The notes beneath the pieces are model-generated. The model had not been told where the DNA came from. It saw only the letters and a program-made list of their open reading frames with translations, and did not search any database. The position numbers and the translations under genes were made by a program. Positions 1 through 64,000 of a stretch of DNA of 64,000 nucleotides are shown one piece after another. Positions within the stretch are counted from its first letter, which is position 1; the number at the start of each line of letters is the position of its first letter. Source of the DNA: a virus (Duplodnaviria > Heunggongvirae > Uroviricota > Caudoviricetes); IMG/VR virus record IMGVR_UViG_3300037484_000445, positions 131,863 through 195,862 of that record, one strand, 5' to 3'.

Positions 1-1
1 G

Positions 2-1624
2 CAGACCATCCACCGTGTTGAGAGCGATGCTGGCATTAGGCGTGTGTCGGGGCCCATTCGCCGCGGGGGTACGTACTTGCCTCCGGACATCCTTCAAACC
101 GACAGTAAGACGCTCAAAAGTACGACTGATGGGTACTATGGCCGGGATATTCTCCAAGCGGCCGGACCCGGCATGGGTATTGGCAGTAGTGCTAAGTATG
201 CCGACACCGCAGGGGCACTACTCGATATATTCAATGATACCGCTGAGTTCCCCCCAATCACCTACTCGAGTGGACGACGGGTTTTCTATCCCGCTACTTC
301 ACCGGGTGTGAATATGGAGGATGCTACAAGCGGCGCCGACGCTTTCGTTGAAGATCGTTTTGAGATGAGTCACACATCGGACTTATCCCAAGAGGTCATT
401 GAGGAGATCGATGGGTTTACGATGGATCGCAGATCTCCCTACATCGAACGGGTCATTGGTACCCTCGTTGGGAATGACTTGAACTCTACGATGGGCCAGC
501 GTCAGTATGCTAGGATTCTCAAACCCAAGTTGTTCCCTGACTTTACCTCGGGAGCCTTAGGCAAGTTCACCCTAGCCGAGATCGATCGGCAACCAACGAC
601 CCCCGACGTCGAAGTTGCTACGACAGCAGGGGCTTTTTTGTTCCGAATTCGTCCTCCGAGAGCTGTTGGTGAGAACGACTTTGTGGCGGCGGTCAGCAAG
701 CAAGGAAAACTATTTCTCAACATACCCGCGTCGGTCAAAGAAGACTATCCTAGTGGATCAAAAGGTGTCTCGGCCGAAATGAACTTGGCCGGTGCCCTCA
801 AAATGTTCATCGGAGCTTCTCAACCAGATCGAATTTCCGCTCACATAACCCTTGAGGGTGGTGTGCATTTGGATATTGGTCGAGACGCCGCAGGTAATGC
901 TGTCACAACTCGCTATCATTCGGCGACAAAAACGATCTATGAAGGTAACCCTAACGAAGAAGACATCACCACGAGTGTAGAGGTTCGAGGCGTTAAGGCA
1001 TCCTTCATTACGGGCGCCGAGAACAAGACCATCGACGGGTCCAAGAGTACATTGGTCAGTGGTATGCTTCAAGAGCAGGCGGATCGCGTCAGTCTCAATG
1101 CTTTCCAGGGGGCGTCGTTCAACTTCGGTGAGTTCAACACTCTGGTGAGTGGTAAGAGTCAGTTCCAGTATGCTATGTCTGTGTTGGAGAATATAGCCAT
1201 AGGCGGCAAGACCTCCACAATCCTTGCTGGAGGTCTTACACAGACTGTTCTGGCGGGTGCTATAGCTTTCAGTGCCTTAGCAGGAGCAATCACCTTCAAC
1301 GCCCCGGCAGGAGCCTTCAACGTCACTGTGGGGACTGGGGCCATCTCTTTGACCACGGGTGCTGGAGCAGTCTCTTTGAGCACAGGTGCTGGAGCAGTAT
1401 CGATCGCGGCCGGTGCTGGAGCTATCTCGCTGACGGCTGGACTGGCTTTGAACATGATCGCTTCGACGACCATCTCTATGACAGCCCCGATGATTCTTTT
1501 GGGGGGCCCGGCGGCCATCCTAGGTGTTGTTCGAGGGCTCAGGTCATTACCTCCCGGCACCCCCTCGTTGGACTACATAACAGGGCTTCCGCTCATGGGT
1601 AGCGCTTTGGTGGGGTCGATTTAA
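2..1624 (+). CDS. Baseplate central spike protein (gp5/VgrG-like), 5'-truncated by the window edge
   Basis: Frame is open from position 2 (QTIHRVESDAG...). The C-terminus has tandem 9-aa beta-strand repeats (GAISLTTGA/GAVSLSTGA/GAVSIAAGA) typical of a trimeric beta-helix needle, and the gene heads a baseplate cluster. Confidence 0.7.
   Translation, partial: QTIHRVESDAGIRRVSGPIRRGGTYLPPDILQTDSKTLKSTTDGYYGRDILQAAGPGMGIGSSAKYADTAGALLDIFNDTAEFPPITYSSGRRVFYPATSPGVNMEDATSGADAFVEDRFEMSHTSDLSQEVIEEIDGFTMDRRSPYIERVIGTLVGNDLNSTMGQRQYARILKPKLFPDFTSGALGKFTLAEIDRQPTTPDVEVATTAGAFLFRIRPPRAVGENDFVAAVSKQGKLFLNIPASVKEDYPSGSKGVSAEMNLAGALKMFIGASQPDRISAHITLEGGVHLDIGRDAAGNAVTTRYHSATKTIYEGNPNEEDITTSVEVRGVKASFITGAENKTIDGSKSTLVSGMLQEQADRVSLNAFQGASFNFGEFNTLVSGKSQFQYAMSVLENIAIGGKTSTILAGGLTQTVLAGAIAFSALAGAITFNAPAGAFNVTVGTGAISLTTGAGAVSLSTGAGAVSIAAGAGAISLTAGLALNMIASTTISMTAPMILLGGPAAILGVVRGLRSLPPGTPSLDYITGLPLMGSALVGSI
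1253..1441 (+). repeat. 27-nt (9-aa) tandem coding repeat of the spike beta-helix
   Basis: Recurring ggtgctggagc.gt.tc units encoding A-G-A-[IV]-S-[LI]-x-x-G. Confidence 0.8.
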
Positions 1625-2196
1625 TGCCAGTCACCGTTCCAGGCATCATGGGAGCTGTGCTTCCTAATCTGGTATCGGTGGCCATGATTGGGACAGGCAC
1701 ACCTAAGTACTCCAAGGGGGTAGCCTTAGGTGTTAGCTATTGGATCCCCAAGGTCAAGGTCAATACCGTTGATGTCGGCACAGCCGGTGCGGGTAAGAAC
1801 GTGCCACTACCCCTTGTTGTTCCGCCCCAGCTTCTGTACACCAACATCCTGGTTGGTATGACGGCGAACGGTTTAGCCGGCATTCTCATGCCTGTGTTTG
1901 CTTTAGGCCTGGCGAACGGTTTGGCTATGGCCTTTGCTCAAATGCTTGTTAGCACCAATCACCCCACTGTTGGTGTGGGAGCCGGTGTAGCAAAGTTCTC
2001 AGGGCCTCCCGCGTATTCTTCGATCCTTCAGGGGTTCAAAGATGCCGGCATGGATGGAGACAAACTACCCAAAAAAGCCAAGGCTTTGGGTATGGCCCTA
2101 GATGTTACTTTTGCGAGTCTATTGTTGCCTGTAGCTATTGTAGGGCCACCTTCAATTTCTCCTGGAGGTGGTTCAGGTTTTGGAAGCATAATTTAG
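1624..2196 (+). CDS. Gly/Ala/Pro-rich hydrophobic virion protein, possibly spike-associated
   Basis: TAATG stop/start coupling to the spike gene; internal helix-strand-GxG pseudo-repeats. Confidence 0.55.
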   Translation: MPVTVPGIMGAVLPNLVSVAMIGTGTPKYSKGVALGVSYWIPKVKVNTVDVGTAGAGKNVPLPLVVPPQLLYTNILVGMTANGLAGILMPVFALGLANGLAMAFAQMLVSTNHPTVGVGAGVAKFSGPPAYSSILQGFKDAGMDGDKLPKKAKALGMALDVTFASLLLPVAIVGPPSISPGGGSGFGSII

Positions 2197-2207
2197 ATGA
2201 GGATGAA

Positions 2208-2438
2208 ATGTCAGACCCTAACATCATTGGACATGTCGTAGAGTTTTGCTCGGATCGAGACATCATCACTACGAAGGACGGATCTGGAAAGGTCTTTGCG
2301 ACAGTTCCGGGACCTGTTAAGTGTCGCTTGCGTTTGAATTTAAGAAACACTCTTGGTCAAACCAAGTCGATCTGGGTTGAGGCTTCTTCGGACTTGGAGG
2401 GGTTCTTTAGTCCTGAGGGAGATACAACGTGCCGCTAA
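2208..2438 (+). CDS. Small hypothetical protein
   Basis: GAGGA Shine-Dalgarno before ATG; fills the gap between structural genes. Confidence 0.6.
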   Translation: MSDPNIIGHVVEFCSDRDIITTKDGSGKVFATVPGPVKCRLRLNLRNTLGQTKSIWVEASSDLEGFFSPEGDTTCR

Positions 2439-5400
2439 GCATCACAGGGTATGTCCTCGACCCGCCAAGGGTTGGTGGATCAAACTCACCTTACACGATG
2501 ACTCCAAACGTCTACGTGTACAACCAGAGTGCGTTTGATACGGCATACCCTTCTGATGAGAGTGCTCCGAGAACGGAATACTACGTGTTTGTTCTCGTAG
2601 ATCCAATCTCAGCTACTTCAGGTACTGGTCCTGGTGGTAACGGGTCACTCATTGACGCACGTTTCGCCTGGACTAAAAACGAAGTCATCCAACGTTTTGA
2701 TTACGAAGGTTCCGAGGGGCGCTTCAAGGCGCTCCCCGGAGCGGCTTTGATTGTTGTGGGTACCCTAGCCAGTAATGCAAATAGCACTCGCTTGAAAGTA
2801 TTGGCTCCCGTATCGACGAATATTGCCAACTACCCTATTCGGATCTCTCTTGGTAGCGGGAGTGGTCAGACTTTCACTGTCGTTCTCGTGTTGGACGACG
2901 CCGCCTTTACGAATCCACCTTCGGGTTCGGTCCAGTTGTCCCTTGCGACAGGCAACCTCAATTGGAACACGGCCGATCTGGTTACGTACCTTGGCCAATC
3001 TGTTAGGTTTCAAAGGCAGTCCTTCTATGCCTACAAGGATTCGAGTGGTGACCTTGGCCTGATTAACAACGCATTGCTTCTCAACCCATTGCCAGGCACA
3101 GGGCAATTCCCCTTGATTCGTATCGGCTTCGGGGAATACCTAAGGCCTGTTGAGAGAGCTACGGAAGCAGGATTCTCGGTCAATCCCACTTTGGGTACGG
3201 TTGAATGGGCTCGCAACACAGGGCGCCTGAAGTTCAATACCACTGACACAACCAACAACTTCGGCCGAAACATCTACTACGATGGTGTGACGTTCGATTG
3301 GGGCTTCTCTGTCTATTCCGCTGATGTAGGTATACTTACTCTTCCTACGGTTGTTTCCCCTATACCCCCAGAAGCTAGTGACGTTTTCTTTATGGTTTCT
3401 GGAACCGCCCAGTTTGCTCAAACAGAGTTTGTTGACACTCTTTCGAGCCCTGGAAAGAAAGGCGTTGTACAAATCAGGCGATCTGACGGCCAAGTACGAT
3501 TCTCAGCAGCAGATCAAGCACGCTATGGATCTGTTCCAGTCCAAGTTGTTGTCGCCGATCTCACCATTGAACGGGGAATGAAGTTACGCTTGTTTCGAAC
3601 CCCAGTGAATCTCGACGATGCTGATGGGACCCTTCAGGATGTTTCGGCTTTTTATGAAAGCACTGAGGCTATTTGGGCCAGCCCCATCATTGCTTCACCG
3701 ACGGTAGACTTACCCGCTGTTCCGGTCGATACTCGGTCACTCCAGATTCAAGTCCTTCAGGGGACGGGGACTTTTACGTCGAGCAATTTCCCACGCTTGG
3801 ATGTGGCCCTACCCCCAACGGGTTTAGGGTACATCCTGGATTATGAGGCCAAGCAATTCTTATTCGCTCAGCGAAAGGCCAATGTCCTCATCCCGGCAGC
3901 GACGCCTTACGGTGGAGTTCAGTTACCCGATCCACTGGTCTTCAACTCCAACTTGGTTCTCGAGGTTGAGAACGCTCCTGGTGGCGGCACTTTTTCGACG
4001 CTTGTGGTCGGGGAATCGGCTTTAGTCGACTTTCCGTCCGGCCTGGTGACAATGGTCACCACGGATGGCCTTCTGGTGACTTCAGGCGTGGGTGCGAGTT
4101 TTCTGGGAACGACTTTCACCGACGCCGCCAACAACTTCACCGCAGCAGGGGTAGTTCAAGGAAACCGCCTAGTGGTGCTGGCCGGCCTTTCTAAGGGGGT
4201 TTACTCCGTATCGACGGTAGGTACGTCGAGTCTGACCACAGACGTTCCTGGAGTAACCTCAACGAGCCTGGAGTACAGCATCCACGAGGGGGTGGAGATC
4301 CTAGCAGACCGGTACTTCTACGAAGTTCCTCAGGTTGATCCCAACACGAGCGTTGAGCGTATCCGGTCCCTCGGCACCATCACGAACAGTCCTCGTCTGA
4401 GTGTGGACTTGATCAAGATCACAACTACTCGGTTTCGCTTTGGTAAGACAACCTTCTCGACTTCCGTTGTTCTTGTGAACGATGACACAAACTTTACGGT
4501 TCCAACTCTACTATCTCCGGGGGTCGTGGAGATCTCTCTGGCTACAGGACACCTGAACTTCAGCCAGGATGACGTGACTGCGGGGGGTTTGGTCTACTCG
4601 GTATGGCTCTTAACCTTGGGTTCGGATTATTCTTTGCAACCGCCCTTGGGCTTCGTGCAATTGGCTGAGAGGATGCTTGCCTCGGAAGAGGCTTTGGTTT
4701 CCTACAAGAACTCTGATGGGGACATCGTTCAAGAGCGGGCGACTTTTCTGGTTCGAAAAGAAAAGCTCGTTCATTTGACGCCTACATCTACCATGAGCTT
4801 CAATCCAGAAGGTCGTGAGGCTGCAGCTATTCCAGCACCTAAGGCTTTTCGTGGTGGTCGTCCTCAAACCTCTTCGCAGGTTCAAGCAGACGTTAGTACT
4901 TTGACTATCACTTTCGTTGAAGTACCTACGGTTACCAATGCTTTGCCGTCGGGACCTATTGTGGATCCTTCGGAGAACGTCTACCTAGACTACTACCTTT
5001 ACGAGGCTATCGGAGGAGAACAGAATTTCACGGTATTGCAACCACCCATGCAGGGGATTGCAATCACGATCACTGCGGACACGAACAACTTCTACATTGC
5101 TGGAGATCGAACGAGCATTTTCACTCCCGATGCCTTGTTGCTCGTTGATGACGCTGAGCTTTACTCTGTGGGTTCATCGACCTATGACTCGTTGAATCAG
5201 TGGACCATTGTTGTTTTGGCCGGGCCTCAGCTATTCATGTCGGGTCTGAACAACCCGAAGCTTTCGATATCCTCAGGCCGTGTTCGAACCATAGGAAGTC
5301 CTCTTTTGCCGTCGTACTTTTTGACGGATATGACAGCCTATGATGTTGCGGCAAGGGGTTCTTCGGTACTTCATCTCCACGGGGATGTAGCTCGAACCTA

Positions 5401-8314
5401 CGTCACTGGCGTAGTTCTTCTATTTTCGGATGTGGGCTACACCGACTACTACCTCGTTTCCGGATCAACCTACAACAAGGATACTGGAAAGACGGACGTT
5501 ACCCTAACGACTGAGTCCTTTCGTCAGTATGACGGCGTACCTATTAAGCGGTCAGTCCGTCCAGTTCTTCCGACACCTTCAGCCTCGTTGGTGACTTCTC
5601 GAAGTCCGGAATTAGGCCAACCACTTACTCTGTATCGTCGAGTGGAGGGTGCCGTTGGTGTGTTATTGAGTTCTCCCGAAGACTACAAGATCGATGCTTC
5701 GGGGACTGTAACCCTTACGGAACCCCTAACACTAAATGAGGAGATCGGGGCCTTTTATACGGGGGACACTATCGTTGAGGCGGGTAGAAGATTCCGAGCC
5801 TCGTACACTTTTGGCATTGCCCCAACTGAGGGTAATGGCCTCCTGAACCAGATCTTGGTTTCCACCTACACGACGTACAGTCCTGATACGTTCTTTTGGC
5901 GCGTTGAGACCTTCACGAACTTCCGAGGTGAACTTGCTGAAGCCTACGCGGCGGCAGCCAAAGCCAGTGTCCCGACGGGTGGTCCCATTCTTTCGAACTC
6001 CTCACAGCCTAAGCTTTTCGAGCAAGGACGTGAATCCATCTACTACGAAGAAGGGTATCTCTCGAACGAGGACTTGGTAGCTAGACCCACTCTCAAGTAC
6101 TACAATGATGCCACGAACTACTTGGAGAATGCCCTCCAGTACATGGATGGACGTGTAGTTGGGGATCACGATGGACGATTTCTCTTTGATGGCAACATCA
6201 ACAATCCTTACAGGACGACGTTTGCTTCGGTAACGAATCAGATCGATGATGTTTTCAAGGTCAGTCCTGCCCCCTACGCCGTATCAGGACCTCCTTTCGT
6301 CACGGTCTCAATTGGGACCTATCGTGAGGTTTACAAGGCCGCGGCCACGAGTCGCTTCTACCCAACACGTAGAAACCGCTACGGTGCCACAGCTAATCCG
6401 GCAGGGCTTGCAGTGGGAGATCCTCTGCTCGATACAGGCACCACAAACTTGACTTCGATCAAGAACATCCAAAGACGTTTTCCGTGGGCTATGGTCACGG
6501 CTAAGGCTTCGATCGGCGATCTGACCATTTACGTGGATGATGCTAACGGTTCTACGGACCTCTTGAGGCCCGCCTTTGGCACGGGCATGAGGGTGGCTAT
6601 CATTGCCCAAAATGGTACTGTTATAGTATCGGATGCTGCGAGCATAGTTCTTGGTGGCGTATCCGCTACGAGTCTAACTGTCCCAGCTCTTTCAGTGGAT
6701 ATTCCCCGCGGTGCCACTGTTCGTTTGGCGACCAACGATACTGTCTATCGTAAGACGTACCGTTTGGGTATTGACTTGGCTGTGGATCTTGAGAAGGGTT
6801 TGCTCACTTATTTGGATCCATCGGATCCGGCATGGGCCCTTTTGTCTCCTTCTGCTCCAGCGGCTGGGGAAGCCTTGGACATGATCGTCACGATGAACAA
6901 CTCGTTGACGGCTCCAGATCGCTTTCCGGCCTTGGATGGATCTACGACTGATGACGATGGGGACCGCGGGTTCCCTGTACTCACGCCAAGCTTGGCTTCA
7001 GAGGCAGCCAATGTAGGGTACATTCAGGAGGATCTTCGACTCATCAATGCTTCCACTGGTGTCATACCTACGGTAACGACACCATCCTTCGTGGGCACAG
7101 GAAACTTGAACGTCACTGGTACCGTCATTACGAATACGGGTGGTGCGTGGCCTTCTCCAGTGCCTCAGCTCTACGACCTAATAGACATTAGAACGGGGCC
7201 TAACTCCCCTTCAACCTATCGCATTGTCATTTCCGTCGGTGCCAGCACACTCACAGTCAACAGTGCCTTTCCTGTCCCTGGTGACACAGGTTTTACTTTC
7301 ACGGTCACTTCCTGCACGGACTTGGTTTCAGGTACGGCAACTATTACTCCTAGTACCAATCTGCATGATGCTTCGGCCTCTTTTGATACAGCTGGTGTGA
7401 TCCCCGGACATACTGTTGTCATAACCACGGGGATTATGGCAGGACTACGGCGGCAAGTGGTCGCTGTCATGTCTCCGACGGATCTAACGATTGAAGCTCT
7501 ACCAAATACGGGAGCTTTTGGCTATAGAGTCGTCAATTCTTTGGCTACTTTTGGCAAGGTGTTGGGGTCTATCCCAGTGGACTATTGGGTCCCTACACTC
7601 AATGGCTTGTACGGGGTACTGTCCTCGAATAGTAGCCCGTTGGCTGAGATCCCCTCTATTGACGCCTTTTTCAACACAGTATTTACGAACGTTGCTACTG
7701 GATCAAATGGCGTTAGCAACACTTCGACCTTCAGCGCGGCTGGTCAAACTTTCTTGACCAGCCATGTCACTACTGCACAAATCTTGTTTGTTCGTTCGGG
7801 ACTCGTTGCTGGTGTGTACAAGATTCAGTCAGTTGACACTGAGACGTCCATCACAATTGAGGGCACTTTTCCTGCCAATACCACGGGGATTACTTTCCGA
7901 ATCGTTAGTGTTATTGGGTTGACGGCTGAAGGTTTAGATGGAGTACTCACGGCTCTATTGGAAGCTGAGGCATTTGCATCACCGTTACCAACTCTCATCT
8001 CTAAGGTCACGACAGCCATAGCAGTTTCGGGCGACGCTGGTGCTTACGCTACTAGACTTTTGGGATCCGACCTAACAACACACGAAAGCCAATTGAATGC
8101 AAGGCTTCCTCAAGTAAGCTCTGCCATTACGAATTTGACGGGAGAACTGTCTTCTGGTGACAGACTTTACGATAAGAGGTACACATGGATCGACAGTCGA
8201 ATCAACCTGATGAACGGGATTCTACCAATGCGAGAACTGGCTGTAGCCAACCGAATCAAGGCACAACAGGATGTGCTGAACCAGCTAACGAAACTCCTGT
8301 CGGTGAGAACGTAG
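2429..8314 (+). CDS. Giant (1961 aa) baseplate/tail structural protein
   Basis: Long beta-rich (T/V/S/G) ORF with repeated 'G.V.lSlatG.LNf' and 'F..AGV..G..l.v..G...G.Y.v..V' modules; located in the baseplate cluster. Confidence 0.7.
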   Translation: MPLSITGYVLDPPRVGGSNSPYTMTPNVYVYNQSAFDTAYPSDESAPRTEYYVFVLVDPISATSGTGPGGNGSLIDARFAWTKNEVIQRFDYEGSEGRFKALPGAALIVVGTLASNANSTRLKVLAPVSTNIANYPIRISLGSGSGQTFTVVLVLDDAAFTNPPSGSVQLSLATGNLNWNTADLVTYLGQSVRFQRQSFYAYKDSSGDLGLINNALLLNPLPGTGQFPLIRIGFGEYLRPVERATEAGFSVNPTLGTVEWARNTGRLKFNTTDTTNNFGRNIYYDGVTFDWGFSVYSADVGILTLPTVVSPIPPEASDVFFMVSGTAQFAQTEFVDTLSSPGKKGVVQIRRSDGQVRFSAADQARYGSVPVQVVVADLTIERGMKLRLFRTPVNLDDADGTLQDVSAFYESTEAIWASPIIASPTVDLPAVPVDTRSLQIQVLQGTGTFTSSNFPRLDVALPPTGLGYILDYEAKQFLFAQRKANVLIPAATPYGGVQLPDPLVFNSNLVLEVENAPGGGTFSTLVVGESALVDFPSGLVTMVTTDGLLVTSGVGASFLGTTFTDAANNFTAAGVVQGNRLVVLAGLSKGVYSVSTVGTSSLTTDVPGVTSTSLEYSIHEGVEILADRYFYEVPQVDPNTSVERIRSLGTITNSPRLSVDLIKITTTRFRFGKTTFSTSVVLVNDDTNFTVPTLLSPGVVEISLATGHLNFSQDDVTAGGLVYSVWLLTLGSDYSLQPPLGFVQLAERMLASEEALVSYKNSDGDIVQERATFLVRKEKLVHLTPTSTMSFNPEGREAAAIPAPKAFRGGRPQTSSQVQADVSTLTITFVEVPTVTNALPSGPIVDPSENVYLDYYLYEAIGGEQNFTVLQPPMQGIAITITADTNNFYIAGDRTSIFTPDALLLVDDAELYSVGSSTYDSLNQWTIVVLAGPQLFMSGLNNPKLSISSGRVRTIGSPLLPSYFLTDMTAYDVAARGSSVLHLHGDVARTYVTGVVLLFSDVGYTDYYLVSGSTYNKDTGKTDVTLTTESFRQYDGVPIKRSVRPVLPTPSASLVTSRSPELGQPLTLYRRVEGAVGVLLSSPEDYKIDASGTVTLTEPLTLNEEIGAFYTGDTIVEAGRRFRASYTFGIAPTEGNGLLNQILVSTYTTYSPDTFFWRVETFTNFRGELAEAYAAAAKASVPTGGPILSNSSQPKLFEQGRESIYYEEGYLSNEDLVARPTLKYYNDATNYLENALQYMDGRVVGDHDGRFLFDGNINNPYRTTFASVTNQIDDVFKVSPAPYAVSGPPFVTVSIGTYREVYKAAATSRFYPTRRNRYGATANPAGLAVGDPLLDTGTTNLTSIKNIQRRFPWAMVTAKASIGDLTIYVDDANGSTDLLRPAFGTGMRVAIIAQNGTVIVSDAASIVLGGVSATSLTVPALSVDIPRGATVRLATNDTVYRKTYRLGIDLAVDLEKGLLTYLDPSDPAWALLSPSAPAAGEALDMIVTMNNSLTAPDRFPALDGSTTDDDGDRGFPVLTPSLASEAANVGYIQEDLRLINASTGVIPTVTTPSFVGTGNLNVTGTVITNTGGAWPSPVPQLYDLIDIRTGPNSPSTYRIVISVGASTLTVNSAFPVPGDTGFTFTVTSCTDLVSGTATITPSTNLHDASASFDTAGVIPGHTVVITTGIMAGLRRQVVAVMSPTDLTIEALPNTGAFGYRVVNSLATFGKVLGSIPVDYWVPTLNGLYGVLSSNSSPLAEIPSIDAFFNTVFTNVATGSNGVSNTSTFSAAGQTFLTSHVTTAQILFVRSGLVAGVYKIQSVDTETSITIEGTFPANTTGITFRIVSVIGLTAEGLDGVLTALLEAEAFASPLPTLISKVTTAIAVSGDAGAYATRLLGSDLTTHESQLNARLPQVSSAITNLTGELSSGDRLYDKRYTWIDSRINLMNGILPMRELAVANRIKAQQDVLNQLTKLLSVRT

Positions 8315-8454
8315 GCGCTCAGTGGCAATACCGTAAGCGCTTTGCCATCCAAGACCGTTTGGTGGACGTCATCAAATCAACTCTTGATGCTGCCAGGTCC
8401 GAACTAGAAGTCACTCGTAAGAAGCTTGAAAAAGCGAAGTACCGAAGAGGTTAA
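8185..8454 (+). CDS. Small coiled-coil protein overlapping the end of the 1961-aa gene (start uncertain)
   Basis: Protein-like C-terminal half (QWQYRKRFAIQDRLVDVIKSTLDAARSELEVTRKKLEK) fills the 140-nt gap and stops 2 nt before the next gene. Confidence 0.45.
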   Translation: MDRQSNQPDERDSTNARTGCSQPNQGTTGCAEPANETPVGENVGAQWQYRKRFAIQDRLVDVIKSTLDAARSELEVTRKKLEKAKYRRG

Positions 8455-8456
8455 CC

Positions 8457-10643
8457 GTGGCCAATTGGCAGCCTTTCATCGTCCAAGTCCCTGGAAAAGA
8501 CATCCTCGAACCCGTGAGGAATGTCCTCGAGACGTTGGTTATATTCCTGGACGTGTTGAAGGCTATCCTGGATACGGTCAAGATTTTCTTGGTCGACTTC
8601 GGCAACCCTATTAAGGCTCTAGTAGAAGCGCTCATAAAGCTCATTGAGGAGCTGTTTCTCTCGCTCAAGGCTTCGGGGGTCTACGCCTACTTTGATGTTC
8701 CAGATCCCTCGGCGGACCCTAACTTCAATCGTTACTCTGGTGGATTTCAGGCTTTCACAGAGAGGTTTAAGGGAAGTCTGTTCGATGCACAAGACTTCAA
8801 CCGCCCTCAACCTCGTACTGGATCTACCCAAAGTGGCTTCGTGATTTTGGTCGTAGACGCCTCGTCCCCCTACGCTCTCCTCAATCGTATCAAGCAACTA
8901 CTTCGGTTCTTTGGGCGTGAATTTGTATCCCCTCGGTATGAGCCTCCGGTGAACTTCAAAGCCCTCCCAGTAGGTGCTAAGGGCGATCCGATCTTTGCTG
9001 TTACCAAGGTTTTCACTGACGGACCCATTGAGGCAATACAACTTCAATGGTCTTTGCCTTCCAGTATGGAAACACCTGACCCTGGTTTTTCCGACGTTGT
9101 GACTAGGATGGCCAAGGAGTTCATTCCCCCGAACTTCTTGATTGAACGCTCGACTATCAACCCAGCTTCACAGAAGATCGACATATCCAAGCTAAGTGAT
9201 GGGGCCTCTGCGGGTATTGTTCAAGTCACACAGGAGTCGCCTCTTAGTGTGGGCACCTCTCGTAAGCCAGCGATGCGAACGACCTTGTTGCGGGACGAAT
9301 ATGGCGACTCAGTAGTCAAGTTCCAGAAATACACCATCCTTGACCAGGTCTCGATCACGTCTTTGATGGGGCAATTGGGTAAATTTCGCTACATTGATAC
9401 GGACATAACCCCAAACACTACCTACTACTACAGAGTACGAGCCTTTAGCGGTGACCTCAAAATGTCTGGGGATCAGGTTGTCTTCCCCAGTCAAGACCAA
9501 TTGACATTTAGCATCGAGTCTGGATACAAACTTCTAAAGTGGCCGGCAACGGCTGCCAATGAATCTGTCGTCATGGGTAAAGCCTCAGGCATCATGGCTG
9601 CTACGGTGCCACTGCCGATGGATCCCGCGGTCTTTGATGTGGTGGAGAACCTCCTGAAGCTATTTGAGGTAGCTTTCTCTTTGGACTTCCATCTCGAATT
9701 GGACTATCAAGCTACGTTCGATTCTTTGGGAATGCCCGCGGGCGGGACGTCACCCATTCAAGTGGGCCGTGGATCTCTCATGAATTTGGCCAGTGCTTTG
9801 GCCATGTTCGAGTCGTATCTCACAGTGGGTAACTTATCCCGAGCCAAGACCATAAATGAGGCTTTTCAGCCAGATCCTATCACGGACTTGTACCCTGAAC
9901 TGCCTTGGGAGAATACGAGCGTTCAAAAGCAATCTGCTCGTTTGGCTAACGCCGTAGCTTCGGCGTTGCTGCAGTCTGGAGCGGACGCTCTAAATGGCTT
10001 TCGGAACATCATGCAAGGGTCTCTTCCAGCAGGTGCCATTTCTACGGGTGGCACTTTGGCAGGAGCTTCTACGCTGGAGACCGTGGTCAAGAGTTTCACG
10101 ACGGTTAGCGACACTCCCTCAACTAGCCTAAAAGCTGCTGAGACTTTCGTTAACGGCTACTACGACTCAACCCTTAGATTGAACATCTTAGCCGCTGTTC
10201 AATACGTCAAGACGTATTCTTTAGGCGGAGCTCCTGTTGATTGGGTCTCCGTTGTGCCCCTTAGAGACATCGTGCCCTGGAGTGGTCAGATGATCTACGA
10301 CTTGTTGGCAAAAATCAACGGGTTGTTGGATGCCTTTGGCGGTACGATGACAGAAATTAGCGCTTTCATCGATCTCTTGGAGCGCAAAATTGACACGTTG
10401 GAGCGGTTCATCGAGTTCTTGATCAACATTCTGAACTTCATCGAGAGTTTGGAGATGGGTGTCTATGTCTTGAGCGTCCCCGAACTCAATGGAACAGCTC
10501 AATCTTGGGTATCTGCGATCGACACGGCGGGTGGAACTAAGCCTCCAAGTGGCCCTGGCGGCTATTCGGCCGGTATTGCCTTAGGTTACGTTGCTCCGGA
10601 TATAGCAGCCTTCAAGACGGCGTTCTCCATCATATTCGGCTAG
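8457..10643 (+). CDS. Structural protein with central FN3-like segment and amphipathic helical termini
   Basis: IQLQWSLP ... YIDTDITPNTTYYYRVRAF FN3 signature; N- and C-terminal heptad-like helices. Confidence 0.6.
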   Translation: MANWQPFIVQVPGKDILEPVRNVLETLVIFLDVLKAILDTVKIFLVDFGNPIKALVEALIKLIEELFLSLKASGVYAYFDVPDPSADPNFNRYSGGFQAFTERFKGSLFDAQDFNRPQPRTGSTQSGFVILVVDASSPYALLNRIKQLLRFFGREFVSPRYEPPVNFKALPVGAKGDPIFAVTKVFTDGPIEAIQLQWSLPSSMETPDPGFSDVVTRMAKEFIPPNFLIERSTINPASQKIDISKLSDGASAGIVQVTQESPLSVGTSRKPAMRTTLLRDEYGDSVVKFQKYTILDQVSITSLMGQLGKFRYIDTDITPNTTYYYRVRAFSGDLKMSGDQVVFPSQDQLTFSIESGYKLLKWPATAANESVVMGKASGIMAATVPLPMDPAVFDVVENLLKLFEVAFSLDFHLELDYQATFDSLGMPAGGTSPIQVGRGSLMNLASALAMFESYLTVGNLSRAKTINEAFQPDPITDLYPELPWENTSVQKQSARLANAVASALLQSGADALNGFRNIMQGSLPAGAISTGGTLAGASTLETVVKSFTTVSDTPSTSLKAAETFVNGYYDSTLRLNILAAVQYVKTYSLGGAPVDWVSVVPLRDIVPWSGQMIYDLLAKINGLLDAFGGTMTEISAFIDLLERKIDTLERFIEFLINILNFIESLEMGVYVLSVPELNGTAQSWVSAIDTAGGTKPPSGPGGYSAGIALGYVAPDIAAFKTAFSIIFG

Positions 10644-10652
10644 GGCGTCACA

Positions 10653-10664
10653 TAGTCCTCTTTT
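10653..10664 (+). promoter_or_regulatory. Putative late promoter motif TAGTCCTCTTTT
   Basis: Resembles motifs at 28191, 40564 and 63871, each intergenic and upstream of a gene. Confidence 0.5.
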
Positions 10665-10693
10665 GGGGTCGCATCAATGAGATGTAGACCCAT

Positions 10694-11431
10694 ATGAGTT
10701 TTGACTTCTTAGGCACTTTCAACCGGTCGCAGTTCGAGAGGTTCCTGGTTTTTGCCAGGTCCCAGCTACCTCTTGTAGACGGGCGTATTCAGCACCTTCA
10801 AGCTGAAGTGTCTCGCATTGGGACCGTGATGTTTCGTTATACCAAGGGGGTTCCACAAGGATTCGCTGCCAATCCGGCCAACTCCTATCTAGGTAAGCTG
10901 TTGGGTGCTTATGAAGTGTTAGGCGGCAACCCCTTCATTGATCTCAGGGTACGTCTACGCAGTGATCCTGTATTCAAGCTCAAGGGCACCGAAAGTAGTC
11001 CTTCCCAGTTCATGAGCAACGGGGAGGTAATCGGCGGGAAAGGCCTCTCTGACGCGCCTACTTCTGAATTGATGCTTGAGGCAAGGGATTGGCTTACGGA
11101 CACCCTCAGGTCTCGATTTGACAGCCTGGAGAGGAAGATCCGTCGAGCTATGGACTATTCGGATGAGCTTCAATCCGAGATAGCTACTCTGAAGACCATT
11201 CAACTGTCGGCCACCACTGTGGGGTCTTTGGAGTACATTGCCGCACAAATCAATCAGTATCTGAGCGACCAGAACTATAGAGCCGTTTTCGATGACCGTG
11301 GTGGGGACGCCTATGGCTTCCATGTGTATGCGCCATTCAGCTCTTACGATGTTGTTGGTAGTCGCGTGAGTGATACGCCTCAGCGACAGAATTCGGGCTA
11401 TGTCGGCCCGGGAGAGTCGGGTACCGGATGA
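10694..11431 (+). CDS. Hypothetical helical structural protein
   Basis: 245-aa ORF, ATGA-coupled to the gp25-like gene. Confidence 0.7.
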   Translation: MSFDFLGTFNRSQFERFLVFARSQLPLVDGRIQHLQAEVSRIGTVMFRYTKGVPQGFAANPANSYLGKLLGAYEVLGGNPFIDLRVRLRSDPVFKLKGTESSPSQFMSNGEVIGGKGLSDAPTSELMLEARDWLTDTLRSRFDSLERKIRRAMDYSDELQSEIATLKTIQLSATTVGSLEYIAAQINQYLSDQNYRAVFDDRGGDAYGFHVYAPFSSYDVVGSRVSDTPQRQNSGYVGPGESGTG

Positions 11432-12579
11432 GCTACGATCGTCTGATAGAACACGTGTGCCCGCACATGGTGGTGGAAGAACCTCTTTACCTATCTGTTG
11501 ATCGGCAAGTGGTGAGGCCATTACGTCCTATTGCCGCAGCGGCAACCGTCAAAGTCCGTTTCAATGGCGAGATTGACGTACCTTCGTATGGCTCTTCTAT
11601 CCCGGCTCAGGCGACGGGTTCAAAGTCGGGACCCTTCACGATTCAAGGTGGTGTCAATGACAAGCTCGTATTCACCGTAGGTGACTCGAGTCCTCAGACC
11701 CTAACACTACCCTCGGGGAGAGAACTCCCAGCCTCTAAAATCGTTGACATCTTGAATCGAACGGCGAAGGACATAGCCTTCACTGTTACCACCAAGAGGC
11801 AGATCCGAGTCACCACTTACAGGAATGGCCCTGCTGCAACCTTGTTCCTTCAATCTACGGGGAGCACCGCGGCTGCAACCTTGGGACTTTCTGTAAACCG
11901 TAATTGGCGAGGAAAGACGGTTGTTCCTGGTTGGAGCATTGTCAGCGATCCTAACACTTTGGAAGACCGTCCGACGAGGCTCATCATTTTCGATCACCCT
12001 CTCAAGGGGTACACCGACTATGTTGAAATCAATTACACGACGATCCGACAAGAGTGTCGTCGTTGTGGTGGTTTGGGGATAGAACACGACTGGCGCTACA
12101 ATGCCGGTGGTGGCCTTGTCAAAGTTGAGGGTCATGATCTTTTGCTTCAAGAGGTCATGAAGATTACCTACACTGTCCTCGGTAGTAACAGATTTCATAC
12201 TTGGTATGGGACCAATGTCATCAATTCGATTGGTAAAAAGCTGAGTTCTACAGGCATCGTGCAGAACATGATCCTATCAGAGATCAGCGACGCTTTTCGT
12301 CGTTGGCAGACTGTAAAGCGCCAACAAGAGGAGACCATTGGGCAGCTGGTCTCTGATGAGGAATACCCCTTCAGACTCTCAGTTGTGAACTTGCAGCAGT
12401 CGGATCAAGACCCTACGATTATACTTGTGAACGTTGTTGTGCAAAGCCGTTCCAACAGGACCATTGAGATTGTGCGTGGCGTCAAGGTGCCTATGCCAAT
12501 CGATCTTCTAGGTTCAACCCAGCAGCAACAACTCTTCAACCAAACCATTCCCAACTACTCGATCATACAGAACGCATAA
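11428..12579 (+). CDS. Baseplate wedge protein with C-terminal gp25/GpW-like domain
   Basis: LVKVEGHDLLLQEVMKITYTVLGSNRFHTWYGT matches the gp25 pattern (l..v.G...l.Q.i...l.T..G.r...P.YG); lies directly before the baseplate J-like gene. Confidence 0.75.
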   Translation: MSYDRLIEHVCPHMVVEEPLYLSVDRQVVRPLRPIAAAATVKVRFNGEIDVPSYGSSIPAQATGSKSGPFTIQGGVNDKLVFTVGDSSPQTLTLPSGRELPASKIVDILNRTAKDIAFTVTTKRQIRVTTYRNGPAATLFLQSTGSTAAATLGLSVNRNWRGKTVVPGWSIVSDPNTLEDRPTRLIIFDHPLKGYTDYVEINYTTIRQECRRCGGLGIEHDWRYNAGGGLVKVEGHDLLLQEVMKITYTVLGSNRFHTWYGTNVINSIGKKLSSTGIVQNMILSEISDAFRRWQTVKRQQEETIGQLVSDEEYPFRLSVVNLQQSDQDPTIILVNVVVQSRSNRTIEIVRGVKVPMPIDLLGSTQQQQLFNQTIPNYSIIQNA

Positions 12580-12581
12580 CC

Positions 12582-15500
12582 ATGGCTACCGCACCTCAAA
12601 TATCGCTTAGGGACGGAAGTGGTTACACTCAGAACTTGGTCCTCACGACCAATCTGGAGAGTATTACCATTACGGGTTTGGTTGACACCAACACGGTGGA
12701 CCTACAAGTCTCTTTGAACGGCGGGGCTTTCGTTTCGGATCCTACCCTCGTAGCGCTCAATAGCCAGAACTTCACGGTTCCGAACCCCTCTTCATACCCA
12801 GACGGGATCCCGTTGGATCTTGGGGTGAATACAATATCCATTCGAGCCATCGACATTGTGGGTGGGGTTAGTTCTCCCTCGACGGTGACGATCACTCGAG
12901 TCGATGCCGTAGGAGACTTGGAGCTACTCATCCCTTCGGGTATAAGGGTTAATCGTAAGCGATCGTCCGTTGATATCCTAGCGGCCCAGCCTTCCAGCTT
13001 CTACCTACAAGGTTCCGTAGACAACCCTCTGAACTTTGAGTTTCGAGGGTTCAACTTCTACGCCTCGACTAGTCCCGCCGGGACGTCGGGCTACTATAAG
13101 GTCAACGATCAACCCATAACCCAGACATCCACGTACGAAGAGGACTTAGAAGATATCTCGGCTCAAAACGTCGTCTTCACACCTCAAGGCAACATTCGTG
13201 TGAAGGTTACCCAAGAAGACGACTTCAATGTCGAGCTTGTGACTGTTTTGGATGTTGTTACCCCGGGCATAACATTCGCCGGGCAACTCAAGTTCGTGAG
13301 TACTCTGCAGACACGAAGTTTGACGAACTTCATCTACTTCAACCATGTACGGACTTCGGGGCCTAACGCGGATCAATTCGTTGATGTCGATTCAACGTCC
13401 CCCTTGTATTACGTGGTTACGGGAGTATTCTACGACACTATCCAGAGCAGGGAGTTCGAGACACCCTACTCCCAAGAGGCCCTAGGAACTCCACTGGTCA
13501 TCGATACCGCCATTCGGGATCTTCCTGGACGCACGCAGCTTCAAATTGTAACGAACTTCATCCAAGCAATTTTGCGTGTAGATGCCCTGATTTCTTTGAA
13601 TCCAGGATCGACAACTCGTGATGTGGAAATCGATCCCTTTGCGTCTGAAGCCGAGCGCCTTTGGTTCATTTGCGACTTCATACACAGATCCTCGAGTTTG
13701 CTCACACTTCTGCAAGTCGATGACGCCAATGGCGATAGTGTTTCGGATTCAGTAGCCAGCAGCTCCTACAAGCAGGCTCTGAAGGCAGCTTTAGGCTTCC
13801 AGACTGACACGGCCGTACAACAGCTGATCGACACGCAATTCGATAAGCTAGCGGGAAACTACCAGAAGACTCGATTACCCGGGCGTCCTTCAGTAGGTCA
13901 AGTTGTCTTCTACTCCACTACACGTCCCACTAAGGACGTGCCCATTGCCTCGGGCACAATAGTTTCCGCAGATGAGGATACGGCCAACAATCTCCCTGCC
14001 GTTAGATTCCTGGTTGGTGGGAGTTATACGATTGTCGCAGCCCAAGCCGACGCCTATTACAACTTCAATACTCGACGCTACGAGATCACCGTCGATATCA
14101 CAGCGGAGACCATAGGGTCCAACGGTAACCGTCCCGCGGGACAAATCCGCAACGTTTCTGGATCTGTGGGCACCTTCCAGGTCATCAACAATGAAGCCAC
14201 GGTGTTCGGCACAGATAGGGAGACCAATGCTTCCTTGGCTGCCCGGGCTATGTTGGGCTTCGTTTCTGTCGATACTGGCACTGAGGGTGGGTACACCGCC
14301 ACCTCGGCTTCTCAGGTGGGTATTGTAAAGACCAAGGTGGTAAAGTCCGGTGATCCCCTAATGATGAGGGATTACGACGATGTTCGACACAAGCACATCG
14401 GGGGTAAGGTTGACATTTGGATCCAAGGTCTTCGTGAGCGTACGGTCACGGAACGCTTCGCCTTCACCTTTGAAATAGCTAGGGATATTAGGTGCCAGAT
14501 CCTGGATTTGGCCAACTTGATTTTCCGCGTCCTTGATAGTCGTGTGACTACAAACACCCCTATCACCGAGATCCTCAACAACCCTGTTCAGGGCCTTGGC
14601 GTCAGGAACGTCTCACAGGGGTTGAATTACGATCTCTCCGGCGTTACCATTTTGGACTATCAAACCTTCCAACTCAACACGGCCATTCCTCAGCCTTCTA
14701 CGGCCATCAATGACATTGTGACGGCGGACTATCGTTTCCGATCCGTCAACTTGTTTCAGTTCACAATGCAGCCTGTTAGGCGTGTCGTGTCTGTGGTGGG
14801 TGAAGCCTCAGGGGCCTTGGACAATTCTTTGGGTTTTGACCTTTACAAGACCGACGACCCGCTGTTGACCGGTGAGAGCACGATTGCCCAAGATTACCTA
14901 GTCATCAACCAAGTTGGGGGTATCCCAACCGGCGCCACTATCACGGTCAACGACGAACAGCACGTCCTGATAGGGTTCTTTGATGAGCCTTTGAGCTCTA
15001 TAGGTATCAACACTGCCACCATTCGAGTGTTCAACCAAACTCGAAGTATTGAGTATTCGGGTCCTAGTGCGGCAAACCCGGATTTCGACATTATCTTGGG
15101 TACTGCGACCACTCCAGCCAAGATTGTGAGGTCGAATCCTTCAACCATCGTTAGCGGCCAGACTGTGAGCGTTGACTACACGCACGATGAGAACTTCACT
15201 GTCTCGTATGTGATCAACGACTTGCTGCAACAGCTTCAGCGAACCATCAACAGTCGTCGTCACGTAACGGCCGATGTCTTGGTAAAGCAAGCCATCCTGA
15301 ATTCGGTTGAACTGGAAAGCACTGTGCAGTTGAAATCGGGAGCTAACAAGGACAAGGTTGACCCAGCTGTTCGATCTTCGGTTTCCTTGGAGTTGAACCA
15401 AAAGCTCATTGGTCAGGGATCGGCACAATCCGATGTCGTCAACGCTATAGACTCGACGGACGGCGTGGACTTCCAAGTTTTGCCAATGGCTCGAATGGGT

Positions 15501-16019
15501 TATGCTGATGGCTCTCGAAGGATGCGTGAAACGGTCCTTTCCACTAGCACACAAGTGCCAAGCTTGGATATTGGAGGTAACCAGGTATTCATTCTGGCTA
15601 ACGCCCTTCAGTTCCCCACGACCGATGGGGGTGGCCTGAAGACGGAACATCGTGGGGTTTTCCAAGACGATGTGCTCTTGGTTATGGCTGCAGACCTTTT
15701 GCTTGTAGGTCAATACGCCAACCAGTCGTACATCATCGGGCATACCGGGGCTATCATCACAGGGTACAGCGATGACGCTACTTTGATCTCGGAGGGTTTC
15801 ACCAACTTGGCTGATATTGCCGCTGAGCGTTTGGTGCGAACCGCTGATCGAGTTCTCATTAGCTTGTCTGGAGCTGGAATCCCTCCGGATCAGCCTACCA
15901 ACCATGCCTATGCCGTGAGCTACATTGTTCGAAGTGATATTGGCCCACACGACATTACTGCCTCACAAGTTGAATTCCTCGATCTAGGCAACTTCACTCT
16001 CACTGTGAAAGAGGCCTAA
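12582..16019 (+). CDS. Baseplate J-like / gp6-like wedge protein (enlarged)
   Basis: NPGSTTRD, FDKLAGNY..TR, GSNGNRPAGQI and GTDRETNASLAARA are baseplate-J hallmark motifs. Confidence 0.85.
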   Translation: MATAPQISLRDGSGYTQNLVLTTNLESITITGLVDTNTVDLQVSLNGGAFVSDPTLVALNSQNFTVPNPSSYPDGIPLDLGVNTISIRAIDIVGGVSSPSTVTITRVDAVGDLELLIPSGIRVNRKRSSVDILAAQPSSFYLQGSVDNPLNFEFRGFNFYASTSPAGTSGYYKVNDQPITQTSTYEEDLEDISAQNVVFTPQGNIRVKVTQEDDFNVELVTVLDVVTPGITFAGQLKFVSTLQTRSLTNFIYFNHVRTSGPNADQFVDVDSTSPLYYVVTGVFYDTIQSREFETPYSQEALGTPLVIDTAIRDLPGRTQLQIVTNFIQAILRVDALISLNPGSTTRDVEIDPFASEAERLWFICDFIHRSSSLLTLLQVDDANGDSVSDSVASSSYKQALKAALGFQTDTAVQQLIDTQFDKLAGNYQKTRLPGRPSVGQVVFYSTTRPTKDVPIASGTIVSADEDTANNLPAVRFLVGGSYTIVAAQADAYYNFNTRRYEITVDITAETIGSNGNRPAGQIRNVSGSVGTFQVINNEATVFGTDRETNASLAARAMLGFVSVDTGTEGGYTATSASQVGIVKTKVVKSGDPLMMRDYDDVRHKHIGGKVDIWIQGLRERTVTERFAFTFEIARDIRCQILDLANLIFRVLDSRVTTNTPITEILNNPVQGLGVRNVSQGLNYDLSGVTILDYQTFQLNTAIPQPSTAINDIVTADYRFRSVNLFQFTMQPVRRVVSVVGEASGALDNSLGFDLYKTDDPLLTGESTIAQDYLVINQVGGIPTGATITVNDEQHVLIGFFDEPLSSIGINTATIRVFNQTRSIEYSGPSAANPDFDIILGTATTPAKIVRSNPSTIVSGQTVSVDYTHDENFTVSYVINDLLQQLQRTINSRRHVTADVLVKQAILNSVELESTVQLKSGANKDKVDPAVRSSVSLELNQKLIGQGSAQSDVVNAIDSTDGVDFQVLPMARMGYADGSRRMRETVLSTSTQVPSLDIGGNQVFILANALQFPTTDGGGLKTEHRGVFQDDVLLVMAADLLLVGQYANQSYIIGHTGAIITGYSDDATLISEGFTNLADIAAERLVRTADRVLISLSGAGIPPDQPTNHAYAVSYIVRSDIGPHDITASQVEFLDLGNFTLTVKEA

Positions 16020-16020
16020 A

Positions 16021-16830
16021 ATGGCAAGGTTCACCCTAGACCTTTCTCGTGTCAACTACTCGATCGTTGCCAAAGGTAAGGAGTATAACCTAAGGATCCT
16101 TAAGAGATCCCAGGCTATCTTTACGACACTCCTCAATCTCTTGCCATCGAACTACATTAGCGCCATAAATGGCCCTAACTATGCAGTTGAGTTGAAGGCC
16201 GTTGCCGTCGAGCTCGCCAAGATTGAAGTGGCCTTAGAGGACATCAACCTAGACCACGACTTCAATCACACCCGATCCGAGTTTCTTTACAGCATGATCG
16301 GGTACATGGTGTTCCTGAACAATCGGTTACCCCCATTGGAATTCAGTGATGTGGAGTTCCGAAAGTTCCTTCTGGCTCTGATCCAGATCTACTTCCAGGG
16401 CTCTGTCCCCGAATCCATCCGGGATGCCGTGGGCTTGTTCATCAGCGAAGACTACACGATCTTGGAGAACTTTCTTCTTGAGCGTGAGGGCGCTTCGGGG
16501 TTGGACATCTCCGATCAATTTGGGTTTCAGATCAACATCGAGACTGGCGGAGTGTTTCCCACGGGACTGTTTGACCTTCAATCGAGCATTCGAATCATCC
16601 TCGATATCATTCGTCCCGCACACACTTTGTTCCGAATCCGCTTTATTTTTAGGGACGACTACCGACCGAACGACCCTATTCGGCGGATTCTCGACTCTAT
16701 GAAGTGGCGACTATCCAACTACTACTACGAGGACTACCGGTCGTATTGGGAGGGCTTCAGGGATGTCGATCGCTTGGGTAAGAAGTTGAATCAGCAGGTT
16801 GTAGGGGAAAACCACAGCAGCGACTTCTGA
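16021..16830 (+). CDS. Baseplate wedge protein, P2 gpI/gp7-like
   Basis: Follows J-like gene; LLNLLPSNY, 'FRKFLLALIQIYFQGS..SIRDAV' and 'IIRPAHT' motifs. Confidence 0.75.
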   Translation: MARFTLDLSRVNYSIVAKGKEYNLRILKRSQAIFTTLLNLLPSNYISAINGPNYAVELKAVAVELAKIEVALEDINLDHDFNHTRSEFLYSMIGYMVFLNNRLPPLEFSDVEFRKFLLALIQIYFQGSVPESIRDAVGLFISEDYTILENFLLEREGASGLDISDQFGFQINIETGGVFPTGLFDLQSSIRIILDIIRPAHTLFRIRFIFRDDYRPNDPIRRILDSMKWRLSNYYYEDYRSYWEGFRDVDRLGKKLNQQVVGENHSSDF

Positions 16831-16838
16831 GGTCTGTA

Positions 16839-19800
16839 ATGATTAATGTAGCCATTCCTACAGATGACACACTTACTTACGACGAAGTCGCCCCTTCGTT
16901 GAACAATAGGGATATTGCGGGCAACCCCACAAACCCTATCTTCAATGCAGCCATCTATAGCGATACGCCGAGTATTAGGGTTCGCAGTTTGTTCACGGAC
17001 AAGGGTCCTATCGCCAAACCCTTATTGGTTCTACAGTCGGGTGTTGGCGCGGTGGTCAATACCGTCACGGAGGTGACTCTTCCAGGAGCTTCTTTGACCT
17101 CGGCCCACGTCGGGTTGTACGTCAGACTTGGGCAGCGTGGCCTTCTGTCTACGTCGACTTCAGCTGTTGTCGGGCTTGATGTCGCGATCTCGGAGGCCAT
17201 TAGTGTACCCGACTCCCTAAAGGTCGAGATCTTCCGACCTTCCAGTATTCGCACAGTCTATACCACTTTGAGTGGTACCTACAAGATTGTGGGTGTCCTC
17301 ACGAGTACCCGCGTTAGACTTCAAGCGTCATTCACGCTTCCTGAAGGGGCCAATGGTACGCTGTATTGGGACTTAGTAGACCCTAGGAATGGCCAAATCG
17401 CTGATGACCCTGCGGACGTCACGGTTCGTATCAATGGTACTACGGTGGTTCCTGACGCGGTTATTGGACTCTTGGGGCAGATTGTCTTGCCTGTAACTCC
17501 CTCGCCTACGGACAACGTTCAGGTTGACTATGCTTGGTGCTTCAATCCAACGGTTGAGTGCCGCCGCCTGAATTCCAAGGAGTTTCGTCTCAATTTTTGG
17601 GACCGTAACAAGGGCTTGGGTGCCAACACCGAACAGCACCGGTACCGTTACAACAATGTGTTGGTGAAGCCAAGTAGCTACGTCACTCTTAATAGCCTGG
17701 GTCGGCAGGTACAGCCCAAGCTTCGTGAACTGCACTATCGGGCCTACGAGAGGGCCTACACTCCGGTTTTCAACGACCCTACAACGCTACTTCTCAATAG
17801 CCCCACACACAAGATCGCCTACCCCTCATCAAGGCGAGAGGTTTCCGAAGAATTCGTTGTGTATGAGGGGACGGTATTGCCCGAGAATGACACTGCTCCT
17901 TGGGTTCGTCATGGAACGGGCGTTACTACGATCTCAGCTGGTGTTCTGACTGTCGTAGACAATTCCACGGGGGTTTTTCCTACAGGTCAGTCGATTTTCT
18001 GGACCAAGGCTCTCGATCTGACCTTCCCTAGCGCTTTTGCCTTGTCTTGGCGTATGCTGATCAACAGTGTACCTGTTCTTGATGGGGTCTTCACGGGAGT
18101 CGGCGCTGGGTATTCCGATGACTTGTTAGCGTTTGTTGTCGGCTTCTTGGACGTTGGTGGCGTCAAGAAAATAGGTTTTTTGAAGCGTGGTTTTGGGGAC
18201 AATCCTTCCGTTGAATCTTCGTGGACAGGTGGCTTGGATACAGACTCCTTGCCAACCGGGCTCCCCGTAGAATTCGATTGGAGTGTTCTGCATAGTTACC
18301 GTCTATTCAAAGATCCAAGCGGTGTGGTTCATCTTCTTGTGGATGGCAACATCGTCGACAGCTTGAGGATCACAACAAATGAAGCTCCTTTCCTTGAGGA
18401 GCTGAATGCGCCCTTTGATGAGCTACAGGGAGTTTTCTTTGGTTCCTTGTCTCGAGTAGCCGAGAACTCTTCAGATTGGGATTTCATACGGTACTTGATT
18501 CTACCTACGAACCCGATTCAAACGAGCCCTTCCTCTTTCGTGAACTATGAAGGAACTGTCAATCCTGAGGTGGCGACTAAGCCTTGGACCCCAGTTGGTT
18601 ACCATGGGACAGAGACCATTCTTGGTGGGACCGCCCTGTTGCTGGATTCCACAAGTGCTACTGACGTTGGGACTTCGGCTCAAGTCGGCTTGATTGGGGG
18701 AGACTTTAGGGGGTTCGTCCGGATGGAGCCCCTGCTGTTGGCCGCCTCTCAAGTGGTCCTAGATGTAGATGTTCAACTCAGGACATACACCCACGGGATC
18801 GACCCATATGGGTTGCTCTTCGCTGTAGACGACGGATCCAGACTCATTCAAGTGACTTTCTTGGCTAGTAGCTCGACGCCCAAGTTGAGTTATGGGGGCC
18901 GCTCATTTCCCGAGGACTTCAGCCCTTACGTTTGGTCCTCTTTGGGTACGGCTACTGCCAGCATGATCGGTAGGGTCCTTCGCATTACGGATTCGTCGAC
19001 TTCTACGGGGAAGGTTTACTTCATCGACGATTTGGCCCCACCTTTGTCGGATGCCCGAGTCGTTGATGTTACCACGGACTACTTCCTCGAGTTCCGGTGC
19101 CGTATGCTGTCCTATACGGCGGATCTAGCGGGTTTTGCTGGGGCGGTTGGCCAAGTTTCTGACGGTACCAGGTCCATTGGCATCATGCTGGAAGATATCG
19201 GGGGCACCAAGTACGTGACCCTGCATTCGGACGGAATTGCTGTATCCTCAGGCCAGTTCGCCTTCAATTGGGGCTCCGCTTATCATACCTACCGTTTGGC
19301 CAAGAACACAGCTGGTAACCTAGTCAGCCTATTCGTCGATGGGGTCTTTTTGGGATCGGTGGCCTACAGTGCTTTTGCTGCGACGCCAGGCACGGCCGTC
19401 ATCTCTTTTGGGTCTTCGACGTCCTCGAGTGTTGCTTCTCGTTCGGTGACTGAGTGGGCCTATTGCAATGCTTGGAGAACGCGTAGTGATCTGAAGCGCT
19501 ACGTTGGCATCTGGAAGGGTTTTGATGACAACGCTCTCACTGGCTACCACCTACCTGTAAAGACTACGGGAATCGGGGCTCAGGTGGCAGGAAACGGCCT
19601 TGGTGACAACGCCGCCGATTTCATTGCCGCTTTAGTCACAGGCGGGGACCAATTGATAGTGGATGTAGGGTCGAATAAGGGGGTCTACACGATTGTAGCC
19701 GTTATCGACGCCAACAACTTAACCATCTCTGTAAGTTGGCCTGTGGCGCCTTCAGTTGTGAGCTATCGAATCATCAAAGAAACTGATTGGTCGACCTCGC

Positions 19801-20966
19801 ACAAGTACCGTCTCACAAAGGACTCCACGGGTGAAGTGGATTTGTTTTTGGATGCTCAACCTGATGCTCTGATCCGCATAGGGTACAACTCCATTGACCT
19901 GCCCGAGAGTGGCGTGGGTATCGTCAAAACCCTATCCAATGGCTTGGCTTCGATTGTGTTTGGATCCTTCAGTCCAGATGACCTTGAACAATCGTGGTGG
20001 GATTTCGTTCGCTACGGGATCACTCGAACTCCAACAGAACGAGAAATAGCGCCTCATCATCAAGTTCTAAATCAGTGGAATGTGATGGAAAGCCCCGAGC
20101 TCTTGACCACCACCATCCCACACCCTTTGACCAGCTACAAGTCGAGCTCTACGGGCATAACTCCGAAGATTGACCCAGACTTTTTGGCAAATACTGGACT
20201 CTCGGCTTTCACGCAACTTAACGATGGTACGCCTTTAGTACCGAGTACACAGACATATGAGGTACGTAAGCCTTACCCGGTTCAAACGAACATTTCGACT
20301 TTGAACACCCCTTCGGATGTTATGGCCAATCAGCCATTCACCATCAATGATGGTGAGATTCAATACGAACTCATCCTCCCGGACGATATTCTGTATTCGT
20401 CTTTGGACGTCATCGAGCAGACAACTGGAGACGATGCACCAATCACCCCCTTTGGGGACCAAATAGGTCCTACTGATTTGGGTATTCAGTATACCCAGAG
20501 GGTGTGCCTAAATTATGTAGCTACTACGTTACCTGAGAACGACACGGCGTCGCCTACTCCTTGGTCTCGACACAGTGACGTTCCTTCCGATGTTATGGCG
20601 TCGGTTCTTGGTGGAATTCTCACCTATCAAACCATTGGGTCTCGTACGGCCTACCTGAACAATACCCCGTTACCGGATGCGCCAAGCCTTGTGACGGAGG
20701 TTCGTTTCCGACTAAGGCTCATCGATGACGCAACTCTTGGGACGGGGGACACTAAGGTTCGTTTTGGTCTTTCGGCCCCAGGGTTGACAGTGGCCTTAGC
20801 CTTCGTCACGACCGTGATGGCGGAGCGCTATGTCCTAGTGGTCGATTTGAATTCAGGCAACTATTTAGGTTCTGTGAGTTTCGATTTCTTAGACGGGGCC
20901 TTCCACAACTATCGCATTGTGCGAGATCCAGGGGCCGGTGTGGTCCAAGTTTTCATTGATGCCTAA
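16839..20966 (+). CDS. Tail/baseplate protein with repeated LamG/concanavalin-like modules
   Basis: About four repeats of 'FDW...H.YRL.K...G.V.L.VDG' and 'Y.G...PE....PW'. Confidence 0.65.
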   Translation: MINVAIPTDDTLTYDEVAPSLNNRDIAGNPTNPIFNAAIYSDTPSIRVRSLFTDKGPIAKPLLVLQSGVGAVVNTVTEVTLPGASLTSAHVGLYVRLGQRGLLSTSTSAVVGLDVAISEAISVPDSLKVEIFRPSSIRTVYTTLSGTYKIVGVLTSTRVRLQASFTLPEGANGTLYWDLVDPRNGQIADDPADVTVRINGTTVVPDAVIGLLGQIVLPVTPSPTDNVQVDYAWCFNPTVECRRLNSKEFRLNFWDRNKGLGANTEQHRYRYNNVLVKPSSYVTLNSLGRQVQPKLRELHYRAYERAYTPVFNDPTTLLLNSPTHKIAYPSSRREVSEEFVVYEGTVLPENDTAPWVRHGTGVTTISAGVLTVVDNSTGVFPTGQSIFWTKALDLTFPSAFALSWRMLINSVPVLDGVFTGVGAGYSDDLLAFVVGFLDVGGVKKIGFLKRGFGDNPSVESSWTGGLDTDSLPTGLPVEFDWSVLHSYRLFKDPSGVVHLLVDGNIVDSLRITTNEAPFLEELNAPFDELQGVFFGSLSRVAENSSDWDFIRYLILPTNPIQTSPSSFVNYEGTVNPEVATKPWTPVGYHGTETILGGTALLLDSTSATDVGTSAQVGLIGGDFRGFVRMEPLLLAASQVVLDVDVQLRTYTHGIDPYGLLFAVDDGSRLIQVTFLASSSTPKLSYGGRSFPEDFSPYVWSSLGTATASMIGRVLRITDSSTSTGKVYFIDDLAPPLSDARVVDVTTDYFLEFRCRMLSYTADLAGFAGAVGQVSDGTRSIGIMLEDIGGTKYVTLHSDGIAVSSGQFAFNWGSAYHTYRLAKNTAGNLVSLFVDGVFLGSVAYSAFAATPGTAVISFGSSTSSSVASRSVTEWAYCNAWRTRSDLKRYVGIWKGFDDNALTGYHLPVKTTGIGAQVAGNGLGDNAADFIAALVTGGDQLIVDVGSNKGVYTIVAVIDANNLTISVSWPVAPSVVSYRIIKETDWSTSHKYRLTKDSTGEVDLFLDAQPDALIRIGYNSIDLPESGVGIVKTLSNGLASIVFGSFSPDDLEQSWWDFVRYGITRTPTEREIAPHHQVLNQWNVMESPELLTTTIPHPLTSYKSSSTGITPKIDPDFLANTGLSAFTQLNDGTPLVPSTQTYEVRKPYPVQTNISTLNTPSDVMANQPFTINDGEIQYELILPDDILYSSLDVIEQTTGDDAPITPFGDQIGPTDLGIQYTQRVCLNYVATTLPENDTASPTPWSRHSDVPSDVMASVLGGILTYQTIGSRTAYLNNTPLPDAPSLVTEVRFRLRLIDDATLGTGDTKVRFGLSAPGLTVALAFVTTVMAERYVLVVDLNSGNYLGSVSFDFLDGAFHNYRIVRDPGAGVVQVFIDA

Positions 20967-20983
20967 ACCACAGTGAGATAACA

Positions 20984-23900
20984 ATGGCCGCAACAGCACT
21001 ACTCAGGTTCACTCAAGGGCTTACTATTGGCGCCAACGGTCAGGCCCTCAAGGGTGTCATTGGTACCGCCGTAATGGTGCTAAACAGCGACGACACGGAC
21101 GTCGCTTCGTGGCAGATTGACTTAGTCTACGTTGATCCTGCCAGTGCCCTTGTTCCAGTCACACCCTACGCCTTCAATGACAATGGTAGTGTGGCTACGG
21201 CGACCTTTACACCTGATGTGCGAGGAAGCTATCGTCTTGTCCTAAAAGTGTGGGCTCTTCCGGGCCGTGTTGGGGATCCAACAGATACGGATATTCGAGT
21301 CTTTGCTGTACCTGAGATCAACGGTTTCGTTGTTCCTCCGGCTCAGCTATGGCCTCGGCCGTTGCCACCCTTAGCCTCTGGTGAACCCGGTGCCAGGGCT
21401 TCTGAATTCAACTTCGGTGGACAGGCTGATGGTTGGGCTGGTGATGGATCCAGCGATGGCCTTTTGAATGAATTGATCCGTCGGGTTGATAATCTGACCT
21501 CAGCCACATCAGTGCAAGAGGTTCTCTCTGTTTTGACGAATGGTCAGACAGCATTCACTCTCTCTCGTCCGACGACGTCGGATTCGACCGTTGTGCTATA
21601 TGTGAACGGCGTCAAACAGACCTATGGTACGGACTACACAGTAGGTGGATCCAATCTCACTTACTTGGGTACAACGCCAAGCCTTGTGACGACGGACGTA
21701 GTTGAAGTTTGGTTCATCGTAGGGAGCCAGCTGGTAGGCAATAACTCCACCCGTCAAGAGACTGTGCCCGTAACAGTCAATGGCCAGACGGCGTTCACGT
21801 TGTCCGAGGCAACAACTTCCAACACCACTGTGGAGATGTTCCTTAACAGCGCTAAGATGCAGTACGGCACGGACTATTCCGTGAATGGTTTCAATGTGAC
21901 CTACACGGGGTCAATACCTACTCAGACGACGGACGTAGTTGAGTTTTGGTACGTCATAGGTCCGATCGTGAGTGGTGGTGGTAGTGGAACTGTTGACTTT
22001 TTACCTGATCCTGACACAGGTTGGTACGCTGAGAAACTTCACTCATTTGGGATGATAAGTCCTAAGTCTCTCATTCAAGCTGGTTCGAATCTTTGGATAG
22101 TTGATGAGGGTGATCAGTACAACATACCTGCTGCCTTGATTCGTGCTGATGTCACCACTCGACGACCCCAGGTCATCAGTAGAGCTCCCTACTTGGGAGA
22201 GCGTTGGAAGTCGTTCGCTTTTTACACCTCAACTGTTGGGGCGATTCTCTCAGATGATGCCTCAGGTAATCGACACCTCTTTGAGGTAACAATCAACGGG
22301 AACCAGATTTTTGTCGATACAGGTAACCCGTACTTGTTAGGAGCTTCGACAGGTACGGATCCCATCCCGGCTCCTTGGCGTCCTTATGACAACGAGGCCC
22401 CTCTCATTTTTGCTGGTGGTTACTATTGGACCGTTGTTAGCACAGGGGTCGTTCGAATCGATCCCACGAACTTGTCTGGACCCTACACGACGATCCCAAT
22501 AACCAATTGTCGTTGGTTGGTTTACGATGCTGACGGCACACATTATTCCGATAGCCAACCGAGACTCTGGGTGCTTTCAAACTCAGGCATACCTTCGGTT
22601 AGCCGTATTGAATTGACGGGTCTAACTGTCGAGAGCTCTGTAGCACCCTTCGGTGTGACCAATTCTACGGCAACTCAAATTCTGATCGGTGGCAGCAATC
22701 TATTCGTGATCGGCTACGATGGTACGACTCTAGACCATATTGCTCGTATCACTCTGAACCCTGTGGCTCTCAGCGATGTAGCCCCTATCACGGGCGTTCA
22801 CGGGCCTTTGAGTGCTGTCTACGAACCATCCGCCGGTAAGCTCATAGTCGTTGGTATTGAGGCGAGTCTCAGCATTGATTACACGATAAGCCGCGTTGAC
22901 CCTTCTACTCTGGCCACAGAGCAAACCGTCATTGGTAACCCTGCTTATGGCTACCTGCCGGGACCTGTGTTGGTGCCTTACCCGTTGGCAGCCTTGAGTT
23001 CTACGTGGATCCCGGACACCACTATAAATACTGTTCGTCAAGTAGTTACGAGCTCTTTGGCTTCCAGCAACTTGCATCCCTTCTCACTGGAATACCAAGA
23101 ACCAAATTACGCGTTTGATGTCGTTTATGTCGACATGCATGCCACCTATGCATACTCCTACGGGTCACCTGAAAACCCCTACAAGAGACTGAGTGATGTC
23201 TTTCAGTCTGTTTTTATGGACTCTACGTTGATACTAGCTAGGGGTAACTACACTACTTTGGATGCTGGCCCTCTGACGCCTCCAACCAATATGAGTTTCG
23301 TTGGCAGAGGCGAGCCTTCGCTTACGACGATCCCTGCTTTGACAGCCGCAGGACTAAATATCTCACTGCAGAATGTCACGGTGGGTAACATCACTGCAAC
23401 TAGTCTCATCTTAGACAACTGCGTCATAGCTCCAGGATCGGCCATCGTTGCTACCAGTGTTCAACTTCAGAATACTGTAGTGAGTAGCACTGTTAGCTTC
23501 ACTTCGACTACCTTGTATGCTGATAACACCTCGACTTACTGGTTCGACACGAACGGGGCTACGCTTACAGGTACTCGAACTCTTATTAGTGCTCCAGCTG
23601 AAAGGCTACGAACTGCAACGGGAGCGGTAGATATCTCCGCTGCTGCCGCTCCCTCTATCGGTCAACTCCTTGTGGCAACGAGTCCCACGACGGCAACGTG
23701 GCAAACGGTTGCTACATCACTTCAGGTTACGGTTCCCAATAGTTCTCCTCAAAACGTAGATACTATCGTAGCGCCTCCCGGTTTCAAGATAACCTCCACG
23801 ACGTTATCTATCTACAATGGAGGTCAGAACTCTGCCGACGTAACCCTAAACACGGATGCGTCAATGGCTGTCTTGGCCGTGGTCATAACCGGGTTGAATA

Positions 23901-24211
23901 TCAACAGCTTCTACACTTGCACTCTAGGCTTCCGTTGTGTGATCTGGCAAAGTGGTACGAGGGCTAACTCAGGGTCCATGGATTGTGTAGTGGACTTGTA
24001 TATCACCACTGATGGGGCTGGTGTGGCTACCGTGGTGGTTCAAACCACACCTCTCATAGATACTTCGAGACTATTGACCGCGCTTATTGCTTCTACGATG
24101 ATCGTGGATCCTTCTGTCGGGGGCTTCACTATTTCAGCGACTCGCCCAATCGGTGTAACCTGTATCACGCGGGCTAAATGGTGGGTGGTTGCTTTCGAGG
24201 ACATCACATGA
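20984..24211 (+). CDS. Mosaic tail fibre / receptor-binding protein
   Basis: PKD-like N-terminus (ATFTPDVRGSYRL), two 80-aa tandem repeats, propeller-like middle, 'GSPENPYKRLSD' beta-helix-start motif. Confidence 0.65.
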   Translation: MAATALLRFTQGLTIGANGQALKGVIGTAVMVLNSDDTDVASWQIDLVYVDPASALVPVTPYAFNDNGSVATATFTPDVRGSYRLVLKVWALPGRVGDPTDTDIRVFAVPEINGFVVPPAQLWPRPLPPLASGEPGARASEFNFGGQADGWAGDGSSDGLLNELIRRVDNLTSATSVQEVLSVLTNGQTAFTLSRPTTSDSTVVLYVNGVKQTYGTDYTVGGSNLTYLGTTPSLVTTDVVEVWFIVGSQLVGNNSTRQETVPVTVNGQTAFTLSEATTSNTTVEMFLNSAKMQYGTDYSVNGFNVTYTGSIPTQTTDVVEFWYVIGPIVSGGGSGTVDFLPDPDTGWYAEKLHSFGMISPKSLIQAGSNLWIVDEGDQYNIPAALIRADVTTRRPQVISRAPYLGERWKSFAFYTSTVGAILSDDASGNRHLFEVTINGNQIFVDTGNPYLLGASTGTDPIPAPWRPYDNEAPLIFAGGYYWTVVSTGVVRIDPTNLSGPYTTIPITNCRWLVYDADGTHYSDSQPRLWVLSNSGIPSVSRIELTGLTVESSVAPFGVTNSTATQILIGGSNLFVIGYDGTTLDHIARITLNPVALSDVAPITGVHGPLSAVYEPSAGKLIVVGIEASLSIDYTISRVDPSTLATEQTVIGNPAYGYLPGPVLVPYPLAALSSTWIPDTTINTVRQVVTSSLASSNLHPFSLEYQEPNYAFDVVYVDMHATYAYSYGSPENPYKRLSDVFQSVFMDSTLILARGNYTTLDAGPLTPPTNMSFVGRGEPSLTTIPALTAAGLNISLQNVTVGNITATSLILDNCVIAPGSAIVATSVQLQNTVVSSTVSFTSTTLYADNTSTYWFDTNGATLTGTRTLISAPAERLRTATGAVDISAAAAPSIGQLLVATSPTTATWQTVATSLQVTVPNSSPQNVDTIVAPPGFKITSTTLSIYNGGQNSADVTLNTDASMAVLAVVITGLNINSFYTCTLGFRCVIWQSGTRANSGSMDCVVDLYITTDGAGVATVVVQTTPLIDTSRLLTALIASTMIVDPSVGGFTISATRPIGVTCITRAKWWVVAFEDIT
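21512..21961 (+). repeat. Tandem duplication of an 80-aa (240-nt) fibre module
   Basis: NGQTAFTLS...YGTDY.V...TTDVVE.W occurs at 21512 and 21752. Confidence 0.85.
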
Positions 24212-25149
24212 GTGCCCCTGGGATCATCAGTACGCCCTATCTTCGACCCCTTATTACTTACGCTGGGAGTGTTCAGGCAATTTCAGTGGGTAATGGGCCT
24301 CGTGGGCTATCGATCAGTCCTGATAGCAGGTATGTCTATGTGGCCAACTTCGATGCTAGTACGGTATCTAGGATCGATCTGATGTCCATGACCGTTGTAG
24401 ACACTTGGTCCGTAGGTTCAGGGCCAACACATTGTGCGGTATCCCCCGATGGGACTTTGGCGTTCACCTCCAACAACAATACAGGGGGCGTTACTAGAAT
24501 CGTTACTGCCACCGGGGCTACGAGCAGTATCTCTACTGGGTCACTCCCTAGATGGTGTACTTTCACCCCAGACGGATTGTATCTTCTCGTTTGCAACATT
24601 GCATCTCAGACTGTTTCCAAACTGAGAATCTCTGACAACGCAATCGTTGCAACAATCAGTTCTAGTACGGGCCCGATTGCTGTTGACGTTTCACCTGATG
24701 GTTCCCTAGCCTACGTCGCCAACTACGACTCGGGCTCAATAACTAGAATCGTAATGGCTACCGATGCAACAAGCAGTTTTGCTGTTGGATCCGCCTTACA
24801 TGCTGTCAAGTTCACACCAAATGGCAAGTATGCCTATGTGGCTTCTAATTCAGGCACACCATTGTACCGTATAGATGTAGCCACAAATGCAGTTACATCG
24901 GCTGGTTCAATCGGATCTGGTGGTTTGGGTGTCGGTGTGTCTCCAGACGGATCAATGACCTATCTGGTGCTTAACGGTTCATATGTGTTGAAGCGCGTAA
25001 ATGTGACAACGGGTGTGGTGTCGGACTTAACTACTTCTGGTAGTGGGCCTTGGTCTGCAGCATTTGCTCCCAATGGCACTGTTGCTTGTGTGTCGAACAA
25101 CAATGGTGGTGGGGCAGGTACTGTATCAGTGATTAGGCTTCGAGGATGA
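24208..25149 (+). CDS. YVTN/YncE-type beta-propeller protein
   Basis: About seven repeats of 'P.....sPDG..aYVaN......v.ri'; ATG at 24208 overlaps the upstream stop (ATGA). Confidence 0.85.
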   Translation: MSAPGIISTPYLRPLITYAGSVQAISVGNGPRGLSISPDSRYVYVANFDASTVSRIDLMSMTVVDTWSVGSGPTHCAVSPDGTLAFTSNNNTGGVTRIVTATGATSSISTGSLPRWCTFTPDGLYLLVCNIASQTVSKLRISDNAIVATISSSTGPIAVDVSPDGSLAYVANYDSGSITRIVMATDATSSFAVGSALHAVKFTPNGKYAYVASNSGTPLYRIDVATNAVTSAGSIGSGGLGVGVSPDGSMTYLVLNGSYVLKRVNVTTGVVSDLTTSGSGPWSAAFAPNGTVACVSNNNGGGAGTVSVIRLRG

Positions 25150-25162
25150 ATTGTGGGACCCT

Positions 25163-25795
25163 ATGAAATTCTGCATGCTCCATTCAAGAGACTACTCACC
25201 GGCAACCATCACTGTGCCGAAGGTTGAACGCTATTGTTCCCTTCACGGTCACAGCATTGTTCGAAAGGTGTGCCCTACAACCCTTGAAGGTTGGGAAAGA
25301 ATCCCTTTCCTGCAGGAGATGCTGGCTTCGGTAGATGATGGTACTTGGCTAGTTTGGTGCGAAGCCAATGTCCTGTTTCTGCGAGAGGACTTTGACCTAA
25401 GTGGCAACCTCTCCGAGGACAAAAGCTTTGTCTTTGCCGATAGTGGCACTAGCCCTTGGTTGAACGCAGGGTTCTTTGCCCTAAAGGTCGAACCTATTAG
25501 CCGGGAACTCTTGAGCCGCTGCTTGATGACCAAGGGTATAGGACCTGTTGGCTTTGGATCTCACAAGACAGTTCAAGAGGCTTTCCGTGGGGTTATAGAG
25601 ACAGACCCGTTGATGAGGATACGAACTGCAAGATTCCCTTCAAGCGTCATTCAAGGGCCTAATACAGAGTACTCAAAAACTGCTTTCGCCGCTCATTTGA
25701 GTACCCCGGGAACGTCAGCACAAGTTCTCGAAAGAGTGAAACTCGTTCTTGAAAGGGGTTGGGGCTCCGTCGGCTTGTCCCTAACGAGGTCATAA
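25163..25795 (+). CDS. GT34-like (galactosyl/nucleotide-sugar transferase fold) protein with degenerate DxD
   Basis: ERYCSLHGH, W.RIPFL, WLVW-CEAN-VLF, LNAGFFALK, SRELL and 'QEAF' map onto GT34 motifs; CEA replaces the usual DAD. Confidence 0.6.
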   Translation: MKFCMLHSRDYSPATITVPKVERYCSLHGHSIVRKVCPTTLEGWERIPFLQEMLASVDDGTWLVWCEANVLFLREDFDLSGNLSEDKSFVFADSGTSPWLNAGFFALKVEPISRELLSRCLMTKGIGPVGFGSHKTVQEAFRGVIETDPLMRIRTARFPSSVIQGPNTEYSKTAFAAHLSTPGTSAQVLERVKLVLERGWGSVGLSLTRS

Positions 25796-28122
25796 TGGCT
25801 GGATTTGGTGGATCAAGATGGGGTCAAGGCGCTTGGGGTGATAGCGAAGATTTTGTTCGCCCTGTGCTTGAGGTGTTTGTCGACGACACCTGTCTTGTCA
25901 CAGACGAATCCGAGTACGCGATTCCGCTTAGGGTAGCTCATGCCACGGCCTTGAGCCTTTTCACTGTCAGAGTTCGGTTTTCTAACGAAATAGACATCAC
26001 TTTTCCGCCATTAAGTGACCCCGCCAACTACACAATCCCTGGACTGATCGTCACTAGCGTTACTATTTCGAGCGCCGATACTGTCATTCTGAGTACGACG
26101 CCGGCTCAAAGCAATTTGGTCTACGTGGTTACGGCCGCTCAAGGTCGAAGCACTAATGGAGATCTGCTCGGTCCTGACAACTCGGCTGCCTTCTTAGGCT
26201 TTGTACTGATTCCGTCCTTCATAGCCGGTGCTATCTCAGCTACCCAAGTCGATCTGATCTTCTCAACTGAGATGACTCCTGATGCTGCCTTTACCTCGAT
26301 AGGCAGCTACATTATTCGGGGTGGTCCTGGGGGTGTTGCCATCCCCATCTTGTCTGCCACGATTTCAGGTGGAATCCCCATACGACGGGTGACCCTAAGG
26401 CTGGCCACACCTCTTCAGTCGATGGAAACCTACGCTGCCGTAGTTTCCTCGGCAGTCACGAGCATCCTAGGCCAAATTGTATCCCCCGATACCTACTTGT
26501 TCAAGTGGGCCGATATGTCGCGGCCGGCCCATGGGGCACCGCTCGAAATTCCAATTCGGGCCTTCTCCGGTGAGGTGAAAAGTGGGATTCTTGGCAATCC
26601 TGCCGGGCAAGTCTTCTTCTCACCAGCTTATGAAGCTGTTGGAGCAACATCCGCTATTGAGTTGGAGTCGGTGTCTGTTTGCACCCGAGCTTTTGATCAG
26701 TACGAGTTTCCGAGCCTTCCGGATCCCCCATCCCTGTACACATTTGGGCCGGGAGTATCGAGCGTCTTGAGTGCTGGGTTCATTCTTTGGGCCCCCGCAG
26801 AGAAGCTTGGCTTGTTCAAGAGTAAGCTTTCCAACTTTGGACAGGAGGATGTCCTACCCAAGATCTACGACTCTTCTACGGGAAACCTCGAGTCTCCAAT
26901 CGGGGACACTCCGGCCATTGCTACCCTGCGAGAGACTATCGATATCACCAGGGCCTCGTTCTTGAATGACCTCAGGTGGCGTACTTTCCCAGGCACAGGT
27001 GCGACCGTTTTTATGACGGCCGACAATATGACGCCCATTGGTCCAGGGCCTACTACGATTCGGGCGCTATCCCGGCCGAGGGCTGAAGTTAGGGATCCTC
27101 ACGACTTCATAGACTTGTTGGATGAAGTCGACGTCATAATACCTAAGTTTGAGGACGTCATCAGCGTTACGGACTCGGTGGACGTTGAGGTCTACGCCTT
27201 CTTCAGTGTCCTTGTTTCGGATGCTATTGCGTTGGGAGACCAAGCCACTTCGGCCATGACTAAGGTGGTCTCACATTCGGATGCTATCTCTGTGAGTGAC
27301 CAGGTAATCCGATCCGCGACCAAAGGTGTGGTGGTTTCGGATAGTGTCTCGTTGGTAGATGGCGCCTCAGCTTCAAAGGAGTATGCGGTCTTAGTCTCTG
27401 ATTCGGTTGCCCTAAGTGATCAAGTGAGTATTGAATGTTTGATCCTTGTGTCGGATACTCTTAGTGTTACTGATGAAGTGACGATTGAGTCTGGGATGGA
27501 TCCTGGAGCCCTATACAGTGCTCTGCAGACAATATTCGGAGCATTACTTACGGGTGTTTGGGTTGGTGAAGACCTTATTGTTGACGGATCGAACAACATC
27601 ACTAGTTGGCCAGAACGTAACAATACCGGTACGTTGACGAATGCTCACGCTACGAACCGTTTCACTACACGTACTGTGAATGGACGTCTGTGGATGTACA
27701 CATCAGTCGAGGCAGGGAAGTCTCTGGTAAGCCCTGCTAGAACAGGTGATTCCGTGTACATGGTGATGGTGTCCATGCCACCTCTTCCGTTCACAGATTA
27801 CAAGTTGGCCTTAGGATCGAGCATTTACCAGGTTCTTGCTGGGGCATCAGGGACAAGTACCCTGTATAGTTCTCAATCTACCCTCCGATACGTGGACGGG
27901 GTTCTAACGAACACAGTGAGCAGTGGTATCCATTTAATTGAGGCCACAACAGGAGCAAATACTAGCTTCTTTGTAGGAGGGCTCGAAGCATCCTACCCTG
28001 GGTACCCAGGTCGGGATTGGACGGCGGACATTGGCTGCGTAGTGGTCCTTTCGAGTGCCCCTACCAGCCAACAGCGTGCGGATGCCTTAACACTCCTAAA
28101 GACCTACTACAGCGTTCCCTGA
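25795..28122 (+). CDS. Tail structural/fibre protein with Ig-like domains, repeat stalk and C-terminal LamG-like head
   Basis: TAATG-coupled start (MAGFGGSRWGQGAWG); 'F S..i.....dP.NY.I' Ig-like repeats; vSD.i.vsD repeats; C-terminal 'W.ADIG.VVV.S......R' LamG-type ending. Confidence 0.65.
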   Translation: MAGFGGSRWGQGAWGDSEDFVRPVLEVFVDDTCLVTDESEYAIPLRVAHATALSLFTVRVRFSNEIDITFPPLSDPANYTIPGLIVTSVTISSADTVILSTTPAQSNLVYVVTAAQGRSTNGDLLGPDNSAAFLGFVLIPSFIAGAISATQVDLIFSTEMTPDAAFTSIGSYIIRGGPGGVAIPILSATISGGIPIRRVTLRLATPLQSMETYAAVVSSAVTSILGQIVSPDTYLFKWADMSRPAHGAPLEIPIRAFSGEVKSGILGNPAGQVFFSPAYEAVGATSAIELESVSVCTRAFDQYEFPSLPDPPSLYTFGPGVSSVLSAGFILWAPAEKLGLFKSKLSNFGQEDVLPKIYDSSTGNLESPIGDTPAIATLRETIDITRASFLNDLRWRTFPGTGATVFMTADNMTPIGPGPTTIRALSRPRAEVRDPHDFIDLLDEVDVIIPKFEDVISVTDSVDVEVYAFFSVLVSDAIALGDQATSAMTKVVSHSDAISVSDQVIRSATKGVVVSDSVSLVDGASASKEYAVLVSDSVALSDQVSIECLILVSDTLSVTDEVTIESGMDPGALYSALQTIFGALLTGVWVGEDLIVDGSNNITSWPERNNTGTLTNAHATNRFTTRTVNGRLWMYTSVEAGKSLVSPARTGDSVYMVMVSMPPLPFTDYKLALGSSIYQVLAGASGTSTLYSSQSTLRYVDGVLTNTVSSGIHLIEATTGANTSFFVGGLEASYPGYPGRDWTADIGCVVVLSSAPTSQQRADALTLLKTYYSVP
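27148..27480 (+). repeat. Six imperfect 17-22-aa 'vSD.i.vsD.v' stalk repeats
   Basis: FEDVISVTD, VSDAIALGD, HSDAISVSD, VSDSVSLVD, VSDSVALSD, VSDTLSVTD. Confidence 0.75.
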
Positions 28123-28141
28123 GGCAATCTTTGCGGACTGC

Positions 28142-28189
28142 CGCCCTTGAAGAGGACCGTCCAAACGGCACCCTTCAAGTTTTCGGGCG
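28142..28189 (+). other. Intergenic multi-stem hairpin
   Basis: CGCCC/GGGCG, CTTGAAG/CTTCAAG and CCGT/ACGG nested inverted repeats; the outer two stems compete for one base. Confidence 0.5.
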
Positions 28190-28190
28190 A

Positions 28191-28202
28191 AATTCTCTTT
28201 AT
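28191..28202 (+). promoter_or_regulatory. Putative late promoter motif AATTCTCTTTAT
   Basis: Similar to the 10653/40564/63871 motif; followed by GAGGA SD and ATG at 28227. Confidence 0.4.
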
Positions 28203-28226
28203 GCACCTTCTTCTCGTGAAGAGGAC

Positions 28227-28883
28227 ATGGACATGAAGATACCCGAACAATTTAGGGCGCCTCAGGGACAGGTAGCCTCGGCTTTTGCTGTTCGTCCGGC
28301 CGACGACTTCAAGGAGTCCGGTTATTACGTCCGCGGGGACGTTTTCTTCACCCTTCGGGACGCTGTGACGAGGGAAGTTCAGGAGTACCGGGAACTTCGA
28401 AATCTCGTTGTCCTTGACGCGAGCATTCTCATTGCTCGCCTCATGAAGGACAATCTTGAGCCCCCACATAGTCTTTATGCCTTAGCAATAGGCTCTGGTG
28501 ATACCGGGTGGAACCCGATGAGTCCTCCAGCAGCCACTAACACTCAACGGGCGCTCTACGCTGAGATCACCCGTAAGACGTTCACAGAGACAGCGTTCAT
28601 CGATGGTGCTGGTGTTCCTGTAGCCTATCCAACGAAAGTTGTTGACTTTACAACGATCTACACTGAAAGTGAAGCCGTTGGTCCTCTCGTTGAGATGGGT
28701 CTTTTAGGGGGAAACATCAGCACCAACATGTCGGTGAGAAACCCGGTTACCCCACCCAACGGAACCTACGATCCGACGGTAGACCTGACCACTCGTGAAA
28801 CGCTTTGCAACTACCTCACGTTTCCTGTGATCAACAAGCCGGCTACCAGTACACTCGAGATCGTTTGGCGGTTGAGCTTCTAG
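28227..28883 (+). CDS. Tail-collar fibre-like protein (DUF3751-like)
   Basis: NLVV, ALAIGSG, ALYAEITRK, EAVGPLVEMGL and 'FPVINK....L.IVWRLSF' pattern; ATG at 28227 or 28233 after GAGGA. Confidence 0.7.
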   Translation: MDMKIPEQFRAPQGQVASAFAVRPADDFKESGYYVRGDVFFTLRDAVTREVQEYRELRNLVVLDASILIARLMKDNLEPPHSLYALAIGSGDTGWNPMSPPAATNTQRALYAEITRKTFTETAFIDGAGVPVAYPTKVVDFTTIYTESEAVGPLVEMGLLGGNISTNMSVRNPVTPPNGTYDPTVDLTTRETLCNYLTFPVINKPATSTLEIVWRLSF

Positions 28884-28933
28884 GCCATGGCTCACAATAA
28901 CGGTGGAAGTAACACTCCCTTCCGAGAGGCAGT

Positions 28934-31561
28934 ATGAGCGACAAGAACTACGGCCCGGCAACGTCGGGTTACAGAGATCCCGAAGGACGGTCGTTTGAGA
29001 CTGTTGTCTACCAAGCCGCTAAGCCGGTTCTAGACATTGAGCTAAATCTTGCCCAAGATGCTGGACAGGATATGAACCTGCGGCTGCAACGCAGGACCTA
29101 CCCATCAGGGTGGCTCTCAGAAGAGTTCACCAACGACTATGCGTCCTATGTTTGGGCTTACACAGGAATCCCTGTTGCCAATCAGCTCACACTTTGGCCC
29201 TTTCAAGCCATTGTCAACGGGTGGCATCTCCGTATTACGAACACTAACTACAACACAGCGGGCATAAATGCTGTGGACTTGGGAGCCTCTCCCGTTGGTG
29301 TTGGGTCAAAGAGGACTGACTTCGTCATCTTAGAGGTGTGGCGACGATTGCTTCCTGCGGCCCCTGCAACGACAGGCAAGAGCCCGACGGGTAGGATCTG
29401 GCAGAACGGTAACGTCAAGATAGCCCCTGCCGATGACCTGGCTCTCAATTACTCGGACGATATACTGGATGGTGCTGTTGGATCAGAGACGACCAAGCGG
29501 GTTCAGATCCAGTATCGCCTTCGGGTCATCAATGGCATCGACCTCTTCACGTACTCCTTTGGGTTCAATGACCCTACAGTTGTAGCCCATTCAGTTCCGG
29601 CTTCTGCAGCAGCACCGGATGGTGTAGCAACGGTTTTCACGTATAGCAACCAGTCTTCCAGCAGTGATTCGGGCCTGTGGCGAGCGGGTAATGGAGATCC
29701 GTCTAACACACTAGGCACCGTAGATGGATACATTTACGCTCTACCTCTTTGTGCAGTCTTCCGACGCAACTCGACGGCTTTTGATCGCAACACGAACACT
29801 AATGGGGGTGTTGCTTACCCGGGTCCCTCAGATCGTCCAGATCAACTGTTCACTGACATCGTCGATAGCATTGATGTCTACGACATGCGGAATGGTACTT
29901 CTCCTAGTGGTTGGGACTACACGGAACTCCTTCAGAAGAACACCGGACTCCTTCTGGAGAACTTGGCTCGTACCGAGATTGGCTCCACGCTGCTAGGTGG
30001 CGGTGTTGAAGGATCCACGCTGCTTTGGGCTGACGAGATTGGTCTCTCGAATGCCAATGGTGGTGACGGTATTACTACCGGGGATACTCCCGGAGCCGAG
30101 TTTATTGGCGAATTTGATGCCGTACGAAGGGCTTTTTCTGATCGTCCCACCTATGAGACTATCGTTCTGAATTTCTCTCCTAGTGACCAAAGTGGGGCGC
30201 CTAGTGCTACTTGGGTCGTGGGGCGAACGATTACGATAAGCCCTTCGGCCCTAGGCGTGTGGCCTTATCTACCCTTCAATTGGACGGCTTTTGCCCCTTC
30301 GAACGTCACTATCTTAGACGTGACCCGGACGGCCTTTGTTGGTACTAGCCCTGGGCAGCTATCCTTCAATGCCACAGCTAACTTCCTGGTTCAGGGGTTA
30401 GGGGCACTTCCTCAGGGTGCTATTACCCTCACCATAGGCTCGGTGACAGACGGCGTCAACACGGCAACAACGGAGGATCTATACGTCACCATCTTGGTGG
30501 CTTATCCTCCAGGTGTTGGTTTGACCAAAACCCCAACATCCGTGTTGGGTACTTCAGGTCCCTATGTGAATGGTGTTCTGATCAACAATCCGGCTCAGTT
30601 GCCGGCAGGAAGTCCAATCCTTTACGCCAGCCTGGTCAGCCCCAGTCTAAATTATGTCAACCGTGAGGTTCGCCTTGAATACCTTACGGTTTCGCACACT
30701 TTCAGCTATAGACCGGGAGCCGGAGCTAGCAACAACGTTCTCTACTTGCCAGAACGGCCTTATCTTTTTGCGTTGCCGTCAATCACTATCAATGGCAGTC
30801 CTTATGTTGGTGGCATTCTGATTAGCGCTTACCAACTGACTTTGGATCCGGGATCGGTAGTCAGCGGGGATGACGTATTCATTTCGTACCAGTCGGTTCG
30901 AGCTCTTCCTCAGAATGGAGAGCAACTTACCGTCTACTACCAAACGGTACCTCCTCAGACGATCCGAGAAGCTCTACTTCCAACCAATCTATCGTTGGAT
31001 GCTACGAGTATTTCCCAGAACATGTTCGTGATCACAGCTGGAAGTGGCGCGGATGGCGAGGCTTACCCCTACCCATACCAATACGTTCAAGCAGGAGCGG
31101 TATACCCGTCTTCCTCAGGGACTTATGCTGGGGATCATGAGCTTGATGGGGACTTGAGGGTGTCTATTCAGGCCCTCTACACGGATACAGGCTTCATGCA
31201 AGTTCCTGTTCATCTTCCCCTAGCACCGGCACCAAGTGGTATGTCGTTTGGTCGGTCTCCGGGGGATGCCGACGTGGAGGGACGAACCTACTACAAGACA
31301 ACACCATTCTACAAGATGTTGGCAGTGGGTCCCACATTGAGTGACCCCAAGAAGCACAAGAATCTGTTGCCCGTTCTATGTGAAGTCCCAAGCAACTATC
31401 CGTTCGCCTACCGAGGTGAGTTGGTCTTGGTCATCCTAAGTCGCTGGGCTTCTTTCGACGATTCCAATTCAGTGGGTTTCCTAAGTGACCTCACACAGAA
31501 CACAACCTCGGCAAGCATCTATCGCCTAAAGGGCAACCTACTGAGCAACAGGAGAACCTGA
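28934..31561 (+). CDS. Large tail protein, DUF4815-like N-terminus (paralog A)
   Basis: DP..RSFETVVYQAAKPVLDIELNLAQD; shares many motifs with 33998..37990. Confidence 0.65.
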   Translation: MSDKNYGPATSGYRDPEGRSFETVVYQAAKPVLDIELNLAQDAGQDMNLRLQRRTYPSGWLSEEFTNDYASYVWAYTGIPVANQLTLWPFQAIVNGWHLRITNTNYNTAGINAVDLGASPVGVGSKRTDFVILEVWRRLLPAAPATTGKSPTGRIWQNGNVKIAPADDLALNYSDDILDGAVGSETTKRVQIQYRLRVINGIDLFTYSFGFNDPTVVAHSVPASAAAPDGVATVFTYSNQSSSSDSGLWRAGNGDPSNTLGTVDGYIYALPLCAVFRRNSTAFDRNTNTNGGVAYPGPSDRPDQLFTDIVDSIDVYDMRNGTSPSGWDYTELLQKNTGLLLENLARTEIGSTLLGGGVEGSTLLWADEIGLSNANGGDGITTGDTPGAEFIGEFDAVRRAFSDRPTYETIVLNFSPSDQSGAPSATWVVGRTITISPSALGVWPYLPFNWTAFAPSNVTILDVTRTAFVGTSPGQLSFNATANFLVQGLGALPQGAITLTIGSVTDGVNTATTEDLYVTILVAYPPGVGLTKTPTSVLGTSGPYVNGVLINNPAQLPAGSPILYASLVSPSLNYVNREVRLEYLTVSHTFSYRPGAGASNNVLYLPERPYLFALPSITINGSPYVGGILISAYQLTLDPGSVVSGDDVFISYQSVRALPQNGEQLTVYYQTVPPQTIREALLPTNLSLDATSISQNMFVITAGSGADGEAYPYPYQYVQAGAVYPSSSGTYAGDHELDGDLRVSIQALYTDTGFMQVPVHLPLAPAPSGMSFGRSPGDADVEGRTYYKTTPFYKMLAVGPTLSDPKKHKNLLPVLCEVPSNYPFAYRGELVLVILSRWASFDDSNSVGFLSDLTQNTTSASIYRLKGNLLSNRRT

Positions 31562-33321
31562 TGCCTTCATATCAAGATCCAAGCACGATTCTGACGGGGC
31601 CTGGCAGAGTCCATGTTGACGTGGTTAGTGCCGCGGCTGACCTCTATAGTACAGGTTCCTCGGCGACGTTAGCCCAGCTTGCGGCAGTTATTGCTCAACC
31701 TTTGGCTTCCCCAAGTTCCAAGGTTTATACGGCTGGAGTCAGTGGGGATACCACGAGAGTCATGGCCGCGGCTGATGGCCCTTTCTACATTGGGGACAAC
31801 GTCGCCGACGACATTCAAGACCTCTTCAAGGTTGTGGTTGCCGCCGACGATACGGACATCTTCAACAGCAATACTCAGCAGTATGTTCGAATCTCTGCTA
31901 TTAGTCCGTCGGTCATCGGTGGTGGTTTTGGTACCGTTGCTCTGACACTGACCTTTAGTACACCCGTTCCTGCAAACTTGCAATACCGTGTGTACTACGG
32001 GCGCCGTGTAACGGTTGCGAGTCTTCCGGTTGAGATGACTTCGAATCCGATGATTCGAAGGACACCTAATCGAGTACGTTTCCCCGAGTTTGATCGTACG
32101 GGTTACGCCCCGACGTCGATCTCCCCAGAACAGAACTACTCTTCTACGGGTTATCCGGATCCTTACCTAGCTCAGTGGAAAGCGTCACTAAGGGGTACGA
32201 TCTCAATTACTGGTAATTCCGACACTTCCTATGGTGGTGCCTTAGGTTTTGTTCACGTTGGACACTGTCGAAACGTTATTGATTCTAATGACGCAGCCAA
32301 TCGAGGGCTTCCAGGCGCTGCTATTCTGAATGTTAGTGAGAAGGATATTCGGACCACTGTATTTTCTGGGGGTAATGCTGCTCTCACACGAGTTAACTCA
32401 ACCCTGTTAGGTACGGTTGCAAATCCGAACATCGTCAATCTCAATGGGTCGGACTATTTCTACCGGAACACACCAATACCACAGACAGCTATTCGTCTTG
32501 GTGTCGATATGGTAGAAGTGACGTTTGCTAACGGTTCAAAGGGTGTCTACGTAATAACTTCTTTTGGTGCTACGCCCAATCAAGCTATCGTAGCGACTTT
32601 GGGTGGGGGTTCTCCAAACTTCACTAACGGTTCGGCCACTTTCAAGTGGATTAGGCCTTCATTTTTCACAGGTGCTGCTCAAGAAGAATACAGTTTAGGG
32701 GGCTTTTTCGAACTTCGTGGTGCTTCCTACCTAACTCCGGGCTCTATCTCAACACTCCCTGGTCAAGAAATAGCTCACGCAGGCTTCTTCTTTGCTGCGG
32801 GCACGTCAAACCCAGCACGTGCAGGTACTGACAACTGGAACTTTGAGGCCATGTCTTGGGGCGCTTACCAAGACACTGACACGCCTTTAGGTGAAAAGCT
32901 TAAGAACGGGGCTCTATTGGGAGATGGATCCGTGCAGTCCTATGGGGGACGTATTGAGGGTCTTTTTTCAAAGAGGTCCGTCGGAGTCTACTTTATCACC
33001 ACAAGTAGCTCACAATTTTGGAACCCTCATGTTGAAAGTCTCTTATCCCTTAGGTTTGTTAATAGCACAGCCAAGACGGTGACTCTGTCATTTGACCCTG
33101 TGTACACACCCGAAGATGGTGATGAAATTGAGCTTATTGTGTGTAACTCAGACACATCCGGTTTAGGTTGGATGAGTAACATAGTCTGGCCGACATCTTT
33201 CACGTTCAGCGGTACTGACGGGGACATCACAGGCGTCTCAACAAGCGATCTCTATATGAAATTCGTTGGTACGTACATGGACGGTCTATTCTTCTTCACC
33301 CGTACGGACTACGAGGTCTAA
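31561..33321 (+). CDS. Tail fibre-like protein
   Basis: TGATG-coupled; C-terminal 'GDEIELIV...IVWPTSFTFSG...D' fibre-tip-like domain. Confidence 0.55.
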   Translation: MPSYQDPSTILTGPGRVHVDVVSAAADLYSTGSSATLAQLAAVIAQPLASPSSKVYTAGVSGDTTRVMAAADGPFYIGDNVADDIQDLFKVVVAADDTDIFNSNTQQYVRISAISPSVIGGGFGTVALTLTFSTPVPANLQYRVYYGRRVTVASLPVEMTSNPMIRRTPNRVRFPEFDRTGYAPTSISPEQNYSSTGYPDPYLAQWKASLRGTISITGNSDTSYGGALGFVHVGHCRNVIDSNDAANRGLPGAAILNVSEKDIRTTVFSGGNAALTRVNSTLLGTVANPNIVNLNGSDYFYRNTPIPQTAIRLGVDMVEVTFANGSKGVYVITSFGATPNQAIVATLGGGSPNFTNGSATFKWIRPSFFTGAAQEEYSLGGFFELRGASYLTPGSISTLPGQEIAHAGFFFAAGTSNPARAGTDNWNFEAMSWGAYQDTDTPLGEKLKNGALLGDGSVQSYGGRIEGLFSKRSVGVYFITTSSSQFWNPHVESLLSLRFVNSTAKTVTLSFDPVYTPEDGDEIELIVCNSDTSGLGWMSNIVWPTSFTFSGTDGDITGVSTSDLYMKFVGTYMDGLFFFTRTDYEV

Positions 33322-33323
33322 CT

Positions 33324-33974
33324 ATGGGATCTTTATACCTGATTGACACACACAGCGCGATCTTGGCTAATTCCAAGATCAATGACACTGTGTCCTCTCC
33401 TGCAGGGTTTGCCACAGACATTCCCATTAGGGGTAGCTTTGTCGTCAACGTACCCTTTGATGTGCCTCTTGATGGAATTCCTCAGGACCTAGGCGATCTC
33501 ATTACGAAGAAGTATTTAGGCATCCTGGCGATGTATCCAGGCTACCAAAATATTCTCTTCGATGAGCAGATCGACTCGGTTGGTTGGGTTTTCCCGCCAA
33601 CTTTGGGTGGTAGTGTGGCTATCGGCACGATGGGTAATAGACAGACCAACTCAGTTGTTTCGAACGGTACCTTGGAGAGTGGTACGACGGTGTTGGCCTC
33701 CAACCCTCAAACATGTGTCCTTAGGTGGGAAGCCTTTGAGTACACTTACGATGACACTACGTCGGTCCAAGGACAGCGAAACTATCGAGAAGCCGATCCT
33801 GATTGGTTCGTCGTACTTGTGTCCTTCAATGGTGGATCGACTTGGAATATCGTTCAGAATGGCCTTATTTTCTCTATTCCGTTGGTAGATCAAGGCGCCA
33901 ACTTCCGGATTGCCTTTCAGAGGACAGGCCCAATTCAAAAGCTCTACTTGGGCAGCTGGGCACTCGTTTACTGA
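33324..33974 (+). CDS. Hypothetical structural protein
   Basis: 216-aa beta-rich ORF inside the tail operon. Confidence 0.65.
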   Translation: MGSLYLIDTHSAILANSKINDTVSSPAGFATDIPIRGSFVVNVPFDVPLDGIPQDLGDLITKKYLGILAMYPGYQNILFDEQIDSVGWVFPPTLGGSVAIGTMGNRQTNSVVSNGTLESGTTVLASNPQTCVLRWEAFEYTYDDTTSVQGQRNYREADPDWFVVLVSFNGGSTWNIVQNGLIFSIPLVDQGANFRIAFQRTGPIQKLYLGSWALVY

Positions 33975-33997
33975 TTTTGCGGGAGATGTAGATCATC

Positions 33998-36900
33998 ATG
34001 ACTGACAACTTTGGTACCGGTGTTTCTCGAGTCCTCGATCCTCAGCAGACGGGCTACCTTAACGTTATCTTCCAAGAGGGTAAGCCACCTTTGGATGCGG
34101 AGGTCAGTCTTGGGGGGCAAATTGCAACTGAAAACACTCGACAGTTAGCCCTTCGCGGCACGCCTTCTGGTTGGTATGGCGACGCCGTCAACCCGCAGGA
34201 TTCGTTCGTCACGAATGTCAACTGGTCCAACTGGTTCCGTTTTGGCCCTCAGCTTGCGAACGAGAAGCAAGCAATCATGTGGGCTAACGTCAATGGTTGG
34301 ACGGTCCCCGTTACCGGCACACTTACAGGAAATCCGCCAGGTTCGCCCAATAACGCCGACACGTGGAATCGCATCACTCTACCGCCTCCCCCAGCTAATA
34401 CGGGAGATGCTCGGATCGACTTCGTGTTCCTTGAGGTTTGGAAAGCCAAGATTGCTCCGAACCCCTCCACAACCAATAAGCCAGCAGCATCGGCTATTTA
34501 CCGCTTCGGTAACGTCGAAGGTGGTTACAGCTTCATCACGGACGACCTTCAGGATCCTGAGATTGGGTTCGAAACGTCCCAGCGAGTTCAACTACAATAC
34601 CGCATCCGGATCGTGTCAGGTCTCGTGGGTCTAGCTAGCTACCCCGATGGGTTCGATCCTTCGGTCGTAAAGGGCCAGGGAGCTGCCACCAATCCTACGA
34701 GTTACGTCTTCGAGAACATGAGGAAGGAGCTCGGTGATTCTGGCCTTTGGCGGGCCGGAGACGGCACTCAGAACGCTCTTGGGACTGTGGACGGCTATGT
34801 GTACGCCATCCCCATTGCGGCCGTCTTTAGACGCAATAGCGTGGCTTGGGACGTCTCCAATCTCAATGGGGGCATCAGCCGCAATCCTACGGCCGTAGAT
34901 CGTACAGGGTACAGGACCTTCGCAACCGTACCTACCCTCATTGCGGGAATCACGGCTACAGCTACGTCGCTGACCCTAACCTCAGTGGCCAACTTGCCCC
35001 TGCCCCTCACGCCGGCATCCCCACTTCTCATTCAGATCGGGGATGAGATCATGACTTACACGGCGATCACCGGTACAACCATGAGCGGTCTCGCTCGGGC
35101 TCAGAATGGTTCGATCACAGAGGCTCATGTGGCTGGCAGCACGATCAAGTTGTTGGCAATCAGGCCCGACGGCCTCTATACGGACCAAGTCATTCAGGAC
35201 GATATCTTGGATCTTCGTCACGTTGTGAACCCGGGTGGGTTCGACTACCAGGCGTTGCTGCAGAGGAACGTAGACAAGCTTTTGCGTGGCAAGCTCAACT
35301 CGACTTGGAAGCGTGGGGGTAACTCTTCGCAAGGGCCGAGAGTGAACTACGTGGACTACATCAGTGCTAGTGCTGGGCCTTTGGGAACGACCCAACTCGA
35401 TTCCCCGGACGGTATTCGCCAGATTTGGGGAGACCCGAGTGCTCTTCAACCTGTTGTGATCCCAGTCAGGTACCCCTCCAGTATCAACCCGGCTTTTCCA
35501 ATTGGCGGTACGCTAGGTAACAGTTTCGCATCGGTTACGGTCAATCACTCAGGGGCTGCTGGTTTTCAGGTTGGTGACATCATAACAGTCCCCAAAAGCC
35601 TGTTCACAGCTTCTTTGCCAGGTGCTGATGTTGACCAGGTTCGTCTTGTTGCGGATAGCACGCATGTCCAAATAAGGTTCTTTGGTGAGATTACGGACCT
35701 CGCTACGATTCAGTATTCTCTATCTAACGCACTCAATGGGGACTTGCTGATCACTTTCACGGCATCCTTCACACCTCGTACTTCAGGGGCGTGCATCACA
35801 CTGCATGTGCAGTATGGCCCTGGCCGGGGCTTGAGCCGTCGTCCTGACGCCATCCATGATGTCTTGTATCTGGCATCAGGCTCCAATATCGCGACGCAGC
35901 TTCAAGGCATTCCAGTCGGTGACCGCCATATGCGGACATCCTGGCTGGCTTTATGGAGTCAGTACCAGAATGCTGTTGTCAACAGCTGCATGCCTTCGAC
36001 GTCTGAGGCTCACATCGATCCAGGGTCTAAGTCCATCGCCTTAACTCCCTACCGATTGATGACGTTCAACATCACCGATAGTGCTTCTCGTATGAAGACT
36101 GTGCAAAAGGCTATAGATGCTCAAACGGGCGCTATGCCCTCTAGAGATCTTTCGAACAATCCTAAGTGGACTACGACTGATCCTTTGAATCTATTCTCGG
36201 GTTACAGCGACCCTGTGTCGGGTCGAGCCAGTATGACTGTGATTCTTCCTAGAAAAGTTATCCCTGGATTTGGTGAGATCCGGGCGCCCATTCTTTATGC
36301 CGACTATGGTAACTTCGCCCAGGGAATTAACTACTTAGTCAATGCACCAAAAGGCGCTAGTCTTGGGCCAACTGTGTCGACATACGTGCCCATGAATAAT
36401 ACAGGTAGTGTGTCATACGCTGTTTTTAGCACGTTAGACTTAACTACCAGCACACCTGCAATTTACAACGCTTCTTTCACGTTTGGTACCACTATTGCAG
36501 GTATGAGATTCTTCACAGACACTCGAGGCCTAGGTCGCAGAGGGCTTCAATTGCCCCCATTCTATGGCGTGGCCCGCTTGTGGGCAGTTTACTCAACACA
36601 AGACTATGTGACCTACGGGTCTTCGTTTAACCCTTCTACGCGTGCTTCAGACGCCAGTGGTGCCCCTAACCTTCTACGCCAAAACTTTGACGGCGCTGTG
36701 CTATGGGCTGAATCTGACGTAGATGGAGACCCAACCTTCATTCTCAATGCTGATGCAATAGATGTTAGCAAGAGTACTAACCCTGTTGCATCTTTTGAAA
36801 CAGGTGATTACGTCATAGAATGCTCTATAGTGGGTCTAGATCGAGGATTTTTGGATCTAGCTCAGGATCCAAGACTGGTTCTTACTCGTGATCGCGTTGA

Positions 36901-37990
36901 AGGTCTTACTCCTGGATCGTTGGTCACTTTCCCTTCGTTAGTTCTGCCTTCGGCCCCCGAAGTTGGTGATCAGATCATTGTCAACTATTCTAGGTACCCC
37001 TACCAAGGTGATTGCTGGAACAGTCAATTGTTGGCTTCAGACACTGGAGCCAAGTATGGGGTGATGTCCACAGCTAGTCGTTACCAGCTGATGAACACCA
37101 CATTGACTTACGCCTCTTTGTCTAGGCCCAACCAGAAGCCTCTCGAAGTCCTAGCGTCTATTGGATTTGTTACAACCCTTGGAACTGGAAGGTTTTCGGG
37201 GAACGTGGGATCCAGTGCCATAGATGTTAGGAACATCGGTTATGAGCCTTGGACAATCCCGGCTACATCCGTGGATCCTCGTCCAACCCTCAACCAAGGG
37301 GCTTTGGTAACGGCAGAGAAGGTTATACCCCTAGGGTCAGAATTCGTTGGATTGACCTGCCACCTTCCCCTGGGAGCCCTATTCCGCGATAAGGACTTCC
37401 GAGGCAATGCTGTGGGTGGGGCAACTGGTGACGCTCGGCAGTTAGTTCTTGATGGCTATGCTCCAGGGATTCAGTCGGGTGGCGTGGCGAATAGCTCAGC
37501 TGAATTTGCCTATCTACCCGTCACGGCCTCAATTGGAACTGGTAGCGGTGTGGTTGTCCACGTGGACGGTAACGGGGACTCTTACAACGTCCTCACTAAC
37601 TACCGAACCAATCGTGGTGGTTCTGTCTTTACTGCCTCAGGGTTTGTAGGAGGGGACTTTGGTGCCACTCTGCCTTCCTCTTTGGCAGCCTCGACGTCTG
37701 GTGGTGTTATGTCTGGCGTAGCTCTCTTAGTGAGGAACACGCAGACGAACATCGGCGCCCAAGAGGCAAGTGCAGGTCAAGAGCTCCTTATGCTCGTGGT
37801 CACAACAGCCCGTCCCCAAGGCGTTTCAGGTACGGTGAACGCTGTCCAATGCTCGACCTCGGGCAGTGGTGAAGCTTACAGTGCTGCCGATGTCTATCGC
37901 ATCCCCGGTCATCCGTTGACGAACGATTCTGCTCGACCGATGGTAGACCCAGCCACGATCACGCTAGCTCGAAAGTCGGACCTTCTATAA
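33998..37990 (+). CDS. Large tail protein, DUF4815-like N-terminus (paralog B)
   Basis: DP..TGYLNVIFQEGKPPLDAE; RIDFVFLEVW, ETSQRVQLQYRIR, DSGLWRAGDG..N.LGTVDGYVYAIP, RPDGLY.D shared with paralog A. Confidence 0.7.
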   Translation: MTDNFGTGVSRVLDPQQTGYLNVIFQEGKPPLDAEVSLGGQIATENTRQLALRGTPSGWYGDAVNPQDSFVTNVNWSNWFRFGPQLANEKQAIMWANVNGWTVPVTGTLTGNPPGSPNNADTWNRITLPPPPANTGDARIDFVFLEVWKAKIAPNPSTTNKPAASAIYRFGNVEGGYSFITDDLQDPEIGFETSQRVQLQYRIRIVSGLVGLASYPDGFDPSVVKGQGAATNPTSYVFENMRKELGDSGLWRAGDGTQNALGTVDGYVYAIPIAAVFRRNSVAWDVSNLNGGISRNPTAVDRTGYRTFATVPTLIAGITATATSLTLTSVANLPLPLTPASPLLIQIGDEIMTYTAITGTTMSGLARAQNGSITEAHVAGSTIKLLAIRPDGLYTDQVIQDDILDLRHVVNPGGFDYQALLQRNVDKLLRGKLNSTWKRGGNSSQGPRVNYVDYISASAGPLGTTQLDSPDGIRQIWGDPSALQPVVIPVRYPSSINPAFPIGGTLGNSFASVTVNHSGAAGFQVGDIITVPKSLFTASLPGADVDQVRLVADSTHVQIRFFGEITDLATIQYSLSNALNGDLLITFTASFTPRTSGACITLHVQYGPGRGLSRRPDAIHDVLYLASGSNIATQLQGIPVGDRHMRTSWLALWSQYQNAVVNSCMPSTSEAHIDPGSKSIALTPYRLMTFNITDSASRMKTVQKAIDAQTGAMPSRDLSNNPKWTTTDPLNLFSGYSDPVSGRASMTVILPRKVIPGFGEIRAPILYADYGNFAQGINYLVNAPKGASLGPTVSTYVPMNNTGSVSYAVFSTLDLTTSTPAIYNASFTFGTTIAGMRFFTDTRGLGRRGLQLPPFYGVARLWAVYSTQDYVTYGSSFNPSTRASDASGAPNLLRQNFDGAVLWAESDVDGDPTFILNADAIDVSKSTNPVASFETGDYVIECSIVGLDRGFLDLAQDPRLVLTRDRVEGLTPGSLVTFPSLVLPSAPEVGDQIIVNYSRYPYQGDCWNSQLLASDTGAKYGVMSTASRYQLMNTTLTYASLSRPNQKPLEVLASIGFVTTLGTGRFSGNVGSSAIDVRNIGYEPWTIPATSVDPRPTLNQGALVTAEKVIPLGSEFVGLTCHLPLGALFRDKDFRGNAVGGATGDARQLVLDGYAPGIQSGGVANSSAEFAYLPVTASIGTGSGVVVHVDGNGDSYNVLTNYRTNRGGSVFTASGFVGGDFGATLPSSLAASTSGGVMSGVALLVRNTQTNIGAQEASAGQELLMLVVTTARPQGVSGTVNAVQCSTSGSGEAYSAADVYRIPGHPLTNDSARPMVDPATITLARKSDLL

Positions 37991-37991
37991 C

Positions 37992-38032
37992 AACGAAAGG
38001 GGGCCTTTCTTGAGAAAGACCCCCTTTCGTTT
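37992..38032. terminator. Bidirectional intrinsic terminator between convergent genes
   Basis: AACGAAAGGGGG-C-CTTTCT-TG-AGAAAG-A-CCCCCTTTCGTT, 18 paired bases with one mismatch. Confidence 0.85.
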
Positions 38033-38044
38033 CAGTCTGGTCTA

Positions 38045-40033
38045 CTACTTGGGCATCGTGAAGATGGCCGAGTCACTCACGCTCAATCCTTCGGCATAAG
38101 GTAGATTGTTCCAGTAACCCCAACTACCGAAGTACACATTGGTGTCGTCCACTGTGATACTCATGATTTCGTGTGAGTTGAAGTAGTTGGGCGTTCCTCC
38201 GTTGAGGCTGACCTTCATATTGTCCGTGTAGACATAGCTGGTGTTTGCTGCGAAGACTTGGCTTTCATTCCAAGGGGCTAGATTCGTCAGTATCACGAAT
38301 GCCGGTGAAGCCGTCAACTTGAACACAGCACTATTCGACCCATTGTCGATGTTAGCCCTGGTAAAGATGGTGCTGGTAGAATTCTTCGTAAGGGCGGGCA
38401 GACTTGTAACACCCCCAGTTAGGGCGTAGGTGACTCCATTCCAAGTGTAACCACCAGAGATTAGTTGCGTACTGTCGTTTAGGTTGCTCAAAAGGCGCTT
38501 GTTCAGAACCACGTTGTAAGCTGAGATGCCTTTGTATTGAATCTCCCAAACATAGAGGTAGGTGTCATCTACTTCGATGTCAGGTGAGATCTCTGCGAAC
38601 AACCTTGGCTGTTGGATTGCTTCGAACCCATCGATAGTGACGCTGTACACATAGATCGACTTACTGCTACTATCGCTGCAACCACAAGCGTTGCGGGGCA
38701 TATTGGACCAAAAGACCTTGGTGGAATTCTTAGCAAACCCAAAGGCTGGTTCACTCGATAGCATCGTGGGGCTTGTCTGATCGGCCGTTGCCTTGTTGAT
38801 GGCCCAAACAGAACCCGCGTTAATCCCATTCGTGGGGCTGAAGTAGATGGTGTTGCCAGCTACAATGAAGTTGAGGATGAAGACGCTTGAATCTGTCGTC
38901 TGGAATAGAACCGTTCTAGCGTTGGAGCCCTTTGCATAGCGCGTGATTTGAGAGGCTCCTGCGGCTGATCGTTCAGAAGCGTAGACGAAGTTCGTGTCGT
39001 TATCGAGGGCTAGCGTGTAGTAGTCGTCGTAAATCTTACTGATCCCGCTGTATTCGCAAGCTGTCCCAGCTGCATTGCAAGCGCTGTAGCAAGGCTTGCT
39101 TGTTACGACTGATCCCGGACACGAAGTCACGGTCAACGTACCGTTTGAGCACGTCGTTGAGGCCGTGCAAGAGTTCGAGGTTCCACCAGTTGAAGTCGTG
39201 CCGCCAGCGGTCGACGTTCCGCCGGCAGAGGGGGTGCCGCCAGTGGCTGACGTCCCACCAGTATTCGAGGTCGTACCACCAGTAGCCGAGGCTCCGCCTG
39301 TTCCGGTGGCCCCGCCGGTCCCCGACATGCAAGAGGTGCCAGTGCTGACCCAGACGTAGTTCGTGCAGGTCCACTTGACGTCGGAGATGTCGCAGTAGGT
39401 AGTTCCGAGGTTACACTCACATACCGCGGGTTTGCCGGTGCTGGTATTCATGTGGGCGATCCAAGCGCCCTCTGAGCAAACGTCAATGCGGGTCACTACT
39501 AGGGTCACGTCGACTGGGGTTTTGCCTGTGGCTGTGTCGACGCACCGGAAGGTTCCGTTGGTGCAAATGGCTGTGGTTCCGCCGGTAGCCGCCGAGGTGC
39601 CCCCAGTTGACGTTGAGGCACCGCCCGTGGTTGTAGTCGTGGAAGAGCCACCCGTTGCCTGAGAAGAGCCCCCTGAAGCCGCTGAGGAGCCGCCCGTGGT
39701 CGAGGTTGCCCCGGTCGTAGTAGTCGTTGAGACCCCACCTGAAGCCTGGCCGCCGGGGGTCGTAGTAGTCGTGGAAGAGCCACCCGTTGCCGAATTTCCA
39801 CCCAGGCTTGAAGATCCTCCTGAAGATGTCGAGGATCCACCAACGATAGTCGTATTGGTCCCAGAGGCCCCGCCAACGGTGGTTCTGGTTTGGCCGCCGA
39901 CGCTCGTTGCAGAAGTATCAGAAGCTCCAGCGGCCCCGGCGATCTCTTCCTCGCTGACCATGTTGACTGCGGTGGAAGAACAGCCGAGGGTGATGAGACC
40001 AATGAGAGCGACTAGTGTTAGTTTGTGGGCCAT
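38045..40033 (-). CDS. Lipoprotein with Gly/Thr/Ser linkers, Cys-rich modules and C-terminal beta-propeller (myxobacterial type)
   Basis: Signal peptide and lipobox ITLG/C; TGG-rich low-complexity linkers; 'lalD.tnvY' propeller repeats. Confidence 0.8.
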   Translation of the reverse strand: MAHKLTLVALIGLITLGCSSTAVNMVSEEEIAGAAGASDTSATSVGGQTRTTVGGASGTNTTIVGGSSTSSGGSSSLGGNSATGGSSTTTTTPGGQASGGVSTTTTTGATSTTGGSSAASGGSSQATGGSSTTTTTGGASTSTGGTSAATGGTTAICTNGTFRCVDTATGKTPVDVTLVVTRIDVCSEGAWIAHMNTSTGKPAVCECNLGTTYCDISDVKWTCTNYVWVSTGTSCMSGTGGATGTGGASATGGTTSNTGGTSATGGTPSAGGTSTAGGTTSTGGTSNSCTASTTCSNGTLTVTSCPGSVVTSKPCYSACNAAGTACEYSGISKIYDDYYTLALDNDTNFVYASERSAAGASQITRYAKGSNARTVLFQTTDSSVFILNFIVAGNTIYFSPTNGINAGSVWAINKATADQTSPTMLSSEPAFGFAKNSTKVFWSNMPRNACGCSDSSSKSIYVYSVTIDGFEAIQQPRLFAEISPDIEVDDTYLYVWEIQYKGISAYNVVLNKRLLSNLNDSTQLISGGYTWNGVTYALTGGVTSLPALTKNSTSTIFTRANIDNGSNSAVFKLTASPAFVILTNLAPWNESQVFAANTSYVYTDNMKVSLNGGTPNYFNSHEIMSITVDDTNVYFGSWGYWNNLPYAEGLSVSDSAIFTMPK
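39633..39791. repeat. Perfect 27-bp direct repeat within the lipoprotein linker
   Basis: gtagtcgtggaagagccacccgttgcc at 39633-39659 and 39765-39791. Confidence 0.85.
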
Positions 40034-40143
40034 AGGGGTAATACGTAGGGAGGGTTCTCAGGATTAAGGGATCTGTTCGATTTTCCCGTACGCCCTTTCA
40101 TTTGGTTGGGGTGGCACTCGTGAATAGTTTACGCCGAACCGGG

Positions 40144-40515
40144 TCACACGCTAACGTTCGTTCTTGCGTGATATACGTAACTTCGGCAGGTCTGCACAAC
40201 GCTACTGACATAGTAGCCAGCTCCATTGGCCAGCACTTCAAAGGCGACCATGGCTCGGAAGGTCTCGTCCTCAATTCGTTGAAGAGCGAGGAAAAACGCT
40301 TCGTTGTAGTAGTTTACGGCCTCCCAAGCATCCGCGGCGGAATTGAAGTCTGGGGCACTAGCCACAGCGTCTAAGAGACTTTTTGGGGTGGGAATCTCGT
40401 AGTTGGATGTCCTGGATTCTCGGTTGACTTTTCGAGCGACACCCCAAGCTTTTTCCAGGCTGGTCATATGCAGCTGGGCCGCACGCAGGGATTCTAGGTG
40501 GGGTGTGGTCATCAT
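40144..40515 (-). CDS. Hypothetical protein
   Basis: Helical protein-like ORF filling the gap; ATG start at 40515 or 40512. Confidence 0.55.
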   Translation of the reverse strand: MMTTPHLESLRAAQLHMTSLEKAWGVARKVNRESRTSNYEIPTPKSLLDAVASAPDFNSAADAWEAVNYYNEAFFLALQRIEDETFRAMVAFEVLANGAGYYVSSVVQTCRSYVYHARTNVSV

Positions 40516-40563
40516 GAACCCAGTACGCACATGTGGCCGGAAACCTTAAGGCCTGACTTTCAA

Positions 40564-40575
40564 TAGTCTGTTTTT
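40564..40575 (+). promoter_or_regulatory. Putative late promoter motif TAGTCTGTTTTT heading the lysis cassette
   Basis: 17 nt before ATG 40593, the same spacing as the 63871 copy. Confidence 0.55.
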
Positions 40576-40592
40576 GGGTCCTCTCATTCGAG

Positions 40593-40784
40593 ATGACGAT
40601 CCAAAGCCTCACTTATCAAGACCTTCCAGCCACCAAACGTCGAGCTTCCGCACATAAGGCCCTTCAGCGGTTGCGTGAGCAGCTCAACAACACGGCCTTA
40701 AGCCCTGAGCAAACCTCAGAATACAAGGCCCAAATGGTCCGAATTGAAAAGTGGGCTGCGGGAACGCTCGAAAAAGGAGCCTGA
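40593..40784 (+). CDS. Small helical protein, first gene of the putative lysis cassette
   Basis: 63-aa ORF whose end carries the AAGGAG SD for the next gene. Confidence 0.65.
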   Translation: MTIQSLTYQDLPATKRRASAHKALQRLREQLNNTALSPEQTSEYKAQMVRIEKWAAGTLEKGA

Positions 40785-40789
40785 ATCAG

Positions 40790-41251
40790 ATGGACAATGT
40801 AGTATCCCAGTTTCTCAGTAAGGGTACGGCGATCATTGCTATTGCAGTGGTGATCCTGCAGTTCTTCATACGGAGAACTGTTGAGATTGTGTGGCCCACT
40901 CTGAAGCCTGTGGGTAAGGAGTTGGATCATAAGTCGATGTACACGGGTAAGGCGGCCCTTTGGTGGAACCAGATAGGGCTCTATGCCTTACCTGTTGTGA
41001 TCGGGGCTTGTATTGGTTGGATGACGAAAGAGCCATACCTGTTTGGAGACGACATAAAGACAGTCTCTGGGCGAGTCTTCTATGCAGCCGTGGTTGGGTG
41101 GTTCGCAGACTTCTTGTATGAAGTCGTACAGAAGAGCCTCTACCGAACAACAGGTGTAGCGTTGCCAAATCCGGGCGACTCATTTCCTCCAAAGAGGGGT
41201 CCTTCTGATCCTCCGAAGCCCGAACCAGAGCACGGCCATGCCCAACCCTGA
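40790..41251 (+). CDS. Putative holin (three predicted TM segments)
   Basis: Hydrophobic segments GTAIIAIAVVILQFFI, IGLYALPVVIGACIGWM and VFYAAVVGWFADFLY; charged Pro-rich tail; upstream of an amidase-like gene. Confidence 0.55.
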   Translation: MDNVVSQFLSKGTAIIAIAVVILQFFIRRTVEIVWPTLKPVGKELDHKSMYTGKAALWWNQIGLYALPVVIGACIGWMTKEPYLFGDDIKTVSGRVFYAAVVGWFADFLYEVVQKSLYRTTGVALPNPGDSFPPKRGPSDPPKPEPEHGHAQP

Positions 41252-41747
41252 ATCCTTTTGGGTTCTGGCTTGGCGTTGGATCAAGCGGTATGTCTTGGCT
41301 CCTCTGCCAGCGATTCTCATCATGGCGGGGGCCATTGTATTGGTCATCTTCGGAGCCAAGAACATTCAGATCGGTGGTCTTTTAGGCAAGCTCTTTGGGC
41401 ATAAAAGTCCTGAGGGCAAGAAGGTCATCGACGTAGTTAACTCTGTTCCTGAGGACCGTGTTGACCAGAACGGCAACATCATTCCGATAGGTACCCCGGA
41501 CGAAAAAGGCATCACCCAAGCGGTTGTTGTCCCCATCGAATCCCCAGGTTTGTTTTCCAATCCGGACAAGGTTGTGATCAAGACGGGTGACGAGAAAGTC
41601 GTCGTGGATCTGCCTGAGGGGATTAAGGCGAAAGACGTCGACAAAGTGATCGTCGTGAGGCCCGAAGTCCTAGCTGTAACGGTAAAAGACACGTCGAAGG
41701 TACCAGCGTCCAAAGTAGACGATCTTCTCAATAAGTACGGTAGTTAG
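41238..41747 (+). CDS. N-terminally membrane-anchored protein (i-spanin-like position)
   Basis: Basic residues, then one TM (LPAILIMAGAIVLVIFG), then a soluble beta-rich domain. Confidence 0.5.
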   Translation: MPNPESFWVLAWRWIKRYVLAPLPAILIMAGAIVLVIFGAKNIQIGGLLGKLFGHKSPEGKKVIDVVNSVPEDRVDQNGNIIPIGTPDEKGITQAVVVPIESPGLFSNPDKVVIKTGDEKVVVDLPEGIKAKDVDKVIVVRPEVLAVTVKDTSKVPASKVDDLLNKYGS

Positions 41748-41755
41748 GAGGACTC

Positions 41756-42403
41756 ATGCTCAAGGTTTCTTTGGGTGACCCTATTGACGAGTCCCTAACA
41801 AGGGCTCTTGCAAAGCAGTTGCTGACGTATGCCTGTAACGGGGATCAATGTCGCCCTGAGAAGGGTGATAGTATCTACGATGCAATCACGGAGAACCGTG
41901 ATTGTGGCTCCAAGTACTCCTCTTGTGGTGATTTAGGCCACTGGTTGTTGTACCGCCTTGGGGTTCGGTTGGGTATGATCAACCGTAAGGAAAACCTGGG
42001 TTGGGGTATGGGACAAAACGTCTCTAAGCTAGCTTGGTGTTCTTACTCTAAGGTTCCGACACGGGACAGCATTTTTGATTGTGGTGACATTATCATCATT
42101 TGGAGCAAGCCCGATGGTGTTGATGCCCATGTGATGTGTGTGCTCGAAGACCGTAACACTAACGGTACGCGTGAAATTGTTACGGCCAACTATGGCCAGC
42201 CAGGTGGTAAGATCTTCTCTTCCAAGGTAACCTATTCCAAATTCGGGAATACCGAACACATGATGATAGGGCAACGGACTATTCAGAGATGGGTACCCCT
42301 CATGAGTGTTCTGGCTGGGGCGAAGAAAGAGTCCAAGCTTGAAGACGCCGAGGATGTCACACGAGCAGATGATGGTTCCTTCGTTTGGACGTGTGGTGTA
42401 TGA
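41756..42403 (+). CDS. Putative endolysin, CHAP/NlpC-P60-like Cys-His amidase
   Basis: YSSCGDLGHW (Cys), GDIIIIW...AHVMCV (His) and ANYG in papain-like order; AGGAGG SD. Confidence 0.6.
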   Translation: MLKVSLGDPIDESLTRALAKQLLTYACNGDQCRPEKGDSIYDAITENRDCGSKYSSCGDLGHWLLYRLGVRLGMINRKENLGWGMGQNVSKLAWCSYSKVPTRDSIFDCGDIIIIWSKPDGVDAHVMCVLEDRNTNGTREIVTANYGQPGGKIFSSKVTYSKFGNTEHMMIGQRTIQRWVPLMSVLAGAKKESKLEDAEDVTRADDGSFVWTCGV

Positions 42404-43020
42404 AAGGCCCAATGCTAAAGCGAGCAGCCCTTCTGACGTTTCTTCTATCGTCCCAAGCACTAGCACAAGCGACGCCGGGAGAGGCTGCTTGTAGCGGCAC
42501 CTGTGTGTCTCCAGAGGACTTGAAAGCTTTCGTGGAGATCGCACGCGAGAAGAAGTGCCTTCAGACGACTAAACCCACGTTTGACTTGGATCCGGTCAAC
42601 ATCATTGTGGATAAGGAGGGTCGGATCTTTTTCTCGGGATCTAACCCACATCCGTACACTCTTCGGATGAAGTGGTGTACGTACGAAGTCCAGGCCGAAG
42701 GCAAAGTCAACGTCATAGCAGCCGTTCAAGAGCCTGCTACATACGGATTTCGTTTTAGGCCGAAGGCTTTTGCTGGCTACCTGCTAGCTGACCCGTTTCG
42801 AGGTGGTGGTACCTGGTCTTCGGCCATAGATGCTGGTTTGATGGTCGACGCCTTCTATGTGCGGGACTTCAACCTGAATGTGCATGTGGGCTTTCGTTCG
42901 TTCGGGGCCGGCTTTGGCGTGGATGTTTTCAAAAACTTTGGCGGGTACGTCGGATATGCCGTAACTTGGGATGGCTTTCGCTCCAATCCCGAAGCAGCCT
43001 TGTGGTTTGCTTTTTGGTGA
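42400..43020 (+). CDS. Secreted protein with C-terminal outer-membrane beta-barrel-like strands
   Basis: Sec signal (ALA/QA); alternating Gly/aromatic strands; terminal ALWFAFW resembling a BAM beta-signal; ATGA-coupled. Confidence 0.6.
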   Translation: MKGPMLKRAALLTFLLSSQALAQATPGEAACSGTCVSPEDLKAFVEIAREKKCLQTTKPTFDLDPVNIIVDKEGRIFFSGSNPHPYTLRMKWCTYEVQAEGKVNVIAAVQEPATYGFRFRPKAFAGYLLADPFRGGGTWSSAIDAGLMVDAFYVRDFNLNVHVGFRSFGAGFGVDVFKNFGGYVGYAVTWDGFRSNPEAALWFAFW

Positions 43021-43068
43021 ATTCCTCGACGAAACAGTTGTGTAAATCAGGTGCTAGCTAATTGTTTT

Positions 43069-43074
43069 GGTGTA
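43069..43074 (+). promoter_or_regulatory. GGTGTA promoter motif
   Basis: 13 nt before ATG 43088; recurs upstream of seven genes. Confidence 0.65.
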
Positions 43075-43087
43075 GGGTCCAAGACAC

Positions 43088-44422
43088 ATGTTGATCCCTA
43101 CGGAGATAATTCTCGGTGATTGCCGAGAAGTGCTGAAGACGCTTGAGGCAGATTCCTTTGACTCAATGGTCACGGATCCTCCGGCAGGGATCGCCTTTAT
43201 GGGTGCTGATTGGGACACCCACACACTTGATGGCTTCGAAGACTTCCTCACTGAAGTGTTCACTGATGCCTACAGAGTGTTGAAGCCTGGGGCTCATATT
43301 CTAGTCTGGTCTATTCCGAGGACATCTCACAGGACCGCCTGTGCCATTGAAAGGGCTGGTTTCGATATTAGGGATGGGCAACCCAATGTGAAGGATCGAT
43401 CGGCGGAGGTGAACGCCTTTTTGGATAGTCTGGCCCCTGAACAAGTTGAGCTTCTTTTGCGAGCGGGCCCTGCTGATTCCTTCGTTCTTCACATTTTTGG
43501 TCAGGGTATGCCCAAAAGCCTCAACGTCCAAAAAGCTCTTGCCAAAGCCGGTAGCGAGGAAGCCGCCAAGTGGCAGGGTTTTGGTACGGCTTTGAAGCCT
43601 GGTATCGAGATCTGGTGGATGGCTAGAAAGCCTCTTCGAGAAGAAACTGTGATTGCACAGGTTCTAGCTACTGGAACTGGGGTTATCAACATCGACGGTT
43701 GCCGAGTGGACGGGGATATGTCCGAACTCATCAATCAGGGGACGGGAAAGCCCAGATCTGGTGTAGGGAGCCACTACAACGACAAGGGTGGTTTTGGAGG
43801 CGATGCTGCCAACCCACCCAATCCAGCTGGTAGGTGGCCGGCGAATGTTGTCCTTCAACACGGACCCGACTGCAAAGAGACTGGTGTTAGGGTCGAAAAA
43901 TGGGAATGTTCCCCCGGTTGTCCCGTCAAAGTTCTTGATGAGCAGAGCGGAAATCGCCCTGGTATGTCTGGCGGGGGTGTCCACAGAAAGGACTATGAGG
44001 GGGGATTGTTTGGGGGTATTAACAGCACCAACACAGCTCGGAACGATTTCGGTGGGGCCTCACGCTTTTTCAACCAATTCGAACCTGATCCTGAAGCAGC
44101 CCCGTTCTTCTACACAGGGAAGGTCACCGCAACCGAACGCAAGGACGGTCTTGAAGACGAAGAAGGCGTCAACAAGCACCCCACAGTCAAAACTCAGAAG
44201 CTGATGCGGTACTTGGTACGTTTGGTCACTCCGCCCAAAGGACGAGTTCTAGACCCCTTCTGTGGCTCCGGAAGCACTATTGTTGCCGCCCTCGAGGAAG
44301 GAATGGGTGGTGTGGGTATTGAGCGTGAGGTGGGATTTCACAGAATTGCGAGTGCCCGGGTTGCGACATCTCTCAAGAAATTAACGAATACCCAGGATTA
44401 CCAAGACTTTTTTGAAGAGTAA
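43088..44422 (+). CDS. N6-adenine/N4-cytosine DNA methyltransferase (beta class)
   Basis: GDCREVLK, VTDPPAG (DPPY-like), RVLKPGA, HPTVK, VLDPFCGSGST. Confidence 0.92.
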   Translation: MLIPTEIILGDCREVLKTLEADSFDSMVTDPPAGIAFMGADWDTHTLDGFEDFLTEVFTDAYRVLKPGAHILVWSIPRTSHRTACAIERAGFDIRDGQPNVKDRSAEVNAFLDSLAPEQVELLLRAGPADSFVLHIFGQGMPKSLNVQKALAKAGSEEAAKWQGFGTALKPGIEIWWMARKPLREETVIAQVLATGTGVINIDGCRVDGDMSELINQGTGKPRSGVGSHYNDKGGFGGDAANPPNPAGRWPANVVLQHGPDCKETGVRVEKWECSPGCPVKVLDEQSGNRPGMSGGGVHRKDYEGGLFGGINSTNTARNDFGGASRFFNQFEPDPEAAPFFYTGKVTATERKDGLEDEEGVNKHPTVKTQKLMRYLVRLVTPPKGRVLDPFCGSGSTIVAALEEGMGGVGIEREVGFHRIASARVATSLKKLTNTQDYQDFFEE

Positions 44423-44424
44423 TT

Positions 44425-44430
44425 GGTGTA
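44425..44430 (+). promoter_or_regulatory. GGTGTA promoter motif
   Basis: 12 nt before ATG 44443; no SD in the spacer. Confidence 0.65.
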
Positions 44431-44442
44431 ACGTGTTTTCAC

Positions 44443-47400
44443 ATGGCAAAGAAGGACGTCAAGCCTGATTGGGGGACGAAGGACCAAGCTTTGCTTGAGC
44501 GCTTGCGGGCCATTCGAACCCGTAAGGATCTCAAGCTTCCCTATTTACCCAAGATTCTGAGGACTGAAGTTCCCGATTTGAGCGGAGACTTGCAGCCTTT
44601 CAACTTCCGTTACTACCAAATCCAAGGGATCTTGAGCATGGTAAGCCTCAAGAGAATGGTCCTTGGTGACGGCACGGGCTTAGGTAAGTGCGTCAGCCTG
44701 GACACACTTATCCAAACTAGTGTTGGGACAGTGTCTCTAGGTTCTTTGGCCCCAGAAGGATGTCTAGCAGAGGGATTCCATCCTTTTGAGCGAGATGTTG
44801 CAGTCTGTACTAGTGTGGGTACAGCTAGGATTAAGAGATTCTATTGGGGTGGATCTAGACCAACTTTGAAAGTGGTTACTCGTAATGGCTATCATCTCGA
44901 GGGTAGCCTGATACATCCTCTGCTTAGGCGGAATGCTGAAGGAGAGAGATTTACAACGCTACCTGAGTTGTGCATCGGCGATCATCTTTGTCTCTACCGT
45001 GGGGGAGGGGTGTTTCCTGAGTCTAGCCCAAAAATAGCCTTCCAGCATAATTTCGCCCCTAATGCCAAGAGATTTACATACCCCGAAGAGGTTACGCCAG
45101 ATCTTGCCACACTTCTCGGCTATGTGATCGCTGAAGGTAACGCTACTAATTATGTTACGATCGTCACTCAGTATAAGGACTTGAACCCTGAGCCGCACGC
45201 TGAGATCCGATCACTCTTCAGATCGGTATTTGGTTGGGAAGGTAACTTTGAAAACAAGCAACAGGACGTTAGTATTGCTGTTTCCAGTGTGGCTATTAGA
45301 TCTTACTTGAGGGCTTGCGGTATAGACAACGCCCTATCCGCCGGTAAAGAGATACCTTGGTGCATCATGCAAGGCACTAAGGAAGTCATTCGCAACTTCT
45401 TGTCTGCTTTCATTGAGGCTGAGTGCTCTGTAGAAAAGGGTGGTGTGGAGGTGTCGTCGGCCTCCGAGAAACTCTTAGACCAGGTTCAGGTTCTTTTGCT
45501 TCAGTTCGGAGTAGTCTCCACAAGAGCCCCCAAAAAAGTAAAGGGTTACGAACATAACGACTACTGGCGTCTCACGTTTTTTGGTGACAGTGCCCGGGTT
45601 TTTCAAGAGGTGATCGGTTTACGTTCCAAGAAAAAGAAGAGCCTTTTGAGTGTAGGCCTAACCACAGCATCCAACCCGAATAAGGACCTTGTCCCTCACG
45701 TCACTCAGGAGATCCACGCTCTCAAGGATTTGATTTTTAGGGCTGTCACTCGTTATGGGTCTAACCCTAATCGCACGGGTTCTGGCATAAAGCAATTCGG
45801 TGAGTCCTTTCGTTCAACTCTCAAGAATATCCTTTCGGGTAAACGTAACCCCAGTTATCAGTGGCTACGCAAATTGCTCAAGGTGTCAAGTTCTTTGGAC
45901 CTAGGTGACACTTCTGAGCATCGAGTCCTCGATGAAATTGTTTCTAAGCATTACTTTTACGATCCAATTGTCAGTATTGCCCGAAGCCATACTGTTGTTG
46001 CCGACCTTGAGATAGACGATCCTAGTCATTGTTTTGTTGGCAACGGTCTGATCAACCACAACACGATCGAGACCATCGGAACGCTTTCATATCTCTGGGA
46101 CAAAAACCCCAACATGAAGGTCGTGGTGGTTGCCCCAAAAAGCGCTATCGGTCAATGGGGAGACGAGGTTCAGCGATTCACTTACGGTGTCAAAATATTC
46201 ACGGCTACGGCGCCGAAGAAGGCTAAAGACGTTGCGGCCGTAGAGATTCGAAAGGGCATCTACGAAGCCTGGAAAACCCATGAGGGGCCGGCTGTCCTCG
46301 TCATGAACTACGCCATTTTGATTCGTGATTGGAACTACGGCGCTTACCAACCGCTGCTGCCTAACGGTGACCCCGATCCAAAGCATCCCGTTCAGCCAGG
46401 TCTGCTCAACCTGATTATGCAAAGTGTGGGACCCCAGCTAACGGCCATCTTTGATGAAGCTACAGCGTTCAAGAGCCGTGCGACCAAGACTTGGGAGACT
46501 GTGGCCTTTCTTTGTCGTCAGACCAATCGAGCCTACGCTTTAACGGCTACTTTGCTCAAGAATCGTTTGATCGAAGGCTTCCACATCTACGGGGCATTGA
46601 TGCCCGGTGTTTTCACGACGCAGAAGGCATTCTTCGACGACTATTGCTATGTTGAGCTCAAAAAGGTGGGTAAGGCCAGGATCCCTATCATCAAGGGCTA
46701 CAAGAACCTGGATGGCTTCCGCGAGCGTATTGAGTTGGTCTATTTAGGCCGTCCTAAACATGAAGTCTCAGACGAGCTACCCACACTCTCCACGAGGGAA
46801 GTTACCTTCGAGTTGGATGAGATCGAAATTGCTAAGTACCACGAGGCTACGACGGGGTTGTTGTCCTTGGGTGATGGATCCGTTAGGGACTTCGAGAAGA
46901 CCAAACTCCTTACTAGCTTGATCTACTGCCAACAGGTGGTCAATTCCTTGGCGCTTCTCAAGTTCAATGAGGGCGCTTTCATTGACACCAGTTGGGACGA
47001 TATGGAGGGACAAAAGGTCAAGGAGCTCAGCAGTAAAGAGCAAGCCCTTGTTGACCTCCTCACCGAAGAGTTAGACGACGACAAGGTCATCGTCTACACG
47101 CGATTCGCGAGCCATGTGCCCCGTCTACAGGCCATTCTAAAGAAGCATCGGATCGAGAGCGTGGCCATCACAGGGGCCCAAAAGGATCCCGAGCGTAAAG
47201 CGGCCCAGAAAGCTTTCCAGGACCTCAAGTCTAAGACCAAGGTAATCTTCATCACTGCGGCTGGATCCGAGGCTATCAACCTTCAGGCAGCGGCAGGGCT
47301 GGTCTTCTTTGACATGCCTTGGTCGTGGGGGGACTACGTTCAGATTCTAGGGCGGATGATTCGCATAGGATCCCCCCATAAGGGCGTCCTATGCTTTCAC

Positions 47401-47598
47401 TTGTTGGCTAAATTGCCAGGAAGAGGGCAGGACGCTCAAACCATCGATCATTACGTACTAACAAGGTTACGTAAGAAGAAGGGGTTGATCGACAAAGTTC
47501 TGGGTGAAGCGGCTGTGGGTGCATTGAAGTTCGAAAAGGACTCTGAAGACGCTGTAGGCGATCTCATCAGAGCTATCCGGAGGAATGCTCGTGCCTGA
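44443..47598 (+). CDS. SNF2-family helicase containing an intein
   Basis: YQ motif, GDGTGLGK|T, DEAT, LTAT, SEAINLQ, QILGRMIRIG. Confidence 0.9.
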   Translation: MAKKDVKPDWGTKDQALLERLRAIRTRKDLKLPYLPKILRTEVPDLSGDLQPFNFRYYQIQGILSMVSLKRMVLGDGTGLGKCVSLDTLIQTSVGTVSLGSLAPEGCLAEGFHPFERDVAVCTSVGTARIKRFYWGGSRPTLKVVTRNGYHLEGSLIHPLLRRNAEGERFTTLPELCIGDHLCLYRGGGVFPESSPKIAFQHNFAPNAKRFTYPEEVTPDLATLLGYVIAEGNATNYVTIVTQYKDLNPEPHAEIRSLFRSVFGWEGNFENKQQDVSIAVSSVAIRSYLRACGIDNALSAGKEIPWCIMQGTKEVIRNFLSAFIEAECSVEKGGVEVSSASEKLLDQVQVLLLQFGVVSTRAPKKVKGYEHNDYWRLTFFGDSARVFQEVIGLRSKKKKSLLSVGLTTASNPNKDLVPHVTQEIHALKDLIFRAVTRYGSNPNRTGSGIKQFGESFRSTLKNILSGKRNPSYQWLRKLLKVSSSLDLGDTSEHRVLDEIVSKHYFYDPIVSIARSHTVVADLEIDDPSHCFVGNGLINHNTIETIGTLSYLWDKNPNMKVVVVAPKSAIGQWGDEVQRFTYGVKIFTATAPKKAKDVAAVEIRKGIYEAWKTHEGPAVLVMNYAILIRDWNYGAYQPLLPNGDPDPKHPVQPGLLNLIMQSVGPQLTAIFDEATAFKSRATKTWETVAFLCRQTNRAYALTATLLKNRLIEGFHIYGALMPGVFTTQKAFFDDYCYVELKKVGKARIPIIKGYKNLDGFRERIELVYLGRPKHEVSDELPTLSTREVTFELDEIEIAKYHEATTGLLSLGDGSVRDFEKTKLLTSLIYCQQVVNSLALLKFNEGAFIDTSWDDMEGQKVKELSSKEQALVDLLTEELDDDKVIVYTRFASHVPRLQAILKKHRIESVAITGAQKDPERKAAQKAFQDLKSKTKVIFITAAGSEAINLQAAAGLVFFDMPWSWGDYVQILGRMIRIGSPHKGVLCFHLLAKLPGRGQDAQTIDHYVLTRLRKKKGLIDKVLGEAAVGALKFEKDSEDAVGDLIRAIRRNARA
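44689..46062 (+). mobile_element. Intein (458 aa) with LAGLIDADG homing endonuclease, inserted in Walker A
   Basis: Starts C-VSLDT after GLGK and ends INHN before T; LLGYVIAEG and FLSAFIEAEC blocks; block B S..H. Confidence 0.93.
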
Positions 47599-48484
47599 AG
47601 AAACCCTCTGCAAGCACTGCGGCATGAAGCCCCTGCAGGAGTGTACTAATAGTCACATTCCCATCGACGGGTCCACCTGCAAGGAATGCCCGAACATGAG
47701 GCTATCTCGAATAGCAGGTGTCATACGTAGCCGCATGACACCTGAGATGCTGAAAGTACCTCATGTAACGGAAAGCCCCCTGTATTCTCCTAGGAAGAAG
47801 GGTGAGACGACCCCTTCTGTGAACAGACTTGGCGACAACCTGTTCATCAGAGGCATTACACGCCGAGGGTTGTTGGCTCACTTGAAGCTGATGGTTATGT
47901 GTCAGCCCCTAAAATTCAGCCTCATTGACGATGCTTTCATCCTGGAAGTCTCTTTGGGCAAGCAGCAGTACAACAATCGACCTAAGGACCTTCGAGAGTC
48001 CATACGAACGTACAACTCGATCAACGACCTCATTGGTAGTGAGTTCGATTTGGTGATCATAACCGTAGGTATTCAATCCTACAAGAATGTGTCCTCAGCA
48101 GCACAATTCTTGGAGACACTGAAAAAGCGTAGGGATGTCTACGACAAGGCCACGTGGATCTTGGAACCCCCGGGTTCGAACTGGCATTTGTCGCGTAACG
48201 ATGATGTGGACAAGTACTTGGAGGCTCACTTTGAGTTGGTCGAGATGGAGTCCGAACTGTGTGATCCTGAAGAGGAAGTCCTCATCGAATCTGAAGACAC
48301 TAAGCCTGAATCCCTAGACGATTACGAGGAGACCTCTCTTGTGCAGGAACGTCCTACACCAAAGAAAAAAGCGACAGTCAAGAAGGTCCTCATTGAGACA
48401 CCGCCTGAAGCTTCTTCGGACTTCGCGGATTTGTCTGAAGGGAATATCAGTAAGCCTAAGTCTTACAAGGGGGGTTACCGTTAA
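47585..48484 (+). CDS. Degenerate DnaC/IstB-like helicase loader with N-terminal Zn finger
   Basis: CKHC...CKEC; remnants NLFIRG, DLVII and 'L..R......TWI'; TAATG-coupled to DnaB. Confidence 0.5.
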   Translation: MLVPEETLCKHCGMKPLQECTNSHIPIDGSTCKECPNMRLSRIAGVIRSRMTPEMLKVPHVTESPLYSPRKKGETTPSVNRLGDNLFIRGITRRGLLAHLKLMVMCQPLKFSLIDDAFILEVSLGKQQYNNRPKDLRESIRTYNSINDLIGSEFDLVIITVGIQSYKNVSSAAQFLETLKKRRDVYDKATWILEPPGSNWHLSRNDDVDKYLEAHFELVEMESELCDPEEEVLIESEDTKPESLDDYEETSLVQERPTPKKKATVKKVLIETPPEASSDFADLSEGNISKPKSYKGGYR

Positions 48485-49959
48485 TGCCTAAGCGTCTATT
48501 GCGTGGGGTTATTGACTTTGGGGATGGCCGGTTACCTCCAGATAGCCAGCGTGCCAATTGGCAGCGACTATCAAGGGCTGGATTTGAATGGCTCAACCCA
48601 GATGAACGAAAGATTGCTGATTTCGTCAAAGAGTACACACAGGAGAACTTAGAACCTCCTAGCTCCGACATTGTTCACAACTTCTTTGAACGAGCGAATG
48701 AGCTGACCGTAGTCGACAAGCTACAAGACATCAAATCCGTTGAGGTGTACGGCAACCGAACGCATTATGCTTCGTTGCTAAAAGGCCTGATTGAGGATCA
48801 GAACCTAACTAGGTTTCGTCGGCTCATTCAGGACACCGAAGAGATTGCGACTAAGGGCAGGATTGTCAACAAGGAGACCCTTAAGGGCACCAAGGCGGCT
48901 CTTCTCTATTTCAACCAGAATGTTTACAGCGCGATCCCAGCTGACACAAACGCCCGTACGGAAGGCGAAGTCCTTTCTGACGCTGGCCAAGCTTGGGAGG
49001 AGTACCAATACGTCAAAGCCAATCGAGGAAAGGCCTATGGCCGTCCAACAGGGTTAGACCATGTAGACAAGGTTTGCCATGGTTGTAAGAAGGGTGAGAT
49101 GTGGATTCACGCGGCAGCCCCAGGCGAATTGAAAACCACTATGGCTATGAACTGGGCCTACAACCTAGTCACTAGGTATCGAGCCAACGTGCTCTACATT
49201 AGCCTCGAGATGAAGTACGAGCATTTGCGTCGTTTGGCTTGTGCCCTACACACATCGAACGGTAAGTATTTGGAGCAAGGCTATAAAGCTTTGGACTACC
49301 GTAAGATCCGTGACGGTGAACTAAACTCGGATGAAGAGGTGTTCTATCAAGAAGTCCTCAAGGATTTTGAGACCAACCCAAAGCATTGTCGCTTCAAGGT
49401 GTGGGCTCCGGATCACGATGTTACCATCGGAGATATCCGGGTCTATGCCGAGCTCATGCATAAGAGCCTTGAAGTAGGCTTGATTGTCATTGACCATGGT
49501 GGCTTGGTCAAGGCGGCGAAGAGTCACAAGGACTATACAGTTGAGCTAAATTCAGTCCTTCGTGATGCAAAGAAACTAGCCCTACACTTCAATGGCGGTG
49601 AGGGCGTTCCCGTTTTGATGCTGTTCCAGATCAATCGCACGGGTAAGGAAACCGTGGACAAAAAGATCGGCAAGGAAGGCGAAGGTTTGTACAATATGTC
49701 TGCCTTGGCTTACAGCAACGAGGCTGAGAAGTCTGCCGATTACATCACTACGACGTACCTGCATGAAGACCTCCGGCGTCAAGGGGCTACGATCTTGGCC
49801 AACCTGAAAAATCGCGACAACGACCTATTTAGCCCCACCAAAATACGAGTCGACTTCAGTTGCAGACGACTGTTCAACTGGGACCTTCAGGACCAGTCCG
49901 ATATTGGTTGCTCCGTGCTGTCTCAAGAGGATGTAGACGCTATCGGTCCTTTGGTTTAG
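48484..49959 (+). CDS. dnaB: Replicative DnaB-like helicase
   Basis: PTGL..VD, AAPGELKTT, YISLEM, IVIDH, LFQINR, AEKSAD, LKNRD. Confidence 0.9.
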   Translation: MPKRLLRGVIDFGDGRLPPDSQRANWQRLSRAGFEWLNPDERKIADFVKEYTQENLEPPSSDIVHNFFERANELTVVDKLQDIKSVEVYGNRTHYASLLKGLIEDQNLTRFRRLIQDTEEIATKGRIVNKETLKGTKAALLYFNQNVYSAIPADTNARTEGEVLSDAGQAWEEYQYVKANRGKAYGRPTGLDHVDKVCHGCKKGEMWIHAAAPGELKTTMAMNWAYNLVTRYRANVLYISLEMKYEHLRRLACALHTSNGKYLEQGYKALDYRKIRDGELNSDEEVFYQEVLKDFETNPKHCRFKVWAPDHDVTIGDIRVYAELMHKSLEVGLIVIDHGGLVKAAKSHKDYTVELNSVLRDAKKLALHFNGGEGVPVLMLFQINRTGKETVDKKIGKEGEGLYNMSALAYSNEAEKSADYITTTYLHEDLRRQGATILANLKNRDNDLFSPTKIRVDFSCRRLFNWDLQDQSDIGCSVLSQEDVDAIGPLV

Positions 49960-49961
49960 GT

Positions 49962-50606
49962 ATGGCTGAGCCCAACGAGGCACTAAAGGCGTGGTTCGAG
50001 CACCGTGTAAAGACCATTCACGATAAGGTGACGGTCTACGACATCTTACGGCGCAACGGCATAGCTCTTAGACATAACACTGATCGTGTAGAACAGATCT
50101 CTTGCCCATTTCACGGCAAGGATGAAAACCCCTCGGCTCGAATCTATCCTGGTGACGCTAAGAGCCCGGCACACATTTGGTGCTTTGTGTGCCGGGAACG
50201 TTGGGACGCCATCAGCCTTTGGAAGAAGTATGGCGGCGACGAGACGAAGAAGTTCCACCAGGTTCTCTCAGAGATGGAGAGGACTTTTGGCATCACGCCT
50301 CCAGATATCTCGAGTGATGCCTTTACTCAAGGTCCTTCACAAGACTCTCGGGCACAAGAGAACTTTGAGCGCTTGTATCGCGTGTGCGAAGAGCGTCTCC
50401 TCAATGTACGTGAGGATTATGTGACGTTTGACGATATGACCGGGTACTTGACCATAGGTTCAGTCTTAGACAAACTCGTGTTTGGGGTGACTGAGGGTAA
50501 AATCACCTTTCAGGCCGGGTGTGATCTTTTGACACAACTTCGCCAACGCATTGCAGACAGAATTCAGAGGGGCTATGAGTCGGCAAGTCCGTCTTCCCAC
50601 TCTTGA
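49962..50606 (+). CDS. Stand-alone primase-type CHC2 zinc-finger protein
   Basis: CPFH..DENPS...WCFVC; no TOPRIM domain follows. Confidence 0.8.
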   Translation: MAEPNEALKAWFEHRVKTIHDKVTVYDILRRNGIALRHNTDRVEQISCPFHGKDENPSARIYPGDAKSPAHIWCFVCRERWDAISLWKKYGGDETKKFHQVLSEMERTFGITPPDISSDAFTQGPSQDSRAQENFERLYRVCEERLLNVREDYVTFDDMTGYLTIGSVLDKLVFGVTEGKITFQAGCDLLTQLRQRIADRIQRGYESASPSSHS

Positions 50607-51006
50607 AATGGGTGACCTGCAAGTCCTGTTGGTTTTCACTGTTGGGAACGAGTGGGAGCCGGAGTGGGAGCCGTTGAGAGGTACCCTTTTTGGAGACCAG
50701 TTCAGTGTGATACCCAAAGAGGCCGTGGATCACGCGTTTCATCGGCTTTCCAAGCCCATGACAAAGGCTTTGGGTATTCAGCCTCAGGGCGCTTTACGAA
50801 AAATCCCACTGGAATCCAGAATGTGCTTCCGTCGTAACAAGTGCCCCATGTTTGATCACAAACAATGCTTCCCTGAAGCCAAAAACATGCCTTGGTGTTT
50901 CGAGCCCGATGGTGTAGAACCTGAATCTGTAAGACAATTAGCCACACAAGCCATCGAACTTTGGCGTCGTGGGATCTACATAGTCGTAGTGCAAGATGGA
51001 GCCTAA
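50575..51006 (+). CDS. Hypothetical protein with four-Cys cluster
   Basis: C-x5-C-x7-C-x9-C; within the replication operon. Confidence 0.65.
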   Translation: MSRQVRLPTLEMGDLQVLLVFTVGNEWEPEWEPLRGTLFGDQFSVIPKEAVDHAFHRLSKPMTKALGIQPQGALRKIPLESRMCFRRNKCPMFDHKQCFPEAKNMPWCFEPDGVEPESVRQLATQAIELWRRGIYIVVVQDGA

Positions 51007-51009
51007 CGC

Positions 51010-53832
51010 ATGTTGTCCGCGGAAGACGAAGACCTTTTGGAAGACTCTCTAGACGGATTGGCGACCTCGACATCTAAGGTCCCGCCCAATCTATTGCCGG
51101 AAGAGGATGACGGCGACGACCTTGACACCATGGTCGTTAACAAGTCTGAGAGCCGGGGTTTAGCCAAACCTTGGATGAAGTTTCACAAGTTCACCTTGGT
51201 TAAGACCGTGGCCGAGGTGAGGGATATCGTAGACGCTGCTATCCGTCATGGCTCTTGTGGCCTAGATTTAGAGACCCAAGGCTTTGACAACAGAGTCAAT
51301 TACGACGAACAGGGAAAGCCCAGCACGGTTCATCAGATCGTAGGCTTCTGTGTCTCTGTGCGGGGACACGGCTACTACATCCCCGTTCGACACAACTACG
51401 ATGACTTTGCTGACAAGAACCCCAATGTCTTGCCTATACCTGATGTTGAGGCCGAGATAAGCCGTCTTTGTTGGGCATCCCAGCCAGTTCTAACAGAAGA
51501 GGGTTTGGCTACGGATCCTTTAGGTTCTTCGAAAATAGCTGTTCCACCCAAGGTAGTAATAGGCTTCTGGCTCGCCAAGTTTGATCAGGAGTTTCTGTAT
51601 CCCGTCACAGGGTTGGAGATTTGGCACCCCGAGTCCTTTCAATGTGGCCATTTGGCTGCCTTCAGTACGTATTCCGATGATGATGACCTCGGGCTAAAGG
51701 GTAAGGCTGAAAGCCGTTTGACCATCTATGATCCTGATGTTCTGGTTGAAGGTAAGCCAAGAGCGTGCCCTTACGAGATGGTTGAGTTCAAGGAGCTGTT
51801 TGAATCCAATTGCAAGGATCGCCGCTTCTACAACCTGTACCCAACCGACAACAACGAAGTCACGCTTTACGGGTGCTCGGATGCTATCTGCACTGAGCTA
51901 CTTTGTTTCCCAGGGACGGATTGGGAGCACACACGAGAAGGCTTGACGTATCAGTACAACAACGTCGTTGAGAAGGCTCTCACTTCGAACTTTCTATTCA
52001 CTTACCGACTCGAGAAGCAAACCGTAGCGGCTGTTCGAGACTTGGAGCGTCAACGGGCCAAGATTGACCATCCTAAGATCTCAGCTCTTAGAGAACGAGC
52101 CATAGCAGAACAGGCTAAGTATGATGCTTTGATCCGGAATTTGGCTGAAAAGAAGGGGTTCCAGAACTTCAATGCTGGAAGCCCTCAACAGCTATCCCAG
52201 TTCCTATTTGAGGAACAAGGCCTGAATATCTCACCTAAGCCCGAGAAGAACGAAGCCTCTAAATGCTACAAGACCGACGCCTCAACTCTAGAAAAACTGG
52301 CTGAAGAGGTTGATGCCCCTGTTCTCGATTGGATTGTGAAGTACCGACAGATCAGCAAGATCATGGGTACCTACCTCGATAGTATGTCGAAGAATTGCGA
52401 TAGCCTCGACCAATTGAGATTCAAATTCAACCAGACGGGAGCTGCGACAGCTCGCTTCACAGCTCCTTCAGGGGAGGCTGATCATGGTTATTCGGGCGTG
52501 CCTATTCAAGGGATCCCTGCGAGGGATGACCCTAAAAAGCCCGAGGTAGCTCACTCCTTGAGAAGTGCCTTCGTCGCCCGCGAAGGTTACACTCTGGTCA
52601 AGGTCGACTATGCAGGTCAAGAGCTACGGGTAGTTGCCAATATCTCGGGAGAAGAACTCTGGATCCACGAGTTCTTGCATGGGGATGGGGATCTTCACAC
52701 ACTCACGGCACAAGCCTTCTTCGGACCGCATATTACGAAGAAGGACAAGATGGAACGTACGGCGGGTAAGATCGCCAACTTCTCTCTGATTTACGGTGGT
52801 GGTACCGCGGCCATCATGCGAGCCACCAAGTGTGATAAGGTCGAGGCTGCCCGCAGAAAGGCCAACTTCGACAAGTCCGTTCCGACCTTTGCAAGTTGGG
52901 TTAAGGGCCAACATTTGAAGGTCAAGAAGCAGCTGGGGGTCTACAACGCCTTTGGTCGTTTCCTTGCCATTCCCGATGCCATGATAAAGGCCGGAGACTT
53001 AGACTCCAAGGGCAATCCATTGTCGGAGAAGGATGCCAACAAGATCCGGGCATCCTGTGAACGTAAGAGCACAAACTACCCGATTCAGGGCAGTGGTGCG
53101 GACATTCTCAAGATCAGCCTTGTGCGGTTGGTTAAAGAGTTTCATCGCCGAGGATGGCGTCGTCAAGGTGGTGACGACAGCGTTCGGATGATTATGACCG
53201 TTCACGATGAAATTGTGTTCGAGATCAAACATCATCGTTTGATTGATGCTGTGCCTGTGATCATCGAGGTCATGGAGTCGCCTTCTAGGTTGGCCAAGTG
53301 GCGAGTACCTTTGATCGTAGAACCTCTCTTAGCCTTGACATGGGAAGCCAAGTACGATTGGCATGAAATCATGAGCGGTAAGGAGCCCGTGCCCTCTTGG
53401 TTAGAGGGGATTTTGGTCCCAGGTGAGGCCAAGGCTTCTGTAGCGCCCCCGGTGGTAAACAAGCCCGTAGAACAGCCCTCTAAGCCGGCAACACCGGTCC
53501 AAACGATGCTGCCTCCAGCAGATGAGGGTGCGAGATCGATCCCAACGTTGCCTTCGGTTACGAATACTCCTGGGGCCAGGAAGGTGGTGACCTTTACGCT
53601 ATCCAACATGTATCTGACCGAGAGGTCTGTTAAACTCACGTTTGAGGCCATCTTCATGTCTCTAAGCACGGACTCAGGCGTCTATTTGAAGCTAGTGGAC
53701 GGGTCTGGTAATTTGCTCATCAACCCGGCACAAATGCCTAGATTCTGCGTAGACCCTGAGGAAATGCGTCTTCGAATGAGGGATCGTAACTTGGGTACAG
53801 GCGAGTATGAATTGAAAGAAGAGGCCTTGTGA
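51010..53832 (+). CDS. polA: Family A DNA polymerase with 3'-5' exonuclease domain
   Basis: DLET (ExoI), KFD, YGCSD, TARF, DYAGQELR (motif A), KIANFSLIYG (B), VHDE (C). Confidence 0.95.
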   Translation: MLSAEDEDLLEDSLDGLATSTSKVPPNLLPEEDDGDDLDTMVVNKSESRGLAKPWMKFHKFTLVKTVAEVRDIVDAAIRHGSCGLDLETQGFDNRVNYDEQGKPSTVHQIVGFCVSVRGHGYYIPVRHNYDDFADKNPNVLPIPDVEAEISRLCWASQPVLTEEGLATDPLGSSKIAVPPKVVIGFWLAKFDQEFLYPVTGLEIWHPESFQCGHLAAFSTYSDDDDLGLKGKAESRLTIYDPDVLVEGKPRACPYEMVEFKELFESNCKDRRFYNLYPTDNNEVTLYGCSDAICTELLCFPGTDWEHTREGLTYQYNNVVEKALTSNFLFTYRLEKQTVAAVRDLERQRAKIDHPKISALRERAIAEQAKYDALIRNLAEKKGFQNFNAGSPQQLSQFLFEEQGLNISPKPEKNEASKCYKTDASTLEKLAEEVDAPVLDWIVKYRQISKIMGTYLDSMSKNCDSLDQLRFKFNQTGAATARFTAPSGEADHGYSGVPIQGIPARDDPKKPEVAHSLRSAFVAREGYTLVKVDYAGQELRVVANISGEELWIHEFLHGDGDLHTLTAQAFFGPHITKKDKMERTAGKIANFSLIYGGGTAAIMRATKCDKVEAARRKANFDKSVPTFASWVKGQHLKVKKQLGVYNAFGRFLAIPDAMIKAGDLDSKGNPLSEKDANKIRASCERKSTNYPIQGSGADILKISLVRLVKEFHRRGWRRQGGDDSVRMIMTVHDEIVFEIKHHRLIDAVPVIIEVMESPSRLAKWRVPLIVEPLLALTWEAKYDWHEIMSGKEPVPSWLEGILVPGEAKASVAPPVVNKPVEQPSKPATPVQTMLPPADEGARSIPTLPSVTNTPGARKVVTFTLSNMYLTERSVKLTFEAIFMSLSTDSGVYLKLVDGSGNLLINPAQMPRFCVDPEEMRLRMRDRNLGTGEYELKEEAL

Positions 53833-53861
53833 GATCCCACATTTAAGCCCATAGTGTCTCG

Positions 53862-54434
53862 ATGGCCGAAGTCAAACCGGACTTTTTGACCGAATGCAAC
53901 AACCTCAAAGTCCCTTTTCAGGACTTTTTTGAGGCCTTTTGCTCTCGGTGCCTTCAGAAGGATTGCTCACGGAGTCAATCGGGTAAGAGTCGCTTTGAGG
54001 CTCGGGTGTCCACTTGGGAGCAACGCTTGTTCACCGCTGTCCCTCGTATGGACCCTTCAGATGAGCGTTTTTCTAAGATCAACACTCAACACTTCGTGGG
54101 CATTGATGTGGGTGGTCCAAATGCAACCACTTCTTGGGTGGATCCCCGAGCAATCGAGACGACAAAAACCATCTCTATACCGGCTCCACAGCCGTCGGTG
54201 GAATCCCGATCCCTTCCAGTTGTGGTCCCATCGACAAATTCACCTAAATTGGAGGAAAAACCAATTGTCCAGGCCAATGGGCTGGTAAATACACCGAATC
54301 GTCCGGGACAAATGGTGGGGGGAGCTGCTCAAAAACCTGCTGTTCCGGTGTCTGATCCTTGGCAGCCCACACAGCCTATCAAGCCTGGCGAGGTTGTTGT
54401 TAAGCCTGGTGCCAAAATTAAGCTGGGCCGTTGA
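53862..54434 (+). CDS. Hypothetical protein (Cys-rich N-terminus, Pro-rich tail)
   Basis: FCSRCLQKDC motif; 190-aa ORF. Confidence 0.7.
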   Translation: MAEVKPDFLTECNNLKVPFQDFFEAFCSRCLQKDCSRSQSGKSRFEARVSTWEQRLFTAVPRMDPSDERFSKINTQHFVGIDVGGPNATTSWVDPRAIETTKTISIPAPQPSVESRSLPVVVPSTNSPKLEEKPIVQANGLVNTPNRPGQMVGGAAQKPAVPVSDPWQPTQPIKPGEVVVKPGAKIKLGR

Positions 54435-54451
54435 GTCGATTAGGAGGTATT

Positions 54452-54613
54452 ATGGAGTTCTCTGTTTACTGTATGCCGGATAAGCGTGTCGTCGTTGTGA
54501 CCAAGCGTGAGGTAGGCGAGGATTGTTCCAAGATTCGCCAAACCTCAGGCAACCGCATCTTGACGGACGAAAAGACGGGTCCTGATAGCGACGACGTTCA
54601 CGAATCCACCTAG
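54452..54613 (+). CDS. DUF2997-like small protein
   Basis: AGGAGG SD; about 53 aa with 'G.DC' motif, adjacent to DUF1257-like and Ycf46-like genes. Confidence 0.6.
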   Translation: MEFSVYCMPDKRVVVVTKREVGEDCSKIRQTSGNRILTDEKTGPDSDDVHEST

Positions 54614-54642
54614 GGCGTAAGCCCCCTCAAAAAGGAAGTGTT

Positions 54643-54987
54643 ATGTCTCACCGGATCACCTATGAGTCCAAGATTGTTGACCGCGACCTAGCTGTTGCGG
54701 CTCTAAAGTCGTTGAATGTGGCCTATCAAGACCTCAACAACGGCATTCTGAAAATCACCAGTGGCCCCCTCAACAGGGCCACCATCAACCTCACCACGGG
54801 CAAGATCGAATCGGATTCGGATTGGAGCCACTCCGAGCACATCAATTTGCTCAGAATTGCCTACACTGAAGCCGACGCACGAAGGGATTACAACCGAACT
54901 GGTGTGTCCATCGTTAGTCGCCAAGTCGTGAAGTATCAGGGCGTGGAAGGTGTTGTGCTTCTGAATTGCCATCGCGCTGTAGGTTGA
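54643..54987 (+). CDS. DUF1257 (Ycf35-like) protein
   Basis: MSH......I.D..L...AL..L, DSDW, L..AY......G pattern. Confidence 0.75.
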   Translation: MSHRITYESKIVDRDLAVAALKSLNVAYQDLNNGILKITSGPLNRATINLTTGKIESDSDWSHSEHINLLRIAYTEADARRDYNRTGVSIVSRQVVKYQGVEGVVLLNCHRAVG

Positions 54988-55003
54988 ACAAGTATCGTTA
55001 GTT

Positions 55004-55040
55004 ACCAAAGGGTTCTATCGAACAGATAGGACCCTTTGGT
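55004..55040 (+). terminator. 16-bp hairpin (terminator or regulatory) overlapping a GGTGTA motif
   Basis: ACCAAAGGGTTCTATC / GATAGGACCCTTTGGT with one G-U pair. Confidence 0.6.
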
Positions 55041-55043
55041 GTA
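55038..55043 (+). promoter_or_regulatory. GGTGTA promoter motif
   Basis: 15 nt before ATG 55059. Confidence 0.6.
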
Positions 55044-55058
55044 TGTGTGGGTTAAGTC

Positions 55059-56612
55059 ATGCACCCAGACCTTAAGTTCTGCTTCCGCTCATTGAGCCGT
55101 TTCATCTACTATGTCACAGATGAAGAAGACCGGTTCATTCGAGAAATCCGAGAGATGCTCAAGGACTATGCCCCTCGGACTCACGTGTACAACGCTGCCT
55201 TTGGTTTGATGTCCATCGACGCTTTGATGGAGGATTGGCGAAGTCGTGTACACAAGGAATCCCCTTCACCTGGGATTCATGACGCTCTGATCAATATCTA
55301 CAAGGAAGACCCGCGCCGAGAGCAGAACTTCTACATCATCACAGATCCTGAGCAGTGGTTGACCGATGCCCATGTGGTCCGACGGATCCTAAACATCGTT
55401 CACCAGCAACAAGCGAACACCACCACAGTCAAGTTCTTAGTGTTTGTTGGTCCTCGATTGGTTCTTCCTCGGGCACTTCAACCTTACCTTGAAGTGATTC
55501 ATGACCAAGGGTTGTCCGAAGACGACATTCGAGAGATCGTCGAGCCCACGTGCAACCGTGTCAATGTCTCAATGTCGGCAAATCTTGTCAACTCTATGAA
55601 GGGTTTGACATCCTATGGCGTTGGGACGGCTCTCAACCAAAGCCTGATTTTGAGTAAGCGTGAGCACGGTGTTCATCGTGTCGATCCCAGACACTTCATG
55701 GACTACAAGCGGCGGCAATTACGTAAGACGGACCTTTTGAGCTATGTGGACGTTTCGGACTACACCTTCGAACAAGTCGGTGGGCTTCACCGGTTTAAGG
55801 CGTGGATCCAAAAGCACAAAGCCGCTTGGACCGAAGAAGGCCAGAAGTTTGGCCTTATACCACCTAAGGGTGTATTGCTCGTTGGGGTTTGGGGTTGCGG
55901 TAAGAGCCTATCCGTGAAGGCTTTGGGAAACGCTTGGCGCCTGCCCGTGATTCAGATGGACATGGGACGTCTTCGAACGAGTCTCGTGGGTGAATCAGAA
56001 GCGAATGTTCTCAGAGCCACGAGCATTATCGAATCCGTGGCCCCTTGCATTCTTTGGTTGGATGAAGCCGAGAAGGGCCTCTCTGGGGGTAAGTCTTCGA
56101 ATATGTCTGATTCCGGGACAACCGCTCGCATGATTGGGCACCTATCGACGTGGCTACAGGAAACCAAGGCCCCGATTTGCCTCGCTATGACGGCCAACTC
56201 CTTACATGACCTTCCGGTGGAGTTCATACGTCGTGTGAATGAGCGCTTCTTTTTCGACATGCCTACGGAAGACGAACGTGTGGACATCTTGAAAATTCAC
56301 CTCCGGAAGCAACGGCAGGACACGGATAGCTTGAATTTGGCTGAGTTGGCCGCTGATGCCAAGCAGATGGTCGGCAGTGAGATAGAACAAGCCATCCAAG
56401 CGGCCCTTGTTGAGTCCTTCGACGCCGGTTGCGAGAGCCTTAGCCCAGAAATTCTCTCCAACGAACTCCGGAAAAAGCCCAGAATCTTCAAAACGTTGTC
56501 AGAAGAGCTCAAGGAGATCTTGAATTGGGTGGGATGGGACCCAGAATGTCAAGACGGCGTTCGTGCCCGGTGGGCGTCGGAACCCTCCCCTGAATTCCTT
56601 GCGAGTCGATAA
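55059..56612 (+). CDS. Ycf46-like AAA+ ATPase
   Basis: TDEEDR N-terminus, VGGLHRFKAW, GVWGCGKS, VGESEAN, LWLDEAEKG, DSGT, TWLQE, TAN. Confidence 0.9.
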   Translation: MHPDLKFCFRSLSRFIYYVTDEEDRFIREIREMLKDYAPRTHVYNAAFGLMSIDALMEDWRSRVHKESPSPGIHDALINIYKEDPRREQNFYIITDPEQWLTDAHVVRRILNIVHQQQANTTTVKFLVFVGPRLVLPRALQPYLEVIHDQGLSEDDIREIVEPTCNRVNVSMSANLVNSMKGLTSYGVGTALNQSLILSKREHGVHRVDPRHFMDYKRRQLRKTDLLSYVDVSDYTFEQVGGLHRFKAWIQKHKAAWTEEGQKFGLIPPKGVLLVGVWGCGKSLSVKALGNAWRLPVIQMDMGRLRTSLVGESEANVLRATSIIESVAPCILWLDEAEKGLSGGKSSNMSDSGTTARMIGHLSTWLQETKAPICLAMTANSLHDLPVEFIRRVNERFFFDMPTEDERVDILKIHLRKQRQDTDSLNLAELAADAKQMVGSEIEQAIQAALVESFDAGCESLSPEILSNELRKKPRIFKTLSEELKEILNWVGWDPECQDGVRARWASEPSPEFLASR

Positions 56613-57763
56613 TGCCCAATAAGTCCCTTGCCGTTGCCACACCTACCGTACTAACCAAGGCACAGCCTAAGTGTTTGGATTTGCTGCGTGCCCGGGCATA
56701 TCTTCAACGAAGTGAGGGCCCAAAGGAGCTTTTCAAGCAAGCTCGTGAGGAGAACTGGTCGGCAGACACCTTAGCTTCCCGCTTGGGGCCGGTGGTCAGC
56801 GAAGTTGTACCGGAAGCGGTTTGCGAAGAAGTAGGCCGTTATTTGGCCGACGAGTACACTCAACTCGGGGACGGGATCTTCATCATTTCGACTGAGACCG
56901 GGAAGATCACAGGAATCATCCGGGAGGCGGATATCTACCTACCTAACCCGGTTCCTCGAGAGGGTAGCAACGCTCTAGCCCAACCAACTCCCAAGATACG
57001 TCCAGACATCGAAGCTGCTATCATCTTTCAGGGCTTCGAGAGCGAACGGGAAACTCGTATTCTGGCAACCTTGGCCGCCAAGGGACATCAGACGGACCTC
57101 TTGCGGGATATGGGGGATCCGCGGCTCTTGGTGGCCACTAGGAGTGGGCGAAGGGCCATTGTTGAATCCCTGGCAGTCTTCGACCCAAAGACTCTGTTGG
57201 AGGCTTGTGGTGGTACCTCAGCGGCCTTCCTTCAGTGTTTCACTATGGTGACTGAGACGCCGGACATATTGGGTCTTGAGTACATCAAGGAGAGTGTCCA
57301 GTCCAAATCCGTGATGGGCGTCCAAGACCCAACAACAACCAACTTGCACCACAACCGAGCGGGAACCCTTCGAGGAGCACTAGTCCAAGGTTGGGTACGG
57401 GAGATCGCCGGAGCTCTATCCCGTGCTGGGGAACGCTTTGCCAAAGCCTTGAACGTGGCTGAGCTTGGGAGAATCCCCGGTGTTTGGGTGGCATCCCCTC
57501 ATTTGGTACGACCTATGCGGGAGAATTACCCGAACCTAGCGGTATTACCGGTCTCATGTCCGACTTTTTGTGTTACAAAAAATGCCGGGTATCTTAGGGT
57601 ACCACCGGCTTTCGAGACTTTGAGCACTGAGATGTTCGATCGTTGGGAAGCCTCTGCCTACCTGGACTACGAACTTTGGTACGATCCGGCAGCGCTGCAG
57701 TACTTCAAACTCGAGGGGATCAATGAAACCCCGCAAGTTCTTTTGGTAGACTACCCTAGGTAG
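56612..57763 (+). CDS. Hypothetical protein; C-terminal half may be a degenerate HK97-fold capsid paralog
   Basis: TAATG-coupled to the AAA gene; see finding. Confidence 0.6.
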   Translation: MPNKSLAVATPTVLTKAQPKCLDLLRARAYLQRSEGPKELFKQAREENWSADTLASRLGPVVSEVVPEAVCEEVGRYLADEYTQLGDGIFIISTETGKITGIIREADIYLPNPVPREGSNALAQPTPKIRPDIEAAIIFQGFESERETRILATLAAKGHQTDLLRDMGDPRLLVATRSGRRAIVESLAVFDPKTLLEACGGTSAAFLQCFTMVTETPDILGLEYIKESVQSKSVMGVQDPTTTNLHHNRAGTLRGALVQGWVREIAGALSRAGERFAKALNVAELGRIPGVWVASPHLVRPMRENYPNLAVLPVSCPTFCVTKNAGYLRVPPAFETLSTEMFDRWEASAYLDYELWYDPAALQYFKLEGINETPQVLLVDYPR

Positions 57764-58014
57764 TGGCCTACTATTCCTTCGTTGTCACCGCCAAGCACCC
57801 TGTCGGCATTCCTCAGCCCCTAGTCCTTTTGGACACGGGTCATAACGTCTTCAATGCTGAGATTTCCGGCATTGAAGAGTTCAAGTCTCTCCTTGAGAAC
57901 GAGGACGTCGTCATCAAAGAGATGCATCGCTTGGACGCTCACGAAGCTGGGTCTTCTACAGATCTGCTTCTAGACGGTGCTATGGATCTCTTGTTAGGTG
58001 ACGTGTCGGTGTAG
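57763..58014 (+). CDS. Small acidic hypothetical protein
   Basis: GTG start overlapping the upstream TAG. Confidence 0.6.
   Translation: MAYYSFVVTAKHPVGIPQPLVLLDTGHNVFNAEISGIEEFKSLLENEDVVIKEMHRLDAHEAGSSTDLLLDGAMDLLLGDVSV
58008..58013 (+). promoter_or_regulatory. GGTGTA promoter motif
   Basis: 12 nt before ATG 58026. Confidence 0.6.
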
Positions 58015-58025
58015 TATCGAAGTGA

Positions 58026-58445
58026 ATGTCGGATCGAGTACCTGTACGCATAACCTTCGTTGAGGGTGGTTCTCTAACGTTTGTGGGGGAACCATTCGAG
58101 TCCGGGACAGCTGTTTTCACGGGTCAATTGTCTCTGGTCGAGCTTCCAGGCAAGCCTGACGGCCTGTATCCTTTGGTAGCACCTACCACTGTTCCGAATG
58201 AAGGGTTGCTAGAGATCCAGCTATTGCCTGCGGGTAACTCCCACGACAACCAGATCAAGGGGAATGCAAAGCTCAAGGTTCTAAACGACAGTGTCGTTGG
58301 TTGGGTGCCTTTGACTGACGTCTATCACGCCCGCCGCTTGGAATTCCTACCCGCTGAAATAACTGACACTTCGGCAGAGGGACCCCTTAAGGGACCTCCT
58401 GAAAAGACCGTATTGGATTGGGTACTAGGTGACGACCCTTTCTAG
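58026..58445 (+). CDS. Hypothetical protein
   Basis: 139-aa ORF with the upstream motif. Confidence 0.65.
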   Translation: MSDRVPVRITFVEGGSLTFVGEPFESGTAVFTGQLSLVELPGKPDGLYPLVAPTTVPNEGLLEIQLLPAGNSHDNQIKGNAKLKVLNDSVVGWVPLTDVYHARRLEFLPAEITDTSAEGPLKGPPEKTVLDWVLGDDPF

Positions 58446-58530
58446 CTGATACGGTGTGCCAAACAATGTCCTAACTCAATAGATTTCAAGGGGTTAGGAC
58501 GTCTCATCAGGGTAGCCGTCTCTGAGGGTT

Positions 58531-58536
58531 GGTGTA
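58531..58536 (+). promoter_or_regulatory. GGTGTA promoter motif
   Basis: 26 nt before ATG 58563; the spacer contains an AGGAG SD. Confidence 0.65.
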
Positions 58537-58562
58537 TATATAGGGCACCAGGAGTTGAACCA

Positions 58563-60920
58563 ATGAAATTAGCCAACAAGTATTTTCTACTAAGCCAAAC
58601 CGTAGCCAAGACTCAAGCAGTCGCAAAGCCTGTTGATGTTCCCACGAATCATGTTTGCGTGATCGACTGCAGCGGGTCAATGTCCTGGGATCTGCCGAAG
58701 ATTCGTGAGCACTTGAAGCGTCGTATCCGAACGCTATTTGGCCAGAAGGATACCCTCAGCATCATCTGGTTCTCCGGTCGTGGCCAGTTCGGAACTTTGC
58801 TCGAAGCCGAGCCCGTGGCAACCCTCACGGACCTCAAGGCAGTGGAGGCTTCTATCGATCGTTGGCTCAAGCCAATCGGCCTAACAGGTTTCAAGGAACC
58901 CCTCGAAGAAGCGGCCAAGTTGGTTCAACGCGTAGCCAAAAAAGATGGCGTCTACAGTCTCTTCTTTCTTTCCGATGGTTGCGATAACGCCTGGCAGCAC
59001 AGTGAGATCCTGCAAGCCATCGAAAAGGCGGCGGGGCTATTCAACAGCGCCACCATCGTGGAGTACGGATACTATGCGGACCGTCGTCTCCTCACGCAAA
59101 TGGCGGAGAAGTTCGGTGGCGTTCACGTATTTTCGGAGGATTTCCCTCGATTCGAACCGTCGTTCGACGCCGCTATGAAGCGTCAGACCTCGAATGCCCC
59201 AAAGGTCGAGGTTTTCGTGGGTGCTGTCATCAATGACTTCGCTTTCGCTCTCGTGGGCGACGATCTCTTGACCTTCTCTGTAGAGCAGGGTCGTGTCTTC
59301 GTTCCTGATACGGTGGATAAAGTTTGGTACGTGGCGACGTCGGGCAAAGAGGTCGCCAAAGATGAGGCCGCTCTTTATGCCGCTATGTCGCTCTTTGCCC
59401 AACGGGTCAATAGTGATGTCGTTTGGGAGACCCTCAAAGCTACAGGGGATGTACGCTTCATCAACCAGTTCTCGACTTGCTTCGGCAAGCAGAACTTCAG
59501 CACTTTCGTAGACGAGACGAAGGCTGCTGCTTTCAATACACAGCTTCGATTGGCCGACGGCCAAGACTTCAATCTCGTGCCGGCGGATGATGCCTTCACG
59601 ATCTTCGATCTCCTCGAGACTCTCCAGGCAAACCCCGAGAACTTGCTGCTCCTCCATAGTAAGGACTTCAAGTACACGAAGATCGGTCGCAGCGTTGTGG
59701 ATGCTGATGAGACCCTGACGAAGGAGGAGCAAGCCCAGGTCGAAGCTATCACGGCGAAGATGGCCAGCGTTAGTAGGGACGCCAAGAAGCTTGCTGCTCT
59801 TCAAGCGGAAATCACGGCGATTACGGCGAACAAGCCCAAAGCCCTAAAGTTCACGGAAGAAGCCAATCCCAAGGGAGTGCCTGTTCAAGCCCTCATCTTC
59901 AACAAGGAGCGGCCGAACATCTCCGTTCAGACTCAGCGTTTTGGCACGGTCAACCTTTCTGAGCGCCTACCCAAGGAAGCTCCTTGGATGAGTAAGGTTC
60001 CGGTGGACTTCCCGACCAGCATCTTCCGCAACTACACGATCGTCAAGGATGGGATCATCAACGTCAAACAGTTACCCTTACGTCTGACCGGCGCCACCGT
60101 TCGTAAGTTGGTCGAGCAAGGGATGCCCTTCAAGGCGATTCTCGGTTGTGATGGTGAGAGCGCCGAGGTTGCTCGCACTCGAGTCAAGAAGGCCGCCCAG
60201 GAGCGAGAGGTGCCGGTGCTCATTGACCTGACCCTCATCCCGGTTCTCAACCGCAAGATGGTTTCGGCCGTCTCGGCTCGTGAAGCCTTTGAATCCGAAG
60301 TTGCCCTTCTTGAACTACAAGCAGCCAAGAAGGTATTCGATAACGCCTTCAAGGAACGCTTCCCGTACGTTTCCGAAGGTTTCGTGCAGCGATATGGGGA
60401 TGAAGCCACCAAATGGTTGGATGAGGTAGGTTTGACGGACAAGGGGTTCAATCCTCGGGTCCTGCAGGCTGAAGCCACTGACTTCTACATGGCCAAGGAG
60501 TTAGCTATCACCGTCAAGGGCTACAGCAAGCTGCCTTCAGTCAATGAAGTCCGCGGCAAGATGTCTCCTCCGGCGCCGGGTAAGAAGGCAGCCAAGCCCC
60601 TATCAGGTCCGACGGCGCTCATGGCCAAGTACCTCACCGAACTCGACGGCTATCTAACTGGGGACGAGTACACCAGGACGGCCTCGGACAAGGACAAAGA
60701 TGCCAAGCTCAAGGCGTGGCTCGAAGCCAAGACGCGTCTATCCATCGAACAAGTTCGTGACTTTCAGCGTCAGAAGGCCATGAGGCTGTTCTCGATCATT
60801 GTAGGGCAGACCTGGTTCAAGGAGTTCCCCACTCTCGACGACAACACGCTAAAGGTTACAGTGAATGGCGCGGACTACGATTGCACTGCTGAGTTGTCCG
60901 AGAAAAAGACGCTGATCTAG
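58563..60920 (+). CDS. VWA (von Willebrand A) domain protein
   Basis: VIDCSGSM MIDAS motif, GLTGF, FFLSDG. Confidence 0.85.
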   Translation: MKLANKYFLLSQTVAKTQAVAKPVDVPTNHVCVIDCSGSMSWDLPKIREHLKRRIRTLFGQKDTLSIIWFSGRGQFGTLLEAEPVATLTDLKAVEASIDRWLKPIGLTGFKEPLEEAAKLVQRVAKKDGVYSLFFLSDGCDNAWQHSEILQAIEKAAGLFNSATIVEYGYYADRRLLTQMAEKFGGVHVFSEDFPRFEPSFDAAMKRQTSNAPKVEVFVGAVINDFAFALVGDDLLTFSVEQGRVFVPDTVDKVWYVATSGKEVAKDEAALYAAMSLFAQRVNSDVVWETLKATGDVRFINQFSTCFGKQNFSTFVDETKAAAFNTQLRLADGQDFNLVPADDAFTIFDLLETLQANPENLLLLHSKDFKYTKIGRSVVDADETLTKEEQAQVEAITAKMASVSRDAKKLAALQAEITAITANKPKALKFTEEANPKGVPVQALIFNKERPNISVQTQRFGTVNLSERLPKEAPWMSKVPVDFPTSIFRNYTIVKDGIINVKQLPLRLTGATVRKLVEQGMPFKAILGCDGESAEVARTRVKKAAQEREVPVLIDLTLIPVLNRKMVSAVSAREAFESEVALLELQAAKKVFDNAFKERFPYVSEGFVQRYGDEATKWLDEVGLTDKGFNPRVLQAEATDFYMAKELAITVKGYSKLPSVNEVRGKMSPPAPGKKAAKPLSGPTALMAKYLTELDGYLTGDEYTRTASDKDKDAKLKAWLEAKTRLSIEQVRDFQRQKAMRLFSIIVGQTWFKEFPTLDDNTLKVTVNGADYDCTAELSEKKTLI

Positions 60921-60931
60921 GCCTGTTTCTC

Positions 60932-60937
60932 GGTGTA
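60932..60937 (+). promoter_or_regulatory. GGTGTA promoter motif
   Basis: 18 nt before ATG 60956. Confidence 0.6.
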
Positions 60938-60955
60938 TAGAGGGCGAGAGTTCAC

Positions 60956-61336
60956 ATGAACCCTCGCCCTAGTGCTTTAAAGGTCTTCGCAGCTCTCGAG
61001 ATGAAAGTCGGTGAGTCTGCACACAACGTAATTGAGGCTTTCACCCGAGCATCCGTCGCTAAAGGTCATACCTTCGACGTACTGGACTTTCTCGGTATTC
61101 TGCCCTTAGGGAAGGTCAAGTACGTCCGTTTTCGAACGGACTCACCCAACATTCAAGGGATCTTGGATGATCGCAATGTAGTGTTTTTCAAGAACGGTGA
61201 ATACGTAGCTCAGAACCCGGCTGGTGGGTTTTTGGGTCGTGTCTCAGGGTCTTCTATGCAACAACCTTATGACCCAAGTCTTCATCGAGAGTACCGTGGA
61301 CCCCGTCTTCAACACTGGGAACGGCAGTTCCTTTGA
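60956..61336 (+). CDS. Hypothetical protein
   Basis: 126-aa ORF with the upstream motif. Confidence 0.6.
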   Translation: MNPRPSALKVFAALEMKVGESAHNVIEAFTRASVAKGHTFDVLDFLGILPLGKVKYVRFRTDSPNIQGILDDRNVVFFKNGEYVAQNPAGGFLGRVSGSSMQQPYDPSLHREYRGPRLQHWERQFL

Positions 61337-61358
61337 TAGGCTGCCCTCGAGTAGAACC

Positions 61359-62123
61359 ATGAAAGTCGCAACCATTCAATTTGCTCCTAAGTTCAAGGCT
61401 CGTGAGGCTAACATTAGGTCCATGGTAGCGATGGCCGAGGCTGCCGCTCAAAGCGGCGCCAACTTGATCGTCCTTCCGGAGATGGCCACAACGGGTTACA
61501 GCTTCATGGGGTTTAGCGATGCTATCCCTCATGCCGAATGCATCGACACTTTCCCTCAAGAGATCGACAAGCACTTCATACCGCTATCATTGATGGCCAT
61601 GCAAGTACTGGTCGACAAATACGCAGTGGCCATTGCTTGGGGTACGATGACCGTGAATACTGACCGCACGCAGCTGTACAACAGCCAAGTGCTCATGACG
61701 CCTAACACACTGGTGTCCTATAACAAGGTCAACTCTTGGGGAAATGACTACCTTTGGGCAACCGAAGGATCTTCGAGTCCACCGATTGTGACCTTCATGG
61801 GCAAACGTGTTGGGCTACTTATCTGTCGAGATGTTCGAGACAAGGGATCGAAGGGATCAGGCCTCGAGGACTTTTACGAGAAGGGTGACGCCGACCTCGT
61901 CTGCTTCTCTTCAAATTTTGGTAAAGGTGGCTTCCCACCTGTGTCTTGGATTAACTTCGCCAAAGACAATGAAACCTGGTTCATTGTCTCAAATCGTTAT
62001 GGCCTTGAAGAGCACAACGACTTCGGACTCGGAGGGATTTGCGTTATCGAGCCTTCGGGTAAGGTCCAGTGCGAAGGGCTCCTATGGGATAAGCCTTGCA
62101 TCGTTTATGCTGACATCCCCTAG
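61359..62123 (+). CDS. Carbon-nitrogen hydrolase (nitrilase superfamily amidase)
   Basis: MKVATIQF start; catalytic triad LPEM (E), YNK (K), LICRD (C); SNRYG.E. Confidence 0.9.
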   Translation: MKVATIQFAPKFKAREANIRSMVAMAEAAAQSGANLIVLPEMATTGYSFMGFSDAIPHAECIDTFPQEIDKHFIPLSLMAMQVLVDKYAVAIAWGTMTVNTDRTQLYNSQVLMTPNTLVSYNKVNSWGNDYLWATEGSSSPPIVTFMGKRVGLLICRDVRDKGSKGSGLEDFYEKGDADLVCFSSNFGKGGFPPVSWINFAKDNETWFIVSNRYGLEEHNDFGLGGICVIEPSGKVQCEGLLWDKPCIVYADIP

Positions 62124-62596
62124 AGTTCGGCGATTACGGTTCGAACCAGACGCATCATAGCCAACCCAGCTGTCTCGGGTTCGGCTAGGACTTGCTTGGT
62201 GATCATCTTTTTGAAATCCGGGGTTCTGTCAAGTTTGTACGGTGTGAACCCGAAGGAAATATGCGCTTTGGGGCCCTGCATGGCTATGGTCATGCTGAAG
62301 GCATCAATTCTTTGACGCGGTGCCATGAAATAAAAAATACGCCCTTGGCTTTCACTGGCATTGATGTAGTAGCGTTCGCCTTGGCTCTTCTTCAGCAGTT
62401 CGAGGATCTTTGGGATGAATACCCCAACAGAATCACGGGCTTCGTCCAAGGACACCAGACTTTTAGTGTCTGGCACATAGGCCTGGCGATCCTTGAAGAA
62501 AGCCGCCAAAAGGGCTTGAGGTATGGAAGGCTGCCAGCCGCTTGATATGAGCTTGTGGGCAAATCGTGACGCAACTCTTTGGGCTTGGCGTGACAT
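62120..62596 (-). CDS. Hypothetical protein with N-terminal RVASRF motif
   Basis: Convergent with the nitrilase gene (shared CTAG); protein-like composition. Confidence 0.65.
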   Translation of the reverse strand: MSRQAQRVASRFAHKLISSGWQPSIPQALLAAFFKDRQAYVPDTKSLVSLDEARDSVGVFIPKILELLKKSQGERYYINASESQGRIFYFMAPRQRIDAFSMTIAMQGPKAHISFGFTPYKLDRTPDFKKMITKQVLAEPETAGLAMMRLVRTVIAEL

Positions 62597-62625
62597 CACT
62601 TGTGGAGTCTCAAAAAAGCTTTCGT

Positions 62626-62631
62626 GGTGTA
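62626..62631 (+). promoter_or_regulatory. GGTGTA promoter motif
   Basis: 12 nt before the clpX ATG; no SD. Confidence 0.65.
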
Positions 62632-62643
62632 TAGGCGCCTAAG

Positions 62644-63873
62644 ATGGATTCTTGCACAATTTGTGACCGCCCCAGAAACGAGGTTAAGGTCCTAGTCCCG
62701 GCTAAGAAGCCAGGGAAGTTTCTGTGTGATCGCTGTTTTGACGCAGCTAAGGTTCTCTTGCAGGGGGCCCCTAAGACGGCAAGCAAGAAAGAGGAAGCCC
62801 CCCTTCAAAAACCTCGAGAAATCAAAGTCTCGTTGGATGCTTACGTGATATCTCAGGAGCCGGCCAAGGTGGATATGTCCGTAGCCATCTACGAGCACTA
62901 CAAGCGCCGAGATGCCCTGAGGAAGAGTATCGACTTAGGTGTCGAGATCCAGAAGAGCAACATCCTATTGATGGGACCCAGCGGAACCGGAAAGACCCAG
63001 ATAGCTCGTTCAATTGCTCGTATGCTGGGTGTACCCTTCTACGTCGGCGATGCCACTAAATTGACTTCAGCAGGTTACGTGGGAGATGACGTAGAATCCT
63101 TGCTTCAAGGGCTTTTGGCTGATTGCGACAATGATGTGGACCGGGCTCAGTGGGGTATCATCTTCATTGATGAGTTCGACAAGCTAGCGAGGAAGAGTGG
63201 TCGAGGGGCGACAGGGTTCAGGGATGTTTCGGGAGAAGGGGTTCAACAAGCCCTCTTGAAAATCTTGGAGGGCTCCAAAGTCCAAGTACCCTTAGGGTCT
63301 GGTTTGATGAACACCTCTTGCGTCAGCCTGGATACTACCAACGTGCTCTTCATCTGTGCAGGATCTTTTGCCGGCATAGATGATGTCGTCAAGCGCCGGG
63401 TCAATAAGAGTGTGAAGATGGGTTTTGGTGCGGAGGCTCGGAAAGATCTGACAGATGCTGACGTGTACAGTGCCGTCAGTGAGGATGACATCCTCGAGTT
63501 TGGATTCATTCCAGAATTGTTGGGGCGTATTCCGATTCACACAACGACTTTACCTTTGACTGAGGATGAGATGGTTCGCATTTTGACTGAACCTAAGGAT
63601 GCCCTCATCAAGCAATTCCAAGCACTTTTCAAGTTGGATGGCGTGAATCTGACTTTCGAGGATGATGCCCTTCGGGCGATCGGTCGGGAGGCCACAACTC
63701 GTCCGACGGGAGCGCGAGCTCTTAGGAGTATTGTCACGAAAATACTAAAGCCTTTCGCCTACGATACCCCCAGTGACCCGGGGATTCTTGAGATTCGTGT
63801 GACCAAGGACTTGGTTGAAGGTAAGGGGGAAGCCCTTATCACACGTGAAACAGCCTTGAAGCCCGAGTCTTAA
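62644..63873 (+). CDS. clpX: ClpX-like ATP-dependent unfoldase
   Basis: CxxC...CxxC Zn domain, KSNILLMGPSGTGKT, GYVG, IDEFDK, RDVSGEGVQQALLK, MGF loop, TGARALR. Confidence 0.95.
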   Translation: MDSCTICDRPRNEVKVLVPAKKPGKFLCDRCFDAAKVLLQGAPKTASKKEEAPLQKPREIKVSLDAYVISQEPAKVDMSVAIYEHYKRRDALRKSIDLGVEIQKSNILLMGPSGTGKTQIARSIARMLGVPFYVGDATKLTSAGYVGDDVESLLQGLLADCDNDVDRAQWGIIFIDEFDKLARKSGRGATGFRDVSGEGVQQALLKILEGSKVQVPLGSGLMNTSCVSLDTTNVLFICAGSFAGIDDVVKRRVNKSVKMGFGAEARKDLTDADVYSAVSEDDILEFGFIPELLGRIPIHTTTLPLTEDEMVRILTEPKDALIKQFQALFKLDGVNLTFEDDALRAIGREATTRPTGARALRSIVTKILKPFAYDTPSDPGILEIRVTKDLVEGKGEALITRETALKPES

Positions 63874-63882
63874 TCCGTTTAT
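63871..63882 (+). promoter_or_regulatory. Putative late promoter motif TAATCCGTTTAT
   Basis: 17 nt before ATG 63900. Confidence 0.55.
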
Positions 63883-63899
63883 CGGGCACTCTTAGCAGA

Positions 63900-64000
63900 A
63901 TGACCCCCACTGTTGCCCAAGCTCGTAGAGTCGTTGCTCGCTATAAGGGTGCCATGGAGCATCCTTCGGAAGAGGCTCGGAAGGAGTACTTGAAGGAACA
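63900..64000 (+). CDS. 3'-truncated protein beginning MTPTVAQARRVVARYK
   Basis: Open to the window end; upstream motif; shares the N-terminal motif of 62120..62596. Confidence 0.6.
   Translation, partial: MTPTVAQARRVVARYKGAMEHPSEEARKEYLKE

Follow-up and report, generated by a model that had tools for sequence, protein, structure and literature searches.

The genes between positions 54452 and 63873 of the window, a 64,000-nucleotide stretch from the 452-kb genome of an uncultured phage, appear to be divided among five separate units that lie along a conserved, replication-side backbone (Table 1). An original prediction, made from the DNA alone, had placed here two AAA+ ATPases (Ycf46-like and ClpX), a MIDAS VWA protein and a nitrilase-family protein, and all four proved to be real genes on the plus strand. 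Of the small partner genes that it added, g60 and g114 are conserved. The plus-strand ORF at 62192-62545 is a shadow: the conserved gene there is m159 on the minus strand, which has an orthologue on the same relative strand in one related locus (L012; 46% identical, E 3e-42).

Table 1. Genes and promoter-like motif at the locus, in window coordinates
Feature	Position	Strand	Description
g190	53862-54434	+	Conserved, directly after PolA; Cys-rich N-terminus, low-complexity tail
g60	54452-54613	+	Small protein, putative remote DUF2997 homologue
g114	54643-54987	+	Putative remote DUF1257 (Ycf35-type) homologue
GGTGTA promoter-like motif	55038-55043	+	15 nt before the AAA+ ATG
Ycf46-family classical AAA+ ATPase	55059-56612	+	~230-aa N-domain and one Cdc48-D2-like ATPase ring module
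u383	56612-57763	+	Predicted HK97-fold (capsid/encapsulin-like) protein with ~170-aa helical N-domain
u83	57763-58014	+	Small acidic protein; start overlaps u383 stop
u139	58026-58445	+	Orphan gene; own GGTGTA at 58008
VWA785	58563-60920	+	MIDAS VWA and beta-sandwich protein; mobile accessory gene
u126	60956-61336	+	Conserved; usually just upstream of the CN-hydrolase
CN-hydrolase (nitrilase superfamily)	61359-62123	+	Catalytic E-K-C intact
m159	62120-62599	-	Conserved minus-strand gene, divergent from clpX
ClpX	62644-63873	+	Has C4 zinc finger, GYVG pore loop and MGF loop for ClpP docking; RKH loop missing

Conserved gene order and a genome-wide promoter-like motif

The order PolA-g190-DUF2997-DUF1257-AAA-u383...CN-hydrolase...ClpX is kept in 42 related huge-phage loci, from a clade of uncultured phages of roughly 300-450 kb. 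This order belongs to a collinear backbone that begins at the replisome (SNF2, DnaB, primase, PolA) and extends over more than 20 kb, and the gaps of 1-7 kb in the backbones of relatives hold the thymidylate synthases ThyA/ThyX. Both g190, at the same position throughout, and the AAA+ gene were found in 42/42 loci, u383 in 40 (plus one by hhalign), g114 in 36 (by tblastn) and the CN-hydrolase in 35. ClpX lies in 25/42 flanks and just beyond the flank in four of five more, u126 is present in 25/42 relatives, and u83 gave tblastn matches at the same position in 23/42. The synteny table contains the VWA gene in 2/42 loci and u139 in 0/42; the latter had no orthologue at the same position among the 42 relatives and no family match, and its one marginal tblastn match lies elsewhere in locus L048 (E 0.001). 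Pfam and PHROG searches with g190 gave no match, and no family match was obtained for u83 or u126.

The hexamer GGTGTA stands 12-26 nt before five ATGs, at 55059, 58026, 58563, 60956 and 62644. Its raw count in the window is not above chance (32 versus 26 +/- 4.8 expected), but its placement is. Among the 317 copies in the genome, 38% stand ahead of an ATG with which an ORF of 80 aa or more begins, compared with a median of 9% and a maximum of 15% for permuted hexamers, and 30% lie in sequence called intergenic, which makes up 6.8% of the genome. GGTGTA precedes about 120 genes, including those for a DNA methylase and the SNF2 helicase, and is found upstream of the AAA orthologue in 34/42 relatives despite diverged flanks. 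GGTGTA is thus a genome-wide and clade-wide promoter-like signal. The predicted sharing of the motif by these genes was confirmed, but not its use as a mark of co-regulation: because it precedes ~120 genes of every kind, it does not define 54452-63873 as a regulon. Since one promoter class is common to all units, they may nevertheless be made simultaneously.

A Ycf46-family ATPase behind two small conserved genes

The AAA+ protein matched PF00004 (E 3.5e-18) and phrog_8638 (E 2.4e-88). Its nearest Atlas clusters were bacterial and named 'ycf46 family', with a feature score of 0.99 and TM of 0.85-0.88 over residues 1-512; these matches extend to the full-length architecture, including the N-terminal domain of ~230 aa. 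The best PDB profile match was Cdc48/p97 D2 (141 bits). Walker A (G279-x-G281-K282-S283), Walker B (D335-E336), the sensor-1 residue N380 and the Arg finger R392 were invariant. Read against p97 D2, what we take to be the pore-1 position is S-L-V-G, without an aromatic residue, so that the ATPase may not thread substrates at all.

Upstream, g60 is kept in position across relatives as an ORF of 57-62 aa. Matches to PF11211 (DUF2997) were obtained for 7/21 of its orthologues (best E 1.7e-5) and matches to PF06868 (DUF1257) for 9/21 orthologues of g114 (best E 1.7e-4), with no rival family matching more than two members; the window copies gave none even at E 10. Both assignments are therefore transitive, made through the orthologues and not through the window copies, and the two proteins are best regarded as putative remote homologues. 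DUF1257 was not found in 301 genomes of one phylum that were searched.

Ycf46 is highly conserved in cyanobacteria and takes its name from a plastid reading frame. In Synechocystis it is encoded by slr0374, within the stress operon slr0373-slr0374-slr0376, whose function is unknown (PMC7496141), and the DUF2997-DUF1257(ycf35) gene pair is a known cyanobacterial cluster (PMC4284462). The phage locus resembles that pair in that the candidate homologues of both lie directly upstream of the AAA+ gene. Unlike cellular Ycf46, the present protein is phage-encoded, and its gene follows that of a DNA polymerase and is followed by an overlapping gene for a predicted HK97-fold protein. We found no description in the literature of an HK97-fold partner for Ycf46.

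The fixed partner of the ATPase has a predicted capsid fold

The start codon of u383 overlaps the AAA+ stop codon (TAATG), and u383 adjoins the AAA gene in 41/41 loci; the two genes are translationally coupled. The AF2 model of u383 (pLDDT 90.6, pTM 0.75) was compared with three libraries by two aligners, all of which support an HK97 fold. With Foldseek, the top 50 PDB matches were all encapsulins or capsid proteins (prob 0.94-1.0), and with VIA-align, run against 48,161 chains, the top 50 were all of the HK97 fold (Z 5.5-8.1; 160-189 residues aligned, within residues 169-375). T4 gp24 was among the matches (Z 6.7), and those in BFVD were nearly all annotated as major capsid proteins, including phage G gp27. 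Residues ~169-375 superpose on the P and A domains of HK97 gp5, encapsulins, T4 gp24 and phage G gp27, and the topologies of the P domain (spine helix and sheet) and of the A domain are present in the model. The fold was assigned from a predicted model, the scores are moderate (Z up to 8.1, TM 0.2-0.4) and the sequence shows no link to capsids: u383 had no Pfam capsid match and falls outside PF05065 and the encapsulin sequence families. Compared with the shell-forming capsid and encapsulin proteins to which its predicted fold likens it, u383 is set apart by its conserved ~170-aa helical N-domain, its pairing with an AAA+ ATPase and its setting among replication genes.

The possibility that u383 is the major capsid protein (MCP) of the phage was rejected. 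A scan of the genome with PF05065 returned only the real MCP, which is encoded by a separate gene 48 kb upstream (phrog_2522, E 1e-50) and has no sequence similarity to u383 (hhalign probability 0.8%). We infer that u383 is an additional protein of the capsid fold that does not belong to the virion. A capsid-fold protein as the fixed partner of the ATPase points to a job other than proteostasis. As a hexamer, the AAA+ ATPase may assemble, remodel or hold u383, possibly aided by the two small proteins as cofactors, and would do so in the infected cell alongside the replication genes and not in the virion operon.

It is unlikely, on balance, that these genes serve virion assembly instead, with u383 as a minor capsid protein of the vertex or special vertex (cf. 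T4 gp24), the Ycf46-type ATPase as its chaperone and ClpX acting in morphogenesis. The matches to T4 gp24, phage G gp27 and other capsid proteins would agree with such a role, as would the proposal that ClpA/ClpX of jumbo phages may aid virion assembly (Iyer et al., PMC7824862). However, the 48 kb between u383 and the capsid operon, its place within the replication block throughout the 41 relatives and its dissimilarity in sequence to the MCP argue against it; no GGTGTA stands ahead of the MCP gene, and elsewhere in the genome u383 has no paralogue detectable by sequence. A more specific form of the non-virion reading, to which we give distinctly little weight, is that the ATPase and its DUF1257/DUF2997 partners are a machine dedicated to assembling or taking apart a second shell or lattice of the HK97 fold, made of u383, which the phage would build in the cell during replication as an encapsulin-like compartment or scaffold separate from its virion capsid.

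A mobile VWA protein, a nitrilase-superfamily enzyme and ClpX

VWA785 matched phrog_2426 (E 5e-181) and scored below the curated cut-offs of Pfam VWA_3 and VWA_2. Foldseek matches of its AF2 model (pLDDT 85.9) were VWA-plus-beta-sandwich proteins; ArnB and the Sec23/24 trunk are its fold neighbours, and it has a large C-terminal region besides. The MIDAS is complete, with D35-C-S37-G-S39, T108 and D138 kept in 32 sequences. Homologues that are 34-35% identical occur among unrelated neighbour genes in Ackermannviridae, Straboviridae and other phage groups; the one in Ackermannviridae adjoins NAD-salvage genes. Within the clade, the VWA gene is adjacent in 2/42 relatives and lies elsewhere, 32-230 kb away, in 16, which leaves it unlinked in 16 of the 18 relatives that carry it; two complete relative genomes lack it. 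Adaptor pairs of VWA proteins and AAA+ ATPases are a feature of the MoxR clade. The encoding of a MIDAS VWA protein near AAA+ genes recalls MoxR-VWA pairs such as RavA-ViaA and CbbQ-CbbO, and group 2.2 jumbo phages carry a MoxR-vWA pair (PMC7824862). Unlike in those pairs, there is no MoxR-clade ATPase here (PF07726 is absent from the genome, and the AAA+ proteins encoded nearby are a classical one and ClpX) and in relatives the VWA gene shows no linkage to either AAA+ gene; the suggestion that VWA785 acts as an AAA+ adaptor is not supported.

The CN-hydrolase, 254 aa long from its probable true start at 61359, matched PF00795 (E 6.8e-18; 65 bits against a cut-off of 23.2) and fell below every NCBIfam equivalog cut-off. 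E41, K123 and C156 were invariant in 27 sequences. The best PDB profile matches were to the archaeal branch of Pyrococcus abyssi nitrilase and PH0642 (87-88 bits, residues 1-223), with the E-K-C triad aligned. The match to the Nta1-type N-terminal amidase (5hyy, 5b62) was weaker and partial, ranking ninth with 46 bits and covering only the N-terminal half (residues 1-133).

ClpX exceeded the cut-offs of the NCBIfam equivalog NF003745 (471.2 versus 359 bits) and of TIGR00382 (430.7 versus 370.75), and aligned over its full length to E. coli ClpX (8e91). It has the C4 zinc finger at its N-terminus, the GYVG pore-1 loop, Walker A/B and the sensor-II Arg, and C4, C7, C28, C31, G144-Y-V-G147, D176-E177 and R358 do not vary among 16 sequences of the clade. 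The ClpP-docking loop reads MGF in the window and (M/V/L/I)GF across the clade, with G260-F261-G262 invariant in 16 orthologues. ClpP (PF00574) was found neither in this genome nor in five related ones, of which three are complete. Since the docking loop is kept and the phage has no ClpP, ClpX probably uses that of the host, and a hijack of the host protease is plausible. The RKH loop, which is a feature of proteobacterial ClpX that recognises the ssrA tag and is not universal, is missing: SGLMNT and a gap stand opposite GGRKHPQQ of the E. coli protein, and a variable PRGxG loop takes its place in the clade. With this loop lost, ClpX would select a set of substrates different from that of the host enzyme. 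ClpX of jumbo phages is already known (Iyer et al. 2021, PMC7824862), and the proteins of Agrobacterium phage Atu_ph07 (AUZ94814.1), Bacillus phage G (gp258) and Lak phages are likewise full-length and 42-44% identical by tblastn. The present one differs from jumbo-phage ClpX in its missing RKH loop, and the neighbours differ as well, with clpX of Atu_ph07 sitting by topoisomerase and IF3 genes. In relatives, the P-loop of ClpX is interrupted by a Hint/LAGLIDADG intein.

Probably five units rather than one proteostasis module

Taken as a whole, the stretch is probably best explained as five separately promoted units on a replication-proximal backbone and not as one machine; they are regarded as separate because each of the five has its own GGTGTA, and the minus-strand gene splits off clpX. 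The analysis shows gene identities, folds, synteny and motif statistics; what is said here of function, clients and timing is our inference. The first unit comprises the DUF2997-like and DUF1257-like genes, the Ycf46-family ATPase, u383 and u83; it is the only demonstrably coupled set, the last three genes having overlapping stop and start codons. The orphan u139 would be the second. The third would be an adaptor-type VWA/beta-sandwich protein that moves about the genomes of relatives without a MoxR-type AAA+ partner, and the fourth would pair u126 with a putative small-molecule-type amidase of the nitrilase superfamily, found beside thymidylate synthases in relatives. The fifth is ClpX, most likely docking on host ClpP with altered substrate choice.

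The original prediction had instead joined the ATPase, VWA protein, amidase and ClpX in one co-regulated system in which the amidase and the VWA adaptor mark host proteins that are then unfolded and degraded or remodelled, and this we consider very improbable. The genes share a strand, a promoter-like motif and tight spacing, ClpX can probably dock ClpP, and the AAA cassette, CN-hydrolase and ClpX stay linked in order in relatives. That order is also expected of a functional super-module, and collinearity alone fits both readings. Against a single system stand the genome-wide distribution of GGTGTA, the replication-led backbone with thymidylate synthases in its gaps, the affinity of the hydrolase to PH0642-type nitrilases over Nta1, the capsid-fold neighbour of the ATPase, and the VWA gene, which is scattered or absent in relatives, an outcome that the prediction itself had named as counting against it, and has no MoxR-type partner. 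The prediction is thus partly supported, in its genes more than in the module, which is mostly unsupported. Least probable of all is that one or more units act in counter-defence, in which case VWA785 might bind or act as a decoy, ClpX might deliver defence proteins to the ClpP of the host and the amidase might break down a signalling molecule: VWA785 is patchy and mobile as is typical of conflict genes, its Ackermannviridae homologue lies beside NAD-salvage genes and the RKH-less ClpX suggests altered specificity, but PADLOC matches were to generic AAA only, and the AAA cassette, hydrolase and ClpX are near-universal in the clade core, unlike typical anti-defence cargo.

Much of the supposed proteostasis island is therefore ordinary: phage ClpX is documented, the VWA gene is a wandering accessory and the motif is a general promoter. 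What is noteworthy is the strictly conserved, coupled pair of a Ycf46-family ATPase and a putative non-virion HK97-fold protein, behind putative remote DUF2997 and DUF1257 homologues, in a large clade of 300-450-kb phages. The RKH-less ClpX without a phage ClpP offers a clean system for how a phage retargets a host protease, and u383 would add a case of a capsid fold that serves outside the virion module. As a constant genetic partner whose fold can be recognised, u383 provides a testable client for Ycf46. If the ATPase is indeed a machine for a second shell or lattice of u383, this would be the first time that a concrete substrate, here a capsid-fold protein, is proposed for the widespread Ycf46 family.

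Gene content of the stretch

The stretch under study is best read as five independent units. In the original prediction its genes formed one co-regulated proteostasis module, in which two AAA+ machines (Ycf46-like and ClpX), a VWA protein and an amidase would mark, unfold and degrade or remodel host proteins. ORF listing and Pfam, PHROG and NCBIfam scans confirmed that all the genes named there exist, so the underlying observation was correct; the unifying interpretation was not supported for the VWA protein or for co-regulation. The source is an IMG/VR virus record of 451,925 bp with an estimated completeness of 94%, of which the window takes up bases 131863-195862. Upstream, the same strand encodes a DNA methylase, a SNF2 helicase with an intein, DnaB, a primase-like protein and a family-A DNA polymerase, and the stretch thus starts at the end of a replication block.

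A plus-strand ORF before clpX proved to be a shadow of a real, conserved minus-strand gene, which has an orthologue in one relative (L012, 46% identity) and lacks a GGTGTA of its own. This is the sole minus-strand gene of the stretch, divergent from clpX with a spacer of 45 bp. No match to the 9.4-kb stretch came up by Megablast among 50,697 phage records, the closest metagenomic homologues were 77% identical, and a PADLOC scan returned nothing beyond generic AAA (IetA-like) matches.

Coordinates of the features and tblastn presence in the 42 related loci
Feature	Sequence	Coordinates	Strand	Loci with homologue (n = 42)
g190, 5' of AAA	window			42
g114, DUF1257-like, 5' of AAA	window			36
AAA517, Ycf46-family AAA+	window	55059-56612	+	42
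u383, HK97-fold protein	window	56612-57763	+	40
u83, 3' of u383	window			23
u139	window	58026-58445	+	0
VWA785	window	58563-60920	+	2
u126	window	60956-61336	+	25
CN-hydrolase (most likely start)	window	61359-62123	+	35
Conserved minus-strand gene	window	62120-62599	-	
Shadow ORF	window	62192-62545	+	
ClpX	window	62644-63873	+	25
VWA785 homologue locus, Salmonella phage pertopsoe	L001	5238-10523		
ORF adjoining CN-hydrolase	L007	15965-17095		
ORF adjoining CN-hydrolase	L008	19394-20746		
ClpX orthologue, ~775 aa	L016	18603-20921		
ClpX orthologue, ~775 aa	G005, C1	280076-282361		

Synteny among relatives

The AAA+ profile picked out 42 loci (45-59% identity) on related viral contigs, many of them 250-437 kb long, and all window proteins were compared with these loci by tblastn. 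A single order was found throughout: SNF2-u299-DnaB-primase-u151-PolA-g190-(g60)-g114-AAA-u383-(u83)-gap-(u126)-CN-hydrolase-gap-ClpX. In the most divergent locus the u383 homologue was detected by hhalign alone (95.6%), and one locus stops at the AAA gene, giving an AAA-u383 adjacency of 41/41. In four of five additional genomes examined, ClpX lay slightly outside the flank that had been fetched. The comparison therefore upheld the predicted linkage for AAA, CN-hydrolase and ClpX, which keep one order, and not for the VWA gene, which is scattered. Even for the linked three, the conserved order would fit a functional module and plain collinearity of the backbone alike.

The gaps span ~1 to 7 kb and in relatives hold ThyA or ThyX and other genes, not proteostasis genes. 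Between the AAA cassette and CN-hydrolase, ThyA was found in L006, L017, L024 and L026, and ThyX in L015 and L028. This site is where u139 and VWA785 stand in the present phage, and it is a swap hotspot within an otherwise rigid backbone. A recurrent ORF of 376-450 aa, absent from the window, adjoins CN-hydrolase in relatives and gave weak, sub-threshold matches to the putative zinc metallopeptidase families Peptidase_Mx/Mx1. Among GTDB genomes the AAA+ protein had one match, at 46% identity, on a MAG contig of 205 kb (L049, JBBAQX010000001.1), which may be a mis-binned huge-phage contig in a bacterial MAG; a search of 301 genomes from the phylum of this MAG did not turn up DUF1257.

The GGTGTA motif

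GGTGTA occurs 32 times in the window, with 26 +/- 4.8 expected, and is thus not over-represented. Genome-wide, 30% of its 317 copies fall within the 6.8% of DNA outside gene calls (crude calls of our own), and sense copies cluster 10-30 nt 5' of starts. The ATG of an ORF of 80 aa or more follows 6-44 nt downstream of 38% of copies, compared with a median of 9% and a maximum of 15% for all permuted hexamers in the same test. The motif is kept 5' of the AAA orthologue in 34 of the 42 relatives, where the flanks have otherwise diverged, and it occurs on both strands across the entire genome, before the methylase, SNF2 and many unrelated genes; the major capsid protein (MCP) gene lacks it. These patterns point to a promoter-like signal that is real, shared across the clade and followed by a short leader, standing before ~120 genes. 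Because it marks so many genes, its sharing tells nothing specific about this stretch and does not support the proposed co-regulation. A scan for sigma-70 promoters gave no site where 5.6 were expected, and terminator-like sites were at chance level. In many relatives, among them L012, L014, L018 and L040, a GC-rich hairpin and then a T-run lie just 5' of GGTGTA, ~20-60 nt before the AAA start, which suggests a terminator-promoter junction between the DUF1257 and AAA genes.

The VWA protein, ClpX and CN-hydrolase

VWA785 (785 aa) falls below the Pfam VWA cut-offs but is a member of phrog_2426 (E 5e-181). The proteins matched by its AF2 model (pLDDT 85.9) combine VWA with a beta-sandwich (ArnB/ArnAB, 4fx5, ITIH1 and the Sec23/24 trunk), and the MIDAS residues are conserved; a PDB sequence search gave no match. 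Homologues were found in 18 of the 42 records, adjoining the AAA cassette in only 2 and otherwise lying 32-230 kb from it on either strand, and were absent from two complete genomes. The scattered distribution, together with the lack of any encoded MoxR-clade ATPase, leaves the suggested role of the VWA protein as an AAA+ adaptor without comparative support. Homologues at a greater distance (34-35%) occur commonly among phages, in Ackermannviridae, Straboviridae and further groups, with unrelated neighbours. In Salmonella phage pertopsoe (Ackermannviridae) the homologue lies between two genes annotated as nicotinamide phosphoribosyltransferase and an 'acyl carrier protein' gene, which gives phrog_2426 a different setting that may be informative.

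ClpX scored above two curated equivalog cut-offs and could be aligned over its full length with the E. coli protein. Across 16 ClpX proteins of the clade, invariant features include the zinc finger, GYVG, the Walker motifs, sensor-II and the docking tripeptide [M/L/I/V]GF, whereas a variable loop stands where E. coli ClpX has its RKH loop. Neither this genome nor five relatives, three of which are complete, was found to encode a ClpP family member; with the docking loop retained, this argues that the phage ClpX would use host ClpP. The ClpX proteins of Atu_ph07 and phage G have been noted already, with suggested roles in translocation or assembly (Iyer et al. 2021, PMC7824862), but their neighbouring genes are unlike those here. 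Two relatives have ~775-aa ClpX orthologues because a Hint plus LAGLIDADG homing-endonuclease intein splits the P-loop region.

The E-K-C triad of CN-hydrolase was invariant in 27 orthologues. In the profile search the top rank went to the PH0642/P. abyssi nitrilase (87-88 bits over residues 1-223), followed by further small-molecule amidases and the glutaminase domain of NadE; since Nta1 came ninth, and with a partial match, a role as N-degron editor is not favoured.

The Ycf46-type AAA+ cassette

AAA517 (517 aa) contains a single AAA module of the classical type, for which Cdc48/p97 D2 is the nearest PDB match (profile, 141 bits). Over its full length, including the ~230-aa N-domain, it resembles bacterial ycf46-named clusters (feature score 0.99; TM 0.85-0.88, residues 1-512). 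An intein domain is also present in one homologue, P0014 (690 aa). In Synechocystis, Ycf46 belongs to a stress operon (PMC7496141). Two small ORFs 5' of AAA, g60 and g114, are conserved in size and position. Direct Pfam scans of the small proteins of the stretch, and scans of the whole genome with PF06868 and PF11211, were negative even at E 10. Orthologue by orthologue, DUF1257 was matched by 9/21 g114 orthologues and DUF2997 by 7/21 g60 orthologues, with no competing family; both assignments are made through orthologues only, as the window copies miss both Pfam models. DUF2997-DUF1257(ycf35) is a known gene pair of cyanobacteria (PMC4284462). The AAA neighbourhood of Corndog was rejected as the same cassette, since hhalign found no similarity between the u383 profile and gp95 or between the g114 profile and gp97.

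The u383 gene starts within an overlap with the AAA stop codon. The u383 model, built from 30 orthologues, was confident (pLDDT 90.6, pTM 0.75). Foldseek against the PDB, VIA-align against 48,161 representative chains (run without Foldseek) and Foldseek against BFVD matched residues ~169-375 almost exclusively to HK97-fold proteins: capsids, encapsulins, T4 gp24 and phage G gp27. Scores were moderate (Z up to 8.1; TM 0.2-0.4), yet the unanimity of three libraries makes a predicted HK97 fold persuasive. A profile search of PDB sequences gave no match (best E 0.22). The real MCP is encoded 48 kb upstream (phrog_2522, E 1e-50) and has no sequence relation to u383, so a recent MCP paralogue was rejected. 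The family is small, with 262 clusters at 50% identity among 1.84 billion proteins. One member, P0293, fuses a DUF4379 zinc finger to u383; this looks like an inserted mobile-element ORF and gives no clue to function. Our literature search found no paper on a Ycf46-AAA+/HK97-fold pairing. Taken together, the DUF2997/DUF1257/Ycf46-AAA+/HK97-fold/u83 cassette is genuinely coupled and apparently new to the literature.
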